Shown in pieces: positions 1 through 64,000 of a DNA stretch of 64,000 nt. Position numbers and translations under genes: made by a program. The stretch is from Elusimicrobiota bacterium. Lineage in GTDB: Bacteria; Elusimicrobiota; Elusimicrobia; FEN-1173. The stretch covers positions 25,161 through 89,160 of the forward strand of contig JADKCG010000002.1 of assembly GCA_016714745.1 (NCBI GenBank), written 5' to 3'. Numbering within the stretch: position 1 is the stretch's first letter; each line of letters starts with the position of its first letter. Below the pieces are notes generated by a model. It had not been told where the DNA came from. It searched no databases and saw nothing but the letters and a program-made list of their open reading frames with translations.

Positions 1-273
1 AGCCTCCTGATAGAGATCATAAAGCCGCTTCCCCTCCCACGGGGAACCTTGGCCAATGAGAAAACAGTCTTGGTCGGATTTAATGGTCAAGGTATCGGCT
101 GTATAGGTCTGCAGTTTGACAGCGTCCGCCCCCGCGGCCTTCGCTTCCTCCAAAATTTTTACCGCTTTGGAAAAATCTCCTTCATGGTTGGCTGACATCT
201 CAGCCACAATATAGGCAGGCGTTTCTTGACCAATAAGCCGATCATTGATCCTAATGGATCTTGGCACTGTCAT
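1..273 (-). CDS. pseI: pseudaminic acid synthase (NeuB family), N-terminal 91 codons only; the gene runs off the left edge
   Basis: Own reverse-strand translation from the ATG at 273: MTVPRSIRINDRLIGQETPAYIVAEMSANHEGDFSKAVKILEEAKAAGADAVKLQTYTADTLTIKSDQDCFLIGQGSPWEGKRLYDLYQEA. The AEMSANH and LQTYTADT...W.G..LY.LY.EA pattern is typical of PseI. The start overlaps the stop of the upstream ORF. Confidence 0.8.
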   Translation of the reverse strand, partial: MTVPRSIRINDRLIGQETPAYIVAEMSANHEGDFSKAVKILEEAKAAGADAVKLQTYTADTLTIKSDQDCFLIGQGSPWEGKRLYDLYQEA

Positions 274-1045
274 CTCTCCGCTTGACCTCAGACTCCTCCA
301 ACAACTGAAGTTGCAAAAAAACCTTTCGGCCTTTGTGCTTAAAATAGGCCCCTGGATAAGGAGGGAAAGTTCGCGCCCGAATAATGTTGATGAGATCTTT
401 TGCCACATAAGATCGATTTAAATCAATTTCATCAATTCTTTCCACATCCGAAACTCGGTGAAGAGTACCCACACCTTTTTGCTGAAAAGCGCGCCAAGGA
501 TGACCTGTGTTCCGCAAGCCAACCCAGGATTCCTGGAAAAGATGGAGACTCTCTATCTCCAAACGCCGATAAAGGCTCTCTCCCGTATCGCACACTTCAG
601 AGGGAACAGGTCTCTGGGCAATAATGTTTCCGGTGTCCACACCTTCGTCCATGAAGTGAAGAGTGACCCCCGCGGGCGTTTCTTCCACCAGACTCCACAC
701 ATTTGGATAAGCCCCCTTATTAAAAGGAAGATAACTGGGATGTAAATTGATACATCCTCGAGGGAAAAGACTCAGGATTTCTTTTCGCAAGACATAGCCG
801 AAGCCGACAGAAATCCCTATGTCAGGCTTCAATGCTTTGAGGGCGGACTGTGTTTCCGATTTTCTTAATACAGTTCCTTCAAACACTTGGCAAGTATCGG
901 GATCAATTAAAGAAAGGATTTCCTTAGCATGGCGTCCTCGCTCAGGAGGGTGAATGACCAATCCAACAATTTGTTCTCCCTGTTCCTTCAACCACCGGAG
1001 GACTTTGTATCCGATGGTGTTATTCCCAAAGTAGATAATTCGCAT
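251..1045 (-). CDS. formyltransferase-domain protein (Fmt/PurN-like fold) in a sugar context
   Basis: 264 aa ORF. MRIIYFGNN N-terminus, HPSYLPFNKG (HxSLLPxxRG-type motif) and MDEGVDTGNII (DxGxDTG motif). Sits between pseG and pseI. Confidence 0.7.
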   Translation of the reverse strand: MRIIYFGNNTIGYKVLRWLKEQGEQIVGLVIHPPERGRHAKEILSLIDPDTCQVFEGTVLRKSETQSALKALKPDIGISVGFGYVLRKEILSLFPRGCINLHPSYLPFNKGAYPNVWSLVEETPAGVTLHFMDEGVDTGNIIAQRPVPSEVCDTGESLYRRLEIESLHLFQESWVGLRNTGHPWRAFQQKGVGTLHRVSDVERIDEIDLNRSYVAKDLINIIRARTFPPYPGAYFKHKGRKVFLQLQLLEESEVKRRDDSAKIH

Positions 1046-2101
1046 TTAAGCCATCCCTAAAGCGGCCATTGCTCTTACCACTCGACTGGCCCCACGCCCA
1101 TCGACAAGGCGACGCCCACAAGAAGCCATTTTCTGTTTCTGCGCCACAGATTTGAGAAGAAACAATAATTTTCGTTGGATATTGCCTGAAAACAATTTTT
1201 TTACGTGACCCAAATTCAAAGACGCCCCTATTCGATGTAAAGAACGGGCGATCTTGGTTTGATTTTCAGCCTGCACAATCAGAAGGGCCGGAAGGCCCAA
1301 ACGCGCGATCTCCCAGACAATACTGCCCGCCGCCACGATGGCCACATCGGCCCTCGCCAGCAGTTCCGCCATATTGGGTGGGTTTCGTCGAATACGGACG
1401 CGATGGAGACCTGCCAACGGAAGGAATCCAATCAGCGTTTCTTCCCGCTGATAACCTCCGCCCAAGATCACATCGATCTCCAAAGCAGGAGCAGGAACGC
1501 TTTTCAGAGCGCTTAATACTATTTTTGTCATGTTGTGGTGATCTGTTCCTCCACCAAATATCAACACCTGATTTCGTTTAGATCTCGAGACCCTTCGCTG
1601 ACGGGAAGGCCCGAACTCTTCCCGCAACATCGCAAACCGGGGGCCCAGAAACATGCGGGTTTGAGCCTCGACGTGCGGATAGAGGCTTGGCTGGGCATGG
1701 AGATTTTGATTGATAATAATGTCTGAGAAACAATACCCGGAACTGCCCAGGTCGTCAACCCACAAAACACGAAATCCGCTTTTTTTTAAAATCTCGCGAT
1801 ACGACGAGTCAAATTGATATCCATCCACCACCACCCATCGAGCCCCAAACTTCCCCGCCGCGGCCGCTGTTTTCACAGCATCGGCCCGACCGCCCGGACG
1901 AACGCGCAGATGAACATGGCGGAACTTCTCTTGACGTATTTTAGCCAAAAGAGAGGGAAGATTGTTTGCTGTCAGGAAAACGACCCGGCCTCCCCGGGCG
2001 CGCCAGGCTTGTCCCAAAGCGATACATCGCATGATATGCCCAGTTCCCATGACAGGACCGGCATCGGCTCGAATCACTAAGACGGGGGAATCGGTCTTCA
2101 T
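1046..2101 (-). CDS. pseG: UDP-2,4-diacetamido-2,4,6-trideoxy-beta-L-altropyranose hydrolase (PseG-like)
   Basis: VLVIRADAGPVMGTGHIMRCIALGQAW N-terminus is typical of PseG/SpsG, and the rest looks GT-B-like. I prefer the ATG at 2101 (MKTDSPV) over the GTG at 2113 used in the ORF track. Confidence 0.7.
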   Translation of the reverse strand: MKTDSPVLVIRADAGPVMGTGHIMRCIALGQAWRARGGRVVFLTANNLPSLLAKIRQEKFRHVHLRVRPGGRADAVKTAAAAGKFGARWVVVDGYQFDSSYREILKKSGFRVLWVDDLGSSGYCFSDIIINQNLHAQPSLYPHVEAQTRMFLGPRFAMLREEFGPSRQRRVSRSKRNQVLIFGGGTDHHNMTKIVLSALKSVPAPALEIDVILGGGYQREETLIGFLPLAGLHRVRIRRNPPNMAELLARADVAIVAAGSIVWEIARLGLPALLIVQAENQTKIARSLHRIGASLNLGHVKKLFSGNIQRKLLFLLKSVAQKQKMASCGRRLVDGRGASRVVRAMAALGMA

Positions 2102-2102
2102 A

Positions 2103-3140
2103 TCAACCGCCACGAGCAGAACGATCTTGAGATTTTAAAACCAAAATAAAGAGCCGAAAAACATGGCGACGAAGGGCGAGTAAAAAAGAAATGGCACGCG
2201 GGCCCGCCAAGGAAACAAAAAAAAGGCCGATGCTTGAAAACGACCGGAAAGAAAATCGTAAACTTTGGCAAAAATGTTGACGGGCTTGTAATGGGGCCCC
2301 TGCCGTTAACAACCGTAGACCACTTTGATAGAAAATGGAGGAGAGGGCTTCTTTTTTTACCTTCAGGGGAACATTTTCTTTTCGGGAGTGCCACAAAACC
2401 ACGCGGACGGAGTCTTTCCACATCGCTTCGAGCCGAGTCTGCATAGCGCTTTTATCATGAACCCGGTAGAACAATAAAGGTTCAGGAATATGGTGAAAGG
2501 GTTTCACTTGGACTGCGTTTAAGAAAAAATCCCAATCAACAACTCCTGCGGGATGGGAAAAACCGCCCCGCAGTCCACCCACACGTTCCCAAACATCTCG
2601 TTCGACCATTGCTGTGGAAGAAGCCACAAAATTATTTTTCAGTAAATGAAAGAATGGATTCTTTCCTGGAGACCCCGCGCGAACCTCGCGATATGCACCT
2701 TCAGATCGAACGCAAAAACAATCGCTGTAGAACAATCCCACGTCGGGATGTTTCAACGCGTAGTCATGGTACATTTCCAGCTTTTGGGGCGGCCAATAAT
2801 CATCGGCGTCAAGAAACGCCACATACCGACACCGCGTTAAAGAAAACCCCTCATTCCGTGCGGCCGCCAACCCCCCGTTCCGTTTTCGAATCAGTTTCGC
2901 CCGGTCGGCCAGCTTTTCCACCAACTCCCCTGTGCGATCCGTGGACCCATCGTCAATAACTATGATCTCATCGGGGGCACGCGTTTGTGCCCTTACGCTC
3001 TCGAGACACTGAGCGATATACGCCTCCGCATTGTAGGCAGGAATGACCACAGCAATGGTGATGGGGTTGTCCGGGGGGAAGGGCTTGGGTTGAGTCATCG
3101 ATCGTTCAACGGTTTTGTGACGCATAATCAATGAGCTCAA
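2103..3140 (-). CDS. family 2 glycosyltransferase
   Basis: VVIPAYNAEAYIAQCLESVRAQT...IIVIDDGSTDRT and FLDADD motifs (GT-A fold, DxD). Confidence 0.85.
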   Translation of the reverse strand: MSSLIMRHKTVERSMTQPKPFPPDNPITIAVVIPAYNAEAYIAQCLESVRAQTRAPDEIIVIDDGSTDRTGELVEKLADRAKLIRKRNGGLAAARNEGFSLTRCRYVAFLDADDYWPPQKLEMYHDYALKHPDVGLFYSDCFCVRSEGAYREVRAGSPGKNPFFHLLKNNFVASSTAMVERDVWERVGGLRGGFSHPAGVVDWDFFLNAVQVKPFHHIPEPLLFYRVHDKSAMQTRLEAMWKDSVRVVLWHSRKENVPLKVKKEALSSIFYQSGLRLLTAGAPLQARQHFCQSLRFSFRSFSSIGLFFVSLAGPRAISFLLALRRHVFRLFILVLKSQDRSARGG

Positions 3141-3149
3141 TGGATCGTA

Positions 3150-4073
3150 TCACTTGAGCTTCGGGGACCTGTCGTTAAGGAGAATCTTGGTTTTTGAATT
3201 CAACAACAACTTGACCATTCCTGTCACATTTCCAAAACATTTCAAAATAAACGTCTTTTTTCTAAACACAATCCATCGAACAATATTTTCTAATGCCTGA
3301 CCAACGCTCGCCCACCAAAAAAGCGGCATAGAGAGTTCAGAGTGTTTTTTCACAAAATTATATCTGTTGATGATCTGCATTTGGCCAAATGTATAATCCG
3401 CCACCCTGTCCCCAGGGGCGTGTAAATGCAAGACAGCGGCCTCTGCGACAACGTAAAGATCATATCTCTTCGAAACGTTGTAACTAAAATCAATGTCTTC
3501 CATGAGCCCATATCCTTCGTACCACTCATCAAACTTGAACGCAGAAAGCACCTGTCTCCTCCACATGGTTGCTCCGCCATACAACCAGTGGACCTGTTGC
3601 GTTGCTTTGATTGGGCAGTACATCGTGTTATACCCCGATCGCAATATTTGTCCCTCCGATTTGCAGTCAAGGAGAAATGGCCATTTGAGAACGTTTCCCC
3701 GACGGCGGACGGGATGGTTCACGATATTAAATCCCGCTCCACCAATACAGCCATCAGCGGTTGCCCAAAACCGCATCATGGCTTCCAATGCTCCGGGTTC
3801 AAATACAAGATCATCGTCCAGGAACCCAATGTGCTCGATGTTTGCATCAAGCTCGGCAATGCCCCTGTTGCGCGCCTCGGTGATCGATGATTTTTCGCGA
3901 AGATATTTGATCGGAATTCGTGTATGTTCACTGAGAAGAGGGTGAAGGTCGTGCGCACCTCCATCGACAATGACGATGGAGGTAGGCAAAACCGATTGCT
4001 GTTCTAAACTCTTCAGCAACCGCCCCATTTCGTGAGGCCTATTTTTTGTTGGTACAACAAAACCAAATTTCAT
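3150..4073 (-). CDS. family 2-like glycosyltransferase
   Basis: FVVPTKNRPHEMGRLLKSLEQQS...IVIVDGG and FLDDDL (DxD) motifs. Confidence 0.7.
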   Translation of the reverse strand: MKFGFVVPTKNRPHEMGRLLKSLEQQSVLPTSIVIVDGGAHDLHPLLSEHTRIPIKYLREKSSITEARNRGIAELDANIEHIGFLDDDLVFEPGALEAMMRFWATADGCIGGAGFNIVNHPVRRRGNVLKWPFLLDCKSEGQILRSGYNTMYCPIKATQQVHWLYGGATMWRRQVLSAFKFDEWYEGYGLMEDIDFSYNVSKRYDLYVVAEAAVLHLHAPGDRVADYTFGQMQIINRYNFVKKHSELSMPLFWWASVGQALENIVRWIVFRKKTFILKCFGNVTGMVKLLLNSKTKILLNDRSPKLK

Positions 4074-4082
4074 GGAATGTTC

Positions 4083-5867
4083 CTATTCAAGAAAGAGATG
4101 CATGGCGGCCTTTGTCACAGGCCCAAAATATTTACCAACGTACACCTGTGCCCGAGAAAATCGTTCTTGCCATTGTTCCTCGCTAAAAGATCGGACATCT
4201 GCCATGGCTTGAATAAAATCTTCTCTCGTGCGAACTGTCCATTTGGCATCGGATAGCTCAAAGAGAGGATCGGCATCTAGGAAATCGTCCACCGGGATAT
4301 GAAAAAGGGGTTTTCCGCGCTTCAGACAGTTAATGGCCAACGTGGATGAACTGTAGATGGCCACATCTGCCCAGTCAATCATTCGATCATGATCCAAAAA
4401 AGTGTCTTCAACAAATGGAAATTGGATTTTCGAACGAAGATCTTTGTTAAGAGGAATCATCGGGTGTGGACAAAGACAAAAGGAACATTCCATGCCTTTC
4501 TGATATATCGAATTGATAGCGGCAATCATTCGATGATAATAATCACGACTCGCTGAGAGCACCACCAGGAAACGAAGAGGCGCTTGACGCCGGTGTGTAT
4601 CAAAGACAGTGTTTCCCCGTTGCCTTAGGGCACAGCCGGTCTTCACGATTTCCCGAGGGAATAGCCCGAGGTCCACCAAAATCCGGCTCGTGATCTCACC
4701 AGAAGAAATGACCACATCCGGCAGAGGCATGCGGTCATTTTGAGAGCGAAAATATTCCGTATGCTTCCGTGTAATCGTAGCGTGCTGATATCCAATGATC
4801 CGAGTGTCTTTGCTGTGCGCTCGTATGACGCGCATATCCGAGCGTTCAAATCCTCGATTTTCATAAGGCAAAATAAACCGGTCGACGTCCCATCCTTCCA
4901 CAAGTTTTCTCGTCGCTCGCTCATTCATCACGCTCACCAAATATTGGTCCGACCTCACCTCATTCATGACACAGTCACGCACGATGCGTCGCATCGAAAT
5001 CCCACGGAACGGAGATGTCCGCAAAAACGAGAAGATCGTTTGGATCAACGCTCCCATCGCCTGAATGAAACTCCCGAAGAGTTCTGGGAGAGTGAGCCAT
5101 TGCTCTATGGAACAGACCAGTCCCTGGGCCGATCGCCGTGTCCCCCTAAGAAAATCGTGATACGAGTCGATCACATTCCCAATGACAAAAACGTTCCTTC
5201 TGTTTTCCTCCAGGAAATGAGGCAATTCTCCAAAATACAGATCGCGATAGCTCCCCTGCCCGTCAAAGGATCCTTTACTGATAACTGTTTTGATCACCAC
5301 CAGCCGCCGAAGGTCTTTGGACAATAAAAAATGCCCTGAAACACATTTCCGCCCCACCGCCATAAAAAATCCGTAAATCATCCTTCCAGGCAATAAGTCC
5401 GTCAGAAGCCGGCGGATCCATGATCGATTCACTGTGAAATCATGAATGGGGCGATGTTTCCAATTCGATCGTGTTTGCCGAATGACAACAGGGTCGTCCA
5501 CAACAAAAACAATGTCCTGGGAATAAGTTTCTAAAACGTGATTCAAACACGTTGCATAAAAAACATGTTCACAGAATCCCGTGGAATGCACTCGTTTGCC
5601 GGCCAGGCTCAGACGTTTCCAAATAACGGATTCTTGAGAATTGTTGAGTTCCCCCATCCATGCCACAATGTCCTCTCCAAAGCTTCGGTTGACGTTCAGA
5701 AAAACGTCCCGAACGGGAATGGGAGTCCCCCCAGCCATCGAAAGACTTTTTGCCACTTCGCCGGAAAGATACTCTTTCAAGACAAGATAGCGAAAGGGAC
5801 GAACGGGAATCTTTTTGAGAGCTTTCTGAACCCCCTTTAATGAGTTGACGAAAAAAACTCCATTCAT
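4083..5867 (-). CDS. large uncharacterised protein with a GT-B-like C-terminal half (candidate glycosyl or nonulosonate transferase)
   Basis: 594 aa ORF, start coupled by ATGA to the upstream gene. The C-terminal motif DWADVAIYSSSTLAINCLKRGKPLF resembles the GT-B donor-binding end. Architecture is shared with 26804..28852 and 35584..37530. Confidence 0.5.
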   Translation of the reverse strand: MNGVFFVNSLKGVQKALKKIPVRPFRYLVLKEYLSGEVAKSLSMAGGTPIPVRDVFLNVNRSFGEDIVAWMGELNNSQESVIWKRLSLAGKRVHSTGFCEHVFYATCLNHVLETYSQDIVFVVDDPVVIRQTRSNWKHRPIHDFTVNRSWIRRLLTDLLPGRMIYGFFMAVGRKCVSGHFLLSKDLRRLVVIKTVISKGSFDGQGSYRDLYFGELPHFLEENRRNVFVIGNVIDSYHDFLRGTRRSAQGLVCSIEQWLTLPELFGSFIQAMGALIQTIFSFLRTSPFRGISMRRIVRDCVMNEVRSDQYLVSVMNERATRKLVEGWDVDRFILPYENRGFERSDMRVIRAHSKDTRIIGYQHATITRKHTEYFRSQNDRMPLPDVVISSGEITSRILVDLGLFPREIVKTGCALRQRGNTVFDTHRRQAPLRFLVVLSASRDYYHRMIAAINSIYQKGMECSFCLCPHPMIPLNKDLRSKIQFPFVEDTFLDHDRMIDWADVAIYSSSTLAINCLKRGKPLFHIPVDDFLDADPLFELSDAKWTVRTREDFIQAMADVRSFSEEQWQERFSRAQVYVGKYFGPVTKAAMHLFLE

Positions 5868-6886
5868 TGTGGCTTGATTTCTCGCCTCTTTTGAGCAAAG
5901 ACCATCATATTGCTACTCAGCAGATGCCTTTGAAGAAAAGATTGAAAGTCGTCAACCGTCTTCTGCGGGGACCGAAATAACAAATCATGGATGAATGGGT
6001 TCACATCGCCGCATTCTCCAGACAAAATCTGATTCTTTAAAACTGTCACATCGAGAATTCCAGGGGTCATCTTTTTTGTCACCGTGAATCCCGCGCGAGA
6101 CAGCACTGCGTCAATGGTCCTAACATCAAAATAGTTCAGATGATTGGGACCATAGATGTTCTTGTATTTCTCACCTAAAACCATAATGTCAAAGCCCCCC
6201 CAGTTGGGCGTGGTCAATACCAGATGACCCTTCATGGTCATGATCGTGTTTATTTTCTGAAGAAAAGACAGGGGGCAAGAAATGTGCTCAATCGTCTCAA
6301 AGTTCATGAGAACCTCAAAGGGATTCTCTTTGTCGTTACGAAACTCCTCAAGGGCCGTCTGAAAAATATGGATTCCGTATTTCTTCCGGGCAATCCTACA
6401 GGCCTTCGGATCCGGATCCATTCCAAACAGATCGAACCCTGAATTTTTGAACAACGCCAACATCGTGCCGATGCTACAACCCACCTCGAGCAACCGACCG
6501 CATGTCACTTTCTTTCCTTTTAGATAGGCCAAAACGTCACGGGCTCTCGGCTTATAGAATAGATCTATCCTTTTTCTCTCGCTATCCAACAGGATATCTG
6601 AAAACATCTTCATCGCCTTTGATTCCCGATAATATTTGTCCAAAAGAGATTGTGGGGGACGAGGATTAACAAACAACATTCCGCATTTTCCACACTCTAT
6701 AAAGCTGAAGAGGCCCTTCTTGAACTTCAGGGATCCTCCCTTTTGCCCGCAATTGGGACAATCCACATGCACAAAGGTGGATATGTGTGGGGCGATGAGG
6801 ACCCGAATATCCTCCTCGACCAATCGATAATAGCGTTGCCTCAATGTGCGATTTCGGATTTGATCTTCGAGATCGTTCTTAGGCAC
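5864..6886 (-). CDS. class I SAM-dependent methyltransferase with an N-terminal zinc ribbon
   Basis: CPNCGQ...CGKCGMLFVNPRP (CxxC...CxxC) followed by LLEVGCSIGT (SAM-binding motif I). Confidence 0.8.
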   Translation of the reverse strand: MPKNDLEDQIRNRTLRQRYYRLVEEDIRVLIAPHISTFVHVDCPNCGQKGGSLKFKKGLFSFIECGKCGMLFVNPRPPQSLLDKYYRESKAMKMFSDILLDSERKRIDLFYKPRARDVLAYLKGKKVTCGRLLEVGCSIGTMLALFKNSGFDLFGMDPDPKACRIARKKYGIHIFQTALEEFRNDKENPFEVLMNFETIEHISCPLSFLQKINTIMTMKGHLVLTTPNWGGFDIMVLGEKYKNIYGPNHLNYFDVRTIDAVLSRAGFTVTKKMTPGILDVTVLKNQILSGECGDVNPFIHDLLFRSPQKTVDDFQSFLQRHLLSSNMMVFAQKRREIKPQ

Positions 6887-6898
6887 TCCAACGGCTCC

Positions 6899-8362
6899 TT
6901 ATGAGGATCTATACTTCTTAACCAATTCCAGCAACACGCCATCGTCCTCCTCTGCCTTTTTTAACAGAGGAAATTCTTCGCGTTTCACCTTGGTGTAGAG
7001 CATAAATGTTTTATAAAGATTTTTGATTTCCTTTTTCGATAGCTGTGGCATGGTAAGAACGCTTGTGTCGGCGGGATACTCGTATGTATCTCCTGTGGGA
7101 TCAAAAAAGCCATTATCTATACAAACTTTCCGCAATCGAGAACCCATGTAGGGTTGAAAAATACCGACCGAATAGGTCGCGGGTCGACAACGGCGAAACA
7201 GCTCAATGGTCTCAAAAATCAGCTCGCGGGTTTCGAACGGCAGACCGATCATGGCAAATGCTGAGGGAAGCACTTTGCTTCGATGAAATATATCGAAGGC
7301 CTCAACAATTCGGTCGTTGGACATCCTCCTATTCAAAACCTCCGCCCGGAACTTCTCGTTGCCCACCTCAATGCCAATCGTCATCAAATAGCACCCCATG
7401 TCCTCAACAATGCGAACTTTTTCTTCGGTCACAGACTGGGGGTGTGTCATGGCATAGAAAGGAATCTTGACGTGACGTTTGTACTCGTGCGCCAACTCCT
7501 TAAGCAAATTGATATTGATCGAAAGGAATGTTTCGTCAAGAAAGTAGAACATCTCGACGTTATACGTGTCCCTTAAAAAGACCAAATCCTCTATGGTCTT
7601 TGAAACGCTCTTGTGGCGAAGATATTTGTGGGGCCCCGTTAAATTGCGCAACGCCGTGCATGAGCAATAATGGCACGAATAGGGGCACCCTCGGCTGAAT
7701 TCGACGGACCCTATCCTCCGAACCCGGCCGTTTAAAGGGGTGTAAATGTGTTGCTCAGAAAACAAACTCCAATCCAAAACAGGAAGACTGTTGAGAGATA
7801 CCAGCTCCCGAAGGGGATTCTTGAATATTTCGCCATTCTGCTTGATCCAGAGGTTCTTGACACCCACAATACTTTGTTTCTTGTCCATACGCTCCAAAAG
7901 TTCTTCCATGGCCAACTCGCCTTCGCCAATGCAAAGCATATCGACACACGATTCGGCGATCACATCCTTAGGGCAAAGAGAGGGATGGAGTCCGCCGAAA
8001 ATAATAGGAGTCCCAGGGTGCTCCGCCTTGACCTTACGAGCCAGGCGAAGAGCTAAATAGTATTGAGCCGAAAGCGTTGAAAAACCCACGATATCCGGGC
8101 GAAATTCGGAAATTCGACGGATCAGGGCGGTTTCCATATCGCCGTCCTCATAGGCCAGGGCGACTGGATTTTCCACCGGCTTATAGAGACCAAATTTTTC
8201 TCCGATAATCGTACGGTTCTTATTTACAAACTCTCGGAAAAAAGTGGAGTCAAAAATTTCAACGGTGTGTCCCAAGGACTTAATGTAGCTCGCCAAGTTG
8301 GTCAGCCCAATCGGGTAGGAACCTCGCATCGCCGTATTCAGATAAACAAACAGAATTTTCAT
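6899..8362 (-). CDS. B12-binding-domain radical SAM protein
   Basis: N-terminal Rossmann-like MKILFVYLN...DIVGFS...IIFGGLHPS, then SRGCPYSCHYCS (CxxxCxxC). Confidence 0.85.
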   Translation of the reverse strand: MKILFVYLNTAMRGSYPIGLTNLASYIKSLGHTVEIFDSTFFREFVNKNRTIIGEKFGLYKPVENPVALAYEDGDMETALIRRISEFRPDIVGFSTLSAQYYLALRLARKVKAEHPGTPIIFGGLHPSLCPKDVIAESCVDMLCIGEGELAMEELLERMDKKQSIVGVKNLWIKQNGEIFKNPLRELVSLNSLPVLDWSLFSEQHIYTPLNGRVRRIGSVEFSRGCPYSCHYCSCTALRNLTGPHKYLRHKSVSKTIEDLVFLRDTYNVEMFYFLDETFLSININLLKELAHEYKRHVKIPFYAMTHPQSVTEEKVRIVEDMGCYLMTIGIEVGNEKFRAEVLNRRMSNDRIVEAFDIFHRSKVLPSAFAMIGLPFETRELIFETIELFRRCRPATYSVGIFQPYMGSRLRKVCIDNGFFDPTGDTYEYPADTSVLTMPQLSKKEIKNLYKTFMLYTKVKREEFPLLKKAEEDDGVLLELVKKYRSS

Positions 8363-10545
8363 AGTGCTCTGGTTCCTGGTTCCCCTTGTTCTTTGTCCGC
8401 ATACAAGATCGAGCGGCGCATGTTGGAGGAAACCATGACGGAGTAATAGTACTCGTACTTCTCCGCATTGGAGCGAAAACGTTCGGTTTCTTTTAAGAAT
8501 TTTTCATGCTCATCAATGTTTCGAACGACCAGGGCAAATAATCGGGGTTCAGGCAGGGCAAAACGTGAAAGAGGAGACTCGTAATTTCCATCCGCCCATG
8601 CCTTCAAGTCGAAATGAAACGGCACGGTCACGACACGCTCGTTTTTCTCAAGTGGGCTAATGATGCACTCTGGTTGAAGCCGTGCCAGATCATCTAGAAT
8701 GGCGTGAAAAGATTTATTTTGTTCATCGTCGTGTTGCGCATCTATTCTTTTGCGGGAAATCTCTTTGGCGGCATCGACGACTTCGTTGACGAACACAAAT
8801 TTATTTTCAAGCCCAAGGACCTTCGCCATCGTTAATTGGATATGCCGGTTCCAATAAAATCGGTCCACATTTCCATATTCCTCGATATGGCGCCCCAGCT
8901 TTTCTTCAAGCTTTTGAGGGGTCTCGAAAAAGAGGGGTTTTATGCTTTCGATGTATTCTGACAAAATCGTCTGGTGGAATGGGTAACGGTCGGGGTGGGC
9001 GACCAATTCATCATAGATGTCTAACGGGGAGACATTGTTCGTCAGACAATGCATAATAATTTCCTTGAGATAGGCCGCCGCGTAGGCCACCCCCCCCCAG
9101 AGCTTGAAGCGGTAAAGTTCAAAAAACTCATCTTCTGTCATATCTGAGTGTTCAACGACAAGCTCGTCCATTTCGAAGACCCACCTCCCGTCGATCTTCG
9201 TGACGTCTTTTTCAATGAGGGCAAATTTGGTCCTGAATTTATACGCGCGGCGATCCTCTGCCGTATACAACTCAGAACCCTTGATCAGGTAAAGGGCACC
9301 CATATAGACACTGTCCAGACGCAGTTGGACTGCGCTTAGAAATGAGTTTTTGAACGAAGCGAGGGATTCTTTGGGAAGGCCGGAGATGAGCTCTGTTGAG
9401 GTGACGATCCCGTTCTCACGAGCATAAGCAACCATCTCCCGGACTTTCTCCATGGACATATTGCCTCTCTTGATGGTTTTCAATGTGTCCCGGTTGAGAG
9501 ATTGAAAGCTCATATTCAGGGGAAGGATTTCTTTCATAAGGAGAGCCATGGCCTTGATATTTTCAAAAGGCCCCCCCGCCGAGTAATAAACCCTTAGGCT
9601 TGATGGGTAACCGGTCTCTTTTCGCAATGCATGAAGAAACTCCGCCAGTTCCACATCTTTTTTCGCTATCCCCCAATTGGGGTCGGCGATACGCAAGACC
9701 GTATTTGGATAATTGTTTTTTAGATACAGAATTTCTTCTTTGGAATAGGGAAGGGAGTGCCGCCTCATCTTGCCTTCATTCAGCCCGACAGTACAGAATG
9801 TGCACCGAAATGGGCACCCACGCGTTGTTTCAATCTGCGGAAGCAACCGATACTGATCCATAAACCCCTTGAATATCCCCGACGAATAGGGGGAAGGAAT
9901 ACGATCCAAGTCATACAATATCTCTGGAGCAGGCCCTCGAATAATTTCATTACTGACCATGGAACTGCACCCCGGAACAGCCGCACTTTTCACCGCTTCC
10001 CTGTCCCCCGTTTCCAAATACTTTGCCACCAAATCCCCCATGGGGATTTCCCCATCGCCATGGATAATCACATCGATATTTGGATAGTGAATCAACAGAT
10101 CATAATCAGTGTAAACGGGCCATGTGAAGGTGTGAAAATCCTGTTGGGTAGATGTGCAGACATCAGGAACGTTGACTTTCGCGCCATTATCGAAGGGGAA
10201 ACCACTGGTCTTTTCTTGTCCATAAGGGCTTATATTGGCTCCCCCAAAAACAATAAGGGCGTCTGGGCAAGCCGCACGGACGGCTCTGGCCGCTACCAAC
10301 GTGAGATAGTCATTCCAAGAGAAATAACCGAAACCCACAATATCTGGCTGTTTCTCTTGAATGGCGGCCAACAGATCTCCGTAAGTTCTGAAGAGACGCA
10401 ATTGGATCCTCTCCCCAAATTTGGAATGGATAAAAGACCCGACCATTCCAAGCCCCAAGGGAAAGGTCCGCAGACTAAGGCCAAACCCATCATGGGAAAG
10501 TTCAGCAAGGTAAACAACCGTCTGGCGGTTTAGTCCTTTAGTCAT
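8359..10545 (-). CDS. B12-binding-domain radical SAM protein with a long C-terminal extension
   Basis: PDIVGFGYFSWN...IVFGGANISP, then TTRGCPFRCTFCTVG. 728 aa. ATGA overlaps on both sides. Confidence 0.85.
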   Translation of the reverse strand: MTKGLNRQTVVYLAELSHDGFGLSLRTFPLGLGMVGSFIHSKFGERIQLRLFRTYGDLLAAIQEKQPDIVGFGYFSWNDYLTLVAARAVRAACPDALIVFGGANISPYGQEKTSGFPFDNGAKVNVPDVCTSTQQDFHTFTWPVYTDYDLLIHYPNIDVIIHGDGEIPMGDLVAKYLETGDREAVKSAAVPGCSSMVSNEIIRGPAPEILYDLDRIPSPYSSGIFKGFMDQYRLLPQIETTRGCPFRCTFCTVGLNEGKMRRHSLPYSKEEILYLKNNYPNTVLRIADPNWGIAKKDVELAEFLHALRKETGYPSSLRVYYSAGGPFENIKAMALLMKEILPLNMSFQSLNRDTLKTIKRGNMSMEKVREMVAYARENGIVTSTELISGLPKESLASFKNSFLSAVQLRLDSVYMGALYLIKGSELYTAEDRRAYKFRTKFALIEKDVTKIDGRWVFEMDELVVEHSDMTEDEFFELYRFKLWGGVAYAAAYLKEIIMHCLTNNVSPLDIYDELVAHPDRYPFHQTILSEYIESIKPLFFETPQKLEEKLGRHIEEYGNVDRFYWNRHIQLTMAKVLGLENKFVFVNEVVDAAKEISRKRIDAQHDDEQNKSFHAILDDLARLQPECIISPLEKNERVVTVPFHFDLKAWADGNYESPLSRFALPEPRLFALVVRNIDEHEKFLKETERFRSNAEKYEYYYSVMVSSNMRRSILYADKEQGEPGTRAL

Positions 10546-12878
10546 AGCTTGGTTTCTCCCATCGGTCGGTTAGATTTCCCTCCAGGGGGGATGGTGGGAA
10601 TACGCCGGGCCATCGGCGGAATGCCACGATTTCCATTATAAAGAAGAATAGCTGTTTCCCACTCCTGCTTCGTGTCCATATCGTTGACCAGAGATTGGAT
10701 GTCCTTCCCACGCCCCCTGTACGAACCTGCCACCGTCGTATTGTACACTAATGTCAGTTTAAATTGGCCGTCCGCCATATCGATCCCGACAGGAATGAAG
10801 GGGGAGTCCAGGGGTGTGAGTAGAATCCGTCCCACTTCTCCTTCAATGATTTTGACATAAATTGTTTGGCCCTCTTTTTCGATGGCAAGCCGAATGTTTC
10901 GAATCCACAATTTCGGCCAGGGGCGAAACAGGCCGGAATAGGCGATCGTCGTATTCAAATGCCCCATGAGTTGACCACTCTCCAGCGAAACTTTCACAGC
11001 GGAACCTGTTTCCCATTTTTTTAAATCAACGAGCACATTCAGGGGCAAACTTGATTTTCGATCATAAACCGCGAATTTCATGCTGTTCATGAAGGGTGTT
11101 CCAGCTTGTTTTTCTTCCAACAATACACTCTCATCGCCCTTCTTGATTTTGGCCAGGGAAGAATTCATGCGTTCGTTTTGAACCCATGCATTTATCGTAT
11201 TGTGAAAACAATTTCCGTCCGGAAGGGGATCGTATTCAAAATAGACGAACCGGGATGATTCGAAAACACGAACCGGTGCCACAGCATACTGATCTCGAAT
11301 CTGATCCAGATAGTATTTCAAGGTGTATTGGTCGACCATCTGCTTGTGTCCAATCAAGTAACGCTTTTCTTTAGGCGCTTCTTGGCCGGAAATATCGGAA
11401 GTCACCGAATCATAGAGAAAGTCGGTATAGGTGCCCCAGGGTGGATATTCAAAGGGGGGGTCCATTTGCGTCGATTTTCCTATGAATGGTCGGTCCAAAT
11501 AATAGACGTCATTCCTATATCGCTCGATCGGCAAACCCAGTTGGGTCTTCACGTCACGGATATCGGCCACGACATCATCAAGCCTGAAAAAGAATTCCTG
11601 ACAATAGATCAGGGGTTTCAGAGAAAGGAAAAACAATGCGCCCAGCACCACTTTCCTAAAAAACAACCCATGCGCAAAACCGGGCCAGCGGGTGGCGATT
11701 TCCAAAGAGGAGCCAATCCAGACAGGGACGAGAGGGAAAAAAATAAGCCCGTACCACATGTGTGGATGCCGTGCAAACCCCGTCCATTGCCAAAGAACAA
11801 CGACAGGAAAAACCGCTACAAAGGGGACCAAGACCTTTCGTTGAGCCGCACTGAAATGGAATTTTGTTTTATAACCCCAGACACTGAATAACCAGAAGCC
11901 AAGACCCAAAGCAAAAATTAAAAAAATCAATTCGATGCCCAACGTCAGCCAAGAGTATACGGAAACACTTGAATGACTTATACCGGAGGCTAACCCCGGA
12001 CAAACATTACCGACGGCTTGCCGGACAAATTCCCATGCGGACTCCGAAGAAAGTTTGGGGAATATCTTGCAAAAAACATCCTTCGGCAAAAATTGCGCGA
12101 TGGAGTTGCTCCCGGTAAACTGATCGATGCTCCTATTAACTGTAATTCCCCTTGTTGTGTATTTATAGAAAACAAAAGGCAGGAAAGTTAAAAATGCTCC
12201 ACAAATGGAAGTAAGGACCACCGGCCAACGAATCTTTCGGACGAAAATCGCGAGGAACGTGATGGAAATCACATGAGCAGAAAATGACATATGAATTTGG
12301 GTCCCAAGCGCCGTTAAAATAACGGCGGGAACAAAGTACCATTCTTTGTCGTTAATAAAGATATTGACTATAAATAAAAACATCAAAGAATTCAAAATTA
12401 AAATATAAGAGGGGTTAATGGGGACACTAAAAGCCGCGACATGTAAAAGGGAAAAAGACATTAAAGCCACAGTGATCATTGTGACAAATGGTGAATACAC
12501 TTTTTTTACGATAAAAAATATTAAAACAATCGAAGCCAGATTCATCAATTGGTTGTAATAAGCAACAGAATAGGGTGATTTTGAAAAGAGCAGAGCGGGA
12601 GACATCAAAAAATAGAGAAAGGGCCCTGGAAGAAATCCGCCCGTATTCATTTCCGGCCCCACCAAGGGGATAAAATGCCCTGAAATAAGACCGATTGTCC
12701 TCTGGATGTCACGGTCAATCCACTCGCAATAACCGATGGGTTTCATGAACCGGGCAATGACCCCCAAGACAAAAACGGCCAATAGGCAGGTCCAAAATGA
12801 CCAGTGGCTGTAGTTGAAAATACTCTCAACCCAGGACATCCCCTTCTGAGGTGTTTTCACGGGTGTTTGGTCTATCAT
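10542..12878 (-). CDS. polytopic membrane protein, GT-C-like (ArnT/PMT-type) with a roughly 330 aa soluble C-terminal domain
   Basis: 778 aa. The first ~430 aa are a run of hydrophobic helices. The loop after helix 1 reads WIDRDIQ...LVGPEMNTGGFLPGPFLYF, which resembles GT-C first-loop motifs. No WWDYG-type oligosaccharyltransferase motif seen. Confidence 0.55.
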   Translation of the reverse strand: MIDQTPVKTPQKGMSWVESIFNYSHWSFWTCLLAVFVLGVIARFMKPIGYCEWIDRDIQRTIGLISGHFIPLVGPEMNTGGFLPGPFLYFLMSPALLFSKSPYSVAYYNQLMNLASIVLIFFIVKKVYSPFVTMITVALMSFSLLHVAAFSVPINPSYILILNSLMFLFIVNIFINDKEWYFVPAVILTALGTQIHMSFSAHVISITFLAIFVRKIRWPVVLTSICGAFLTFLPFVFYKYTTRGITVNRSIDQFTGSNSIAQFLPKDVFCKIFPKLSSESAWEFVRQAVGNVCPGLASGISHSSVSVYSWLTLGIELIFLIFALGLGFWLFSVWGYKTKFHFSAAQRKVLVPFVAVFPVVVLWQWTGFARHPHMWYGLIFFPLVPVWIGSSLEIATRWPGFAHGLFFRKVVLGALFFLSLKPLIYCQEFFFRLDDVVADIRDVKTQLGLPIERYRNDVYYLDRPFIGKSTQMDPPFEYPPWGTYTDFLYDSVTSDISGQEAPKEKRYLIGHKQMVDQYTLKYYLDQIRDQYAVAPVRVFESSRFVYFEYDPLPDGNCFHNTINAWVQNERMNSSLAKIKKGDESVLLEEKQAGTPFMNSMKFAVYDRKSSLPLNVLVDLKKWETGSAVKVSLESGQLMGHLNTTIAYSGLFRPWPKLWIRNIRLAIEKEGQTIYVKIIEGEVGRILLTPLDSPFIPVGIDMADGQFKLTLVYNTTVAGSYRGRGKDIQSLVNDMDTKQEWETAILLYNGNRGIPPMARRIPTIPPGGKSNRPMGETKL

Positions 12879-12882
12879 AAAA

Positions 12883-13740
12883 TTAGAAAAACGTGTTCAA
12901 GCCGACGTTCGCCGCTTCCATGATCTCATTAAAACGGGGCGAGCGTAGGAACTTAAATGTCTCTTCTCTCGAGGCAATAACCCTGTCTCGCTTTTTTAAG
13001 TCGTCGTCCGTTCTGCCAGGATGGCAATAAAAAATGTCTTTTTCCCTGGGCTTCATGGTCAGATAATGGCGAAATACTGTCTCAAATCTATCGCCCCCCT
13101 CGTACACATAGTATCCCAGGAGATACCTATTGTGTGGGATGCCGCTTTTTTTCATCAATTTCCGGGAAAAGTGACCTGGGATGTGAATGAACATATTTCG
13201 AATAGCAAAACTGACGGAATACGTCCACCCCGAAGAAATACACCAGGGGAGAGGTAATCCAGCTACCCGCGTATAAATCGGACGAATCTTCTCTCTACTT
13301 AAGATCACTGCCTTAACAGCTTCACGCACAACCGGAAGCTGTTGAACGTGTTGGTGCCCATCAATGTAGTCGGGGTCTCGCCCAGTAATTTCCGAAAAAC
13401 GCTGTATCTGTGCCTTAATTTCTGCCAAGACAGATTCATAGTTAAGAACTCTTAAGTAGGCCTTTTTCATTAAATTCCCGAAAGAGAGAAAATCCCCTTG
13501 CGCGTCCACAAGGCCAGAATCTTGCTTGAGGACCGTCAGGGGCCTGCCTTCCGTTAACACAAGATGCAATCCCAAATCATACCTTGTCTTAATCAACCGA
13601 AGTTGTTCCAAAGATTTTTCAACTTCTGGCCAGATCACCATGCAACTGGTCGCGGAAACCCGTTTTCCCTCTATCAATTCAATAATACTTTCACTGACGG
13701 CAGGAGAAATCCCATAATCGTCAGCGCATAAGATCATGTG
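12883..13740 (-). CDS. ChbG/HpnK (YdjC-like) carbohydrate deacetylase family protein
   Basis: MILCADDYGISPAVSESIIELIEGKRVSATSCMV is a typical YdjC-family N-terminus. I start at this Met (13740) rather than 13785. Confidence 0.8.
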   Translation of the reverse strand, partial: HMILCADDYGISPAVSESIIELIEGKRVSATSCMVIWPEVEKSLEQLRLIKTRYDLGLHLVLTEGRPLTVLKQDSGLVDAQGDFLSFGNLMKKAYLRVLNYESVLAEIKAQIQRFSEITGRDPDYIDGHQHVQQLPVVREAVKAVILSREKIRPIYTRVAGLPLPWCISSGWTYSVSFAIRNMFIHIPGHFSRKLMKKSGIPHNRYLLGYYVYEGGDRFETVFRHYLTMKPREKDIFYCHPGRTDDDLKKRDRVIASREETFKFLRSPRFNEIMEAANVGLNTFF

Positions 13741-13830
13741 GGTATTTCTTTCTTTGGAATTCGGTGATGAGCGATCCCACTCCAAACGAGAGAGAAGATA
13801 CGATGGCCCCTTCTATTTCTAAATTTTAGT

Positions 13831-14898
13831 TTAGATCTTATCAAGTATGACCTTCGATGCTTCCTCAGCGCCATTTTTATTGATATTAAAGTTCTGGTGA
13901 GCTTGTACGAAGTCCGGGAACCGGCGGACCATTTCATTGATCCGGGGAACAACATTTTCCATGGTCGCACTCAACCCCAATCCCAAGTCCTCGATCACTT
14001 TTCCATTGATGAATTGCTCCGCGTGGTTGGGAACGGGGATCACCACCACGGGCTTGCGCAACACGACAGCCTCACTGACAGCACTGAAACCCCCATTGAC
14101 CACCATCATGTCGGCTCGATTGATAAGATCTTTATTGTCTTGTAATTTTCCATGAAACGTAATCCATTCATTCGATTCTCCATCCTGACCCACAACGTCC
14201 ACAGTCACGCCGGGCAGAGGATTGAGCTGTTTCAAAAATTTTGCGCTGGTCCCAAACTGAGAGCCACTGAGCATGACCAATATATTATTTAACTGAGCCC
14301 CCCCCGGCCTTACGGCCAGCCCGCTTCGAATGAACGGTGGAAAATGTTTAATTCGTCCATTTTCATGAGAAGAAAATGGAAGAATTGAAGGGCTTAACAC
14401 CACGTCAGGCACGTTCGAATGAAACCAATGATCACACACTTCGACGAAATATTGCATGCGAATTTCACTGGGCAACACGGGCATCACCGAACACGCCCCA
14501 ACAACGACGTCCGCGTTATTGATTGCGAACACAGGAATTGCGATCCATTTTTTGAGCCAGAAGAGGGTGTAATCAGAATCGATCACAAGGGCAGAGTAAT
14601 TATTAGTCCGAAGAAGATTTCGAAGAAGTTTAACGTTTTTTAGAAAAATCCAAGCAAAATGGGGAATTGCCATTATTGTTCGCCAAATGCTCAGCGCATC
14701 TCCCTTTCGGCCATAATAAAACCCATGGAATTCGTAAACATGCGAGGGGTAACCACGATTCTTAAAAAAGTAGACTCCATTGTTTGAGGTCAGGATATCC
14801 ACCACGGCCCCCTTGGAAACGACACATTGCATGATCGATTCACAGCGAGTGGAATTCCCAAGCCCCAACCCATTAACGATAAAAAGGATCTTCTTCAT
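13831..14898 (-). CDS. GT-B glycosyltransferase (MurG/GT28-GT1-like)
   Basis: MKKILFIVNGLGLGNSTRC N-terminus and C-terminal VVNGGFSAVSEAVVLRKPVVVIPVPNHAEQ motif. Confidence 0.7.
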   Translation of the reverse strand: MKKILFIVNGLGLGNSTRCESIMQCVVSKGAVVDILTSNNGVYFFKNRGYPSHVYEFHGFYYGRKGDALSIWRTIMAIPHFAWIFLKNVKLLRNLLRTNNYSALVIDSDYTLFWLKKWIAIPVFAINNADVVVGACSVMPVLPSEIRMQYFVEVCDHWFHSNVPDVVLSPSILPFSSHENGRIKHFPPFIRSGLAVRPGGAQLNNILVMLSGSQFGTSAKFLKQLNPLPGVTVDVVGQDGESNEWITFHGKLQDNKDLINRADMMVVNGGFSAVSEAVVLRKPVVVIPVPNHAEQFINGKVIEDLGLGLSATMENVVPRINEMVRRFPDFVQAHQNFNINKNGAEEASKVILDKI

Positions 14899-15503
14899 TT
14901 CACCCGCTCCCTTTTCAGCCTAAACCCAACCACCAAAGAAAACATCGAAACGCGTTGGTGGCCTGTTATTTCCAGTCCGGCGACGTTAGCCCATTTTTCT
15001 ATCTCATCCAGATTGAATAGGGTCAAATGAATGCCATGGGTCCGGTGAAACAACCGATACATTTTCCCGGCTAAAGATTCCAACGGGATTAAAATAACAA
15101 AGAGGCCCTGGGGATTAAGCATCGAGGCAACGTTGTAAAATATATTCTCAGGTTTCTGGAGAAACTCCAGGACCCCTGCGCAAACGATGGTATCGAACCT
15201 CGACTCGCTTTGAAAATATTGAATGTCGGCCTCTATTTTTTCGCAACCAGGGATATCAAGGTTCTCCAACATTTTCAACGAAAGGTCAACGCAAACCAAT
15301 CGACTGCATTTCCGTTCGTAAAGGAGTTTACTGTAATAGCCTGATCCGCACCCCAGCTCAAGAACGTCTCCCAAGGGATGACCTTCAAGCATCCCCATCA
15401 TCACTGCCGACTCACTCTCCCGAACATGTTTCCAAAGGAGCCCTCGTGATCTCTTGGAGTAATCCAAAGCAACGGAATCAAAATAACGTTTCCTGCTTGT
15501 CAT
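14895..15503 (-). CDS. class I SAM-dependent methyltransferase
   Basis: VLELGCGSGYYS motif I. 202 aa. Confidence 0.8.
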   Translation of the reverse strand: MTSRKRYFDSVALDYSKRSRGLLWKHVRESESAVMMGMLEGHPLGDVLELGCGSGYYSKLLYERKCSRLVCVDLSLKMLENLDIPGCEKIEADIQYFQSESRFDTIVCAGVLEFLQKPENIFYNVASMLNPQGLFVILIPLESLAGKMYRLFHRTHGIHLTLFNLDEIEKWANVAGLEITGHQRVSMFSLVVGFRLKRERVK

Positions 15504-16027
15504 TGAAAAGTGGGGTTCCCTGGCAAATGGTGGATAAAAGCCCCGAAACTTAGTTTTGGGGACCTAAAAATGTTAGGAGCCATTTCGCTAAAAGGGGAAA
15601 TAACCTCCCGTATTTGTTGTTCGGTGTAGTATCTTGGTACATATGTTTTTGTGCGGTGCCCATAAAAAAGATAGATATACATCTTGTGAGCGATTTGTTG
15701 AACAGATCGACGTCTCTCAGAAAAGCTATGAAGGTAATATTGACATTTCACGCGGGCCAGCATCTGCTGAATTTCAGCCAAATCCAGCCAATCGAGAAGC
15801 CCCAGGGAAACACAAATGTTGGCATCAACCTTTTCAAGAGAGATCGCATCCGATTGAAAAAGTTCCACGTTTCCTTTACCAAGAAGTGCCTTGTGTTCTG
15901 CTTTTGCGGCTTCGATGGCCACCGAAGAAATGTCAACGCCCACATATTTCGTCGCTCCTGCTTCCATTATTGAAGGTAGCAATCGAGCCGTTCCACAACC
16001 AATTTCCAATACCGACTTTCCCTTCAC
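15500..16027 (-). CDS. class I SAM-dependent methyltransferase
   Basis: VLEIGCGTARLL motif I. 175 aa. Confidence 0.75.
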   Translation of the reverse strand: MKGKSVLEIGCGTARLLPSIMEAGATKYVGVDISSVAIEAAKAEHKALLGKGNVELFQSDAISLEKVDANICVSLGLLDWLDLAEIQQMLARVKCQYYLHSFSERRRSVQQIAHKMYIYLFYGHRTKTYVPRYYTEQQIREVISPFSEMAPNIFRSPKLSFGAFIHHLPGNPTFQ

Positions 16028-17367
16028 AACCTGACGGAGGACATTTTGGGCGATGAGTTTCCTGTATTTAAGGGATTGATTTGCATCAAAAAATCGCGGA
16101 GTAGGGAACGTTCTGTTCCGGTTCGAAGAGCTTTCCCAATTTCAAAAAATGCTTTGTCAGCAGAGGCAAGATAGTTCTCAATAATATTTTTCTCATGGGC
16201 AAAACTTGCATAGAACGCGTTTGTTGCGAGAAACCCCGCCTCAAGCATGATTTGCGTAAAGAGAGTCTTAAGCAATAAAGGATCCCCCTGTTTGAAGCTG
16301 AAGTGACAAAGGGAATCGATTCCTGCCACAGAGATCTCGACCCCATGCTGTTTGGCGATGTTCTTCCATCCGGACTGGACGTCTCTGCCAATTTGGCAGA
16401 GTTCTGCCGGAATGTTTAGGCGCTTGACCTTGTTTATTGTCGCAATGGCCGCTGTCGGACCAATTCTTTCGGTCCAGTAGGTACTGCTCACAAAGGAATC
16501 TTCTGCCGCCTGCATAACCTCTGAAACGCCAACCACCGCCGACATGGGATAGCCGTTGCTCATGCCCTTTGCAAATACCGCAATATCGGGTTTAAGTTTA
16601 AACAATAAATGCGCACCACCTACAGCCAGTCGAAAACCCGCTGTTATTTCATCCACAATTAAGACCGCTCCTATTGCGCGTGTCTCTTCTTGAACAGCAC
16701 GGAGAAAACGGGGCTCGGGTTGTGTTCCGCGGATAGATTCAAGGATGACGGCGCCAACTTTTTTTCCCCCAGCTTTAATGAGTTTTTGAAAACCATTTGC
16801 GTCATTGTAGGTGAAGGGAGTGGATGTTCCTCGGAGAGCACGTGGGACGCCGAGAGGGTTCAGACCGGGAAGAAGATGGCCATCAAGGGATTTTTTATTG
16901 GCGACATTTGCCGCCAAATACCAGTCATGCCACCCATGATAACCGCAGAACAAGACTCTGTCGCGCCCCGTCTTCGCGCGAGCAATCCGCACGGCGATTG
17001 ACATTGCCTCACCACCGGTACGGGCAAACCGAACCATGTGGGCCCACGGGTGCAAGGATATCAGCAGTTTGGCCAACTCAACATCTTCCGGAGCATTGAG
17101 CGTACTCATGTTCCCCGCACGGACCACCCGCGACACCGCCGCATTCACATCCGGATCGGCGTACCCTAGAAGACAGGACCCTATTCCCATGGACGCCATG
17201 TCGATGTAACGTTTGCCATCAAGGTCCCAGACGAGGCAACCGCTTGACTTAGAAAAATAGGCCGGCCATAGACCCGGAGCGTAGAGCTCCGGCCGTTTGG
17301 AAAACAACTGAGTTCCGCCTGGAATTAATTTCTTGGCCTGCCTGTATAAAGATTGAGTTTTATTCAT
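16024..17367 (-). CDS. class III PLP aminotransferase (glutamate-1-semialdehyde aminomutase-like)
   Basis: LIPGGTQLFSKRP...GCLVWDLDGKRYIDM...FCGYHGWHDW...VDEITAGFR. 447 aa. Confidence 0.8.
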   Translation of the reverse strand: MNKTQSLYRQAKKLIPGGTQLFSKRPELYAPGLWPAYFSKSSGCLVWDLDGKRYIDMASMGIGSCLLGYADPDVNAAVSRVVRAGNMSTLNAPEDVELAKLLISLHPWAHMVRFARTGGEAMSIAVRIARAKTGRDRVLFCGYHGWHDWYLAANVANKKSLDGHLLPGLNPLGVPRALRGTSTPFTYNDANGFQKLIKAGGKKVGAVILESIRGTQPEPRFLRAVQEETRAIGAVLIVDEITAGFRLAVGGAHLLFKLKPDIAVFAKGMSNGYPMSAVVGVSEVMQAAEDSFVSSTYWTERIGPTAAIATINKVKRLNIPAELCQIGRDVQSGWKNIAKQHGVEISVAGIDSLCHFSFKQGDPLLLKTLFTQIMLEAGFLATNAFYASFAHEKNIIENYLASADKAFFEIGKALRTGTERSLLRDFLMQINPLNTGNSSPKMSSVRL

Positions 17368-17373
17368 TGTTCC

Positions 17374-18162
17374 CTATCGAGCTATTTTATCCCTTTTTTC
17401 CGATTTCACGGGATGGTCACGCCGGAGAGATTTTTTATACCCCACATTTCTATCAATGTGACTGTTCATCTTTTCAACTTCAGGATGATTTCTTAGAAAA
17501 CGAAGGATATCATTCATTCCGAAGTTCTTCTTGGTTTTGTAGAGCGCATTAAATATTTTTCTAAAAAATCGATAGTCTTCTGCCTGATCAAGAGTCCATC
17601 TCATTTTGCCAAGATTTTCCCGATGACTCACATTTTTTAGCTTGAATAATTTCGGGTTTTCTTTCATGTAGGGGGTTACGTGTTCGCGCTGAGACACCAA
17701 GATGGCCTCCTTCCATGCCCGAGACAAAGCGGCCACAGTAAAGACTTCCACATCCTGGCCGTCAGGGAATGTCTCGGACATCGTGTTTGAGGTATAGTCT
17801 GATTGGCTCTTGAGATGATAAGAAACCACACGATCGATGATCTGCGGGTCGATCGCTGGACAGTCTGCCGTTATCCTCACGATATGGTCAGCGCGAAACA
17901 AACGCGCCGCCTGATAGTAACGGTCAAGGACATCCTCCTCCGACCCCACATAGAGGCGGATTTTCTTTTCAGCGCACAACCCCACGATCTTCAAGTCCTC
18001 TTCCGCGATCGTCGTCGCAACGACCACCTTGACTACTCTGCGAGCTCGCCTGACCCTCTGTACGACATGCTCCAAAACCTTTTTTCCAGCAAGCGGCAAT
18101 AGGACTTTTCCTGGCAATCGCGATGAACCAACCCGCGCTTGAACGATGGCGATAATACTCAT
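17374..18162 (-). CDS. SpsF-type cytidylyltransferase (acylneuraminate cytidylyltransferase family)
   Basis: MSIIAIVQARVGSSRLPGKVL...RITADCP...EHVTPYM. Start placed at the MSIIAIV Met; the ORF track start at 18246 would overlap the upstream gene. Confidence 0.75.
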   Translation of the reverse strand: MSIIAIVQARVGSSRLPGKVLLPLAGKKVLEHVVQRVRRARRVVKVVVATTIAEEDLKIVGLCAEKKIRLYVGSEEDVLDRYYQAARLFRADHIVRITADCPAIDPQIIDRVVSYHLKSQSDYTSNTMSETFPDGQDVEVFTVAALSRAWKEAILVSQREHVTPYMKENPKLFKLKNVSHRENLGKMRWTLDQAEDYRFFRKIFNALYKTKKNFGMNDILRFLRNHPEVEKMNSHIDRNVGYKKSLRRDHPVKSEKRDKIAR

Positions 18163-18211
18163 TGATGAACTCTTTTTTTTAGATACCCGATTGTCCGGAC
18201 CGGGAACTGGT

Positions 18212-19066
18212 TTAGGTCCAGAAACATGGAACCACAACTTTTTCAATATTGACTGCGAGTTGTTTCAGTTCAGAAAATAATCGCGAATCTTCTAATAATT
18301 TCCCAAAGGCCTTCACGTTCTGACGCAAATGAACTTCCGAATCGACACCGATCACGATTCGGTCGACGCTTTCGTTGGCAACGACAAACATCAGACAAAG
18401 GTCGAGGACTGAAAATCCAGCGCTCATTGACAGGTCACGCAGTCGTGATATCGAGCCCACCGCTCCTTGAAGAGCCCCCGTCAGCTTATCAACAGGAAGG
18501 AATACCGCCCCCTGCAAAAAGACGGATCGGGCATGAATTTCGATCGACCGGCGCCTTAACTCTGGCATGATTTGTTCAAAGCGAGTATCCAAAACACTAT
18601 AAGGCAGTTGAATTATATCGGGGCAAATATTTCGATCCAGCAAAAGTTGGATTTCTTGCGGATAGTATACCGAGAATCCCACTTTCTTAACCATTCCGTT
18701 GTTTTTTAAGACCACGAGGGAATCCCAAACTTCCGGATGTTCCCGATAGGTTTTGAAATCGTGAATAAGATATCCATAAAGTGATTTGGCACGTAACCGT
18801 TTTAATGATTGACCCAGGGCCCCCGCAACGCCATCGCCGGAAACGTTCGGCTGATTTGGAAACTTGCTGACGATGTCAAAGGCCTTTCCAGTTTTCTCAC
18901 TAAAAGCGCCGATGACCTCTTCGCTGGTCCCATACGCGCGGCTTGTGTCAAGCATGGTGATCCCACACGCATGCGCGGCATCCAGGATTGAGAAGGCGGA
19001 ACCGGAATCCGGTTGCCCCCTCTGATTGGCAATGCCGTAAGGAATCCCCAATTGAACTGTGCCCAA
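18212..19066 (-). CDS. aldo/keto reductase family oxidoreductase
   Basis: GTVQLGIPYGI...GITMLDTSRAYGTSEEVIG (AKR N-terminal signature). 284 aa. Confidence 0.8.
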   Translation of the reverse strand: MGTVQLGIPYGIANQRGQPDSGSAFSILDAAHACGITMLDTSRAYGTSEEVIGAFSEKTGKAFDIVSKFPNQPNVSGDGVAGALGQSLKRLRAKSLYGYLIHDFKTYREHPEVWDSLVVLKNNGMVKKVGFSVYYPQEIQLLLDRNICPDIIQLPYSVLDTRFEQIMPELRRRSIEIHARSVFLQGAVFLPVDKLTGALQGAVGSISRLRDLSMSAGFSVLDLCLMFVVANESVDRIVIGVDSEVHLRQNVKAFGKLLEDSRLFSELKQLAVNIEKVVVPCFWT

Positions 19067-19095
19067 ACAGATTTTACTGATGTTTGAACTCTGTT

Positions 19096-20237
19096 TTACT
19101 GAAAGAATTTTTTCACCTGTTTAACAATAAAATTCTGGCTGGCCTCTGACAATCCGGGGAATAATGGCAAGCTCAAACATCGCCTGTAGTATCGTTCCGC
19201 ATTTGGAAAATCACCGGGGCGATACCCGAACTTTTTTCGATAGTAAGAAAGCAGGTGGACGGGGATATAGTTGACCTGTGTCCCGATTCCCAACCTGAAC
19301 AAATAATCATACAACGCCTGGCGCTTTGTGTGAGGAACTTGAATGACATACAAGTGGTGAGAAGACGTGGTCCCTGGCCTCTCATACGGAATCGATATTT
19401 CTGGAATGTGCTGAAAATTCGAATTGTAGTTCCGAACAAGCGCTTTCCGGGTTTTGCAAAATTGATCGAGGCGGGACAATTGGGACCGTCCCAGCGCACA
19501 CTGAAAATCCGTAATACGGTAATTGTATCCCAGTTCAGCAATGTCGTAAAACCATCGTGGTTGGGAAGCACGTTTCACAATCCCATGATGCCTCAAGCGA
19601 CGTGCCCGTTCATAGATGCGCTTATTGTTTGTGAGGAGCGCCCCTCCCTCTCCCGTTGTAATATGTTTAATGGGATGAAAACTCATGATACTGATATCCG
19701 CGTGAACGCACGATCCAATCCGTACCTGTGCCCCGCGATGCTCATACGCCGCACCAAGTGCGTGGGCCGCATCTTCAACAATGGGTATGCCGTAGCGCGC
19801 GCTTATTCTTGAATACGCCTCCACATCTGCGACGGTCCCATAAAATGGACGGGCACAATGGCACGAACTTTTTTTCTTCGGGACGAAGATTCCAGATACT
19901 CTTCAAGAAGTTCCGGACTCATGTGGTACGTCTTAGGGTCAATGTCAACGAATCGTGGTCGGGCGCCGACATAGCACGCACAGTTGGCACTTGCTGAGAA
20001 AGTAATGGGGGAAGTTAGAACAGTGTCTCCTGGTCCAATTCCAAGAGAAAGCATTGCCACATGCAAGGCGGCTGTTCCACTTGAGACAGCAATGCAAAAA
20101 CGTGCACCGGTATAGCGACACATTGCGTTTTCGAATTCTCCAACAAGTGGGCCTTGAGTGAGCCAGTCTGAGGTTAAGGCGGAGGTTACCGCCTGAACAT
20201 CTTTGCGTGTGATGGATTGCCGCCCGTAGGGGATCAA
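19096..20237 (-). CDS. pseC: UDP-4-amino-4,6-dideoxy-N-acetyl-beta-L-altrosamine transaminase (DegT/PseC), interrupted by a 1-nt frameshift in this assembly
   Basis: The N-terminal ORF (19803..20237) ends ...IVPVHFMG. The C-terminal ORF (19096..19824) continues TVADVEAYSRISARYGIPIVEDAAHALGA...SFHPIKHITTGEGG. The frames rejoin if one base is added at the CCC run at 19837-19839. Confidence 0.85.
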
Positions 20238-20250
20238 GGGGAGCCCTCCT

Positions 20251-21246
20251 CTATGCGCTTTGTAAAATCATGGCGCGCAATGAATCGACCTCAAGCCAGG
20301 CATCATTCGTGTCGCTCCGATAAGCAAAACCCTCTTTTACATAATCGTAATGAGCGTATTTTGATTCCAAAGCGGAGCTTGCCGCAAACTGCGGGAGAAC
20401 AACAAAGAAGTCCCCCACACGCTTTGTACTTCGCGCTTCGTCCTCGGAAATGAGGGTCTCATGAAGTTTCTCTCCAGGACGAATTCCAAAAATCTTAAAC
20501 GTGCAAAGAGGATCGACCGCCCTGGCCAAATCGGTAATTCTCATTGAGGGGATGCGGGGGACAAAGAGTTCCCCTCCTTCGGCCTCTTGGAGAGCGTGCA
20601 AAACAAGTTCAACACCTTGACCGAGCCCAACCCAAAAACGAGTCATTTGCTCATGGGTAATCGGAAACTCCTTAACGCCGCGGCTTTTCAAATCAAGAAA
20701 AAGAGGGATAACGCTTCCTCGGGATCCGATCACATTCCCGTACCTCACAACGGAGAATGTCGTCCTATTTCCGGTATAAGCATTGGCCGCGATAAAAATC
20801 TTTTCCGCCACCAGTTTGGTGGCGCCATAAAGATTGATGGGATTGACGGCTTTGTCGGTGGAGAGGGCGACCACTTTTTTAACGCCCCGATCCACCGCCG
20901 CTTCAACAATGTTATCCGCCCCCACCACATTGGTCTTTACCGCTTCGGTCGGATTGTATTCAAGGGCGGGAACTTGTTTAAGAGCGGCCGCGTGAACAAC
21001 GTAATCCACTCCCTCAAAGGCACGGTACAATCGATTTCTGTCCCGAACGTCTCCGATAAAGTAGCGAACCGGATATTTTTCCGGGGGGAACATTTTCGCC
21101 ATTTCAGACTGCTTGTACTCGTCTCGACTGAACACAATAAACTTCTCGGGACGAAAACGGTTCAGAAAAACGGAAGTAAACATTTTACCAAAGGATCCCG
21201 TCCCTCCCGTAACCAATACCGTCTTCCCATCAAACATGTTTTTCAT
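20251..21246 (-). CDS. pseB: UDP-N-acetylglucosamine 4,6-dehydratase (inverting)
   Basis: KTVLVTGGTGSFGK...FSRDEYKQ...YGATK. 331 aa. Classic PseB/FlaA1 pattern next to pseC. Confidence 0.9.
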   Translation of the reverse strand: MKNMFDGKTVLVTGGTGSFGKMFTSVFLNRFRPEKFIVFSRDEYKQSEMAKMFPPEKYPVRYFIGDVRDRNRLYRAFEGVDYVVHAAALKQVPALEYNPTEAVKTNVVGADNIVEAAVDRGVKKVVALSTDKAVNPINLYGATKLVAEKIFIAANAYTGNRTTFSVVRYGNVIGSRGSVIPLFLDLKSRGVKEFPITHEQMTRFWVGLGQGVELVLHALQEAEGGELFVPRIPSMRITDLARAVDPLCTFKIFGIRPGEKLHETLISEDEARSTKRVGDFFVVLPQFAASSALESKYAHYDYVKEGFAYRSDTNDAWLEVDSLRAMILQSA

Positions 21247-21300
21247 AGAAACTCCTAAAGGTTTTGGAAGAAGAAATAGGAAGACCGCACCCAGTTCGTG

Positions 21301-22362
21301 TCATGCTCTATTTCCCGTCAAACGGAATATGAGCCTTTTTAAAAATTGACCGCGCACGGTGGGCGCGCCAAAGCACGTGTTGCAGATGGATGGTTTATTG
21401 ATTCCCGAATGAATTCGCTCAAACACGGATTTATTACGTTCCAATATACTGTGCAACGCCTCTTTTTTAATGTTTCCCAAACCAAACATATCTCCATACC
21501 CTAAGCAACAAGGCATCACGTTGCCTGAGGACAAAACCCCCAGAATTCGTGTTCCACATTTTTTATTCGAACGTACGGGGTAAAAGTCCGTGAGTCTTCG
21601 CCCGTAGATAAACCGTTTGACTTTAAAATTAACATTTTGAGCCACAGAGAATCCCGTCTGCTCTAAATAATCACTCGGGGCGCCCTCCAAATACTCATCC
21701 AACTTATTAAAATCGATCTTGATCGAAGCATTGCTGGCCATAAGGTTTTTGAAAAACAAAACGACGTCATTCCGTAGCGATTGAACGGTGTTGTACATGG
21801 ATGGATCCCCGTGTTCGAGACCCAGGACTGACCGCAAGATCCTCTTGAACGGGGGCATGTAATTACAACCGACATCAATCGTCACTCGTGTGGTTTTTCC
21901 GATCACCGCATTAAGATACGAAATCACCCCCGCGGTGTATTTTTTGAAATCCATATCGATTCCCCGGGCCTTCTTAAAAATTGTTTTATTGAGTGTTTGC
22001 AATGATATTTTTACCTTGGAAGGCTCTGCGGCAACCAACTCGTTAAGACAATCGGGGTTTTGAAAATGTGTGCCGTTGGTAATAAGAAGAGTGGGGACTT
22101 TTCGATCCCTCGCATAACGGATAAACTTGAAAATCCGTTTGTCCAGCAACGGTTCATTGTAATGACTCAGACAGACATGCTCAAACTTATCGTTTGGATC
22201 AATGGCGTCAATAAGTTTATAAACCATTTCATCTTCCAAGAGGATTCCCTTATCTTTCCTCAGAGGAAACGCGCAAAAAGAACATCTCATATCACAGGAT
22301 GCAAAGGTCTCTATCGATAATATGCTGTATCCATAAACAGACAAATCAATAGGATGAACCAC
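21301..22362 (-). CDS. radical SAM / SPASM-domain protein
   Basis: SCDMRCSFCAF (CxxxCxxC) and a C-terminal Cys-rich region (CGTR...MPCCLGYGD...CNTCFGAP). GTG start 5 nt after GGAGGA. Confidence 0.8.
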   Translation of the reverse strand: MVHPIDLSVYGYSILSIETFASCDMRCSFCAFPLRKDKGILLEDEMVYKLIDAIDPNDKFEHVCLSHYNEPLLDKRIFKFIRYARDRKVPTLLITNGTHFQNPDCLNELVAAEPSKVKISLQTLNKTIFKKARGIDMDFKKYTAGVISYLNAVIGKTTRVTIDVGCNYMPPFKRILRSVLGLEHGDPSMYNTVQSLRNDVVLFFKNLMASNASIKIDFNKLDEYLEGAPSDYLEQTGFSVAQNVNFKVKRFIYGRRLTDFYPVRSNKKCGTRILGVLSSGNVMPCCLGYGDMFGLGNIKKEALHSILERNKSVFERIHSGINKPSICNTCFGAPTVRGQFLKRLIFRLTGNRA

Positions 22363-22496
22363 TCTATTCCTCCAATGACCAGCGTCCCAAGATCTGACAT
22401 TGAACCGCGGTCATTTTTTCTTCTCTCAGAGCCTGGAAACCATTTGATATCCAATCTGTGGGCACAAGCGATTGTCAACCGTCCTTTCTGGTTTTG

Positions 22497-23555
22497 TCAA
22501 AACATTTCCCACGAGAGCAATTCATCCGCTCCAATATTTCGTATCGCCGTCCGTCCCACCACCACACTCCGATATTCCGGATAGATACCGGTTCCAGGCC
22601 GCTTGCACGAGATGGCTTGATCTGTAATGACTTGTCCTTTCTTTATTTCACGAATAGCAACGAGACTTTTCCGCGCGTATTGAAACGCCTTATCTTCAGC
22701 CGCGTAATGGGCATTCTGGAATGAACTTATGTTTTTCTCAACGCGACGACAACTTTTGACGAATCCCGCGAGCTCTGCGCTGGTTAGGGCAAACTTATGA
22801 TCGGGGCTGTCGGGCAAGTTGCTGTCGATGGTGTAGTGTTTTTCGATCGAACGGGCCCCTAGCGCCACCGCCGCCAACGACACTTCCCCGCCATACGTAT
22901 GATCGGAATAGCCGATAGGGATATCGGGAAATATTTGTTTCAGCCGTACCATTTTGGCAAGATTAGCATCTTCGTCTTTACAGGGATAGCTCAGCACGCA
23001 GTGTTGGAGCGCGATCTGCCTATTTCCTTTCCTTAGAATGACATCGATGGCCTTTTCCACCTCCCCCACAGAGGCCGCCCCCGTCGACATCACCATGGGT
23101 TTTCCGCAGTCCGCAATGTATTCAATCATCAAATGATTCGTGATCTCTGCGGAAGCGATCTTGAAAAAATCAATGTCAAGTTTTTTTAAAAATCGCGCAC
23201 TGTCCATCCCAAAAGGGGACGATGCAAAAAGGATCTTCTGTTCTCGGGCGTATTCTTTGAGTTCATAATAGGCTTTTTTTGGCAAGTCATCCACCCTGGA
23301 AAACATTTCGAACTGGGTTCCCCCTCCGTCCGTATCAAGCGTGGGATCCCAATAGCGCGGGGCGCTCTTTGTGCTGATCTCATCAGCGCGATACGTTTGA
23401 AATTTGATAGCGTCGGCCCCACCGGCCTTGGCGGATCGAATAAGTTCTTTGGCGCGTGAGACATCATTATTGTGATTGACCCCGGCGTCGAGCATGATGA
23501 AACAGGGCGCCCCCTCTCCAATACCCGCGCCATGCTGGAACCGTATTCGACCCAT
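22497..23555 (-). CDS. NeuB/LegI-family nonulosonic acid synthase with a C-terminal SAF domain
   Basis: GAPCFIMLDAGVNHNND...GADAIKFQTY...GYSDHTYG...IEKHYT, then an SAF-like tail (RKSLVAIREIKKGQVIT). Confidence 0.85.
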   Translation of the reverse strand: MGRIRFQHGAGIGEGAPCFIMLDAGVNHNNDVSRAKELIRSAKAGGADAIKFQTYRADEISTKSAPRYWDPTLDTDGGGTQFEMFSRVDDLPKKAYYELKEYAREQKILFASSPFGMDSARFLKKLDIDFFKIASAEITNHLMIEYIADCGKPMVMSTGAASVGEVEKAIDVILRKGNRQIALQHCVLSYPCKDEDANLAKMVRLKQIFPDIPIGYSDHTYGGEVSLAAVALGARSIEKHYTIDSNLPDSPDHKFALTSAELAGFVKSCRRVEKNISSFQNAHYAAEDKAFQYARKSLVAIREIKKGQVITDQAISCKRPGTGIYPEYRSVVVGRTAIRNIGADELLSWEMF

Positions 23556-24332
23556 TGTCGTCCTCCGTTAATCGATTAGAATTTTTTCTTATTTCGTCTG
23601 CGGCCGCACGATCTTCTTTCACGCGAGGGTATTCCGGCAATTGAGCGCAGTGGGAAACGATTTCCTTCAACGTTGGAACCCGCCCTTGAAAGTGGTTCAA
23701 TAGCTCATTTGCAAATCTTAAATCCGATTCGTAGTCAATGGTCAGCCTCAGTTGCGGCATGCGAACAGACTCAGACACTGAAAAAAAGTTCTTTTGTACG
23801 AATGGTGCCAGCTCAAAAAAATAGGTCATATACTCTCGCTCAGTTCCGGCGTGCGGGATCTCCGGTGGAGTTCTTCAAGAACCGAACTTCGCACTATTTC
23901 ACATGCTGTTCCGAGCGGGACTCCGATCTGCCGAGCATAATCGGCATTTGTTTCCTTCATCTTGATAAACATTTCATGCATGGAAATAAAATCCGTAAAC
24001 GGATTATCCCCCGTTATTCTCACAATGTATTCAGAAGGATGTGCCGCGACACAGCGGATAAACCGCTTCAGGACATCCTCCGCATCTCCACAAAAACACT
24101 TCACACCCTTTTCGGCACACCACAATTCTATCTCTTTGTCCTCATCAGCGGTGGTTGTGCATACGATAAAATCGTCAAGCCCCGATGTTCGCAGTCGGTC
24201 CACGAGCATTTGGAGGATTGGCTTCCCCGCGATCGTGCGAAACGCTTTTTTCGGAAGTCGTTTTGAAGCCATGCGAACAGCGACCAATCCTATGATCTCA
24301 GCCATAGATGCTTTCGGGTGAAATAACCTCAA
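23467..24332 (-). CDS. SpsF-type cytidylyltransferase, split into two ORFs in this assembly (probable 1-nt indel near 23830-23860)
   Basis: The N-terminal ORF (IIGLVAVRMASKRLPKKAF...RITGDNPF) stops at 23826. In the next frame I read GTEREYMTYFFE, which aligns with REHVTPYMKE of the paralogue at 17374..18162, so one ancestral gene is split inside a conserved motif. The 3' end overlaps the next gene by 89 nt, which is suspicious. Confidence 0.7.
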
Positions 24333-25326
24333 ATAATTGGATTTCTTTTTGGGCGATATGCCCTACCACCTGATCGGATTGATTAATTGTAAAAAATTGG
24401 GCCCGAGGAGATAAACGCGCACAACGGCCAGTAATGTCCTTTGGGCGGATCTGAGCTCCTCGTCGAATGGGACGCGCCGCTACTATTAATTTCCGCTTGG
24501 ATCGCGAATAGTCCTGTTCTGAATGGGACAGTAAAAAGGACGGTGCACCCAGAGCGGCGTGGGTAAGCTTCAAACACTGAAGAAGTTGATCAAACTGGGA
24601 TGGGTCATACGCTGATTGCCAATCGTATAACGTCTCCCTTTCTTTCAAAAAGGCGTGTTTTTCAATACAGCACGCACCCACCCCCATAGCGAGACAAGGC
24701 ACATGTGCCGAGAAAGGGTCAGAAGCCGGAGAATGGTCCATGTAACCAACCGGACAGCCGTATCGCTCTCTCAAAAATTTAATTCGATTCACGTTCGACT
24801 CCACTATTGGAGTAGGGAACGCCTGAAACCCCACCATGAGACAGAACGCCTTTCCCGCACACAAACTGACCATCGCGTCGATTTCGCTCAACGTCGCGCC
24901 CCCAACGGAGATCAGGACTGGTTTTCCATATGAAATGACTTTTTTAATAAAAGAATCGTTCCCAATGTCACTGGCATAGATCTTAAAACCGTCGGCGCCA
25001 ACTCGATCCGCCAATGCCAATGATTTTTCGCCAAACACATCGAAATAGGCTTTTTTCCTTGCGCGATGAACGAGCCGAACAATTTTTGAGAATTCCGATT
25101 GAGGAAATTCAAACGATCTAAAGAGTTGATATTGGGGATGAATCGGAGTTAAAAAATCATCCGCCACAATGTACTGGAATTTAACGGCAGGCACCGCCGT
25201 GCGACAGAGGGCCTCCGTCAAACGGCGCAAATAGCTGAGAGAGCCACCATGGGAATTGGCGATCTCTGCAATGAGGAGCGGAACGGCATGGGGCTTTTTA
25301 GACAAAGGAAATCTCCCGGTTTTCAT
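24298..25326 (-). CDS. NeuB-family nonulosonic acid synthase paralogue with an SAF-like tail
   Basis: VPLLIAEIANSHGGS...AVKFQY...GYMDHSP...IEKHAFL. Start placed at MKTGRF (25326), giving an ATGA overlap with the flippase stop. Confidence 0.75.
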   Translation of the reverse strand: MKTGRFPLSKKPHAVPLLIAEIANSHGGSLSYLRRLTEALCRTAVPAVKFQYIVADDFLTPIHPQYQLFRSFEFPQSEFSKIVRLVHRARKKAYFDVFGEKSLALADRVGADGFKIYASDIGNDSFIKKVISYGKPVLISVGGATLSEIDAMVSLCAGKAFCLMVGFQAFPTPIVESNVNRIKFLRERYGCPVGYMDHSPASDPFSAHVPCLAMGVGACCIEKHAFLKERETLYDWQSAYDPSQFDQLLQCLKLTHAALGAPSFLLSHSEQDYSRSKRKLIVAARPIRRGAQIRPKDITGRCARLSPRAQFFTINQSDQVVGHIAQKEIQLFEVISPESIYG

Positions 25327-26837
25327 GGGACAATAGCGCCTAAATTTAAATCCGTCGAATTCTTGGATTTTAACAACCGCACTATCTTGCGTAATGTGTC
25401 GGGCGTCGCCACCTTCCAATGATAACCCGCGAAAAACAAACAACTCAATAGGACAATTTTAAGGAATAACTGACTTGCGTAGGACGCGTCCATTGCGCGC
25501 ATAAGAATGCCTGATGCGGTGCTCAGCATAAAAATCGCATACACACAAAACACGAATCCCCACTCAAATCTGATTTTATACAAAAATTGCCCCATGACAG
25601 TAAGCAACGCATTGATGGTCACATACGAACCCAACATGGCCACGGATGCGCCCATCAGCCCATACCGTGGGACCAATAATATATTCATGCCAACGTTAAC
25701 CAATGTTCCGACAATGGTGACAAAAAAGATATACAAGGGCCTTTTCATATAAGCAAACTGAACCCCGACGAACATGCCAAAGATGTTGGTCGACATGGCA
25801 CAAAGCACGATCATTATCACATCCACGGCGGGCCTGTACGTTGGAGGAGCGAGGAGTCGAATAATTTCAGGGGAAAACAACAGAAACGCGAGCAAGGGGC
25901 AAGAGGTTGTAAAAAGAAAATAGGAGAACAACCTCCCAACAGGTCCACTGGCCTTTTCTCCCTGATCAAAGACCTGCCGGTAACACGGAGGTTGGAACGA
26001 AGACCAAATGGCGTTCATAAATGAAAATGATGCATTTCCAAGACTCTGCCCAATGTTATAAACACCGACGGCTTGAAGTGTTAGCGACTTGTTTAACATG
26101 AATTTATCGAAAAATTTTCCGACAAATCCCGTGAATGATTTTGGAATACTTTGCACCCCAAAGAGAAGGCTCTCTTTAAGCATGGCAAGACTCAAGCTTT
26201 TCTTAAAGTGTTTCATAAAATAGAGGGTGCCTAGCGTGGATGCGACAAATGAGCTTATGAGGGATGCGTAGACCAACGCCGTATAGTTTTTTAATGCGAG
26301 ACAGAGCAACACGTTAAGTGCGCTCAAAAACACAGCGTGAAATATTGAAAAAAAAGAATGGGTTTTTGCATTTTCAAAATTCTGAAGTGTCGTCAAATAC
26401 ACATTGAAAATCGTCAGTAAAAACAGGGATATGTAATATATGAAAAATATTTTCCCGTAGCCTTCATCCCCGATGAGCATTCTGGATAAACTGTTCCTGC
26501 AAAAGAAAACGGGAACCGCAGTAACAAAGAGAGAAAGATACAGGAATAATTGACATGTGAATAGAAATTGCCCTAATCGATCAGGTTCTTTTCGGTATTC
26601 AAAAAAGAACCGTTGGACCGCTGAGGGCATTCCCCAGGAAAAAACCCCTACCGCAAAGGTGGGAAATATCGTTGCCATCGTCACTACGCCAAAATCTTGG
26701 GGCGTCAATATCCGAGTTAATATTGGAAGTGTGATCACATGGACTGCCATACCAGCAAACTTCGGCAAAATATAGAAAAAAGAGTTTACGATCGTCTTCT
26801 TTTCTACTTCCATATAGAAACGGACTCCGAACCCCAT
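25323..26837 (-). CDS. Wzx/MOP-family polysaccharide flippase
   Basis: About 500 aa of hydrophobic helices throughout. The N-terminus (NSFFYILPKFAGMAVHVITLPILTRILTPQDFG) is typical of polysaccharide biosynthesis (Wzx-like) proteins. The start could instead be the Met at 26813. Confidence 0.75.
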   Translation of the reverse strand: MGFGVRFYMEVEKKTIVNSFFYILPKFAGMAVHVITLPILTRILTPQDFGVVTMATIFPTFAVGVFSWGMPSAVQRFFFEYRKEPDRLGQFLFTCQLFLYLSLFVTAVPVFFCRNSLSRMLIGDEGYGKIFFIYYISLFLLTIFNVYLTTLQNFENAKTHSFFSIFHAVFLSALNVLLCLALKNYTALVYASLISSFVASTLGTLYFMKHFKKSLSLAMLKESLLFGVQSIPKSFTGFVGKFFDKFMLNKSLTLQAVGVYNIGQSLGNASFSFMNAIWSSFQPPCYRQVFDQGEKASGPVGRLFSYFLFTTSCPLLAFLLFSPEIIRLLAPPTYRPAVDVIMIVLCAMSTNIFGMFVGVQFAYMKRPLYIFFVTIVGTLVNVGMNILLVPRYGLMGASVAMLGSYVTINALLTVMGQFLYKIRFEWGFVFCVYAIFMLSTASGILMRAMDASYASQLFLKIVLLSCLFFAGYHWKVATPDTLRKIVRLLKSKNSTDLNLGAIVP

Positions 26838-28852
26838 CTCACCCGATGCAAGTGATTGGCTTTTTCAATGGCAACCTCTTTGTTTTGCCCTTGGCTAAGC
26901 TCGTTGAACAACACCTCTAGATATTGCCCAATTCGTCGGGATGCGTGGCCATCCCGGAACGGATCCCTCTCTCGTGCCCACTGCGCAAGTTTTGGATGAA
27001 TATTAAATTTGCCGCCGGCCCTTCTCTGGGTGACGACATAGGTTTTCAATCCCTCCAGGGAATCAAATATCACTTCATCTCTCCCCCACGCATAGAGCTC
27101 CCCAGAATAAATTTTCTCCAAGTCTAAAAAAAGCGTGGGAGTTCCTGCCAACAGACTTTCGAGAACCGCCGTTCCCGCCAAATAGATCCCCACTGCGAGG
27201 TCAGCCGCTTGCGACACTTCAGAGGGATACTGATTTGTCACATATTTACCATCAGAGACAACAAGGCACCGACCTGTTTCCATTGCTTTATTAATTAAAT
27301 TGGAACAACCCGAAATGCGCGATAAAAGAGTTTTTGGGTACCCCGGTTTAAAAATGACTCCAATTTCCTTGTCCTGAATAATCCACTGAAGTAAAAATGA
27401 ATACAAGTCGGCAACTCGCTGATGGCCAATGGTGGAGTATGAATCATCCGATGAATTTTCATCAAAGAATGCGATGATCGTCTTGGCTCCTTGATTCAAT
27501 AAAAGGTTTCTTAAATGCACGGATTTATTCTTTGCGGCCAGGAAGGAATGGTCGGTGACATAACCAGTGTATACGATGGAATTTAAGATTGACCCATTCT
27601 CTTTCCAAAACCTTTCGTAATGGGGAGAAAATAAAAAAAGGACTTCTGCGTTTGAGCTCAGCCAGCCACTTGAAAACCAAATGTTCGAAAACTGATTGGA
27701 AACGCCCACGCCTCCGGACGTCCTAATAGCCGAGTGAATCGCAATATTGTACTTGTCGAAATCGTTGGGAAGGTAGGCCAGCCGGATCCCGTGGTGAACA
27801 AAAAATTCACGCCAGAGAATAAAACCGTAAAGCAAACGAGTTATTTCAGGAAAATAATGTACACAGGCGGAAAGCGGGTGACGGAGTAATGATAAGCCTA
27901 ACAACCCAATGGGCCCCAGCAGTCTCCTCTTCGGAATGTGGGCTGGACCCCAACATGGAATTCGGCGATTCGGACTGGTTTTGCCAATGAACCAGTAGCG
28001 TATTCCATTTTTATCTAATAGATCAAGATCAGCGTCTGTGATGGGAATATCGGCCCGATAAAACACGACGGTCACTTTGTCTTTGGGTAAATCGGAGTTG
28101 ATCAACCAAAAGAAATCACTCCGATCATCCAAATTTAAAGATATTGACTTGCCCATATACAGAGCGACAATGCCACCCTCCACATCTTCCCTCTTTTTTG
28201 CATGATTCCCATGAAGCGGGATTCCAACTCTTTTTTTTGGTTCGATGTTTGGGCGAATGACTCCGCGCAGGAATTGCTTGATTAACTGCGCAATAGGACG
28301 AACGATTGATAAGAGATTGAGGTCGATGTAGGTAGAAAAGAGGAGGTCTTTGGAATCGAATGAACGGGAAAAGATGTCTCCCCTGAAAATGTATTGATAT
28401 CGGAACCTACAGGACACGGATCCCTGTATGTTGAAGTTCTTTTTATGCCGCGTGATAGCAAGAATATGGACAACTTGGCTATAGACGTTTTCCCAGATTG
28501 CCTTATCGAGAAATAACCTTAATTCATCTTTTGAAAAAAATCGGGGGGGGCCAGAAAGTTCTAAAACGATTCGTTCCCGCAAGGCCGCACAGATCCTGTT
28601 TGTTTTCTCCAGGACATCTGGAAATGGACTCCCTCCCTTATCATCCGTGAGTTCCCAAAGATGAAAAACAACGGGTTCGATCTCTGCGACCGCCGCGCCG
28701 ATCCCCAATAGGAACGAATAAAATCGATAAGCCGCGTTGGTCCGTTTTAGAAAAAATATTTTTTTTATTTTTCGACGCAATAAATCTGGAAGGAGAAAAA
28801 CAAGAAGGCTAACAGACAAAACATCAGTGTAAATATAAGGGGAAGCCATCAC
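26804..28852 (-). CDS. large uncharacterised protein with a GT-B-like C-terminal half
   Basis: 682 aa with an N-terminal hydrophobic segment. C-terminal IIAFFDEN...VIFKPGYP...AADLAVGIYLAGTAVLESLLAGTPTLF resembles a GT-B C-terminal domain. Confidence 0.5.
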   Translation of the reverse strand: MMASPYIYTDVLSVSLLVFLLPDLLRRKIKKIFFLKRTNAAYRFYSFLLGIGAAVAEIEPVVFHLWELTDDKGGSPFPDVLEKTNRICAALRERIVLELSGPPRFFSKDELRLFLDKAIWENVYSQVVHILAITRHKKNFNIQGSVSCRFRYQYIFRGDIFSRSFDSKDLLFSTYIDLNLLSIVRPIAQLIKQFLRGVIRPNIEPKKRVGIPLHGNHAKKREDVEGGIVALYMGKSISLNLDDRSDFFWLINSDLPKDKVTVVFYRADIPITDADLDLLDKNGIRYWFIGKTSPNRRIPCWGPAHIPKRRLLGPIGLLGLSLLRHPLSACVHYFPEITRLLYGFILWREFFVHHGIRLAYLPNDFDKYNIAIHSAIRTSGGVGVSNQFSNIWFSSGWLSSNAEVLFLFSPHYERFWKENGSILNSIVYTGYVTDHSFLAAKNKSVHLRNLLLNQGAKTIIAFFDENSSDDSYSTIGHQRVADLYSFLLQWIIQDKEIGVIFKPGYPKTLLSRISGCSNLINKAMETGRCLVVSDGKYVTNQYPSEVSQAADLAVGIYLAGTAVLESLLAGTPTLFLDLEKIYSGELYAWGRDEVIFDSLEGLKTYVVTQRRAGGKFNIHPKLAQWARERDPFRDGHASRRIGQYLEVLFNELSQGQNKEVAIEKANHLHRVRWGSESVSIWK

Positions 28853-28870
28853 GTGAAAGACATGCTCCCC

Positions 28871-30808
28871 TTAATACCACCCTGTAATACACAAAGTGAT
28901 GAGAGTGACCAGGTTGTTAAAATCTTGGCCGTCCGATTCTTTCTTTTGAAGATACGCGTCTGTGATTGAATCAAGATATTTAACATTGAAAGAACGATCG
29001 TCAAGGAGGGCTCGATAGGGTTTCGATTTAATTGTTTCCCTGAAATAGTCACTCACTCCCGAGCGGTAAACGACCTCTTTTGTCAGAGAAAAACCTTCGA
29101 GAACGTCATAGAGATAGGAATGCGGGCCGGTTTCAAGCAATTCGTAGGGGAATTTTAGCCGGTTTTTTAATAACCATTTAAGAGGATATTTTGTGTTATT
29201 AAGGTCAAGTCCTCGACCCCATGACTCGGGAGCCTGGGAAAGAAGTTGGACCAACCGGAGATCATTAAACGGAGAACGCCAACCATGTCCTTCCTTTTCC
29301 ATAGCATGCTTTTGAACGTTAACGGTCGATCCCTGCGAATGCATGCTGTGATAGAGATAGATCATCCACGAATAAATTGTTTCCGGAGTCATGGAATCCA
29401 GTTTTTGAAAACACTCATCAAACAGGTAATTGAATGTCTTGTTTTGAACGGTTTTCCTCAGCGCTGGATTCTCAAGGGTTTTAACAAAGGGGATCCGAGG
29501 CGCACCGTAAAACAACGGAGACAGATAACTACGTACCTTCCCTGATTTGGATGAAAAATTTTTGGCCAACTTCAACTGAGGATTCATACGCTGAAATATT
29601 TGAAATACTTTATCACTCACGTAAGAACCTTCAAGGACTTTTTTAAAAAAGGTCGGCCCGTAAAGATAACAATTCATTTTATCAGCGTATTCCGTGAAAG
29701 ATTTGACAGTGTGAAAAAACGTGACGAATTGAGAAAACCCAAAATTGTGAAAAGAATCGGAGGTTTCCCCATTGAAAATGGTACCCGAATCCCCGTTTAG
29801 CCGAGTCAGTCCTTCCGATACACGCGAATAATTATGGGTAACAATGGTGTAAATATGACGTGATTTATAAAAGGAAAGCAGTTTCTCCCAGTGAGCTACG
29901 ATCCCCTTATTTTTGAAATCCAACGGAACGATTTCCGGACGAATCCCAAAAAATTTTCCAATTTTTTTAATTTTCTCTATTTCAAAAGAATTGATGATAT
30001 TGGTCGCTTTTGAATACAACATACTACCGGTTATCATTCCCACTTTCTTCGCTCCGAACTCGTCCACCAAGAGCCCGATCAAGCTTGACGAATCCCAACC
30101 GCTCGAGCTCGAGACCCATGTGGTGCCATTTTGATTGGCGCGTGTTCTCACAGAATCTCGCAAATAACTTTCGTATTTTGACAAGTGGTCTTGAGTGTAT
30201 TCTTGTATGGGAAGCGGCTTGAATGCGATGATTTCTGTTTCAATGGCAAATCCATTCAAATGTTTAATCTCGCCCACAGACAAACGATTCACTCCCGCGT
30301 ACATCGTTCTTGGCTTCGGAACATACCACCCATAGACCGAGAACATGTGGGCAATCATTTTCTGATCGTAACGGGGGGTGAAAAACCGAAAGAGCATATC
30401 CAAATCAGAACTTAGGTAAAATTGATTATTTTCTTCTGCATAAAAATAATCTTGACGAGAGTACTTGTCTGCAAAAATAATCGCCTTTTTTTTATCGGAA
30501 TCGGTGAGGAGACACAGAAATTGACCTTCCAGAAAACGGTGAATGTCCCTATAAGAATGTGCACGAAATGTTTTCTGAACCTGCTGTTTTGAATTCATCG
30601 GAGTTATAGAACCATCGGGGTGGACGAAATAAAACAAATCACCCCAAATATACGCCGTTTTCGTCGCCGAAATCTGAACCGCCTGATCTGCGGTCTTAAG
30701 GCTGGCAAACAAGGGAGACCCCCGCCCCACGCCCATGACGGGTTCAAGAACAAGCCCCAGATCACGTTGACAGTCACCGGTACCAATGAAGAAATTACGC
30801 ATGGTCAT
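28871..30808 (-). CDS. asparagine synthase-like PP-loop amidotransferase/ligase lacking the N-terminal catalytic Cys
   Basis: WVSSSSGWDSSSL matches the SGGxDSS PP-loop of AsnB-type enzymes. The N-terminus is MTMRNFF, not MCG. 645 aa. Confidence 0.6.
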   Translation of the reverse strand: MTMRNFFIGTGDCQRDLGLVLEPVMGVGRGSPLFASLKTADQAVQISATKTAYIWGDLFYFVHPDGSITPMNSKQQVQKTFRAHSYRDIHRFLEGQFLCLLTDSDKKKAIIFADKYSRQDYFYAEENNQFYLSSDLDMLFRFFTPRYDQKMIAHMFSVYGWYVPKPRTMYAGVNRLSVGEIKHLNGFAIETEIIAFKPLPIQEYTQDHLSKYESYLRDSVRTRANQNGTTWVSSSSGWDSSSLIGLLVDEFGAKKVGMITGSMLYSKATNIINSFEIEKIKKIGKFFGIRPEIVPLDFKNKGIVAHWEKLLSFYKSRHIYTIVTHNYSRVSEGLTRLNGDSGTIFNGETSDSFHNFGFSQFVTFFHTVKSFTEYADKMNCYLYGPTFFKKVLEGSYVSDKVFQIFQRMNPQLKLAKNFSSKSGKVRSYLSPLFYGAPRIPFVKTLENPALRKTVQNKTFNYLFDECFQKLDSMTPETIYSWMIYLYHSMHSQGSTVNVQKHAMEKEGHGWRSPFNDLRLVQLLSQAPESWGRGLDLNNTKYPLKWLLKNRLKFPYELLETGPHSYLYDVLEGFSLTKEVVYRSGVSDYFRETIKSKPYRALLDDRSFNVKYLDSITDAYLQKKESDGQDFNNLVTLITLCITGWY

Positions 30809-31403
30809 CGTTGCCTCCTTTCAATCTTTGCCCGCCTCTTACGTATTCGTCCCTCAACAACCCCATACGAAAACAGTCCACGTACGAACCGTCTACATAA
30901 AAATGCTGCCGCAAAATCCCCTCCACTTTGAACCCAATGCGCAGGAACGCACGGTGAGACGCCTCGTTGCCCATGATCATTCCGCAGTAGAGTTTGTGTA
31001 AATTCAGTCGCCCAAAGGCATGCTCAACAACGAGCCGAATCGCTTCTGTTCCGTATCCTCTGCCGCGAGACCGCTTGTCTCCGATCAAAATGCCGACCTC
31101 CGCATGACGGTCTTTCCATTGGATATCGGTTAATGAAATATTTCCCATATGTTTTTTGCTTTTTTTCAAGAAAATACCAAGGAGAAGGCCATTTTTATTG
31201 AGCTCATAGGTGCGGACATACGTCCGCAATTCTTGAACAGTCACGGGGAATCGTCCAACGGCCATAAATCGAGTTGTGTCTTGGTCATTGACCCAATCCA
31301 CATAGTAGGACATATCCGCTTTTTCGGAAATCAGTCCAAGCACCACGTGCTTTCCTACTAGGTATTTTGTTTTCATCTTTCCCGCTCTGTCTATTATTTT
31401 CAT
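30795..31403 (-). CDS. GNAT N-acetyltransferase (RimJ/RimL-like); possible PseH-type role
   Basis: HAEVGILIGDKRSRGRGYGTEAIRLVVEHAF...NEASHRAFLRIGFKVEG (GNAT motifs A and B). Confidence 0.75.
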   Translation of the reverse strand: MKIIDRAGKMKTKYLVGKHVVLGLISEKADMSYYVDWVNDQDTTRFMAVGRFPVTVQELRTYVRTYELNKNGLLLGIFLKKSKKHMGNISLTDIQWKDRHAEVGILIGDKRSRGRGYGTEAIRLVVEHAFGRLNLHKLYCGMIMGNEASHRAFLRIGFKVEGILRQHFYVDGSYVDCFRMGLLRDEYVRGGQRLKGGNDDHA

Positions 31404-31440
31404 TCATCCACCCAATTCGCAAAACCAAATTTTTTGATTT

Positions 31441-32469
31441 TCATCGACAGTTTATTTGACAATCTTTGCAGGCCGCTATTTCGTCGTACCTTTGCTCCCT
31501 ATGCAATTGCCTCATGGCTGTGAGTTCGGGGCTGTGCCAAAGGTCTCGGATCGTGCGTGTTTTGATATCTCCGATGGGGTTCTTACTGTGGTGGTCCCCG
31601 CAACACATCAACACGGTGCCGTCAAAGAGAATGACCATTCTTTGCCAGAGTTGCGGGCAAGGAAAGCGTTCCTTTTGTTGAGGGGCCTTCACCTGGGCGT
31701 CTTCGCCTGCTTCATTGTTCCCGGAACGATAACGTGAGATGCCGATCCTGTTCACTTTATCCTCCCAAAAGTGGATGTAATCCTTGAGTTCCTTTTGGTT
31801 CATGGACATGTACACCATTTGAACCATGACGGAGGGGAATTTTGACCCCATTTCATTGCGAATCCGAATAAATTCAAGTATGCGTTCCAGAGTCTTTTCG
31901 TAATGGGCCCCTTTGCGAACGGCATCGTAAAGGGACGGGTCCATACTGTCCAGCGAGAACTTAATGCGCACCAGCCCAGCGGCGATGAGGTCCCGGGAGA
32001 GTTTTTCGTTGAGCAAGGTACCGTTAGTGTTAAACTGAACATCCATAATCCCCGCTTCGCGGGCCAAACGAACGAACTCCGCAATCCGAGGATGAAGGGT
32101 TGGTTCCCCTCGAAAATTAAACTTCACGGACGGTAGTTCTGCTTTGTTGAGCCTAATTTCGTCCATGATCTTCTTGAAAAGATCAATGGAAATTAAACCA
32201 GACGGCATGGTGTCAAAGGGAATTTGGCACATGGTACATCGGAGGTTACAGACGGCCGCCGCTTCCACATCCAAGTGCAAAGGGTAGTCGCCCACCGTCT
32301 GAGTGCGGGGAAGTTCGGACCAATTTTTTCGGTAGGCGAGATAGGAGGGGCCGAGGTATTTTTCCACATTGTCATGGCGGTCGGTACCGAGAACCTCTAA
32401 ATAGTCTGCGCTCACGGGGACCACCCGTTCCATTGGCAATAAGTCCATGGGAATAAATACAGTGTTCAT
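31441..32469 (-). CDS. radical SAM / SPASM-domain protein
   Basis: AAVCNLRCTMCQ (CxxxCxxC) and C-terminal CPQLWQR...LMCCGDH...CKDCQINC. Confidence 0.8.
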   Translation of the reverse strand: MNTVFIPMDLLPMERVVPVSADYLEVLGTDRHDNVEKYLGPSYLAYRKNWSELPRTQTVGDYPLHLDVEAAAVCNLRCTMCQIPFDTMPSGLISIDLFKKIMDEIRLNKAELPSVKFNFRGEPTLHPRIAEFVRLAREAGIMDVQFNTNGTLLNEKLSRDLIAAGLVRIKFSLDSMDPSLYDAVRKGAHYEKTLERILEFIRIRNEMGSKFPSVMVQMVYMSMNQKELKDYIHFWEDKVNRIGISRYRSGNNEAGEDAQVKAPQQKERFPCPQLWQRMVILFDGTVLMCCGDHHSKNPIGDIKTRTIRDLWHSPELTAMRQLHREQRYDEIAACKDCQINCR

Positions 32470-32530
32470 TTAACCCCCTTCGATTCCGATTCAGACGATC
32501 CCCGTTGATCGGTCCTTTTCATTCTATCAC

Positions 32531-33238
32531 TCAAGTCGTCCGGCTTCGAGCGATACTTTCGGCAAATAAAAAATCCCGTTCCTCATCAATATCAAGCCCC
32601 TGAAAATGATCCAGCACATAATAATACGGTTTTTCGCCTATTCTATCCCCTATTATTTTCATCGTGTCCACATTTGTGATAAAAACCGCTGAATTAACGA
32701 TATACCATTCAGGAAGCGTCTGGGTGCGTGGCCATTTCTCAGCTTTCCTAGAATAATTGACCGGACCGCTCTGGTCCCATATGAAGGTCTTTAAAGACGT
32801 GACCGACATTAGCGAATCAAACCCGCTATTCAACGATTCGACATACAGATCGATGGCCTTCGTCAGCACCCTGTCGTCTGCAAAGGGTTGAGTTGTATGA
32901 GTCCATAAAACGTGCTTGGTTTTTATCTTTGGGGCAATATGTTTGATTAAATCATCGGTGCTTGTGGAGCTTCCTGCGAATTTCGGATCCCGCCGTTCCA
33001 CCCTAATTGATGAAACATCCTCTCCCGCCCCTTTGAGCCGATCCAAAATGTCTGTTATTTCCGGCACATCCGTATCCACCACGATCTCGTCCAAGGCTTT
33101 CACCCTTAATAACTGCTTGATTTTGAGTTCTGTCAACCCAAAGGGATATGGACCGAAGGGACGGGTATTTTTATTTAGGACCCTTTGACTCCCCGCACGA
33201 ATGGGGAGAACAGCCGAGATGGTTTCCCCCTTCATCAT
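32531..33238 (-). CDS. acylneuraminate (NeuA-type) cytidylyltransferase
   Basis: ISAVLPIRAGSQRVLNKNTRPFG N-terminus. Start placed at the MMKGE Met, which abuts the stop of the upstream gene (ATGATGA). Confidence 0.7.
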   Translation of the reverse strand: MMKGETISAVLPIRAGSQRVLNKNTRPFGPYPFGLTELKIKQLLRVKALDEIVVDTDVPEITDILDRLKGAGEDVSSIRVERRDPKFAGSSTSTDDLIKHIAPKIKTKHVLWTHTTQPFADDRVLTKAIDLYVESLNSGFDSLMSVTSLKTFIWDQSGPVNYSRKAEKWPRTQTLPEWYIVNSAVFITNVDTMKIIGDRIGEKPYYYVLDHFQGLDIDEERDFLFAESIARSRTT

Positions 33239-34929
33239 GTCGTGGCCTCCCAAACGACCCGATGGTGCTTCTGAAAGATCGTGGGCGTGATGATCCAAAA
33301 AGCCGCGGATTTCTCAGCAAGGATAACGCGCGCTGTCTCCAATTCTTTATGTGTCATCTGATTCAGTGTTTCAAATTCTTGCCTCTTCTCGTCCGATTCA
33401 TCTTCCGCTTTTTTCTCCGGCGAATCCGAGTTGGGGTAATAAAAAAGATTTCTCTCGTTGGGAGAAAACCCATCCATCCCTGCCACATAGATTTCCTTGA
33501 ACCCGATCGCGGCCATCGACAAAATGGCTTGCACTCCTGAATTGGTTGGCAATTTATGGGGAAAAACGTACTCTTTGTTTAAAGAAAATGCGTCAATGGG
33601 AATTCTCGAAATAGTGTCTTGAGGCCCCCCCTCTCCCTCGTCGATTTCGATGTAGGGGTTGAGAATCACTTGCACCCCAGCTCCCCCCTTTTGATAATTT
33701 TGTCTTAACCGACGGGCGCTTCCAAAAAAGACGGCATCCGTTCGTTCTGGAAGAAAATTATTGTTTACACACACGACCGCGCATTTCGTTTCATCAACGA
33801 ACCGGCGGATGGAGTCCATGGATGTGCCCAGGGTCCCTCCCCCACACGCGATCAACACTTTCCCTTGGGAAGATCCGACCAGGCCCCTCACTTTTGTCGT
33901 GGTGACGGGCATCAACTTTTTTGCTTTTTCTATTTTGTATTGGAAAGCAACATTGATATTTTTTTCTCGGTTAAATTCAGCTCGTTCGTCAAAAGGGATT
34001 TTACTGAGTGCAAGAAAAACCTCTTTGGCTGAATAAATTTTCAGTTTCAGCATTTCCCCAGCGTAGTGGGGGTGACAATTCAGCGCCCCAGAGACGACTT
34101 GCGCCACTGAATTTCCCCATTTATATTGTTTTTTTAACGGCTCCATGTAAATTTCAGCGAAATCAAGCAAAGGGAGCGCGTTGTATCTTGTCGGACTAAC
34201 TTGACCAAGATAGAGAAGCAATGTCTCTATGGGTAAATTTCCTCCTCCCCTCCCCATCCCATTAACAGAACCATCAATGATGGAGACACCCCCTTGAATG
34301 GCCTCAAGTGTGTTGGCAAAAGCCAGTTGGAGATTGTTGTGCGGATGAAATCCCAGGGGGGCATCTGTCTGCGATCGGATGGTTTTTAAAATGTCCCTCA
34401 ATTTTGATGGGATGAGACTGCCAAAGCTATCCGCAAGATAAAAATACGTCACTTGTTTTTTATACTTTTCCATAAGACAGGCAAGGGCATTCATTTCCGA
34501 TGGGGTGTAATTTGAAATTCCCATGAAATTGACACTGGTTTCGTACCCCTTCCCCGCCAATTGCGCGGCAAGCTCAGCTCCCCGTTCCGCATCGGCCTTG
34601 CGTGTGACGATTCGAAGAATGTCCGCCCCAAAATCCCCCTGACGGGGAAACAGGCCAGCGATCAACTCTTTTGAAAAATCAACCAGGAGGGAAACACGGG
34701 CTCCGTTTTTGAATGAGCCGCGGATATCATTGATTAGTTTTGAGTCGCAGTTCCTAAAAAGGGAGGCCTTATCTGCCAAGGGGCTACAAAATCCCAACTC
34801 AACGTATTCGCACCCGGATGAGCTGACCGCCCAATACAGAGCTTTTCCGAAATCCACACTAAAATTCCAGTTGTTAATGTAACCGCCGTCGCGGATGGTA
34901 CAGTCAAGTATTTTGAGATTTTCAAACAT
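33235..34929 (-). CDS. two-domain fusion: N-terminal DRE-TIM metallolyase (HMGL-like aldolase) plus a C-terminal Cst-II/Maf(DUF115)-like Rossmann domain
   Basis: N-terminal LDCTIRDGGYINNW and GFHPHNNLQLAFANT (metal ligands of HMGL-like aldolases). C-terminal KVLIACGGGTLGTS...AVVCVNNNF...PTNSGVQAILSMAAIGFKEIYVAGMDGF parallels the Campylobacter Cst-II motifs VIIAGNGPSL...FRCNQFYFE...TSGVYMCAVAIALGYKEIYLSGIDFY as I recall them. Confidence 0.6.
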   Translation of the reverse strand: MFENLKILDCTIRDGGYINNWNFSVDFGKALYWAVSSSGCEYVELGFCSPLADKASLFRNCDSKLINDIRGSFKNGARVSLLVDFSKELIAGLFPRQGDFGADILRIVTRKADAERGAELAAQLAGKGYETSVNFMGISNYTPSEMNALACLMEKYKKQVTYFYLADSFGSLIPSKLRDILKTIRSQTDAPLGFHPHNNLQLAFANTLEAIQGGVSIIDGSVNGMGRGGGNLPIETLLLYLGQVSPTRYNALPLLDFAEIYMEPLKKQYKWGNSVAQVVSGALNCHPHYAGEMLKLKIYSAKEVFLALSKIPFDERAEFNREKNINVAFQYKIEKAKKLMPVTTTKVRGLVGSSQGKVLIACGGGTLGTSMDSIRRFVDETKCAVVCVNNNFLPERTDAVFFGSARRLRQNYQKGGAGVQVILNPYIEIDEGEGGPQDTISRIPIDAFSLNKEYVFPHKLPTNSGVQAILSMAAIGFKEIYVAGMDGFSPNERNLFYYPNSDSPEKKAEDESDEKRQEFETLNQMTHKELETARVILAEKSAAFWIITPTIFQKHHRVVWEATT

Positions 34930-35574
34930 AAGGTATTAGGTCTTTCATGTTTTTAATTTTTTTCCACACATGGACTGAATCCATTTTTGCTCCAGACGGG
35001 TAATAAACAAACCGAATCCCAAATGAAAAAGCCGCGTTGGCATCGGCCGTCGCATCCCCGACAAAAATTAAGTTTTCCGGAACCATCTTTTGTGACCCCA
35101 AAATTTGTCTCACGCCTTCCTCTTTTGAAATCGGGGACCCGAAGATCCCGTTGAACTTTTCAAAAATCCCCAGTCGAGTTAAGTGAAAATCAAGTTCGGC
35201 CCGGGGGGCTCCTGAAACAACAAACATCTTAATCCCTTTATTGGCACAGATGGAGGTCAAATCCGAAACCCCCGGTGTCAGCTGTGCCGTTTCCATATAA
35301 TTGTCAATGCATTTGTCAAGGGAATCAAGCATTGATATTAACGAATCTTCGCTCACAGGCACCCTCACGATATTATTAATGAAATACTTCACTTGATTAA
35401 CCCGCCCTACGCCGTAAGAAGCCAAATGATATTCCATAAATTCCCGTTCCCACTGTGGGTAATATTTGGTGACCCATTCCCTGAACGCTTTAACTTTTTT
35501 TCAATGGAATCGATCAATACCCCGTCGCAATCGAAAAGAATGGCTCTTATTTTATCCTTTTTCCTCTCCATCAT
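34922..35574 (-). CDS. HAD-superfamily hydrolase, frameshifted at a T7/A7 homopolymer in this assembly
   Basis: Own translation from the ATG at 35574: MMERKKDKIRAILFDCDGVLIDSIEKK (HAD motif I, DxDGV). It leaves frame at the T-run 35495-35501. One extra base gives ...VKAFREWVTKYYPQWEREFMEYHLASYG, joining ORF 34922..35437. Confidence 0.8.
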
Positions 35575-35583
35575 AGAATCGTA

Positions 35584-37530
35584 TTAATTTTCCAGAGCCC
35601 CACGAACAAAGTGAGAAATGTTGGCGGAATAATCTTTCGTGTATTTGTAGGGCTCAAAAGATTTATCCCCGATAGGCGTTTTATTCCTTTTGGCCTGGCG
35701 GAGATAGTCAAGTGCCTTTGGGAGCAGGGGAGTCTCTGTGACGTAGCAAACGGGAAAAAAGGGTCCATCCGTCTCCGCGACATTTTTGGTGAACTCTGGC
35801 GTATTGAAATGGTTGTATCGTGACCAACGATCGTACAACAACACGGGAATGCCGTTTATCAAGGATTCATCAATGACTGTCGAGGAATAGCTCACAACGA
35901 CGTCGGCGCAGGCCAACACCTGGGAAAAGGGCCCCTCTCTGTGGATAATAAGATGGCTTGGATTGCCGAGCCTATTCCTTATTTCATCATCATTCAGTAT
36001 GAACCCCGGGTGGAGCCTGAGGACATAGCGCGCGTGGTCCAATCGACCGACCGCCTCGAGCATATCCCGCACACCGATAAAAAACTCGTCCAGTGTTTCA
36101 ATAAACAAGTATCGCTCCCCACTTCGGTTTTTTATCGTGGAAGCGTGCACGACAACAAAATCATCATCAGCCAACCCCAAATTGCGTCGTGCTTTTTTAA
36201 TTTTGTTACCATCCAGATCCACAAATATCAACGGGCCTGTTCTCAGTCCGACCCCCCGGACAAAATCATACTTCTCTTTAAAATAATTAAAATGTGCTTC
36301 TTGAACGGGTGTCGCGAGGGCAACGACCGGGAAAACCCCCAGCATGAATCCGCGACACAAATTGAGCAGTTCAACTTCGTAGGGCGGGGAAGAAGGCACC
36401 GGGTGCGATCCGTGGGAGATAAACAGAGACGGTTTATTTGACAACGAAAAGAGTTCGCCAACCACACCATACAGATCAACCCCCACATGCGACAGAAAAA
36501 TAGATCGTTTGCAGAATGCCATATACTGATCGACCCTTTCCGCTTGCATAACAAGGGCCTCCATGTGGGGAAACAAACCGGCGCGCGCTTTCTTTATCAA
36601 TATGGATTTTAAGGAAATACCGAAAAGCATGCACACCCCATCCGGGAGAGATTGAAGCGCCTGGTCAAGAGCGCTCGTCATTTCCGCTCGCCCCGGAAAT
36701 GAAGGGACCAAAGACTTCCGAGGCCGTGTTGGGATAAAAAATCGCACAGGCCTCCACCTCACAAACAGGCGCGCCAGGGACACGAAGTTCCAGAGAAGAC
36801 TTTTGACGTTGTAAGACTTTCTCGTTAGAACGACATAGGTCGGGTTGTGGGGTTTTAATATTTTTTCAACCTTATTGAAGGATTGACCGAGGGGCGGTGT
36901 AAAAATAACTTTTTCCCTCTGTAAGGTTGAAAAAATGATTCGTGCGAGCACGTCGGAAAAGAATCCACATGCTTTATCCCAAACTCGGGATACCCGGAGC
37001 GGAGAAGTGGACGATTTTTCATGGCCGGCCAAAGCAACGAACGGGATATTCCTCTGTCGGCAGAATCGTTCCGCTATTTCACCTAAGAATCTCTCTTGAT
37101 CGTCGATCATTGCTGTATTTTTAACGATCGATGACGAAAAGAAATAGAGAGTCAGACCTGGATAATGATCAATAATGGAATTCACGATCCATGCCATCTT
37201 GAAGAGGTGATTGGCATAAAAGCGGAGATGAAGGGCGACCTCAATCCCATACGAGATTTTTACCCCAAATTGATCCGCGAATTGGAACAAAGAACGAATC
37301 GACTCCATCAGCGGCTCAACGGCGTAAATAAGGGTCGAATGGATGTGGGGGGGGAAGAACGCAAGGGTGTCTTCGAAAACAACTTGTTTTTTGCTCAAAA
37401 AAACTTGCAAAGCCGGCTCGCAAGCAACAATCGTAAATTCAGAAATCGCAAGACCATGCGCAGAGCAATACTCCTCCAATAGGCAATATTCATTAGTGAA
37501 TTCAAGGACAGCGACATGTCGATCGGTCAT
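35584..37530 (-). CDS. large uncharacterised protein with a GT-B-like C-terminal half
   Basis: 648 aa. C-terminal FVVVHAST...YVLRLHPG...VLACADVVVSYSSTVIDESLINGIPVLLYD resembles the GT-B donor-binding end, as in 4083..5867. Confidence 0.5.
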   Translation of the reverse strand: MTDRHVAVLEFTNEYCLLEEYCSAHGLAISEFTIVACEPALQVFLSKKQVVFEDTLAFFPPHIHSTLIYAVEPLMESIRSLFQFADQFGVKISYGIEVALHLRFYANHLFKMAWIVNSIIDHYPGLTLYFFSSSIVKNTAMIDDQERFLGEIAERFCRQRNIPFVALAGHEKSSTSPLRVSRVWDKACGFFSDVLARIIFSTLQREKVIFTPPLGQSFNKVEKILKPHNPTYVVLTRKSYNVKSLLWNFVSLARLFVRWRPVRFFIPTRPRKSLVPSFPGRAEMTSALDQALQSLPDGVCMLFGISLKSILIKKARAGLFPHMEALVMQAERVDQYMAFCKRSIFLSHVGVDLYGVVGELFSLSNKPSLFISHGSHPVPSSPPYEVELLNLCRGFMLGVFPVVALATPVQEAHFNYFKEKYDFVRGVGLRTGPLIFVDLDGNKIKKARRNLGLADDDFVVVHASTIKNRSGERYLFIETLDEFFIGVRDMLEAVGRLDHARYVLRLHPGFILNDDEIRNRLGNPSHLIIHREGPFSQVLACADVVVSYSSTVIDESLINGIPVLLYDRWSRYNHFNTPEFTKNVAETDGPFFPVCYVTETPLLPKALDYLRQAKRNKTPIGDKSFEPYKYTKDYSANISHFVRGALEN

Positions 37531-38445
37531 TTAGGTATATCCGATCGCGATAAGGGCATCGGAAACCCCTCGCACAGAGAGTTGTTTCTTATAATAATTC
37601 TCAACATCTGCGTATTCAGATGCTATGGTAAATGCAGGGTTCTCAATTTGGGGTTTGCCAACCCGAAGCCAGTGAAAGAGATTTTCCAATCCATACCGTT
37701 GCTCAAAATAGACACATCCCCTCTTGTATCCCGCTTTTTTTAAACATTCTTTAAGCGTGATTGCCGAAAAATAATGAAGATGGGCCCTAATCCAATAGAA
37801 ATCGTTGTAAGCCTTACACGTTCTCAGCAGTAATTCCTCCACATTTGGGACCTCGCATATTAAAACCCCCCCCTTTTTAAGAAGGGCTTTGCTTCGCAAA
37901 AGGAAATCAACTGGATTGCGTGTATGTTCCAATACATGGAACATGGTGATAACGTCAAACGGACCCCCTTTCGGGATCTCGGATAAAATGTCCGCGTCAA
38001 ACAATGGAGCGGAGATATTTCTTTTTCCAATCATTCGCCGCTCTTGGCTTATTTCAACCCCAACCACTTTGTGGTATCCACGGCGAAACATCCCATCGAT
38101 AAAAAAACCATAGCCCGCCCCAACGTCAAGAATTTTGCTCTGCTTTGAACGGCAAAACTTCGAAACAAAAGCTATGTGACGATCGGTATCGAATTGGTTG
38201 TTCTTTTTAAGTGCGCTAAAATAAATTTTCTTTCCGACAGACTTGTCCTGCTGATTCAAATCGTAATACGCCTTTTCCTTTTCAATGTTTGGCTGTGGGT
38301 ATAGTTGGACATGCCCGCATGTGAAACAACAATATACTTTGCTTTTTTGAGAACCATCCCTTAATCGGGAGGAGACAAGCCGATGCCTGTTATGTCCACA
38401 CAAAGAACATTTAAAATTATTCGTAATCATGAGGTGGATCCCCAA
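37531..38445 (-). CDS. class I SAM-dependent methyltransferase with an N-terminal zinc ribbon; first gene of the island
   Basis: CSLCGH...CFTCGHVQLYPQP, then ILDVGAGYGFF (motif I). Same architecture as 5864..6886. Confidence 0.8.
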   Translation of the reverse strand: MGIHLMITNNFKCSLCGHNRHRLVSSRLRDGSQKSKVYCCFTCGHVQLYPQPNIEKEKAYYDLNQQDKSVGKKIYFSALKKNNQFDTDRHIAFVSKFCRSKQSKILDVGAGYGFFIDGMFRRGYHKVVGVEISQERRMIGKRNISAPLFDADILSEIPKGGPFDVITMFHVLEHTRNPVDFLLRSKALLKKGGVLICEVPNVEELLLRTCKAYNDFYWIRAHLHYFSAITLKECLKKAGYKRGCVYFEQRYGLENLFHWLRVGKPQIENPAFTIASEYADVENYYKKQLSVRGVSDALIAIGYT

Positions 38446-38524
38446 AATAAGGCAACAATCGTCCGCCGCTCTTCGGCGAACTCATATGAGACACAGCGGA
38501 CGAAAAAGGTCTGAAGGGATTCCA

Positions 38525-38905
38525 TCATAGGACCTTTTTCGCGAGCGCAAGGATGTTTGATACGGCGTCGAGAGCGCGAGAGAAAGCTTTCGTTTTCTTG
38601 ACACTTTTTTCTGCTTTCTCCGCCAACCAGGCCAGTTCGGATTGGGCGGTTTTTGAGCGATTCAAAAGGGCGGTCGATTCTTTGTTCCAATCGGCGGTGA
38701 GTGTTCGGCGAATCCGGACCATTTCAATTTTAAGCGATTGACCTTTTTCGGTTAATTCTTTGGCCAGGGCCATGTCCTTGGTTTCTTTGGCCCGGCGGGC
38801 CAGGTAAAGAACAGAGATCCGCGATTCGGACAGGGACTCGAACAGCGCGGTGGCGGGGAGCCGCTGGGATGTCGTTTTTTCTCGAACGACACGATTTTTC
38901 CTCAT
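38525..38905 (-). CDS. hypothetical 126 aa protein, Lys/Glu/Ala-rich and probably coiled-coil
   Basis: ORF coupled by an ATGA overlap to the upstream lipoprotein gene. No recognisable motif. Confidence 0.5.
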   Translation of the reverse strand: MRKNRVVREKTTSQRLPATALFESLSESRISVLYLARRAKETKDMALAKELTEKGQSLKIEMVRIRRTLTADWNKESTALLNRSKTAQSELAWLAEKAEKSVKKTKAFSRALDAVSNILALAKKVL

Positions 38906-39843
38906 CGGGACTTCTCCAACTCATTTGTGAGGCGAGCCACTTGGGTAGCGAAGGCGGCGAGATCGGTGAGGGCATTTTGGGGTTTGGCGTTGCGGGCGAG
39001 ACCTTCCGCTAAATCGTGGTGGGCCTTTGGCAGATTATTATAGAACAGGGTCAGGGCGTTGAGGGTTTCCATGGCGTCGGCGTATTCGGCGTTTAGGTTA
39101 AAGATCGAGCGGGCGAGGGTGTTGCGGCCGGGGGTGCGTTTGTCGTCCCAGCGGGCGTGGATCGCGTCCATTCGGTTGGCGTAGGCGATCTTGAGGTCGG
39201 TTCGGATGAGGTCGAGCAGGGTCAGACAATGGGTCGCGTAAGATTCTACCCAAGGCTGGTTTTCCTGAACAGCGGATCGCAGATTTTTGGCGCGACGGGA
39301 TCGTTTGACATTGCGCAAGCTTTCAGAAGAAAACGCGGCGGCTCCCGCGGGAAAGAGGTTGGGCCTGCCCTTCACCTGAACAATCGTTGCCCCGGCGTCG
39401 CGAAGGCTTTGGGTGATGGCGGCGGCCAGGGCGTCGCGGTCTTCTGACTCCTTCGGATGTCCCTCTGCCACTTGAACGAGGAGCGTGGTATAGCCCCCGA
39501 AAGCGGCGTTCAGTTCTTCCAATGCACGGAGGGTGAGCCGGGCTTCCCAGTGGGGGACCGTGACCGGCGTTGACCAGGCATATCCTTTTACCTCTTTTAG
39601 CATGTGGTCGCTTAAGGGGGCGTTTTTGGTTTCGGCCAGGGCATCGACGTCCGCTTCTCGCGTCCAATCCACGTCCCGGGCCATTTCGGTTTCGATCCCC
39701 TTTTGGGCGGTGGCGACAGACGTTTCAAAAGATTTAAATGCGCCGGGGCGAAGAGAGGCGCAGGCGGTGAGACTAAGAAGGAACAATTGGGGAATAAATG
39801 CACTGGAGGAGAGAGCCCCATTCCGCGTCCGAGGGATTTTCAT
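38902..39843 (-). CDS. hypothetical lipoprotein, predicted mostly helical
   Basis: MKIPRTRNGALSSSAFIPQLFLLSLTAC: signal peptide with an L-T-A-C lipobox. The ATG at 39843 forms an ATGA overlap with the upstream stop. Confidence 0.6.
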   Translation of the reverse strand: MKIPRTRNGALSSSAFIPQLFLLSLTACASLRPGAFKSFETSVATAQKGIETEMARDVDWTREADVDALAETKNAPLSDHMLKEVKGYAWSTPVTVPHWEARLTLRALEELNAAFGGYTTLLVQVAEGHPKESEDRDALAAAITQSLRDAGATIVQVKGRPNLFPAGAAAFSSESLRNVKRSRRAKNLRSAVQENQPWVESYATHCLTLLDLIRTDLKIAYANRMDAIHARWDDKRTPGRNTLARSIFNLNAEYADAMETLNALTLFYNNLPKAHHDLAEGLARNAKPQNALTDLAAFATQVARLTNELEKSR

Positions 39844-41171
39844 GGAACGGCCCAATAGCCGCCTGTTCGACGGCTCCCTTTGTGAACGATCGCTCTCCGC
39901 ATTTTAAGTTGAGCCAACCAACGCTCGATATTCTTGGGTGATGTGGTAAGGGCTCTCGCCAATTGTGGGGTCCGAATACCGGGTTTCTGGACGATCAACG
40001 AGAGAAGGCCGTTTATTCCCTCATTTATTCCCTCATTTATTCCCTCACTGCCGCCGGGGTGGGGAGGGCGTTGCAATTTGATTCGGAAGAAGGGGCCTGT
40101 TTTGATTTTGGGCGCAGGAAGATCGACCGCGCGCATGTGGTCGCGCATGCGGCGCAGACCACTGCCCAACCGCTCCACTTTTTGCATTCGGGCAAAAATG
40201 TCGGCAATTTTTTCGTTTCGCCGGATGGAAACGCCCATCAGCGTTTCCGCTGTCATGCCATCGGGAACCCGCCCGGGATTGACGATTTCCACTCGATCAT
40301 CGTAAATTTCCACCATCAAGCTGGTCCCTCGGAAACCGTAGTCCCGATGAACAATCGCGTTGGCCACAGCCTCGCGCAACACCTCGACGGGAATTTCCAT
40401 GAGATCGAAACGGCGGGTGCCGTGGATTTCACTGCGCGTGTTCAGGTGTTTTTGAAGGAAAAAGAGAGCTTCATTAAATTGCGTGAGCAAATCGTCTTTG
40501 ACGTCTTTTCGATCAAAGACGTCGCGCCGTTCTTTGCCCTTAAACACAACAAAGGTGGCCTGGCATTGGGGAAACGCTCGTTGGGGGTCGCGACCAAAAA
40601 GGAGGATCCCCGCGTTGCGGATCCGATCTCCGTCCGCCAAGTTGAGGCTGGCTAAAACAGTGGACGGCGGCGCGCCCAGACGGCGGACACCCGCTTCTTG
40701 GAAAAAAGCGGCGACCTTTTTTGTGGAGATTTGTTTCCAGGTCACTGCCGCGTCAAACCGGTCTTCGAAAGAATCTTTCCCCGCCGCTTGGAAATGGAGA
40801 CCCAGTTCCTTTCGGTTCATTTTCTGAGTCACCGCGTCCATCCGTCGGAAATAGCCTGAAGCGCAACTGTATGGTTTTTCTTCTCCAGGCAAAACATCAA
40901 TGACCACCACATCGCCGATCTGAGTCAACTGGTGAATATCCAGCGGCGGCTCGCATTGGCGGGAGAGAGCCTGAATTTCAGCCTTGAGTCGGTTTGTCAG
41001 TTTTTCCCCCACCACACGGCCATCGTCTTTTACCCCCAACAGAATGCGGCCGCCCTTTGTGTTGGCGAAAGCGACGAGGTCGCGATCGATTTTAGGTGTG
41101 TATTTTTCCTTAAACTCAACGGAAAGGCCTTCGCCTTCCGCGAGAAGAAGTTTCAATTCTTCGGGAGTCAT
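39840..41171 (-). CDS. AlbA_2 (Schlafen-like) plus HATPase_c_4 plus C-terminal wHTH protein (the class often annotated RecG-like putative regulator)
   Basis: EGLSVEFKEKY...DLVAFANTKGGRILLGVKDDGRVVG (AlbA_2 N-terminus), LREAVANAIVHRDY (ATPase-like core) and a C-terminal HTH-like tail. The ATG at 41171 forms an ATGA overlap with the protease stop. Confidence 0.75.
   Translation of the reverse strand: MTPEELKLLLAEGEGLSVEFKEKYTPKIDRDLVAFANTKGGRILLGVKDDGRVVGEKLTNRLKAEIQALSRQCEPPLDIHQLTQIGDVVVIDVLPGEEKPYSCASGYFRRMDAVTQKMNRKELGLHFQAAGKDSFEDRFDAAVTWKQISTKKVAAFFQEAGVRRLGAPPSTVLASLNLADGDRIRNAGILLFGRDPQRAFPQCQATFVVFKGKERRDVFDRKDVKDDLLTQFNEALFFLQKHLNTRSEIHGTRRFDLMEIPVEVLREAVANAIVHRDYGFRGTSLMVEIYDDRVEIVNPGRVPDGMTAETLMGVSIRRNEKIADIFARMQKVERLGSGLRRMRDHMRAVDLPAPKIKTGPFFRIKLQRPPHPGGSEGINEGINEGINGLLSLIVQKPGIRTPQLARALTTSPKNIERWLAQLKMRRAIVHKGSRRTGGYWAVP
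40012..40047. repeat. perfect 12-bp tandem repeat x3 (tttattccctca) inside the AlbA_2 gene
   Basis: Read directly. Encodes (EGIN)x3 in the linker before the C-terminal HTH. Confidence 0.95.
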
Positions 41172-42298
41172 TTGGGAGGAATCCCCACAGAAATCCAAGA
41201 TTGCTTTACGGCTTTGGATTCGGGACTGCGGGAACCGTAAAGAATAGTCGCTTTTTCGACCGTCCCCTGTGCGATCGCGGCGAAATCACTTCGGGGCGAC
41301 AAAGAGAGGAGCGTTTGATACCAAATCTTTCCTGTTTTTTCCCACGATTTCCCGCCAATTTGCATGGCCGCCAGGTAGAAAGCGTGATTGGGAATGCCAG
41401 AGTTGATATGGACGCCGCCGTAATCATCTTCCCCCTCATACTTCTGTTTCATGTGGGCGGGTTGGGGGTCGGTGCCGATGTCGGGATCGTTCACATAGGC
41501 GGTGCCGGGAGCGGAAAAACTTCGGAGCGCTTTTCGCGTGAACGTTTTGATCAAGATATCGGCGCCGACCAGCCAATCGGCTTGTTTGACGGTTTGGTTT
41601 CTTCGCCACTGTTTAACGAGGATTCCCATAACGTCGGCGTAATGTTCGTTTAAGGCGCCGGATTCTCCCTGATACTCTAAATTTGCCGTATGGCTCACAA
41701 CGCCGTGGGTTAACTCGTGGGCGACCACGTCGAGGGATTTGGTAAAACGCACAAATGTGCGCCCGTCCCCGTCGCCGTACGCCATTTGCTCTCCGTCCCA
41801 AAAAGCGTTGGCATAGTGTTGGCCCACGTGCACACTGGAAATGAGGGACATGCCACGGTCATCGAGGGAGTTCCGGTTCAAGACCTCTTTGTAAAAATCG
41901 TAGGTGTCGCCGGAATAATCGTAGGCTTCGTTGACCGCGGGGTCCTTCGAGGGGCCATTCGGCCCCTTTTCACCTTCACTGCGGACCAGTTTTCCGGGGA
42001 GGGCGTGGGTGGGTTTGTGTTGGGCGTCGTAGATCAGGCGGTGTTTCTTGCCTGCCGGGGAAGGGATGGCGGCCATTTGGGGAAGTGTCGATAGGGTGGT
42101 TCGTGTGGCGCGGGCCGCGGCGGAGGCGGCCAGGTTCTCCAGGGCCCATCGACGAGTGATTTTGTCGGGAGACTCGGCCATCCGTTTGAGGATGAACGGG
42201 GGGAGGATGCCTTGACACACACGCTTAACAGCAAATCCCCCCTGGCCCCCCTTTTTCAAAGGGGGATAAAAATAATGAGGGTGAATTATGCGATCCAT
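41168..42298 (-). CDS. M4 (thermolysin-family) zinc metallopeptidase, protealysin-like, with no signal peptide
   Basis: VAHELTHGV (HExxH) ...GALNEHYADV (third zinc ligand Glu) ...GGVHINSGIPNHAF. The N-terminal CQGILPPFILKRM resembles the protealysin propeptide motif. The true start is uncertain and may lie downstream of 42298. Confidence 0.85.
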   Translation of the reverse strand: MDRIIHPHYFYPPLKKGGQGGFAVKRVCQGILPPFILKRMAESPDKITRRWALENLAASAAARATRTTLSTLPQMAAIPSPAGKKHRLIYDAQHKPTHALPGKLVRSEGEKGPNGPSKDPAVNEAYDYSGDTYDFYKEVLNRNSLDDRGMSLISSVHVGQHYANAFWDGEQMAYGDGDGRTFVRFTKSLDVVAHELTHGVVSHTANLEYQGESGALNEHYADVMGILVKQWRRNQTVKQADWLVGADILIKTFTRKALRSFSAPGTAYVNDPDIGTDPQPAHMKQKYEGEDDYGGVHINSGIPNHAFYLAAMQIGGKSWEKTGKIWYQTLLSLSPRSDFAAIAQGTVEKATILYGSRSPESKAVKQSWISVGIPPK

Positions 42299-42750
42299 TG
42301 GGCGATGAAGACCATGGCCTTGCGGGCTTTAATGATCAGGGACTGGAGCTCTTGGATTCGTTTTTGGGCAACGGAGATTCCGTTGCCGCTATTGAGGAGA
42401 TGAACCAACTGCTCTTCAGCACGGTCCAATCGTTTGGTCAACCCTTCTTTGACACGGCGGAGGGCGACCTGCTTAATATCCCGGTTGGCCTCGTAAAAAT
42501 CCTTTCGGCTCCCGACTAAGGAAACGGGCCGAACGGCCCCCCAGGATTCTAAAAGCCGGATGTTGATACTGGCGTTGCCCTTGCTCATGGACAGCCGTTG
42601 ACCAATGTCTTCAAGCGAAAGCGGGGATTCTTGAAGATAGAGCAGACCATAGATTTGCCCCACCGATCGGTTGAAACTAAAACTTTCCGCCAGTTCACCC
42701 GCGAAGCGGGCAAACTCTGAATCCGTCGAGGCAGGCGTTTGTGTGCGCAT
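42286..42750 (-). CDS. GbsR/MarR-type winged-helix transcriptional regulator
   Basis: GQIYGLLYLQESPLSLEDIGQRLSMSKGNASINIRLLESWGAV (wHTH). 154 aa. Confidence 0.75.
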   Translation of the reverse strand: MRTQTPASTDSEFARFAGELAESFSFNRSVGQIYGLLYLQESPLSLEDIGQRLSMSKGNASINIRLLESWGAVRPVSLVGSRKDFYEANRDIKQVALRRVKEGLTKRLDRAEEQLVHLLNSGNGISVAQKRIQELQSLIIKARKAMVFIAQWIA

Positions 42751-42782
42751 ATGTTTTTTAATGTTTAGCTCGTTCTAAACAA

Positions 42783-42811
42783 TATATACACTGTGTTCCC
42801 TCTTCTGTCAA
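42783..42811 (-). promoter_or_regulatory. sigma70-type promoter candidate for the gbsR-like / M4 protease operon
   Basis: The minus strand reads TTGACA, then 17 nt, then TATATA. The -10 element ends about 30 nt upstream of the ATG at 42750. Confidence 0.55.
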
Positions 42812-42924
42812 GGGGGCTGAGGGAGGCGTTGGTTATATCACGCATCACAACCCCTGGGCCAGGTGCCTTCGTGCAGGAGTATCACCTCCTCTCAGTGTTT
42901 CTGAAGAGACTCCACCGATGTTTT

Positions 42925-42964
42925 CGGCGGAAAGGTCGTCCGATCTTTGTCTCTCTTTCCGCCG
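42925..42964. repeat. perfect 10-bp inverted repeat (cggcggaaag / ctttccgccg) with a 20-nt loop
   Basis: Read directly in non-coding DNA. Confidence 0.9.
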
Positions 42965-43168
42965 CACACGTGCAGTGTTTTCCGTTCAAAGTCGAGGTTA
43001 GGCGGGACAATTCCATGTCCCCTGGATGAGTCCCATCGTTGTGTTATGCCAACTCGGCCGGGAACTGAGACTTCTCATGACGTTCCTGTTCGTCGTCTCC
43101 TCGGTTTGCCGTAGGCTTCCTCCAGACGGTCCCTCGCACGACAAAGGGGACCCCAGAAGCTCACGTAA

Positions 43169-43376
43169 CCCGGAACTTTCAGTTGGGCGCGAGGACCGGC
43201 CCCGCGCAGAGCGCGGGGCACTTGGGGCGGCAGAGCCGCTGATGCGAGACGGAAAAGCCAGGTTTTTTACGAAACAAAAAAGTTTGGGCGTAGCGGGGAC
43301 TACGTTCAAACTTTTTTGTGAAGTAAAAAGCCTGGATTTTACGTCGAATCCCGTGATCCAACTGAAAATTCCGGGG
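43169..43376. mobile_element. 208-bp MITE-like element: 18/19-bp terminal inverted repeats flanked by TAA direct repeats, with nested internal hairpins
   Basis: Left end TAA|CCCGGAACTTTCAGTTGG, right end CCAACTGAAAATTCCGGGG|TAA (one mismatch and one indel between arms). Inside are a near-perfect 78-nt palindrome at 43258-43335 and a GC hairpin (ccccgcgc aga gcgcgggg). No ORF. No second copy in this window. Confidence 0.45.
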
Positions 43377-43406
43377 TAAGGATGTAAATTTGGCTTCCGA
43401 CCGCGC

Positions 43407-43509
43407 TAGCCGGGATTCCCCGGTTGGCACAGGGCTCCCGTCGACAGGGTCCGGAACATATTTTTTAGCCCTCCCAGACGGAAATGATTGGTCCTCTGAC
43501 ATTTTCAGG
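43407..43509 (+). repeat. intergenic repeat family A, copy 1 (about 103 bp)
   Basis: tagccgggattccccggttggcacagggctcccgtcgacagggtccggaacatatt... aligns by eye at roughly 90 percent or better with 51282-51385. Confidence 0.9.
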
Positions 43510-43555
43510 CTACGGAAGTTTGTTGGATCATTTTGTAGGTTTTCGAGGGTTTTCG

Positions 43556-43891
43556 CTAGGAGACAACGTCCCCCTTGGCTTGGGCGGAGAGGAAGGCTAT
43601 TAGGGGGCGGGCTTTGGGGGGAACGGTTTGTTCGTCTAGCTGGATCAAGGTTTTTCCCTTGGAGCCTTTCAAACTTAATTGATACACGATTAAATCGCGG
43701 GCGTGGGAGGGAGGGGGTTTCTTTAATTCTCTCACGGCGATCAGGCCCGCCTTGGCTTTCGGCGTGAGGTGCGAAAGGGGCACTTCACAGACTTTTCGCG
43801 TCCCCGCGAATCCTCCCGACTGCATAAAGCAAAGAATTCCCCCTTCGTCCGGACGGGAGCGTTTTGATTTGATCCGAGGCCGTTGGGTCAT
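43556..43891 (-). CDS. small protein resembling the emfourin family of protealysin inhibitors (tentative)
   Basis: 111 aa. ILCFMQSGGFAGTRKVCEVPLSHLTP...ARDLIVYQLSLKGSKGKTLIQLDEQTVPPKARPLIAFL fits my recollection of the emfourin pattern (SGGFAG ... D..Y.L.l ... lP...rPL). Not verified by search. Confidence 0.45.
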   Translation of the reverse strand: MTQRPRIKSKRSRPDEGGILCFMQSGGFAGTRKVCEVPLSHLTPKAKAGLIAVRELKKPPPSHARDLIVYQLSLKGSKGKTLIQLDEQTVPPKARPLIAFLSAQAKGDVVS

Positions 43892-43929
43892 GCTCTTCTT
43901 CCTCTTAAAAATTCAGTCTGTCCGCACCA

Positions 43930-45355
43930 TCAATCAATGACGATCCGGTAATCTTCCCAGGGAAGCGTTGGGTCGATGGTGATCGTCAGCGATCGTTTAA
44001 GAATTTTTTCCAGCCGGTCTTGGCGTTCTCTGACGAAATCGCCCACGCCGGGCGGCAGGGTCACTTGGAGTCTCCCTTCCGACCGTCCTTGGGTGATTTC
44101 TAATATTTTTTTGCAATTTTAAATACATGGACTCGCGCGAGAGGACGTTGCCGCTTCCCGCGCATTCAGGGCAAGGCTCGGACAACAGGGAAAGCAACGA
44201 TTCCCGTCGGCGTTCCCGGGTCATTTCCACCAGGCCCAGCCGGGTAATGGGAAGAATTTTGATTTTCGCCCGGTCATTGCGCGTGGCGTGCTCCAGCACC
44301 TCCACCACCTTGATTTGGTTTCGTTTGCGCCTCATGTCGATGAAATCAATGACGATGATCCCCCCGATGTTTCGGATGCGCAATTGTTTGGCCACCTCTT
44401 CGGCGGCTTCCAGGTTCGTGGCGGTGACGGTTTCTTCTTGGGATTTGTGGCCGATGAATTTGCCGGTGTTCACGTCGATGGCACAGAGAGATTCTGCTTC
44501 CTGGATGATGATGTATCCGCCGGACGGAAGATCGATCCTTTGTTGACGAATATGTGCCAGTTCACGGTCAACCCCGAACGCTTGGAAGATCGGCGTTTTG
44601 CCCGTGTAATGCTGGACCCGTTCGGTGTATTCTGGAGCCAACATTTCAACGAACTTTTTTAAGTCTCTATATTCCTCTTTGTCATCAATCAGAAAAATGT
44701 TCGCGTTGTCATTCAACAGGTCTCGGGCAATCTGGAACGTCAATCCCAATTCCCGGTGGATCAGCGTGCCGGTTTGCGCGGTCTCATACTTTTTGAGAAT
44801 CCCTTCCCAGAGTTTGGCCAGATATTTCATTTCGCTTCGCAGTTCGGCCTCGTCCGCCCCCTCCGCCTCGGTGCGGACAATCATTCCGCCCGGCAAATTC
44901 TCCTCTTCGATGATGCGACGAAGCCGATCGCGTTCGGCTGGTTCCTCGATGTGTTTTGAGACGCCCACGTGTTCGCTTTTGGGCATATAGATGAGGTATC
45001 GGCCCGGCAGGGAAATGTCCATGGTGACTTTCATGCCTTTGGTGCTGATCGCCTCTTTCGCCACCTGCACCATCAGGTCTTCCCCCCGTTTCAACATCTT
45101 TTCAATGTGGCGGTCTTTGGATGAACTGACCACGTCGGTCACATACAGGTACGCGTTCTTTTCGAACCCCGTGTTCACGAACGCGCTGGAAATCCCGGGA
45201 AGCACATTTTCGAGTTTCCCTTTATAAATGTTACCCACCAGTTTCGCCATGCCGAGCGCGGGACGTTCGATCATGAATTCAGCCAGGTGGCCATCTTCCA
45301 ATACAGCGATGCGTGTTTCTTCCGGTAAAACGTTGGCAATAATCTCTCTTTTCAT
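43930..45355 (-). CDS. rng: ribonuclease G/E family (S1 domain plus catalytic core), frameshifted at a T7/A7 run in this assembly
   Basis: MKREIIANVLPEETRIAVLEDG...GNIYKGKLENVLPGISSAFVNTG...CPECAGSG. After the A7 run (plus-strand T-run 44106-44112) the ORF tail looks like noise. One extra A gives KKILEITQGRSEGRLQVTLPPGVGDFVRERQDRLEKILKRSLTITIDPTLPWEDYRIVID, with a stop at 43930. Confidence 0.85.
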
Positions 45356-45442
45356 TTAAGACTCCCTTTCTTTTTTTAAAATGATCATATAATCCACAAC
45401 CTCAAAATAGGCATTGATTGTCGTTTCTGTTTAAACACTCAA

Positions 45443-46814
45443 TTACAAAATATACCGACGCAAATGGATTGACAACAATAGGCCCACGGCCATAAATGAA
45501 CCGACGAGCCCGGACCCTCCGTAAGAGAGGAAAGGCAGGGGAATCCCTGTCACGGGCATCAGTCCCATGGCCATCCCAATATTGACGAGACCCGAAAACG
45601 AAAAATAGGCGCCCAATGCGGTCGCGAGGTATCGCCCGAAATAGTCCCGCGCCGTATACGCGATATCAAATGCCCGCCATGCCACCCAAAAATATACCGC
45701 CAAAAGAAAGAAAGCCCCCAAAAATCCGGTTTCTTCCCCCACAAGCGAAAAAATAAAGTCCGTATGTTTTTCTGGCAAGAACCCCAACTGGCTTTGGCTC
45801 CCCGAAAGGATTCCTTTCCCCACAAACCGGCCGGACCCTACAGCGATTTTCGATTGCAAAATGTTATAGCCGGACCCCAACGGGTCCACGGCCGGATCAA
45901 CGAACGCGATCAGCCTTTTGCGTTGGTAGGGTTTAATCGCCCGGTCGACCACGAAAGAACCCGCCACGCCCATGACAATAACCATCAACGCCACCGCTAA
46001 GGAAACCCTGCTCACAGGAACCCGCCATTTCCTCAGAAACCACCAGAGCGCGCAGACCGCCCCCCCTATGGCGGTCCAAAACAAAGAAGGGGCCGGTTTC
46101 CTGAAACGCCCGCGACAGTCCCATCATCACAGGACGGTCGATCCAGCGATCACTGACGATGGAAAAATAGGTTCCGGTCAACGGAATTCCGAGCGCGAGC
46201 ACGGTTCCGGAAAGGATCGTGATCAAAAACCCCAATGGCATCCCCGCCGCAAAGAGGACCGCCAACGTCATGGGCCCCATCACCAACGCACTTGAAAGGT
46301 CCGGCTGAAGAAGCACCAAACCAAAATGCGCGCCGGCCAGCAATAAAGGAGGAACGGACCCGCGCCAATAGCGAAGGTCTCTCGCCCGCACGTTCGCATA
46401 CGCCGCTAAGGCCACGGCCAACCCCAACCGAGTGATCTCGACCGGCTGAAAATAGATATTCCCCAAATCTATCCAGGAGCGGCTTCCTCTCAGACGCGTG
46501 CCGACCAACAGCGTCAAAATCAATAAAAGTGTGCTGATCCCATAGACCCCCTTGGCATAGGTCTGAAACACTTGATACGGCAGAAGCGCCAGAAAAATCA
46601 TGGCCACCCCCCTCACCGCAAACCCCAGCCCTTGTCGAGCCATAAAAGAACCGGCATGGCCGCTCTGGAGCGTGGCGGAAAAAATAAAGAGCATGCCCAT
46701 CACCGCCAACGCCATCACCGCAACCAACAAGCTCCAATCCAGGCGCGCCAAAAATTTGTGGGATCCCGAAGATTCCCCCACGCGGAAAAATCGCGGAACA
46801 ATGTCGGGAGTCAT
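45443..46814 (-). CDS. rodA: rod shape-determining SEDS protein RodA (FtsW/RodA family), frameshifted in this assembly
   Basis: ORF 45933..46814 carries the N-terminal helices. ORF 45443..46084 carries the C-terminus (GSGYNILQSKIAVGSGRFVGKG...EKHTDFIF...PVTGIPLPFLSYGGS). The frames join near the A-runs at 46078-46085. Confidence 0.85.
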
Positions 46815-46877
46815 AGGCCCATTCTCACGGGAACGACAGAGCCCCGCCCCTCCCCGTGGGAACAGCTTGGAAAATTC

Positions 46878-46925
46878 TGTTCCGGACCCTGGGGACGGTA
46901 GCCCTGGGCCAACGGGGGAATCCGG
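46878..46925 (-). repeat. intergenic repeat family A, partial diverged copy in inverted orientation
   Basis: The reverse complement, ccggattcccccgttggcccagggctaccgtccccagggtccggaaca, matches the core of copies 1 and 2. It lies in the mrdA-rodA spacer. Confidence 0.75.
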
Positions 46926-46945
46926 ATGAACCGAGTCATCGTGGG

Positions 46946-48768
46946 TTACCTCCCTTGCCCGGACAATGGGAGGATGGATCGAGAGGGGGGATAATAGGCA
47001 TCGATCATTTGTTTGGCGATGGGGGCGGCGGAGGCGGAACCGTTGCCGCCATTTTCGACAAAAACCGCCAAGGCCAAGCCGGGCGTTTCACCGCGTCTGC
47101 CCGCGTAGGCGGCAAACCAAGAATGGTCGTCCCCATGGGAGTTTTGCGCTGTTCCGGTTTTTCCGCCGATCACAAGGTCGTCACGTCTGACCGATTGGCC
47201 GGACCCCTGCCGAACAACCTCTTCGAGAGCTTGATGGATCATGTCCCACACCCGATCGTCCAGCACCACGCGCCGACGGGATTTTGGATTTTGTCCCAAA
47301 ACGATTTTATTGTCCGGCGATATCACGCGGTCCACAAGAAACGGGCGCCAGACCGTCCCCTTATTGGCCACCGCGGCCAACAAGACCGCGTTTTGCAATG
47401 GAGTCGTGGCCAGAGCGCCTTGCCCGATACAAAAATTGAGGGTGTCCCCTTCAAACCAGGTTTGTTTTAAGACTTGCTTTTTCCACGTCCGGCCCGGCAC
47501 GAGCCCGGGAGATTCGCCCGGCAAATCGAGTCCTGACTTTTCTCCGAACCCGAACGCCTTCGCCATAGCTTCCAGGTTGTCCGCCCCCACGGCGCGGCCC
47601 ATATTATAGAAGTACACATCGCAGGACTGCGCCACCGCCCCCAAAAAATCTTTTCGCCCGTGTTGGGTCCAACAACCGAATTCCCTGTTCCCCATTTGAT
47701 ACGACCCTGTGCAAAAAAATGTTCGGCGGGTGTCCCAGCCGTTCTGGAGCGCCACGGCCGACGTCACAATTTTAAAAACGGATCCGGGGGGATAAATGCC
47801 TTGCAGGGCCCGGTTAAAGAAGGGAAGGTTGGGATCTCCCAGATAATCGCCTAAATTCAGGGAAGGATCATATCCCGGCGCACTCGCCAGCGCGAGGATC
47901 GCCCCGGTGCGCGGATCGATCGCCACGGCCCCGCCGCGCCCCGTCACCGACGCCGCCAGTCCCGCCTCTGCCGCGGACTGAAGCCGTCGATCCATCGTGA
48001 GGTGTATGTCGTTGCCCGGCGTCGAGGGGATTCGGCGGATCACGTGGAGGTGGCGGCCCATCGCGTCCACTTCAAATTGCAATCCCCCGTCGGTTCCACG
48101 CAACCATCCGTCATAGACTTTTTCAAGACCGTTTTTGCCGACCCACTGGCCGGGACGCAAAGACTCGGGCCCACGGGGATCAGGCCGGAGATTTTGGTCT
48201 CTTCCCCGCCGCAGTTCAGCTTCGTCCACTTCGCCGGCATATCCCAGGAGATGGCACGCCAAAGAACCGAACCGCGCGCGTCGTTGGGGTTCCACGAGCA
48301 CATTCACTCCGGGCAAAAAGATACGGCGTTCCATCAACGCGAGCGCTACGGCGGGCGGAATGTTGGTCAAAATTCTGGTAATTTTACCGGTCTTTTTCGC
48401 TTCCAGCAGTTTGCGCCGGATCACATCCTCCGATTGAGGAAGACGGTCTCTTAATTCTTTTTCAACCGCGTCCAAAGACGGTCCCGCTTTTTTGCCGTGC
48501 GAATAGAACAGGGAAAAACGCGGGGCGTTCTCCAACACGGGTTCCTCGTCAACGCCGTTGCGGGCGTAGATGAGCCCCGCGGCGCGAGAAGCGGCAGGAT
48601 TTGAGTGCTGTTCATTTCGGCCTGACGTTCCATGTCCGGCCCCTGCACTATTTGGAGGAAAAAAAGACGGAGCACCAACATCAAGAACCCCGCCGTCGCC
48701 AAAGTCGACAAAACAAAAAGACGGCGATCATCTTGGGCGCTAAAATGAGACGCGTCGCGGTTAAGCAT
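46946..48768 (-). CDS. mrdA: penicillin-binding protein 2 (elongasome transpeptidase), frameshifted in this assembly
   Basis: ORF 48451..48768 gives the membrane anchor and LRLFFLQIVQGPDMERQAE...APRG. Adding one base at the C-run 48575-48578 gives APRGLIYARNGV..., which joins ORF 46946..48538 (...PGSVFKIVT = SxxK motif ...SHGDD...GGKTGTAQ = KTG motif). Confidence 0.85.
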
Positions 48769-49270
48769 GGTCGTTGCGCGGCCGCGGGTCCCACAGGTCG
48801 GACCAGGCGGCCATGACCCAAAACACGCCGGGAGCCACCAATGCGTTTAAGGCCACATGCGCTGTGGCCAGGATCACGCTCGGATGACCCACCGGAGAGT
48901 GATCAAAGATTCCCGACAAGATCCGAATCCCCCCCCACATGACCAACGTCGCGATCACCGCAAGCGTTTCTTGAGTCCCCAACTTTTCTGCGTTAAGATT
49001 TTTTGAAAGTGTTCCGGACCCAAACCCCGCCAACGCTAAAAGCCACCCCTGAACGCCAAACGCCGATATTCCGTAGGCGTCCAGGGCCAATCCCCATATA
49101 AAACCCGCGCTCATGGCGAACGTTGTTCGTCCTTGCGCGCCCAGAGCCAATACCGCCAACAAAAGCCATTGGGGCGTCGGCAACCCCGCGGGAACAGCAT
49201 AGAGGATCAGGGCCTGAAAAATCCAGCCCAGAACCAACGTGAGAACAAAGAACATCCCCGTTCGTTTCAT
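48761..49270 (-). CDS. mreD: rod shape-determining protein MreD
   Basis: 169 aa, all hydrophobic helices, positioned between mreC and mrdA. Confidence 0.75.
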   Translation of the reverse strand: MKRTGMFFVLTLVLGWIFQALILYAVPAGLPTPQWLLLAVLALGAQGRTTFAMSAGFIWGLALDAYGISAFGVQGWLLALAGFGSGTLSKNLNAEKLGTQETLAVIATLVMWGGIRILSGIFDHSPVGHPSVILATAHVALNALVAPGVFWVMAAWSDLWDPRPRNDHA

Positions 49271-50169
49271 GGGATTTTCTTGTCCCCGGGGTCGGGGGAC
49301 GTGGGGGAGAGGATGAGAACCTCACGCACAAATCCCAGGCGGGCGGCCGGGGAAACCACCGCCCGTTTGGAACTCGCGCCGAGCGGGGCCACCACATCGG
49401 TGACGTGTCCAATCAATAGGTGGGGGGGGTAGACTTCACCGAGCCCGGCCGTGACCACCTCGTCTCCCGGACGGATATCGGAATCTGAAAATAAATAGTT
49501 CAATAAAATTTTTGCGCCGCCGCGTCCTTCCACCAACCCCTGTTCCCCCGTTCGTGTCACGAACGCCGACAGAGCCGAAAAGGGGTCCGTGACGAGAAGG
49601 ATGCGCGCTTTTCCGTCAGGCAAAATTTCTCTCACCTGGCCAACCACCACCGGTCGGCCCGACTCCATCGTGATCACCGCGGCGCCTTCTTTCACGGGGG
49701 TCCCGGGGTTCACCAGAAAAGAATGGAACCAGTCGGCGGGGTCTCGCGCCCACACCCGCGCGGTCGTGGCGTGAAACCCCGCGCTGGGGGATACCCCCAG
49801 AAGGTCGGCCATCCGTTTATTTTCCTCTTCCAAGGATTTCAGGCGAGCGGTGTCCAACCGGTCTTGGACCCAGCGGGACTCGAAATCCCGCGCCCGTTGG
49901 TCCGCCCGAAGAATTTTCGCAAACCCTTGCCCCACGCGCCCCCATTGGTCCAGTGAACCAACGACAGCGCTTCCCGAAGGAGACCAGAGGTAAAAAAAGG
50001 AGAGTTTAAGGGATTGAACGACCCGATTCGCCGACCACGCGAGGAGGGCCAGGCTGACGAGAGAATAGACGCCAAAAAGAGTTGCGGATCTGTGACGCTG
50101 AAACAAAATTGTTCTCCCTGCGCTCGCTGAGAGCGCGGTTCCGGAGGAGCGGGAGAGGAAAAGAGTCAA
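49267..50169 (-). CDS. mreC: rod shape-determining protein MreC
   Basis: N-terminal anchor, coiled-coil (LKSLEEENKRMADLL), then a beta-rich domain (VITMESGRPVVVGQV...GDEVVTAGLGEVYPP). Sits after mreB. Confidence 0.85.
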   Translation of the reverse strand: MTLFLSRSSGTALSASAGRTILFQRHRSATLFGVYSLVSLALLAWSANRVVQSLKLSFFYLWSPSGSAVVGSLDQWGRVGQGFAKILRADQRARDFESRWVQDRLDTARLKSLEEENKRMADLLGVSPSAGFHATTARVWARDPADWFHSFLVNPGTPVKEGAAVITMESGRPVVVGQVREILPDGKARILLVTDPFSALSAFVTRTGEQGLVEGRGGAKILLNYLFSDSDIRPGDEVVTAGLGEVYPPHLLIGHVTDVVAPLGASSKRAVVSPAARLGFVREVLILSPTSPDPGDKKIP

Positions 50170-50236
50170 CGGGTGATCTCAACACGGGATCCCGGGTTTC
50201 GCCGGGAGAACGGCTGAGAGAACGCGCGTTGGACCT

Positions 50237-51275
<1,039 letters not shown>

Positions 51276-51281
51276 TCACCT

Positions 51282-51385
51282 TAGCCGGGATTCCCCGGTT
51301 GGCACAGGGCTACCGTCGACAGGGTCCGGAACATATTATTTTAGCCCTCCCAGGCGGAAATCATTGGTCATCTGAAATTTTCAGG
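51282..51385 (+). repeat. intergenic repeat family A, copy 2 (about 104 bp), immediately upstream of the mreB Shine-Dalgarno
   Basis: tagccgggattccccggttggcacagggctaccgtcgacagggtccggaacatattatttt... aligned by eye to 43407-43509. Confidence 0.9.
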
Positions 51386-51400
51386 TTAGCTTTCCGTAGA

Positions 51401-51426
51401 GCACACGGGCAAGAGGCCCGTGCGAC
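51401..51426. repeat. hairpin repeat family B, copy 1 (gcacacgggc aaga g gcccgtgcgac)
   Basis: Read directly. A GC-rich stem followed by ACAAA on the plus strand, just downstream of rplQ. Confidence 0.8.
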
Positions 51427-51441
51427 AAAAGAAAAACAATT

Positions 51442-51792
51442 TTACTGGACCAAGCGGATCAGGGCCATTTCGGCGTTGTCGCCGTTGCGCGTTCCGATCC
51501 GGTGGATGCGGGTGATGCCGCCCACACGGGATTGGTACCGCGGCACCAGCACGTCGTAAATTTTTTTCCGCACCTCTCGGTCGTTCACTTCCCCGGCCAC
51601 GCGGCGGCGACTTTCAAGGGTTTTGGCTTTCGCCAGAGCCAGAACGCCATCGGCGAACCGAGACAACTCTTTGGCTTTGGGCACTGTTGTGCGGATCTGT
51701 TCGTGCCGAAAGAGGCTGACGGTGAGGTTTCGCAAAAGCGATGTTCGCGCCCCCGTCGGCCGGGAAAGTTTCCGACCGGCATGCGTGTTCAT
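51442..51792 (-). CDS. rplQ: 50S ribosomal protein L17
   Basis: MNTHAGRKLSRPTGARTSLLRNL...FRHEQIRTT.PKAKE. 116 aa, after rpoA. Confidence 0.95.
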   Translation of the reverse strand: MNTHAGRKLSRPTGARTSLLRNLTVSLFRHEQIRTTVPKAKELSRFADGVLALAKAKTLESRRRVAGEVNDREVRKKIYDVLVPRYQSRVGGITRIHRIGTRNGDNAEMALIRLVQ

Positions 51793-52808
51793 TTCGACTC
51801 CCCTGACCCCGTCGTCGCGGTCGCCAACATCCCTAAATGCATGCCCAATTCCGTCAACCGTTCCTTGATTTCTTCCAAAGATTTTTTCCCGAAATTCTTA
51901 AACCCCAAAAGTTCCTCTTCGGTTTTCGAAATAAGCTCGCCGATGGTCTTGATTTTAGCGACTTTCAAACAGTTGGAGGCCCGCACCGTCAACTCGATCA
52001 TTTCCACCGGTTGGTCCACCATGTCTTTGAGTTTGCCGGGAACCACCGGGTGAAGCGCCGCCGGCGCCACAGACCCGTTCGCGGCGGGTTCCTCTTTCGT
52101 TCCCATCACCGGCGTTAAGGCCGGCGCCGGCAAGAAAACGTGCACGGAACTCCGCAGAATTTCTGAGGCACGCGCCACCGCCTCGGTGGGCGACACGGAC
52201 CCGTCTGTCCAGACTTCCAATATCAGTTTGTCGTAGTCCGTCACCTGTCCGACACGGGCGTACTCCACCTCGTAATGGACCTTCGAGACAGGAGAGAAAA
52301 GCGCGTCCACCGGAATGGTGTTGACCGGCTGGCCTTCCCGTTTGAGTTTCTCGGCCGTCACGAACCCGCGGCCGCGGCCGATTTCCAGCTCAATGTCCAG
52401 CTCGCCGCCCGCGTCCAAATGGGCAATCACATGCTCGGGGTTCAACACCTCCACCGAAGACGTCGCGTCGATGTGTTTCCCTTTCACCTCGCCCCCTTTT
52501 TTCTTTAACGACAACGTTTCGGGGCCCGCCGTGTGAAGACGGAAACGCAATTGTTTGAGGTTTTGGATCAAGGTGATCACATCTTCCTGAACCCCTTTGA
52601 GGCTGGAGAATTCGTGGGGCGCTCCTTTGATGCGAACAGAGGTCACCGCCGCCCCTTCCAGAGACGAAAGGAGAATCCGACGGAGCGAATGGCCCACGGT
52701 GTGTCCGTAACCTTTTTCAAAGGGTTCGGCAATGAACTTCCCGTACGTTTCTGTCGAAGCGGAATCGGTCTCCAGCTTCTGAGGCAACACCAATCCAAGG
52801 CTGGTCAT
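51789..52808 (-). CDS. rpoA: DNA-directed RNA polymerase alpha subunit
   Basis: YGKFIAEPFEKGYGHTVGHSLRRILLSSLEGAAVTSVRI... and a C-terminal domain (IELTVRASNCLK...IGELI). 339 aa. Confidence 0.97.
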   Translation of the reverse strand: MTSLGLVLPQKLETDSASTETYGKFIAEPFEKGYGHTVGHSLRRILLSSLEGAAVTSVRIKGAPHEFSSLKGVQEDVITLIQNLKQLRFRLHTAGPETLSLKKKGGEVKGKHIDATSSVEVLNPEHVIAHLDAGGELDIELEIGRGRGFVTAEKLKREGQPVNTIPVDALFSPVSKVHYEVEYARVGQVTDYDKLILEVWTDGSVSPTEAVARASEILRSSVHVFLPAPALTPVMGTKEEPAANGSVAPAALHPVVPGKLKDMVDQPVEMIELTVRASNCLKVAKIKTIGELISKTEEELLGFKNFGKKSLEEIKERLTELGMHLGMLATATTGSGESK

Positions 52809-52843
52809 GAGGTCAAATCCTCCTTAAAGGGGCAACGAATGGG

Positions 52844-53527
52844 TTATTTACTGTAAAGTTCGACGATGAACTGTTCGTTCACCGGATACGACATTTCCGC
52901 TCGGCTGGGCCAGGCTTTCATCGTTCCCGCCAATGTCACACCGTCAAAAGTGACCGTGTCCGCCGACCCTTTCACCGCCCGCGCCAGGCTCGCGTCCCAC
53001 TCGAGCCACGCCGGCACGCCCCGCTGAGACGCGGCATGAAGCGCGCGTTTAACGAAAAGGTTTCCTTTCTGTCCTTCGGCCAGAGACACCACGTCTCCCG
53101 GTTGAACTTGATAGGAGGGGATGTCCACCGGTTTCCCGTTCACCCGGATGTTGCCATGGAACACCAGCTGACGCGCCGCGCGCGGCGAGGTGGAAAATCC
53201 CAATCGCCGAACCACGTTGTCGAGCCGCGTTTCCAACAACCGCAATAGGTTTTCGCCCGTGTTCCCTTTCTGGTGAGAAGCCACCGCGAACGTTCGACGG
53301 AATTGGCGTTCCAACACCCCCGAAATGCGCCGGGCTTTCTGTTTCTCCCGCAGACGTTTGCCGTACTCCGTCGGCTTGCCTGCACGCCGTCGGGCGTGTT
53401 GACCCGGCGGAACCGCCGCGCCTTCCTTATCGATGGGGCATTTGGCGTAACAGCGATCGCCCTTTAAAAAGAGCTTCACACCCTCGCGCCGACAAAGTTT
53501 ACAAACTGGACCTGTGTATCGAGCCAC
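52844..53527 (-). CDS. rpsD: 30S ribosomal protein S4
   Basis: [26 protein letters not shown]...[14 protein letters not shown]...ARQLV.HG...VNG. 227 aa. Confidence 0.95.
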
Positions 53528-53634
53528 AAAACCTCCGTTACAATCTCATTTGAAGGACGGGCGAATCGCCCACGCTCCCTTTATTCAAAAAACCTGTGTA
53601 GAGCGCGAACCCAACTCCCGCGCTCCCTGTGCGA

Positions 53635-54155
53635 CTAGACGCGGCGCGCTTTGGGCGGTCGGCATCCGTCGTGGGGGATCGGGGTGACGTCTTTGATCGA
53701 CGTGACCACCAACCCCGCCCCTTGAAGCGCCCGAATGGCCGTTTCTCGTCCCGATCCCGGACCTTTCACAAAAACAGAGACGGTTTTCACTCCGAGCCCG
53801 ATCGCCTTTTTCGCCGCCGCGTCCGCCGTCACCTGGGCCGCAAAAGGAGTCCCTTTTTTCGTGCCTTTAAATCCAGAACTTCCCGCCGTGGCCCATACGA
53901 TAACGTTTCCCCGTTCATCGGTAATGCTCACAATCGTGTTATTGAACGACGATTGAACATAAACCCGGGCGTTGGCGATGTCTCGCCACAACTTCTTTTC
54001 GCCTTCGGCGCCGGAACCCCCGTCGGTCGAGCCGACGGGACATTCGTCCCGGGGGATTTCGTCCCGGGGGCATTCGTCCCGAGGGATTTCGCCCCGGGGG
54101 ATTTCGTGCCAGGGGATTTCGCCCCTTCTTTCTTTGTGTCGATTGGGTCACCCAT
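53635..54155 (-). CDS. rpsK: 30S ribosomal protein S11 with a repetitive N-terminal extension; frameshifted in this assembly
   Basis: AAGGAG followed by the ATG at 54155 gives [54 protein letters not shown].. . One extra base at the plus-strand T-run 53996-53999 joins it to ..[25 protein letters not shown]...[14 protein letters not shown]...[14 protein letters not shown]. Confidence 0.85.
54037..54126. repeat. six imperfect tandem copies of a 15-bp unit (ggggatttcgtcccg-like), coding
   Basis: Read directly. In frame it encodes the (S/N)PGTK-type pentapeptide repeats of the S11 N-terminal extension. Confidence 0.9.
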
Positions 54156-54165
54156 AAATTTCTCC

Positions 54166-54573
54166 TTACGCCTTACCGGGAGCCGCGGCGGGGGCCCCGA
54201 CCGTTCCGGGTTTCGCCGAACCCACCGTGCGCCGACGACCGCGCCGAGTCCGAGCATTCGATTTGGTGCGCTGGCCGCGCGCGGGAAGGTTTCGACGATG
54301 GCGGGACCCGCGATAGGCCCCGATTTCGATCAGGCGGCGAACGTTAGCGGAAATTTCCCGCCGTAAGTCCCCTTCCACTTTAAAGTTCTTGGCGATCTCC
54401 GTGTTGATCTTGGACACTTCGGCCTCGGTGAGATCTTTCACCCGGGTGGCCGGTTGGACACCCGTGACTTCAAGAATCTGGACAGAACGGGCCGGACCGA
54501 TCCCGAAGAGGTACCGCAAAGCGACGTCCACGCGCTTATGTTTGGGGAGGTCAATCCCCGAGACGCGAGCCAT
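54166..54573 (-). CDS. rpsM: 30S ribosomal protein S13 with a basic/Ala-Pro C-terminal tail
   Basis: [26 protein letters not shown]...[23 protein letters not shown]. 135 aa. Confidence 0.95.
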
Positions 54574-54599
54574 AGTGACTCCTTAGTTTAAGAAACGTT

Positions 54600-54713
54600 T
54601 CAACCCTGGCGCTGTTTGTGCCGAGGGTTCTCACAGAGAACATAAATCTTGCGGTGCCGTCGCTGGACGCGGCACTTACTGCAAATAGGTTTGACCGACG
54701 CGCGAACTTTCAT
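54600..54713 (-). CDS. rpmJ: 50S ribosomal protein L36
   Basis: Below the ORF-track size cut-off. Own translation: [37 protein letters not shown]. Confidence 0.95.
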
Positions 54714-54783
54714 AATTCCTTCTCCTCACAATAATTCCACCCACACCAACCACCCGCCGGCAGGGAGCCCGGCGCTCTTTCCC

Positions 54784-55002
54784 TTATTTTTCTCGATACG
54801 TGATGCGGCCACGAGTTAAATCGTAGGGAGACAACTCCACTTTCACTTTGTCTCCGGGCAAAATCTTAATGTAATGCATTCTCATTTTTCCGGAGATATG
54901 AGCTAACACTTTATGCCCACCCTCAATTTCTAACCGAAACATGGCGTTCGGCAACGCTTCCAGCACGCGCCCTTCCACTTCGATCTTGTCTTCTTTTGTC
55001 AT
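54784..55002 (-). CDS. infA: translation initiation factor IF-1
   Basis: [72 protein letters not shown] (72 aa). Internal Met of the 121 aa track ORF. Confidence 0.95.
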
Positions 55003-55016
55003 TCGATCCTTTCGTC

Positions 55017-55790
55017 TTAGCTGTTCGGGAGGCACGTCAAAATTTCCGGCCCCCCTTCCGTCACGGCCACCGTGTGCTCGAAATGGGCGGAAAGTCGATT
55101 GTCTTCCGTCACCACCGTCCACCCGTCCTTTAAAACCTGAACACGCCACGTCCCGGCGTTGACCATCGGTTCCAGTGCCACCACCAACCCCACATCCAAC
55201 CGCGGGCCCGTGCCCGCTGTTCCGTAATTGGGCACCGAAGGTTCTTCGTGCATGTTCCGCCCAATCCCGTGCCCCACAAAATCACGCACCACCGCATACC
55301 CGCGGGATTCCGCCACCCGCTGCATCGCACCCGAGATGTCGCCCAACCGGTTCCCCGCCCGCGTCGCCGCGATGCCTTCCGTCAACGCGTCTCGCGTTGT
55401 TTGAAGGAGTTTCTCCGCTTCGAGGCTGATGCGGCCCACCGGAAACGTCGCCGCCGTGTCTCCCACGAACCCGCCCAACGTCGCCCCCACATCAATGCCC
55501 ACAATGTCCCCTTCGCGCAACACCCGTTTCGGGTGGGGAATCCCATGGACCACTTCTTCGTTGATCGACGCGCAAATGGAAGCGGTGTACCCCCGATAAC
55601 CCAAAAAGGTCGGTACCCCCCCCGCGTCTCGAATAAATTTTTCCGCCAACCGGTCGAGCTCTTTCGTGGTCACGCCCGGCACCACCGCCCGTCCCACCGC
55701 GTCCAACACCTGCGCGGCCAGCTGTCCGGCCCGCCGCATTCGTTCTAGGTCTGCGGGGGACTTAAGCTCGATTTGGCGGGTTGACCCCAT
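55017..55790 (-). CDS. map: type I methionine aminopeptidase
   Basis: VVHGIP...GDIVGIDVG...GFVGD...GHGIG...HEEP...LEPM...EHTV. 257 aa. Confidence 0.95.
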
Positions 55791-56446
55791 TAACCCCGCG
55801 GAAGACCGTCCAAAATCGTGGTGATCGTTTTCGCCACTTCGGCGATCGGACGATCCGCCGGAATAGTTTCAAGCAAATCCAACCCGTGGTAATAGGCAAT
55901 CAAAGGTTCTGTTAAATCGTTGAACACCCGTAACCGTTTTCCGATCGTCTCCGGTTGATCGTCGTCCCGTTGAAACAATCCGCCCGCGTCGGTGTCGCAA
56001 ATATCTGAACTTTTTGGCGGTTTCGTTAGAACGTTATAGACCTTCCCGCATTTCATACACTGGCGACGGCTGGACAAGCGACGAATCACTTCCGCCTCAG
56101 AAAGAGAGAGATACAATACCTTATCAAGAGGCCGTTTGGCGTTTATCAAATAGCCATCCAGGGATTCCGCTTGGTTCACCGTCCGTGGAAATCCGTCCAG
56201 CAAAAAACCTTTTTGGCAATCGGGCTGATTGAGCCGGGCCGTCATCACCTCCAACACCAGTTCGTCCGGCGCCAAACGTCCGGAATTCACATATTCCTGG
56301 ACCTTCAATCCTAACGGAGTCGCTTCTTCCATCGCCAAACGAAAAATGTCACCGGTTGAAATGTGCGGCGTTTTATATCGTACCGACAACGGCTGAGCTT
56401 GCGTCCCTTTTCCCGACCCCGGCGCACCCAATAGAACAATATTCAT
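55790..56446 (-). CDS. adk: adenylate kinase (zinc-lid type)
   Basis: MNIVLLGAPGSGKGTQA...ISTGDIFR...LLDGFPRT...CMKCGKVYN. 218 aa. Confidence 0.95.
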   Translation of the reverse strand: MNIVLLGAPGSGKGTQAQPLSVRYKTPHISTGDIFRLAMEEATPLGLKVQEYVNSGRLAPDELVLEVMTARLNQPDCQKGFLLDGFPRTVNQAESLDGYLINAKRPLDKVLYLSLSEAEVIRRLSSRRQCMKCGKVYNVLTKPPKSSDICDTDAGGLFQRDDDQPETIGKRLRVFNDLTEPLIAYYHGLDLLETIPADRPIAEVAKTITTILDGLPRG

Positions 56447-56460
56447 GGTGATCTCTCTCC

Positions 56461-57804
56461 TTAGGATTGGCTGCCTGCACCGACGTTAAACCAACGGCCT
56501 TTCACTCGCCCTGTCTTGGAAAATCCCTCGTAATGCCGCATGATGAGATGCGACTCCAACTGACCCACCGTGTCTAAAGCCACCCCCACAACAATCAAAA
56601 TCGACGTCCCGCCAAAATAAAACGGAGTGTTCATCACACGGTGCAAAATGTCCGGCATAATGGCCAGTGCCGCCACGAACAGCGCACCCCCCAAAGTGAT
56701 CCGCATTGACACCGCGTTGATGTATTCGGCCGTGGGTTCGCCCGGACGAATCCCCGGAATAAATCCCCCCCACTTTTTTAGGTTATCCGCCAAATCCACG
56801 GGATTGAATGAAACGGAATTGTAAAAGTAGCAAAAGAAAATAATCAAACCCGCATACGTCGCTTCGTACCACAAAGCCCGCTGGTTCCAAAGACCCAAAA
56901 TTCGTTTCGACCACTCGCCGTCAGGATTAAAACTGGCGAATGTCACCGGCACCGACAAAAGTGACACGGCGAAAATCACCGCGATCACCCCGGACTGGTT
57001 CACTTTTAACGGCAAAAACGTGCTGGCGCCCCCGTACATTTTCCGTCCGACCATACGCCGCGCGTATTGCACAGGAATTTTTCGTTGCGCCGTTTCCACC
57101 CAGACCACTAACCCCACCACAATCACCACCAGCGCCCCTAGGCTCAACGCCGTCAACAGAGACATTTCCTGAAGATCGAACACCATTTTCCGCATTTGGT
57201 TCAACGAGCTCGGCAGACGGTCCACAATGCCGGTAAAAATCATCAACGAAATCCCGTTGCCGACCCCCCACTCCGTGATCTGTTCGCCCAACCACATAAT
57301 GAAAATGGTCCCGGCAGTGAGCGTGAGCACCGTCGTGAAAATGAAAAGCGCCCCGGGTTCCCGAACCACCGCAATTTCGTTGCCGAGCCGAATTTTCGTG
57401 ATCAAGGTCGTCAATCCGAACGACTGGATCACCGCCAAAAGCAATGTAAAATACCGCGTGATCTTGTTTAGTTGGCGGCGGCCACTTTCGCCCTCTTTGG
57501 CCAACCGGTCAAGATAGGGAATCACATGGGCCCCTTGCAACAAACTCATAATGATCGACGAGTTGATGTAGGGCATGACCCCCATGGCAAAAATCGACAT
57601 CCGGCTCATGGCCCCGCCGGAAAACATGTCTAAAAAACCGAGAAAATTGTTGGCTTGGGACTTAAAGAGCTGTTGAATCGCCGTCGAGTCAATGCCGGGA
57701 ATCGGAATGGCCACGCCCACGCGATAGACCACTAAAATTCCTAAAGTAAAGAACACCCGTTTTCGAAGTTCTGGAATTTTGAAAATATCAGCGAAGGATT
57801 GCAT
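56461..57804 (-). CDS. secY: preprotein translocase subunit SecY
   Basis: IPELRKRVFFTLGILVVYRVG..IPIPGID...FAMGVMPYI.SSII. 447 aa. Confidence 0.97.
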   Translation of the reverse strand: MQSFADIFKIPELRKRVFFTLGILVVYRVGVAIPIPGIDSTAIQQLFKSQANNFLGFLDMFSGGAMSRMSIFAMGVMPYINSSIIMSLLQGAHVIPYLDRLAKEGESGRRQLNKITRYFTLLLAVIQSFGLTTLITKIRLGNEIAVVREPGALFIFTTVLTLTAGTIFIMWLGEQITEWGVGNGISLMIFTGIVDRLPSSLNQMRKMVFDLQEMSLLTALSLGALVVIVVGLVVWVETAQRKIPVQYARRMVGRKMYGGASTFLPLKVNQSGVIAVIFAVSLLSVPVTFASFNPDGEWSKRILGLWNQRALWYEATYAGLIIFFCYFYNSVSFNPVDLADNLKKWGGFIPGIRPGEPTAEYINAVSMRITLGGALFVAALAIMPDILHRVMNTPFYFGGTSILIVVGVALDTVGQLESHLIMRHYEGFSKTGRVKGRWFNVGAGSQS

Positions 57805-57832
57805 CAGCGCACCGCAATCCGGGGATCAAAAG

Positions 57833-58315
57833 TCATTTCGCCCGCTTCCAGACCTTCGCGCCAGGAATCAACTCGGCCCGGCCCCCGGCCTTTTCCAATT
57901 TCACTTTCGCCGAACCAGAAAACTTGTCGGCCTTGACCACAAACGCTTTGCTCACGTCGCCGTCGCCCAACACTTTGACCGGATGGCGGCCCTTGATGAG
58001 GCCGGCCGAGCGCAACATGTCCGGCGTCACTTCCCCGGGCTGGGCGATCACGGCATTGATGTCTCCCACGTTCACTAACGAATACACGGTACGAAACGCC
58101 GTCGTCTTGAACCCCCGTTTGGGGATGCGGCGGATCAGCGGAATTTGGCCGCCTTCGAACCCTTGTTTCATATGAGAGTCGCCGGACCGGGCGGTTTGGC
58201 CCTTAAACCCGCGCGTCGATCCCTTTCCCCCATGGCCGGACCCTTCGCCTCGACCAACAATTTTTCGCCGGTGACGTGAACCGGGCGCGGGTTTCAATGT
58301 GTTCAAACGAATCAT
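57833..58315 (-). CDS. rplO: 50S ribosomal protein L15
   Basis: MIRLNTLKPAPGSRHRRKIVGRGEGSGHGGKGSTRGFKGQ...EGGQIPLIRR.PKRGF. 160 aa. Confidence 0.95.
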   Translation of the reverse strand: MIRLNTLKPAPGSRHRRKIVGRGEGSGHGGKGSTRGFKGQTARSGDSHMKQGFEGGQIPLIRRIPKRGFKTTAFRTVYSLVNVGDINAVIAQPGEVTPDMLRSAGLIKGRHPVKVLGDGDVSKAFVVKADKFSGSAKVKLEKAGGRAELIPGAKVWKRAK

Positions 58316-58369
58316 GGTTAAGTCCCTTATAAATAGGTTGCTGTCAAATCATTCATTCCACATCCACGG

Positions 58370-58395
58370 CACACGGGCAGGATGCCCGTGCTACA
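58370..58395. repeat. hairpin repeat family B, copy 2 (gcacacgggca ggat gcccgtgctac)
   Basis: Read directly. Lies in the 90-bp rpsE-rplO spacer, where rpmD (L30) would normally be. Confidence 0.8.
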
Positions 58396-58405
58396 AATGC
58401 AAAAA

Positions 58406-58921
58406 CTAGGCAGGGACGGCGACCGGTCGGGGGGCGGGCATTTCTTTGCCACGCCGACGATAGGAGTCTTCCCGCGTCTCCAAGTCTTTTAAGCCGGCCA
58501 GCGTGGCGTAGACCACATTGAACGGGTTGGTGCTTCGAAGCGATTTACTCAAAATATCGCGAACCCCCGCGGCTTCCACCACGGCGCGGACACTGCCGCC
58601 GGCGATAACGCCGGTCCCTGAAACAGCGGGTTTCAACAGAACCGTTCCCGCGCCAAAAATACCGGTCACTTCGTGGGGAATCGTCCCGTTCTTAATCGGA
58701 ATCTTAACGATGGTTTTTTTTGCGTGGGACACCGCTTTTTGGATGGCCGCCTGCACTTCTTTGGCTTTACCAATCGCCGCGCCGACATGGCCCGCCCCGT
58801 CCCCCACCACCACCAGAGCGCTGAACGAAAAACGTTTACCGCCCTTCACAACTTTCGCCACCCGGTTAATGGTGACCACGGTTTCTTTTAAGTTTAAACT
58901 GTTCGCGTCAATTCTTGGCAC
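58406..58921 (-). CDS. rpsE: 30S ribosomal protein S5
   Basis: [45 protein letters not shown]. 171 aa. Confidence 0.95.
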
Positions 58922-58932
58922 ATGGACTCCTG

Positions 58933-59298
58933 TTAAAAGCTCAGACCCGCCGCGCGGGCTCCGTCGGCAACCGCTTTGATGCGGCCGTGATAGGCCCGCC
59001 CGCCGCGGTCAAAAACGGCTCGGCTGATATGAATCGCTTTCGCTTTTTCCGCGATCGCTTGCCCCACCTTCGTGGCGGCGTCAACGTTCGCCCCGGTCTT
59101 CAGCGTTTTCTTAAGATCACCGCTCAGACTCGACGCCGCGGCCAACGTTTTCCCCGCGGTATCGTCCACCAGCTGGGCATACATATGGCGTTGGGCGCGA
59201 TAAACCGACAAGCGCGGTTTCTCCGCCGTGCCGAAAATTTTTCGCCGACCGCGTAGTCGACGGAACGCCAGACGTTCTTGGGGACTTTTTAAACTCAT
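58933..59298 (-). CDS. rplR: 50S ribosomal protein L18
   Basis: [21 protein letters not shown]...HMYAQLVDD...DRGG..YHGR.KA.AD.AR..GL.F. 121 aa. Confidence 0.95.
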
Positions 59299-59879
59299 TT
59301 CTTGGCTCCTCCCGCGGCGCCTGTGGCACCCGCCGCGGCTTTGCCGGCTTTGCGGCGCACATGTTCCGTCGTGTAACGGATACCCACCGGTTCGTTGTTG
59401 GCCCAGTACACTCCGGGCCGACGGAACCGACGAATCTCGGCGGCCACTTGGCCCACCCGTTCTTTGTCTGCCCCTTGAACCACCAAACCGGTCTGTTTGG
59501 CGTCAACGGTCACCTTAATGCCCGCGGGGATCGTGTAGTGGATGGGATGGGAAAACCCAAGCGTCATGGACAAATCGTTCCCCGTCAACGTGGCGCGGAA
59601 CCCCACACCGCCGATCTTCAGTTCTTTCGTAAACCCCGAAAGAGACCCTTCCACCATGTTGGACAAAAGTTTTCGGAACGTCCCGTGCAGAGACCGCTGT
59701 CGCGTGCTGTCGTCACGGCGGTCGACAACCAAAACGCCTTTGTCGAGATGCGCCGTGAGACCTTCCGGCAGGGTTCGGCTCAGTTGGCCCAGAGGACCCG
59801 TCACGCTGACCAACGGACCTTGAATCGAGACTTTGACTTTATCTGAAACGGGAATCGGTTTTTTTCCAAGTCGGCTCAT
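59295..59879 (-). CDS. rplF: 50S ribosomal protein L6 with a Gly/Ala/Lys tail
   Basis: [16 protein letters not shown]...GPLG...[10 protein letters not shown]...GFSHP. 194 aa. Confidence 0.95.
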
Positions 59880-59886
59880 GGCATTT

Positions 59887-60282
59887 TTACCAAACTTTGG
59901 CGATCACTTCGCCACCGAGTTTCCGTTTGCGCGATTGGTGATCGGTCATCAACCCTTTGGACGTCGAGACAATCGTCATTCCCAACCCCCCGCGCACTTT
60001 CCCCAATTCTTCAAACCCTTTGTACACCCGCAGGCCCGGACGAGACACCCGGCGCACGCCCTGGATGACCCGAACCTTGTTGGGCTGATATTTCAGAAAC
60101 AACCGGAGCACGCCCTGTTTCCGGTCGGGCAACACTTTGTAATCGGCAATGTAGCCCTCTTCCCTCAACAAATGGGCGATGTCTTTCTTCGCGCTGGACG
60201 ACGGCAAATCCACACGTTCCATAAACTTGTGGTTCGCGTTATTGATCATGGCGAACATGTCGCTGATCGGATCTTGGCTCAT
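59887..60282 (-). CDS. rpsH: 30S ribosomal protein S8
   Basis: DPISDMFAMINNA...LLREEGYI.DYKV...ISRPGLRVY...GGLGMTIVSTSKG.MTD...GGEVIAKVW. 131 aa. Confidence 0.95.
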   Translation of the reverse strand: MSQDPISDMFAMINNANHKFMERVDLPSSSAKKDIAHLLREEGYIADYKVLPDRKQGVLRLFLKYQPNKVRVIQGVRRVSRPGLRVYKGFEELGKVRGGLGMTIVSTSKGLMTDHQSRKRKLGGEVIAKVW

Positions 60283-60310
60283 GGGTTCCCCTTCTCTCCT
60301 AAATCAATCG

Positions 60311-60496
60311 TTACCAACTGGACTTCGTGACGCCCGGGATTTCCCCGCGCAGGGCCAGATTTCGAAAACAGATCCGGCACAAACCAAAATCCCTATAAAA
60401 CGCCCGCGGACGGCCACAGAGCCGGCACCGGTTTCGATAGCGCCCCGCAAACTTCAGGGGCTTTCGCATTTTCGCGATCCACGCTGTTGTGGCCAT
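60311..60496 (-). CDS. rpsN: 30S ribosomal protein S14, short zinc-binding type Z
   Basis: 61 aa. [42 protein letters not shown] (CxxC...CxxC). Confidence 0.95.
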
Positions 60497-60620
60497 AGTC
60501 GAGTTAACTCCTCAATTAGTTCCTGCTCTTAAAATCCCATCGGTGCCCCTTTTCAGGGAAACGGGGGACAACGGCTAAAATTTTTCTTCCTGCAACGACG
60601 TTCGAGAAATTGTGTCTCTT

Positions 60621-60645
60621 CAAAAACCCAGGCGATTTCGCCCGG
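60621..60645 (-). terminator. intrinsic-terminator-like hairpin just downstream of rplE, inside the spc operon
   Basis: The minus strand reads CCGGGCG AAAT CGCCTGG G TTTTT (7-bp stem with one G-U pair, then a U-run). Confidence 0.4.
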
Positions 60646-60657
60646 TCCACGGCCGCC

Positions 60658-61254
60658 TTAGGCGGCTTTTTCGACGGCCGCCTTATCCCGCTTGAAAGGC
60701 ATGCCGAGAAGCGCCAACACTTCCAACGCCGGTTCGTCTTTCCCTGCGTTGGTGACAATGGTGACGTTCATCCCGCGCGGTTTGTCGGATTTGTCCAAAT
60801 CAATTTCCGGAAAAACATATTGCTCCGTCAAACCCAAATTGTAATTGCCCTGCCCGTCAAACCCCCGTTTCGGGTCTACCCCACGGAAATCGCGGATGCG
60901 GGGCATGGCAATGTTCACAAGTCGGTCCAGGAAATCCCACATCCGCCCCGCACGGAGGGTGACCCGCACACCGATCGGCATCCCTTCCCGCAATTTAAAA
61001 TTCGAAATGGCTTTCTTGGCCCGTCGAACCTGCGCTTTTTGCCCCGTGAACGCCGCGATTTCTTCCGCCGCGAGATCCACCACTTTAGCGTTTTCTCGCG
61101 CTTCCGACAAACCAATGTTAACCACCACCTTTTGGATCCGCGGCACTTGCAACGCGTTGGTCCAACTGTGGCGTTTCATCATTTCCGGCACCACACCGGT
61201 GCGGTACAATTCTTTCATGCGGTTTTCAAATTTTTTTGTTTCGTCGTTTGACAT
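60658..61254 (-). CDS. rplE: 50S ribosomal protein L5
   Basis: NALQVPRIQKVVVNIG...AISNFKLREGMPIG..VTLR...MWDFLDRL...PRIRDFRG...FDG.GNYNLG..EQ..FPEI. 198 aa. Confidence 0.95.
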   Translation of the reverse strand: MSNDETKKFENRMKELYRTGVVPEMMKRHSWTNALQVPRIQKVVVNIGLSEARENAKVVDLAAEEIAAFTGQKAQVRRAKKAISNFKLREGMPIGVRVTLRAGRMWDFLDRLVNIAMPRIRDFRGVDPKRGFDGQGNYNLGLTEQYVFPEIDLDKSDKPRGMNVTIVTNAGKDEPALEVLALLGMPFKRDKAAVEKAA

Positions 61255-61303
61255 CGAACACCCTCACTTGAGATCGTCCATCGAAATCCAACTCACTCCA
61301 ACA

Positions 61304-61365
61304 GCACACAGGCAAGCCGTTCCCACACGGCACTTCCGCTTACGCGGTCGGATGCCCGTGCTACA
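61304..61365. repeat. hairpin repeat family B, copy 3, with a roughly 33-nt insertion in the loop
   Basis: gcacacaggcaag ... ggatgcccgtgctac flanks an inner segment (ccgttcccacacggcacttccgcttacgcggtc). Lies in the 280-bp rplX-rplE spacer. Confidence 0.7.
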
Positions 61366-61515
61366 AAGACAAATACGTTAAACCTGTTCCTGCGCCGTGG
61401 ACCAGAGATCATCTCTTCACCCCAAGGCGCCCCACAAATGGGTCAACCACAAAAACCAGCCGTTCCTAGACCCTTGAAACCCCCAAAAAAAACGCGCCCA
61501 AAAACACGCTTTGTG

Positions 61516-61535
61516 AAAAAAGGGCCGAATGGCCC
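61516..61535 (-). terminator. intrinsic-terminator-like hairpin overlapping the rplX stop codon, inside the spc operon
   Basis: The minus strand reads taG GGCC ATTC GGCCC TTTTTT (5-bp all-GC stem, 4-nt loop, U6). Confidence 0.45.
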
Positions 61536-61852
61536 TAGCCGATCATTTCGCCGCAGTGGCGGCAGACGCGCGCTTTTGTGCCGTCGGAAATCGTGCCCAC
61601 TTTGAAACGGGTGGCTTTGCCGCATTTCGGACACACCAATTTCACTTTACTGAGCGGCAGATACGCTTCTTTATCTTGAATCCCCCCGGGTTTCTGGGGC
61701 GTGCCTTTCGCGTGCTTTTTGACCATGTTCACCTTGGCCACGAGCACGCGCCCTTTCACTCGGTCCACTTCGATGACATCGCCTTGTTTGCCGCGATCTT
61801 TTCCGGCCAAAACCAAAACCTTGTCTTTCTTACGGATAGGGGCGATGGCCAT
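61535..61852 (-). CDS. rplX: 50S ribosomal protein L24 with a CxxC...CxxC C-terminal tail
   Basis: IRKKDKVLVLAGKDRGKQGDVIEV...VNMVKKH...CPKCGKATR...CRHCGE. 105 aa. Confidence 0.95.
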   Translation of the reverse strand: MAIAPIRKKDKVLVLAGKDRGKQGDVIEVDRVKGRVLVAKVNMVKKHAKGTPQKPGGIQDKEAYLPLSKVKLVCPKCGKATRFKVGTISDGTKARVCRHCGEMIG

Positions 61853-62220
61853 TACACCACCTCCGGCGCTAAAGAAATAATTTTTAAATAGTTGCGTTCC
61901 CGCAACTCACGGGCGATGGGCCCAAAGATCCGCGTGCCCCGGGGTTCGCCTTGATCGTCAATCAACACCGCCGCGTTGTCGTCAAACCGGACATAGCTGC
62001 CGTCAGGACGCGCGCTCTCTTTGCGCGTGCGAACCACAACGCATTTGACCACTTCGCCCTTTTTGACACTCGAATCGGGGAGCGCGGTTTGAACCGACGC
62101 GGTCACCAAATCGCCCAAAAACGCATATCGCCGACGGGACCCCCCGTGCATCCGGAACACCCGAACCAACCGGGCCCCGGAATTGTCGGCCACTCTCAAA
62201 ATGCTTCGTTCTTGAATCAC
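61852..62220 (-). CDS. rplN: 50S ribosomal protein L14
   Basis: [17 protein letters not shown]...[24 protein letters not shown]. 122 aa. Confidence 0.97.
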
Positions 62221-62525
62221 GGCGTCCCTCCCAGCACTTCTTCCAACGCCGGCCCCGTGTGCGCGCGTTTAACAACGCTCACCAACCGCCACCGCTTCGT
62301 TTTGGACAGAGGCCGGGTTTCCATCACTTGCACTCGGTCCCCCGCCTTGCTTTCATTTTTTTCGTCGTGCGCATAAATCTTGGTGGACCGGGTCAGCACT
62401 TTCGCGTAACTGCCGTGGCGCAATCGCCTCTCCACCGACACCACGCGGGTTTTGTTCATCTTGTCGGAAAGCACCAGGCCTTCCACTACTTTTCGATCAT
62501 CGCGCTCGATCTGAGGTACGGTCAC
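62217..62525 (-). CDS. rpsQ: 30S ribosomal protein S17
   Basis: [21 protein letters not shown]......K.YAHDE.N....GD.V...[11 protein letters not shown]. 102 aa. Confidence 0.95.
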
Positions 62526-62728
62526 GCGGAGACTCCCTTTTGCCTTAAGAACGTCAGCGCCCGCGCAATGGTCCGCCGGGTCGTCCGAATTTGCCGCGGG
62601 TTCTTTAACGGCGCGGTCGTGTTCTGAAATTTTAACTGAAACAACTTTTCCTGGTTTTCACGAACCTTGACTTGAAGCTCATCGCTCGTCAACTCAGAAA
62701 ATTTGATCTCGTCTTTTTTCTTGGCCAT
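62522..62728 (-). CDS. rpmC: 50S ribosomal protein L29
   Basis: [35 protein letters not shown]. Internal Met of the 79 aa track ORF, 10 nt after the rplP stop. Confidence 0.9.
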
Positions 62729-62738
62729 GGAATTTTTC

Positions 62739-63152
62739 CTAGAAATGGTCCCGCGCCACAAGGCGCGTGGAGATGGGCAATTTATGCCCCGCCAGTCTCA
62801 TCGCTTCTTTGGCTTGCTCCGCCGTCACGCCTTCAATCTCAAAGAGGATCCGGCCCGGTTTCACAACGGCCACCCAAAACTCCGCATTCCCTTTTCCTTT
62901 TCCCATCCGCGTTTCGGCCGGTTTCTTTGACACCGGCTTGTCCGGAAACACCCGAATCCACACTTTCCCGCCCTTCTTTAACGTGCGTGAAAGCGTGATC
63001 CGCGTGGCTTCGATTTGCCGCGCGGTGATCCAATGGGATTCCAACGCCTGCAATCCGTATTCACCGAACGCCACAAACCCGCCCGCTTTGGTGCGGCCTT
63101 TTAACCGGCCGCGATGGGACTTTCTATATTTGACGCGCGAAGGCATGAGCAT
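62739..63152 (-). CDS. rplP: 50S ribosomal protein L16
   Basis: [19 protein letters not shown]....[10 protein letters not shown].....IT.RQIEA.R. 137 aa. Confidence 0.97.
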
Positions 63153-63155
63153 AAA

Positions 63156-63992
63156 TTACTCCACGTTCCCTTCACGTTTTTTTGCTTCGTCTTCTTCCTG
63201 CTGAATCTTGCTCATCACTTCTTCTTCGATCGCTTCCGCTTCCACCACCGGCTCCACAACGACCGTGGGTTCCAACGTTAAAAGCCCCGCTTCGGCTTTT
63301 TTCGCCAACTCTTCTTTTTCTTTTTCTTCGATCACGCGCACTTCCGCCATCAAATCCGCGTCGGTCTTTTGGAAAAGTTCTTTACGGAATATCCATGTTT
63401 TGATTCCGATGGTCCCCATCTTGATGCGCGCTTCCGTCGTCCCATAATCGATGTCGGCTCGGAACGTTTGGAGCGGCACCCGGCCCTCTTTTAGCCACTC
63501 GGTTCGGGCAATTTCCGCTCCACCCAACCGGCCCGCCACCATGATCTTGATGCCCAACGCGCCCCCCTGCATGGCGCGTTCCATAGACCGTTTCATGGCC
63601 CGGCGAAACCCCACCTGTTTCTCTAACTGCATGGCCACACCTTCCGCCACCAGCTGGGCATCCACTTCCGGCCGTTTTATTTCAATAATTTGGATCGCGG
63701 TCTTTAAACTTGTCATTTCTTCCACCACGTTCCGGAGCCCTTCAATATCGGCGCCTTTTTTGCCGATCACCAGGCCCGGCCGGGCGGTGTATATATTGAC
63801 GCGGAGATATTTCCCCGTACGTTCAATGCCGATCTTTGACACCGCCGCCAACTTAAGCCGCTCTTTTAAAAATTTGCGGATTTTAAAATCTTCCTCGATC
63901 AGGGTGGGCATCTCTTTGAGGTTCAGCCATTTAGAGTCCCACTCTCGAATGTAACCGAGACGTATTCCCTTGGGGTGCGTTTTGTTGCCCAT
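63156..63992 (-). CDS. rpsC: 30S ribosomal protein S3 with a long acidic C-terminal extension
   Basis: MGNKTHPKGIRLGYIREWDSKW...GRLGGAEIAR.EW..EGRVPLQT.RADIDYG. The last ~70 aa are Glu/Lys/Val-rich. 278 aa. Confidence 0.95.
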   Translation of the reverse strand: MGNKTHPKGIRLGYIREWDSKWLNLKEMPTLIEEDFKIRKFLKERLKLAAVSKIGIERTGKYLRVNIYTARPGLVIGKKGADIEGLRNVVEEMTSLKTAIQIIEIKRPEVDAQLVAEGVAMQLEKQVGFRRAMKRSMERAMQGGALGIKIMVAGRLGGAEIARTEWLKEGRVPLQTFRADIDYGTTEARIKMGTIGIKTWIFRKELFQKTDADLMAEVRVIEEKEKEELAKKAEAGLLTLEPTVVVEPVVEAEAIEEEVMSKIQQEEDEAKKREGNVE

Positions 63993-64000
63993 CGAAAATG

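What the first reader, a model, noticed from the sequence alone, without database searches (positions are those of the whole stretch)
38525..42811. GbsR-regulated operon coupling an M4 protealysin-like protease to an AlbA_2/ATPase-like protein, a lipoprotein and a coiled-coil protein through three ATGA overlaps
A TTGACA-17-TATATA promoter candidate precedes a GbsR/MarR-type regulator gene. Its stop overlaps the annotated start of a signal-less M4 metalloprotease.

The protease stop, the AlbA_2 start, the lipoprotein start and the 126 aa protein start are each linked by ATGA overlaps (41168-41171, 39840-39843, 38902-38905). I verified these directly in the sequence. Such tight translational coupling usually marks proteins made in fixed ratios for one function.

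A cytoplasmic protease, a Schlafen-like/AlbA_2 nucleic-acid-binding protein and two unknown envelope or coiled-coil proteins do not form any system I know. The position between a variable glycan island and core genes, and the nearby repeats, is typical of accessory or defence-type cargo.
Basis: partly seen in the sequence, partly recalled or inferred. Interest (0 to 1): 0.65.

Follow-up and report, generated by a model that had tools for sequence, protein, structure and literature searches.

The report
Mosaic operon, not four-protein system
The four tightly packed genes are real, but comparison with related genomes shows three separable parts: a known protease with its inhibitor gene nearby, a conserved but uncharacterised lipoprotein/small-protein pair with its own regulator, and a dispensable defence-type passenger gene.

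Summary
The genes, the three ATGA overlaps and the promoter are all present in this Elusimicrobia genome. The promoter, plus a GTTTAG-N6-CTAAAC palindrome, is conserved in 12 of 12 related loci.

The tight packing is not special. Thirteen of 62 same-strand junctions in the window have 4-nt overlaps.

About 20 related loci show three modules:
- **Protease and inhibitor.** The M4 enzyme is a protealysin-like protease (PDB 2VQX, E 1e-90).
- **Regulator, lipoprotein and small protein.** The GbsR-type regulator goes with the lipoprotein/small-protein pair. The pair also occurs without any protease, including in distant homologues (328 clusters, no Pfam family, no structural match).
- **AlbA_2 gene.** This is a stand-alone "Schlatpase-HTH" gene from a huge, horizontally spread family. 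It sits exactly between two ATGA junctions. It is intact in three lineages, decayed in two, absent in seven contigs and elsewhere in the operon in two.

In relatives the same operon collects other defence-island genes (DUF1016, Fic, MNT-HepT), sometimes with the small gene duplicated up to six times.

Verdict: a mosaic operon and insertion hotspot, not a new four-protein system. Interest is modest.

The parts
43556..43891 (-). Emfourin (M4in) family gene, the protein inhibitor of protealysin-like proteases.
   Evidence: Pfam PF20242 Emfourin, 35.6 bits against a cut-off of 27. Orthologues occupy the same position in L004, L008, L013, L028 and L029.
42783..42811 (-). Sigma-70-type promoter: TTGACA (42806-42811), 17-nt spacer, TATATA (42783-42788), with TG two bases upstream (extended -10 reading TGTATATAT).
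   Evidence: Read. Aligned and conserved in 12 of 12 related loci.
42763..42780 (-). Probable operator: perfect inverted repeat GTTTAG-AACGAG-CTAAAC immediately downstream of the -10 box.
   Evidence: Conserved in 12 of 12 loci upstream of the regulator gene. Binding by the regulator is inferred, not tested.
42286..42750 (-). GbsR-type (MarR superfamily) winged-helix regulator, 154 aa.
   Evidence: PDB 1KU9 (MJ223), E 1.4e-16. Pfam MarR_2 24.7 bits, below its cut-off. NCBIfam CudC 46.6 bits against a cut-off of 218. It heads the lipoprotein/small module in every locus that reaches far enough upstream.
41168..42220 (-). Protealysin-like M4 metalloprotease zymogen. Probable start is GTG 42220; the longest ORF reaches ATG 42298.
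   Evidence: Peptidase_M4 and M4_C. PDB 2VQX protealysin, E 1.3e-90, aligned from residue 28 through the ILPPFILKRM propeptide motif. HELTH and NEHYAD zinc motifs read. N-terminal comparison.
39840..41171 (-). Stand-alone SLFN_AlbA_2 + GHKL-like HATPase_c_4 + C-terminal wHTH protein ('Schlatpase-HTH'), 443 aa. A variable passenger cassette bounded by ATGA on both sides.
   Evidence: Pfam. 781 homologues with E<=1e-30 across many phyla at about 50% identity. Present, decayed or absent in relatives. Cassette boundaries. Literature: bioRxiv 10.64898/2026.05.29.728809.
38902..39843 (-). All-alpha lipoprotein of an uncharacterised family, 313 aa (lipobox LTAC, Cys28).
   Evidence: 28 close homologues. 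328 representative clusters by profile search. No Pfam, NCBIfam or PADLOC family. AlphaFold model pLDDT 74, no Foldseek hit with E<0.1.
38525..38905 (-). Small three-helix protein, 126 aa. It is the constant downstream partner of the lipoprotein and is multi-copy in some relatives.
   Evidence: hmmsearch finds it after the lipoprotein in nearly all loci. hhalign to the 118-aa partners of distant lipoprotein homologues: probability 98.2%, E 2.9e-14. Model pLDDT 81.
38427..38525 (-). 32-aa ORF: remnant of the N-terminus of a DUF4062/Fic-like_C cassette gene. It is joined by TGATG to the small gene and by ATGA to the next gene.
   Evidence: 59% identity over 29 aa to L001:14668-15264, E 2e-9. DNA alignment.
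37531..38430 (-). SAM-dependent methyltransferase, first gene of the lower-GC glycan cluster. It continues the same head-to-tail gene chain.
   Evidence: Pfam Methyltransf_23. GC 0.42 against 0.52-0.59 for the operon genes. Junction read.

Best explanation
The region is a composite operon driven by one conserved promoter and made of three evolutionarily separable modules.

**Module 1: protease and inhibitor.** This is a protealysin-like M4 zymogen. Its cognate inhibitor gene, emfourin, lies just upstream. Together they form the known protease/inhibitor pair, here split by the regulator gene.

**Module 2: regulator, lipoprotein and small protein.** A GbsR-type repressor probably binds the GTTTAG-N6-CTAAAC palindrome that overlaps the transcription start. 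It would release transcription when an unknown ligand is present. Its constant cargo is an exported all-alpha lipoprotein plus a three-helix protein of about 120 aa. Their function is unknown and probably envelope-related. This module heads the glycan-synthesis cluster.

**Module 3: passenger gene.** A stand-alone AlbA_2/GHKL/HTH ('Schlatpase-HTH') gene has been inserted exactly at the M4/lipoprotein ATGA junction. It is promoterless, rides on the operon's transcription and translational coupling, and most likely acts on its own. By analogy with SLFN-pAgo it would be an ATP-switched nucleic-acid-targeting defence or regulatory protein.

**Overlaps.** The ATGA overlaps reflect the compact gene packing of this genome and the way insertions preserve coupling. 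They do not indicate a fixed-stoichiometry complex.

**Shown:** the anatomy, conservation of the promoter and palindrome, module separability, and the presence/absence/decay pattern.
**Inferred:** repressor-operator binding, read-through transcription, export of the lipoprotein, and the activity of the AlbA_2 protein.
For: **Module separability**
- L028 has RNase G, emfourin, M4, MarR, lipoprotein, small, DAO in that order.
- L023 and L021/22 have GbsR directly before the lipoprotein, with no room for M4.
- Distant lipoprotein homologues in L011, L026 and L027 keep only the small partner.

**AlbA_2 is variable**
- Intact in the window, L001-3 and L029.
- Internal deletion in L008-10.
- 45-aa stub fused to the lipoprotein in L007.
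- Absent in L004/5, L013, L015-18 and L025.
- Upstream of M4 in L006.
- The insertion runs exactly from ATGA to ATGA compared with L004.
- The family is huge and cross-phylum, reaching archaea at about 46-53% identity, and a 53%-identical homologue stands alone in an unrelated context.

**The same operon collects other cassettes.** DUF1016, Fic and MNT-HepT genes occur in it in L001, L004, L008, L021 and L029. The window itself carries a Fic-cassette remnant.

**Protease identity.** 2VQX, E 1.3e-90. Emfourin by Pfam. The protealysin operon is pln plus the emfourin gene (PMC9505478).

**Promoter and operator.** Conserved in 12 of 12 loci.

**Overlaps are common.** 13 of 62 junctions.
Against: - Where intact, the AlbA_2 gene is under purifying selection: 153 synonymous against 78 non-synonymous codon differences between the window and L001. 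It is slightly better conserved (82-85% aa) than M4 (75-79%) or the lipoprotein (70-72%).
- An AlbA_2/HATPase_c_4 gene or remnant recurs in this operon at three different positions (M4/lipoprotein, GbsR/M4, GbsR/lipoprotein). This could mean more than a hotspot.
- M4 is immediately upstream of the lipoprotein in 13 of the 19 groups of near-identical contigs that show what lies upstream, with a 4-nt overlap in L004 and L006. A clade-specific functional link between protease and lipoprotein is therefore not excluded.
- No expression data exist. All relatives are uncultured metagenome bins.
Confidence: 0.7

Rival explanations
1. First reader's reading. The M4 protease, the AlbA_2/ATPase protein, the lipoprotein and the small coiled-coil protein form one dedicated four-component system, possibly anti-phage, made in fixed ratios through translational coupling.
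For: - The quartet in the same order, with the same overlaps, recurs in L001-3 and L029.
- AlbA_2 is under purifying selection there.
- AlbA_2-type genes recur in this operon at other positions (L006, L021).
- The locus is a defence-gene hotspot in relatives.
Against: - AlbA_2 is decayed in the window's two closest relatives by M4 and lipoprotein identity, L007 and L008, and is absent in seven other contigs.
- The protease is absent from L021-23.
- The lipoprotein/small pair exists alone in distant homologues.
- No PADLOC system model matches. The only hits are domain-level hits of the ATPase region to pAgo-associated models.
- 4-nt overlaps occur at 21% of junctions in the window.
- The protease already has a known partner, emfourin, next door.
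Confidence: 0.07
2. The protease, lipoprotein and small protein form a functional triad, with AlbA_2 only a passenger. The envelope lipoprotein/small pair would be a partner of the signal-less protealysin-like protease: an export or anchoring device, a substrate, or a second control layer besides emfourin.
For: - M4 lies directly upstream of the lipoprotein in 13 groups of near-identical contigs.
- The overlap is ATGA or GTGA in L004/5 and L006, where no cassette intervenes.
- Even in L028 the two modules are neighbours.
- Protealysin is known to cleave an outer-membrane protein, OmpX, and its export route is unknown (PMC9505478; PMC11172720 title).
Against: - GbsR-lipoprotein-small occurs with no M4 or emfourin gene anywhere in the roughly 15-17 kb held for each locus in L021/22 and L023.
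- Distant family members (L011, L026, L027) have no protease.
- The association is confined to one small clade of uncultured Elusimicrobia: 3 species among 185,579 GTDB representatives.
Confidence: 0.2
3. The head of the operon is a dedicated capture platform for promoterless defence cassettes, resembling an integron but without an integrase. The small gene, with the first codons of the next gene, would serve as the repeated recombination unit.
For: - L001 carries six copies of the small gene (63-95% identical at the DNA level). They alternate with MNT-HepT, a DAO fragment plus DUF1016, Fic-like_C plus Fic, a second AlbA_2 gene and a DUF1016 fragment.
- Five of the six copies end in T(A/G)ATGGAATC, which is the start of the DAO gene.
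- In L008 the DUF1016 gene begins MRKNR, like the window's small protein.
- Cassettes sit at every junction of the operon in one relative or another.
Against: - No recombinase is consistently nearby. L007 has a split tyrosine recombinase upstream; the window has only weak remnants.
- No attC-like element was found.
- L021/22 and L029 stack cassettes without duplicating the small gene.
- Ordinary homologous or illegitimate recombination between strains could give the same picture.
- The array is seen in one lineage only.
Confidence: 0.15

Closest known systems
Protealysin operon of Serratia proteamaculans (pln + m4in/emfourin)
   Same: - An M4 protease without a signal peptide, with a short propeptide carrying the PPL-type motif.
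- Best PDB match is the protealysin precursor 2VQX.
- An emfourin-family gene lies in the immediate neighbourhood.
- In relative L028 the two genes are adjacent, 57 nt apart on the same strand.
   Different: - In the window emfourin is upstream of the protease and separated from it by the regulator gene and an 805-bp spacer that carries mobile-element debris.
- The protease is transcribed from the regulator's promoter and is followed by unrelated genes.
- No biochemical data exist for this enzyme.
GbsR/OpuAR/CydE family of MarR-type repressors (PMC6207618)
   Same: - Size and winged-helix fold.
- Best structural relative is MJ223, the family's template.
- The gene heads the operon it presumably controls, with a palindromic site at the promoter.
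   Different: - No osmoprotectant transporter or betaine-synthesis genes are nearby.
- The NCBIfam CudC score is far below its cut-off (46.6 against 218 bits).
- The aromatic-cage residues were not examined and the ligand is unknown.
- The review itself notes that members outside the osmostress group use other effectors.
Stand-alone 'Schlatpase' proteins: SLFN_AlbA_2 + GHKL ATPase PF13749, usually with a C-terminal HTH (bioRxiv 10.64898/2026.05.29.728809). Often mis-named 'ATP-dependent DNA helicase RecG'.
   Same: - Identical domain order and length.
[quoted passage not shown]
- PADLOC's pAgo and SIR2-associated models hit the ATPase region.
   Different: - There is no Argonaute, NACHT or restriction-modification partner here.
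- The gene is embedded in a protease/lipoprotein operon.
- Activity of the stand-alone form is untested. The tRNA-nuclease mechanism was shown only for the pAgo fusion.
Defence islands and hitchhiker genes embedded in type I restriction-modification operons (for example DUF1016 between hsd genes, PMC9881135)
   Same: The same gene families (DUF1016/YhcG, Fic, MNT-HepT, AlbA_2) are inserted co-directionally between the genes of a host operon.
   Different: The host operon is not a defence system. It is a regulator/protease/lipoprotein operon at the edge of a glycan cluster. In one lineage a host gene (the small gene) is duplicated with each insertion.

Membership tests
Protealysin-like proteases (M4 subfamily) | Peptidase_M4 catalytic domain and M4_C helical domain | tested here: met
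   PF01447 117.7 bits and PF02868 180.3 bits, both far above their cut-offs.
Protealysin-like proteases (M4 subfamily) | Zinc-binding HExxH plus the downstream NExxSD-type glutamate | tested here: met
   HELTH and NEHYAD are read in the translation. They align with the corresponding motifs of 2VQX.
Protealysin-like proteases (M4 subfamily) | Short N-terminal propeptide with the PPL motif in place of the FTP/PepSY prodomain; no signal peptide | tested here: met
   ILPPFILKRM aligns with VIPPYMLRRI of the protealysin precursor from chain residue 6. Pfam PLN_propep scores only 16.9 bits, below its cut-off. Absence of a signal peptide was judged by eye; no predictor was run.
Protealysin-like proteases (M4 subfamily) | Partner emfourin gene in the locus | tested here: met
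   PF20242 at 43556-43891, 35.6 bits against a cut-off of 27. It is adjacent to M4 in L028. Inhibition was not tested.
GbsR family of MarR-type regulators | Winged-helix N-terminal domain and dimerisation domain related to MJ223 | tested here: met
   1KU9, E 1.4e-16 over residues 17-99.
GbsR family of MarR-type regulators | Aromatic-cage inducer site and linkage to osmoprotectant uptake or synthesis genes (the osmostress subgroup) | tested here: not met
   No such genes are in the window or in any related locus. CudC equivalog scores 46.6 bits against a cut-off of 218. The cage residues themselves were not examined.
Schlatpase (SLFN_AlbA_2 + GHKL ATPase) proteins | PF04326 followed by PF13749 in one polypeptide, commonly with a C-terminal HTH | tested here: met
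   PF04326 58.7 bits (residues 14-119) and PF13749 76.4 bits (residues 282-359). HTH families are recorded for close homologues and for the second copy in L001.
Schlatpase (SLFN_AlbA_2 + GHKL ATPase) proteins | ATP-dependent oligomerisation and SLFN nuclease activity | not testable with these tools
   Shown only for the SLFN-pAgo fusion RzAgo. Here it is an inference.
Known anti-phage defence systems (PADLOC-DB 2.0) | Match of the gene set to a system model | tested here: not met
   There are no hits for the protease, lipoprotein, small protein or emfourin. The AlbA_2 protein gives only partial hits to pAgo and SIR2-associated models over its ATPase region.
Bacterial lipoproteins | Signal peptide ending in a lipobox with an invariant Cys | tested here: met
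   The sequence LSLTAC|ASL has Cys28, which is invariant in 20 of 20 sequences, including homologues of 20-29% identity. No dedicated predictor was run.
Integron-like cassette arrays | Site-specific integrase plus attI/attC recombination sites flanking promoterless cassettes | tested here: not met
   No integrase gene is in the window, only weak remnants (E 0.005-0.007). The repeated unit in L001 is a protein-coding gene, not an attC-type hairpin.

The most novel reading that the evidence does not exclude
The junctions of this GbsR-controlled operon act as a reusable landing and expression platform for promoterless defence-type genes (Schlatpase-HTH, DUF1016 nuclease, Fic, MNT-HepT). Cassettes enter exactly at start/stop overlaps or a few codons into the next gene, inherit that gene's first codons, and in some lineages duplicate the ~380-bp small gene each time, giving six copies in L001. 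This would be an integrase-independent counterpart of an integron for defence genes. It could also explain why the same gene families are found embedded in type I restriction-modification operons.
Probability: 0.15. Interest if true: 0.65.

Novelty: new variant of a known kind. Interest (0 to 1): 0.3.

Why it matters
- **What is removed.** An apparent new multi-protein system is taken off the list. Translational-coupling overlaps alone are shown to be a weak signal in compact genomes.
- **Lead 1: a gene pair worth characterising.** A widespread, unnamed lipoprotein/small-protein pair (328 sequence clusters) in one clade sits next to a protealysin-like protease, whose cellular role and export route are still open questions.
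- **Lead 2: a worked example of hitchhiking.** Defence-island passenger genes are seen inserting into, decaying in and being lost from a housekeeping-type operon at precise start/stop junctions. This bears on how such genes spread and get expressed.

Tried and rejected
- **Family and system libraries.** NCBIfam, PADLOC and Pfam give nothing for the lipoprotein or the small protein, even when 20 family members are scanned individually.
- **Solved structures.** A PDB profile search returned only designed coiled coils. Foldseek against PDB gave no hit with E<0.1 for the lipoprotein model and none with E<1 for the small-protein model.
- **Small protein against its distant counterpart.** BLASTP against the 118-aa neighbour in L011 found nothing. 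The relationship appeared only with profiles.
- **DAO-remnant hypothesis, rejected.** I first took the 32-aa ORF after the small gene for a remnant of the DAO gene. It matches the DUF4062/Fic-like_C cassette gene instead.
- **Locus searches.** The search for related loci with a broad alignment failed for lack of conserved stretches. The narrower alignment found only 3 GTDB species and 10 metagenome contigs.
- **The 805-bp spacer.** It has no match in plasmids.
- **Integrase upstream.** The window has only weak remnants.
- **Taxonomy of distant homologues.** Looking up neighbouring proteins gave no names.
- **Complex prediction.** No fused lipoprotein/small complex was attempted.
- **Generic promoter scan.** It does not list the promoter because its -10 rule requires a final T.

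Full report
**1. What is in the window**

All genes of interest are on the minus strand of a long co-directional stretch. The lipoprotein is 100% identical to a protein of an Elusimicrobia metagenome bin. Reading 5' to 3':

| Feature | Coordinates | Evidence |
|---|---|---|
| RNase G | 43997-45355 | |
| Emfourin-family gene | 43556-43891 | PF20242, 35.6 bits, cut-off 27 |
| Spacer, 805 bp | 42751-43555 | |
| Promoter: TTGACA, 17 nt, TATATA | 42783-42811 | |
| GbsR-type regulator | 42286-42750 | |
| M4 protease | 41168-42298 (longest ORF) | |
| AlbA_2 + HATPase_c_4 protein | 39840-41171 | |
| Lipoprotein, 313 aa | 38902-39843 | |
| Small protein, 126 aa | 38525-38905 | |
| 32-aa ORF | 38427-38525 | |
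| Methyltransferase | 37531-38430 | |

GC content drops from 0.52-0.59 in the operon genes to 0.42 in the methyltransferase.

**2. Check of the observation**

- They are not unusual here. Of 62 consecutive minus-strand junctions in the window, 13 have a 4-nt overlap and 2 a 1-nt overlap. A second run of three overlaps lies at 17367-13831.
- The overlap between the regulator's stop and the protease's start depends on taking the longest ORF. Conservation begins at residue 26-30, just before ILPPFILKRM. In L001 and L028 the start codon lies 3-5 residues before that motif, and the stretch upstream is neither length- nor sequence-conserved. The ATG at 42298 is conserved because it lies inside the regulator's last codons. 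GTG 42220 is the likelier start.
- The gene chain does not stop at 38525. It continues through TGATG and another ATGA into the methyltransferase.

**3. The promoter is real in the comparative sense**

- Upstream regions of the regulator gene from 12 loci were aligned. Their lipoproteins are 40-100% identical to the window's.
- All 12 keep TTGAC at the -35 position, an extended -10 (TGTATATAT or a shortened form), and the perfect palindrome GTTTAG-N6-CTAAAC directly downstream.
- The regulator's best structural relative is MJ223 (1KU9, E 1.4e-16). MJ223 is the template used to model GbsR-family repressors (PMC6207618).
- An autoregulated, ligand-released repressor is therefore the likeliest arrangement. 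Binding is inferred.
- The osmostress subgroup is excluded. No osmoprotectant genes are nearby, and the CudC model scores 46.6 bits against a cut-off of 218.

**4. The protease has a known identity and a known partner**

- Its best PDB match is the protealysin precursor 2VQX (E 1.3e-90), aligned from the propeptide motif to the C-terminus.
- The zinc motifs HELTH and NEHYAD are present.
- Protealysin-like proteases are encoded together with their inhibitor emfourin (PMC9505478, citing Chukhontseva et al. 2021).
- The window has an emfourin gene one gene upstream. In L028 emfourin and M4 are adjacent, 57 nt apart on the same strand.

**5. The lipoprotein and the small protein are the real conserved pair**

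- The lipoprotein has 28 close homologues, all from Elusimicrobia-type bins or unnamed metagenome contigs.
- A profile search of 1.84 billion representatives finds 328 clusters (217 at E<=1e-10). Nearly all of the 150 listed are about 280-350 aa, a few being fragments, and none of the ten clusters looked up carries an informative name.
- Cys28 of the lipobox is invariant down to 20% identity.
- The AlphaFold model (pLDDT 74) is an all-alpha bundle with no Foldseek match better than E 0.14.
- The small protein is modelled as three helices (pLDDT 81) and also has no informative match.
- An HMM of the small protein finds a copy directly after the lipoprotein in nearly every locus that extends far enough, including distant L011 and L026.
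- hhalign of the Elusimicrobia small proteins against the 118-120-aa neighbours of distant lipoproteins gives probability 98.2%, E 2.9e-14.
- Those distant loci have no protease, no GbsR-type gene and no AlbA_2 gene.

**6. Comparative anatomy (tblastn map; gene tables)**

"Lipo" is the lipoprotein and "Small" is the small protein. Near-identical contigs are grouped on one row.

| Locus | Gene order |
|---|---|
| Window, L029 | Emfourin, GbsR, M4, AlbA_2, Lipo, ... |
| L001-3 | GbsR, M4, AlbA_2, Lipo, then a cassette array |
| L008-10 | as the window, but AlbA_2 retains only residues 1-54 and 247-443 |
| L007 | a 45-aa AlbA_2 stub fused to the lipoprotein |
| L004/5, L013 | Emfourin, GbsR, M4, Lipo, no AlbA_2 (ATGA overlap M4/Lipo in L004) |
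| L015, L016, L017, L018, L025 | M4, then a 120-140-nt gap, then Lipo |
| L006 | GbsR, truncated AlbA_2-type gene, M4, Lipo, Small, DAO |
| L021/22 | GbsR, AlbA_2 remnants, Lipo, no M4 |
| L023 | GbsR, Lipo, no M4 |
| L028 | Emfourin, M4, MarR, Lipo, Small, DAO |

Three conclusions follow:
- The regulator travels with the lipoprotein/small pair.
- The protease travels with emfourin.
- The AlbA_2 gene comes and goes.

**7. The AlbA_2 gene as a passenger**

- Compared with L004, the window's insertion begins right after the M4 ATGA and ends with its own ATGA.
- The protein belongs to a family with 781 hits at E<=1e-30 among the candidates scored. These lie at 46-53% identity in Omnitrophota, Planctomycetota, Chlamydiae, Kiritimatiellia, Brocadiales and even Woesearchaeota.
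- By contrast, the identity of the flanking lipoprotein falls to 20-29% in the more distant homologues sampled.
- A 53%-identical homologue stands alone in an unrelated context.
- The architecture is the "Schlatpase" supradomain plus HTH, described for 60,692 prokaryotic proteins. It is exchanged among pAgo, NACHT and type I restriction-modification loci. [quoted passage not shown] This explains PADLOC's partial pAgo hits.
- Where intact, the gene is under purifying selection. It is a working gene, but a dispensable one.

**8. The operon is an insertion hotspot**

- DUF1016/YhcG nuclease genes sit between the lipoprotein and the small gene in L004, L008 and L029.
- A Fic gene follows the lipoprotein in L029.
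- L021/22 stack DUF1016, AlbA_2 and MNT-HepT genes after the lipoprotein.
- L001 alternates six copies of the small gene with MNT-HepT, a DAO fragment plus DUF1016, Fic-like_C plus Fic, a second AlbA_2 gene and a DUF1016 fragment. Five of the copies end in T(A/G)ATGGAATC, the start of the DAO gene.
- The window's 32-aa ORF after the small gene is the stump of the Fic-associated gene (59% over 29 aa, E 2e-9).
- The same families are known as inserts in type I restriction-modification operons (PMC9881135).
- How the small gene gets duplicated is unexplained.

**9. Mechanism, committed**

1. A GbsR-type dimer represses a sigma-70-type promoter through the palindrome. An unknown ligand relieves repression.
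2. The transcript covers M4, AlbA_2, the lipoprotein and the small protein, and probably runs on into the glycan genes.
3. The protease is made as a zymogen and is held in check by emfourin, which is made from its own gene upstream.
4. The lipoprotein is exported and lipidated. The small protein has no export signal.
5. The AlbA_2 protein acts autonomously.

Steps 1-5 are inferences from anatomy and family knowledge. The module structure is shown. I put 0.7 on this mosaic reading, 0.2 on an additional clade-specific functional tie between protease and lipoprotein/small pair, 0.07 on the four-protein system, and 0.15 on the cassette-platform idea. These readings overlap and do not sum to 1.

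**10. Novelty and score**

- Every recognisable part belongs to a known kind.
- The arrangement is a new variant of the protealysin/emfourin locus, joined to an uncharacterised but widespread gene pair and carrying a passenger gene.
- A specialist would find the split emfourin/protease arrangement and the lipoprotein link mildly interesting, and the small-gene/cassette array curious.
- Neither observation opens a long-standing question directly.
- Interest: 0.3.

Noticed in passing
window 42979-43143 (-): Full-length match to Rfam RF02001 (group II intron D1-D4-3), 51.4 bits against a gathering score of 32. It lies in the 805-bp spacer between emfourin and the regulator. No domain 5/6 match and no reverse-transcriptase ORF were found, so this is probably an intron fragment. 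The same spacer is only 58-212 bp in L004, L008 and L013.
   Followed up: partly
window 43245-43379; L007 774-908: An element of about 135 nt with 46-nt inverted arms (83% complementary). It is 97% identical to a copy in L007, where it splits a tyrosine-recombinase gene. It looks like a MITE.
   Followed up: partly
window 43407-43512, 51282-51388, 46871-46923: A repeat of about 107 nt is present three times in the window (93% and 87% identity to the first copy), apparently in intergenic positions.
   Followed up: no
window 43196-43246; L001 11261-11310, 14429-14479, 16558-16608: An element of about 50 nt containing the hairpin CCGCTCTC..GAGAGCGG. It is intergenic in the window but inserted in frame in three of the six small-gene copies of L001, where it adds RISTSGAPSAALSE(S/G)G to the protein.
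   Followed up: partly
L001 11100-19564 (also L002/L003/L014): Six diverged copies of the small gene alternate with MNT-HepT, a DAO fragment plus DUF1016, Fic-like_C plus Fic, a second AlbA_2 gene and a DUF1016 fragment. Copies 4 and 5 also carry a remnant of the lipoprotein's 3' end upstream. The duplication mechanism is unexplained.
   Followed up: partly
window 40012-40047: Three exact tandem 12-nt units inside the AlbA_2 gene encode GINEGINEGINE, in the linker before the C-terminal winged helix.
   Followed up: no
window 45443-46814 (-): The rodA (FtsW/RodA family) gene appears as two overlapping ORFs (45933-46814 and 45443-46084), whereas relatives have a single 456-478-aa gene. This is a frameshift or an assembly error.
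   Followed up: no
L007 374-1562: A tyrosine recombinase gene, split into SAM-like and catalytic parts by the MITE-like element, lies immediately upstream of the GbsR promoter and replaces emfourin at that position. The window has only weak protein-level remnants (42871-42999, E 0.005).
   Followed up: partly
window 1-38430: The glycan-type cluster downstream of the operon has clearly lower GC (0.41-0.50) than the operon and the core genes (0.52-0.60). It also differs in gene content from the DAO/SIS/heptose-type clusters that follow the small gene in relatives. This suggests replacement of the cluster.
   Followed up: no
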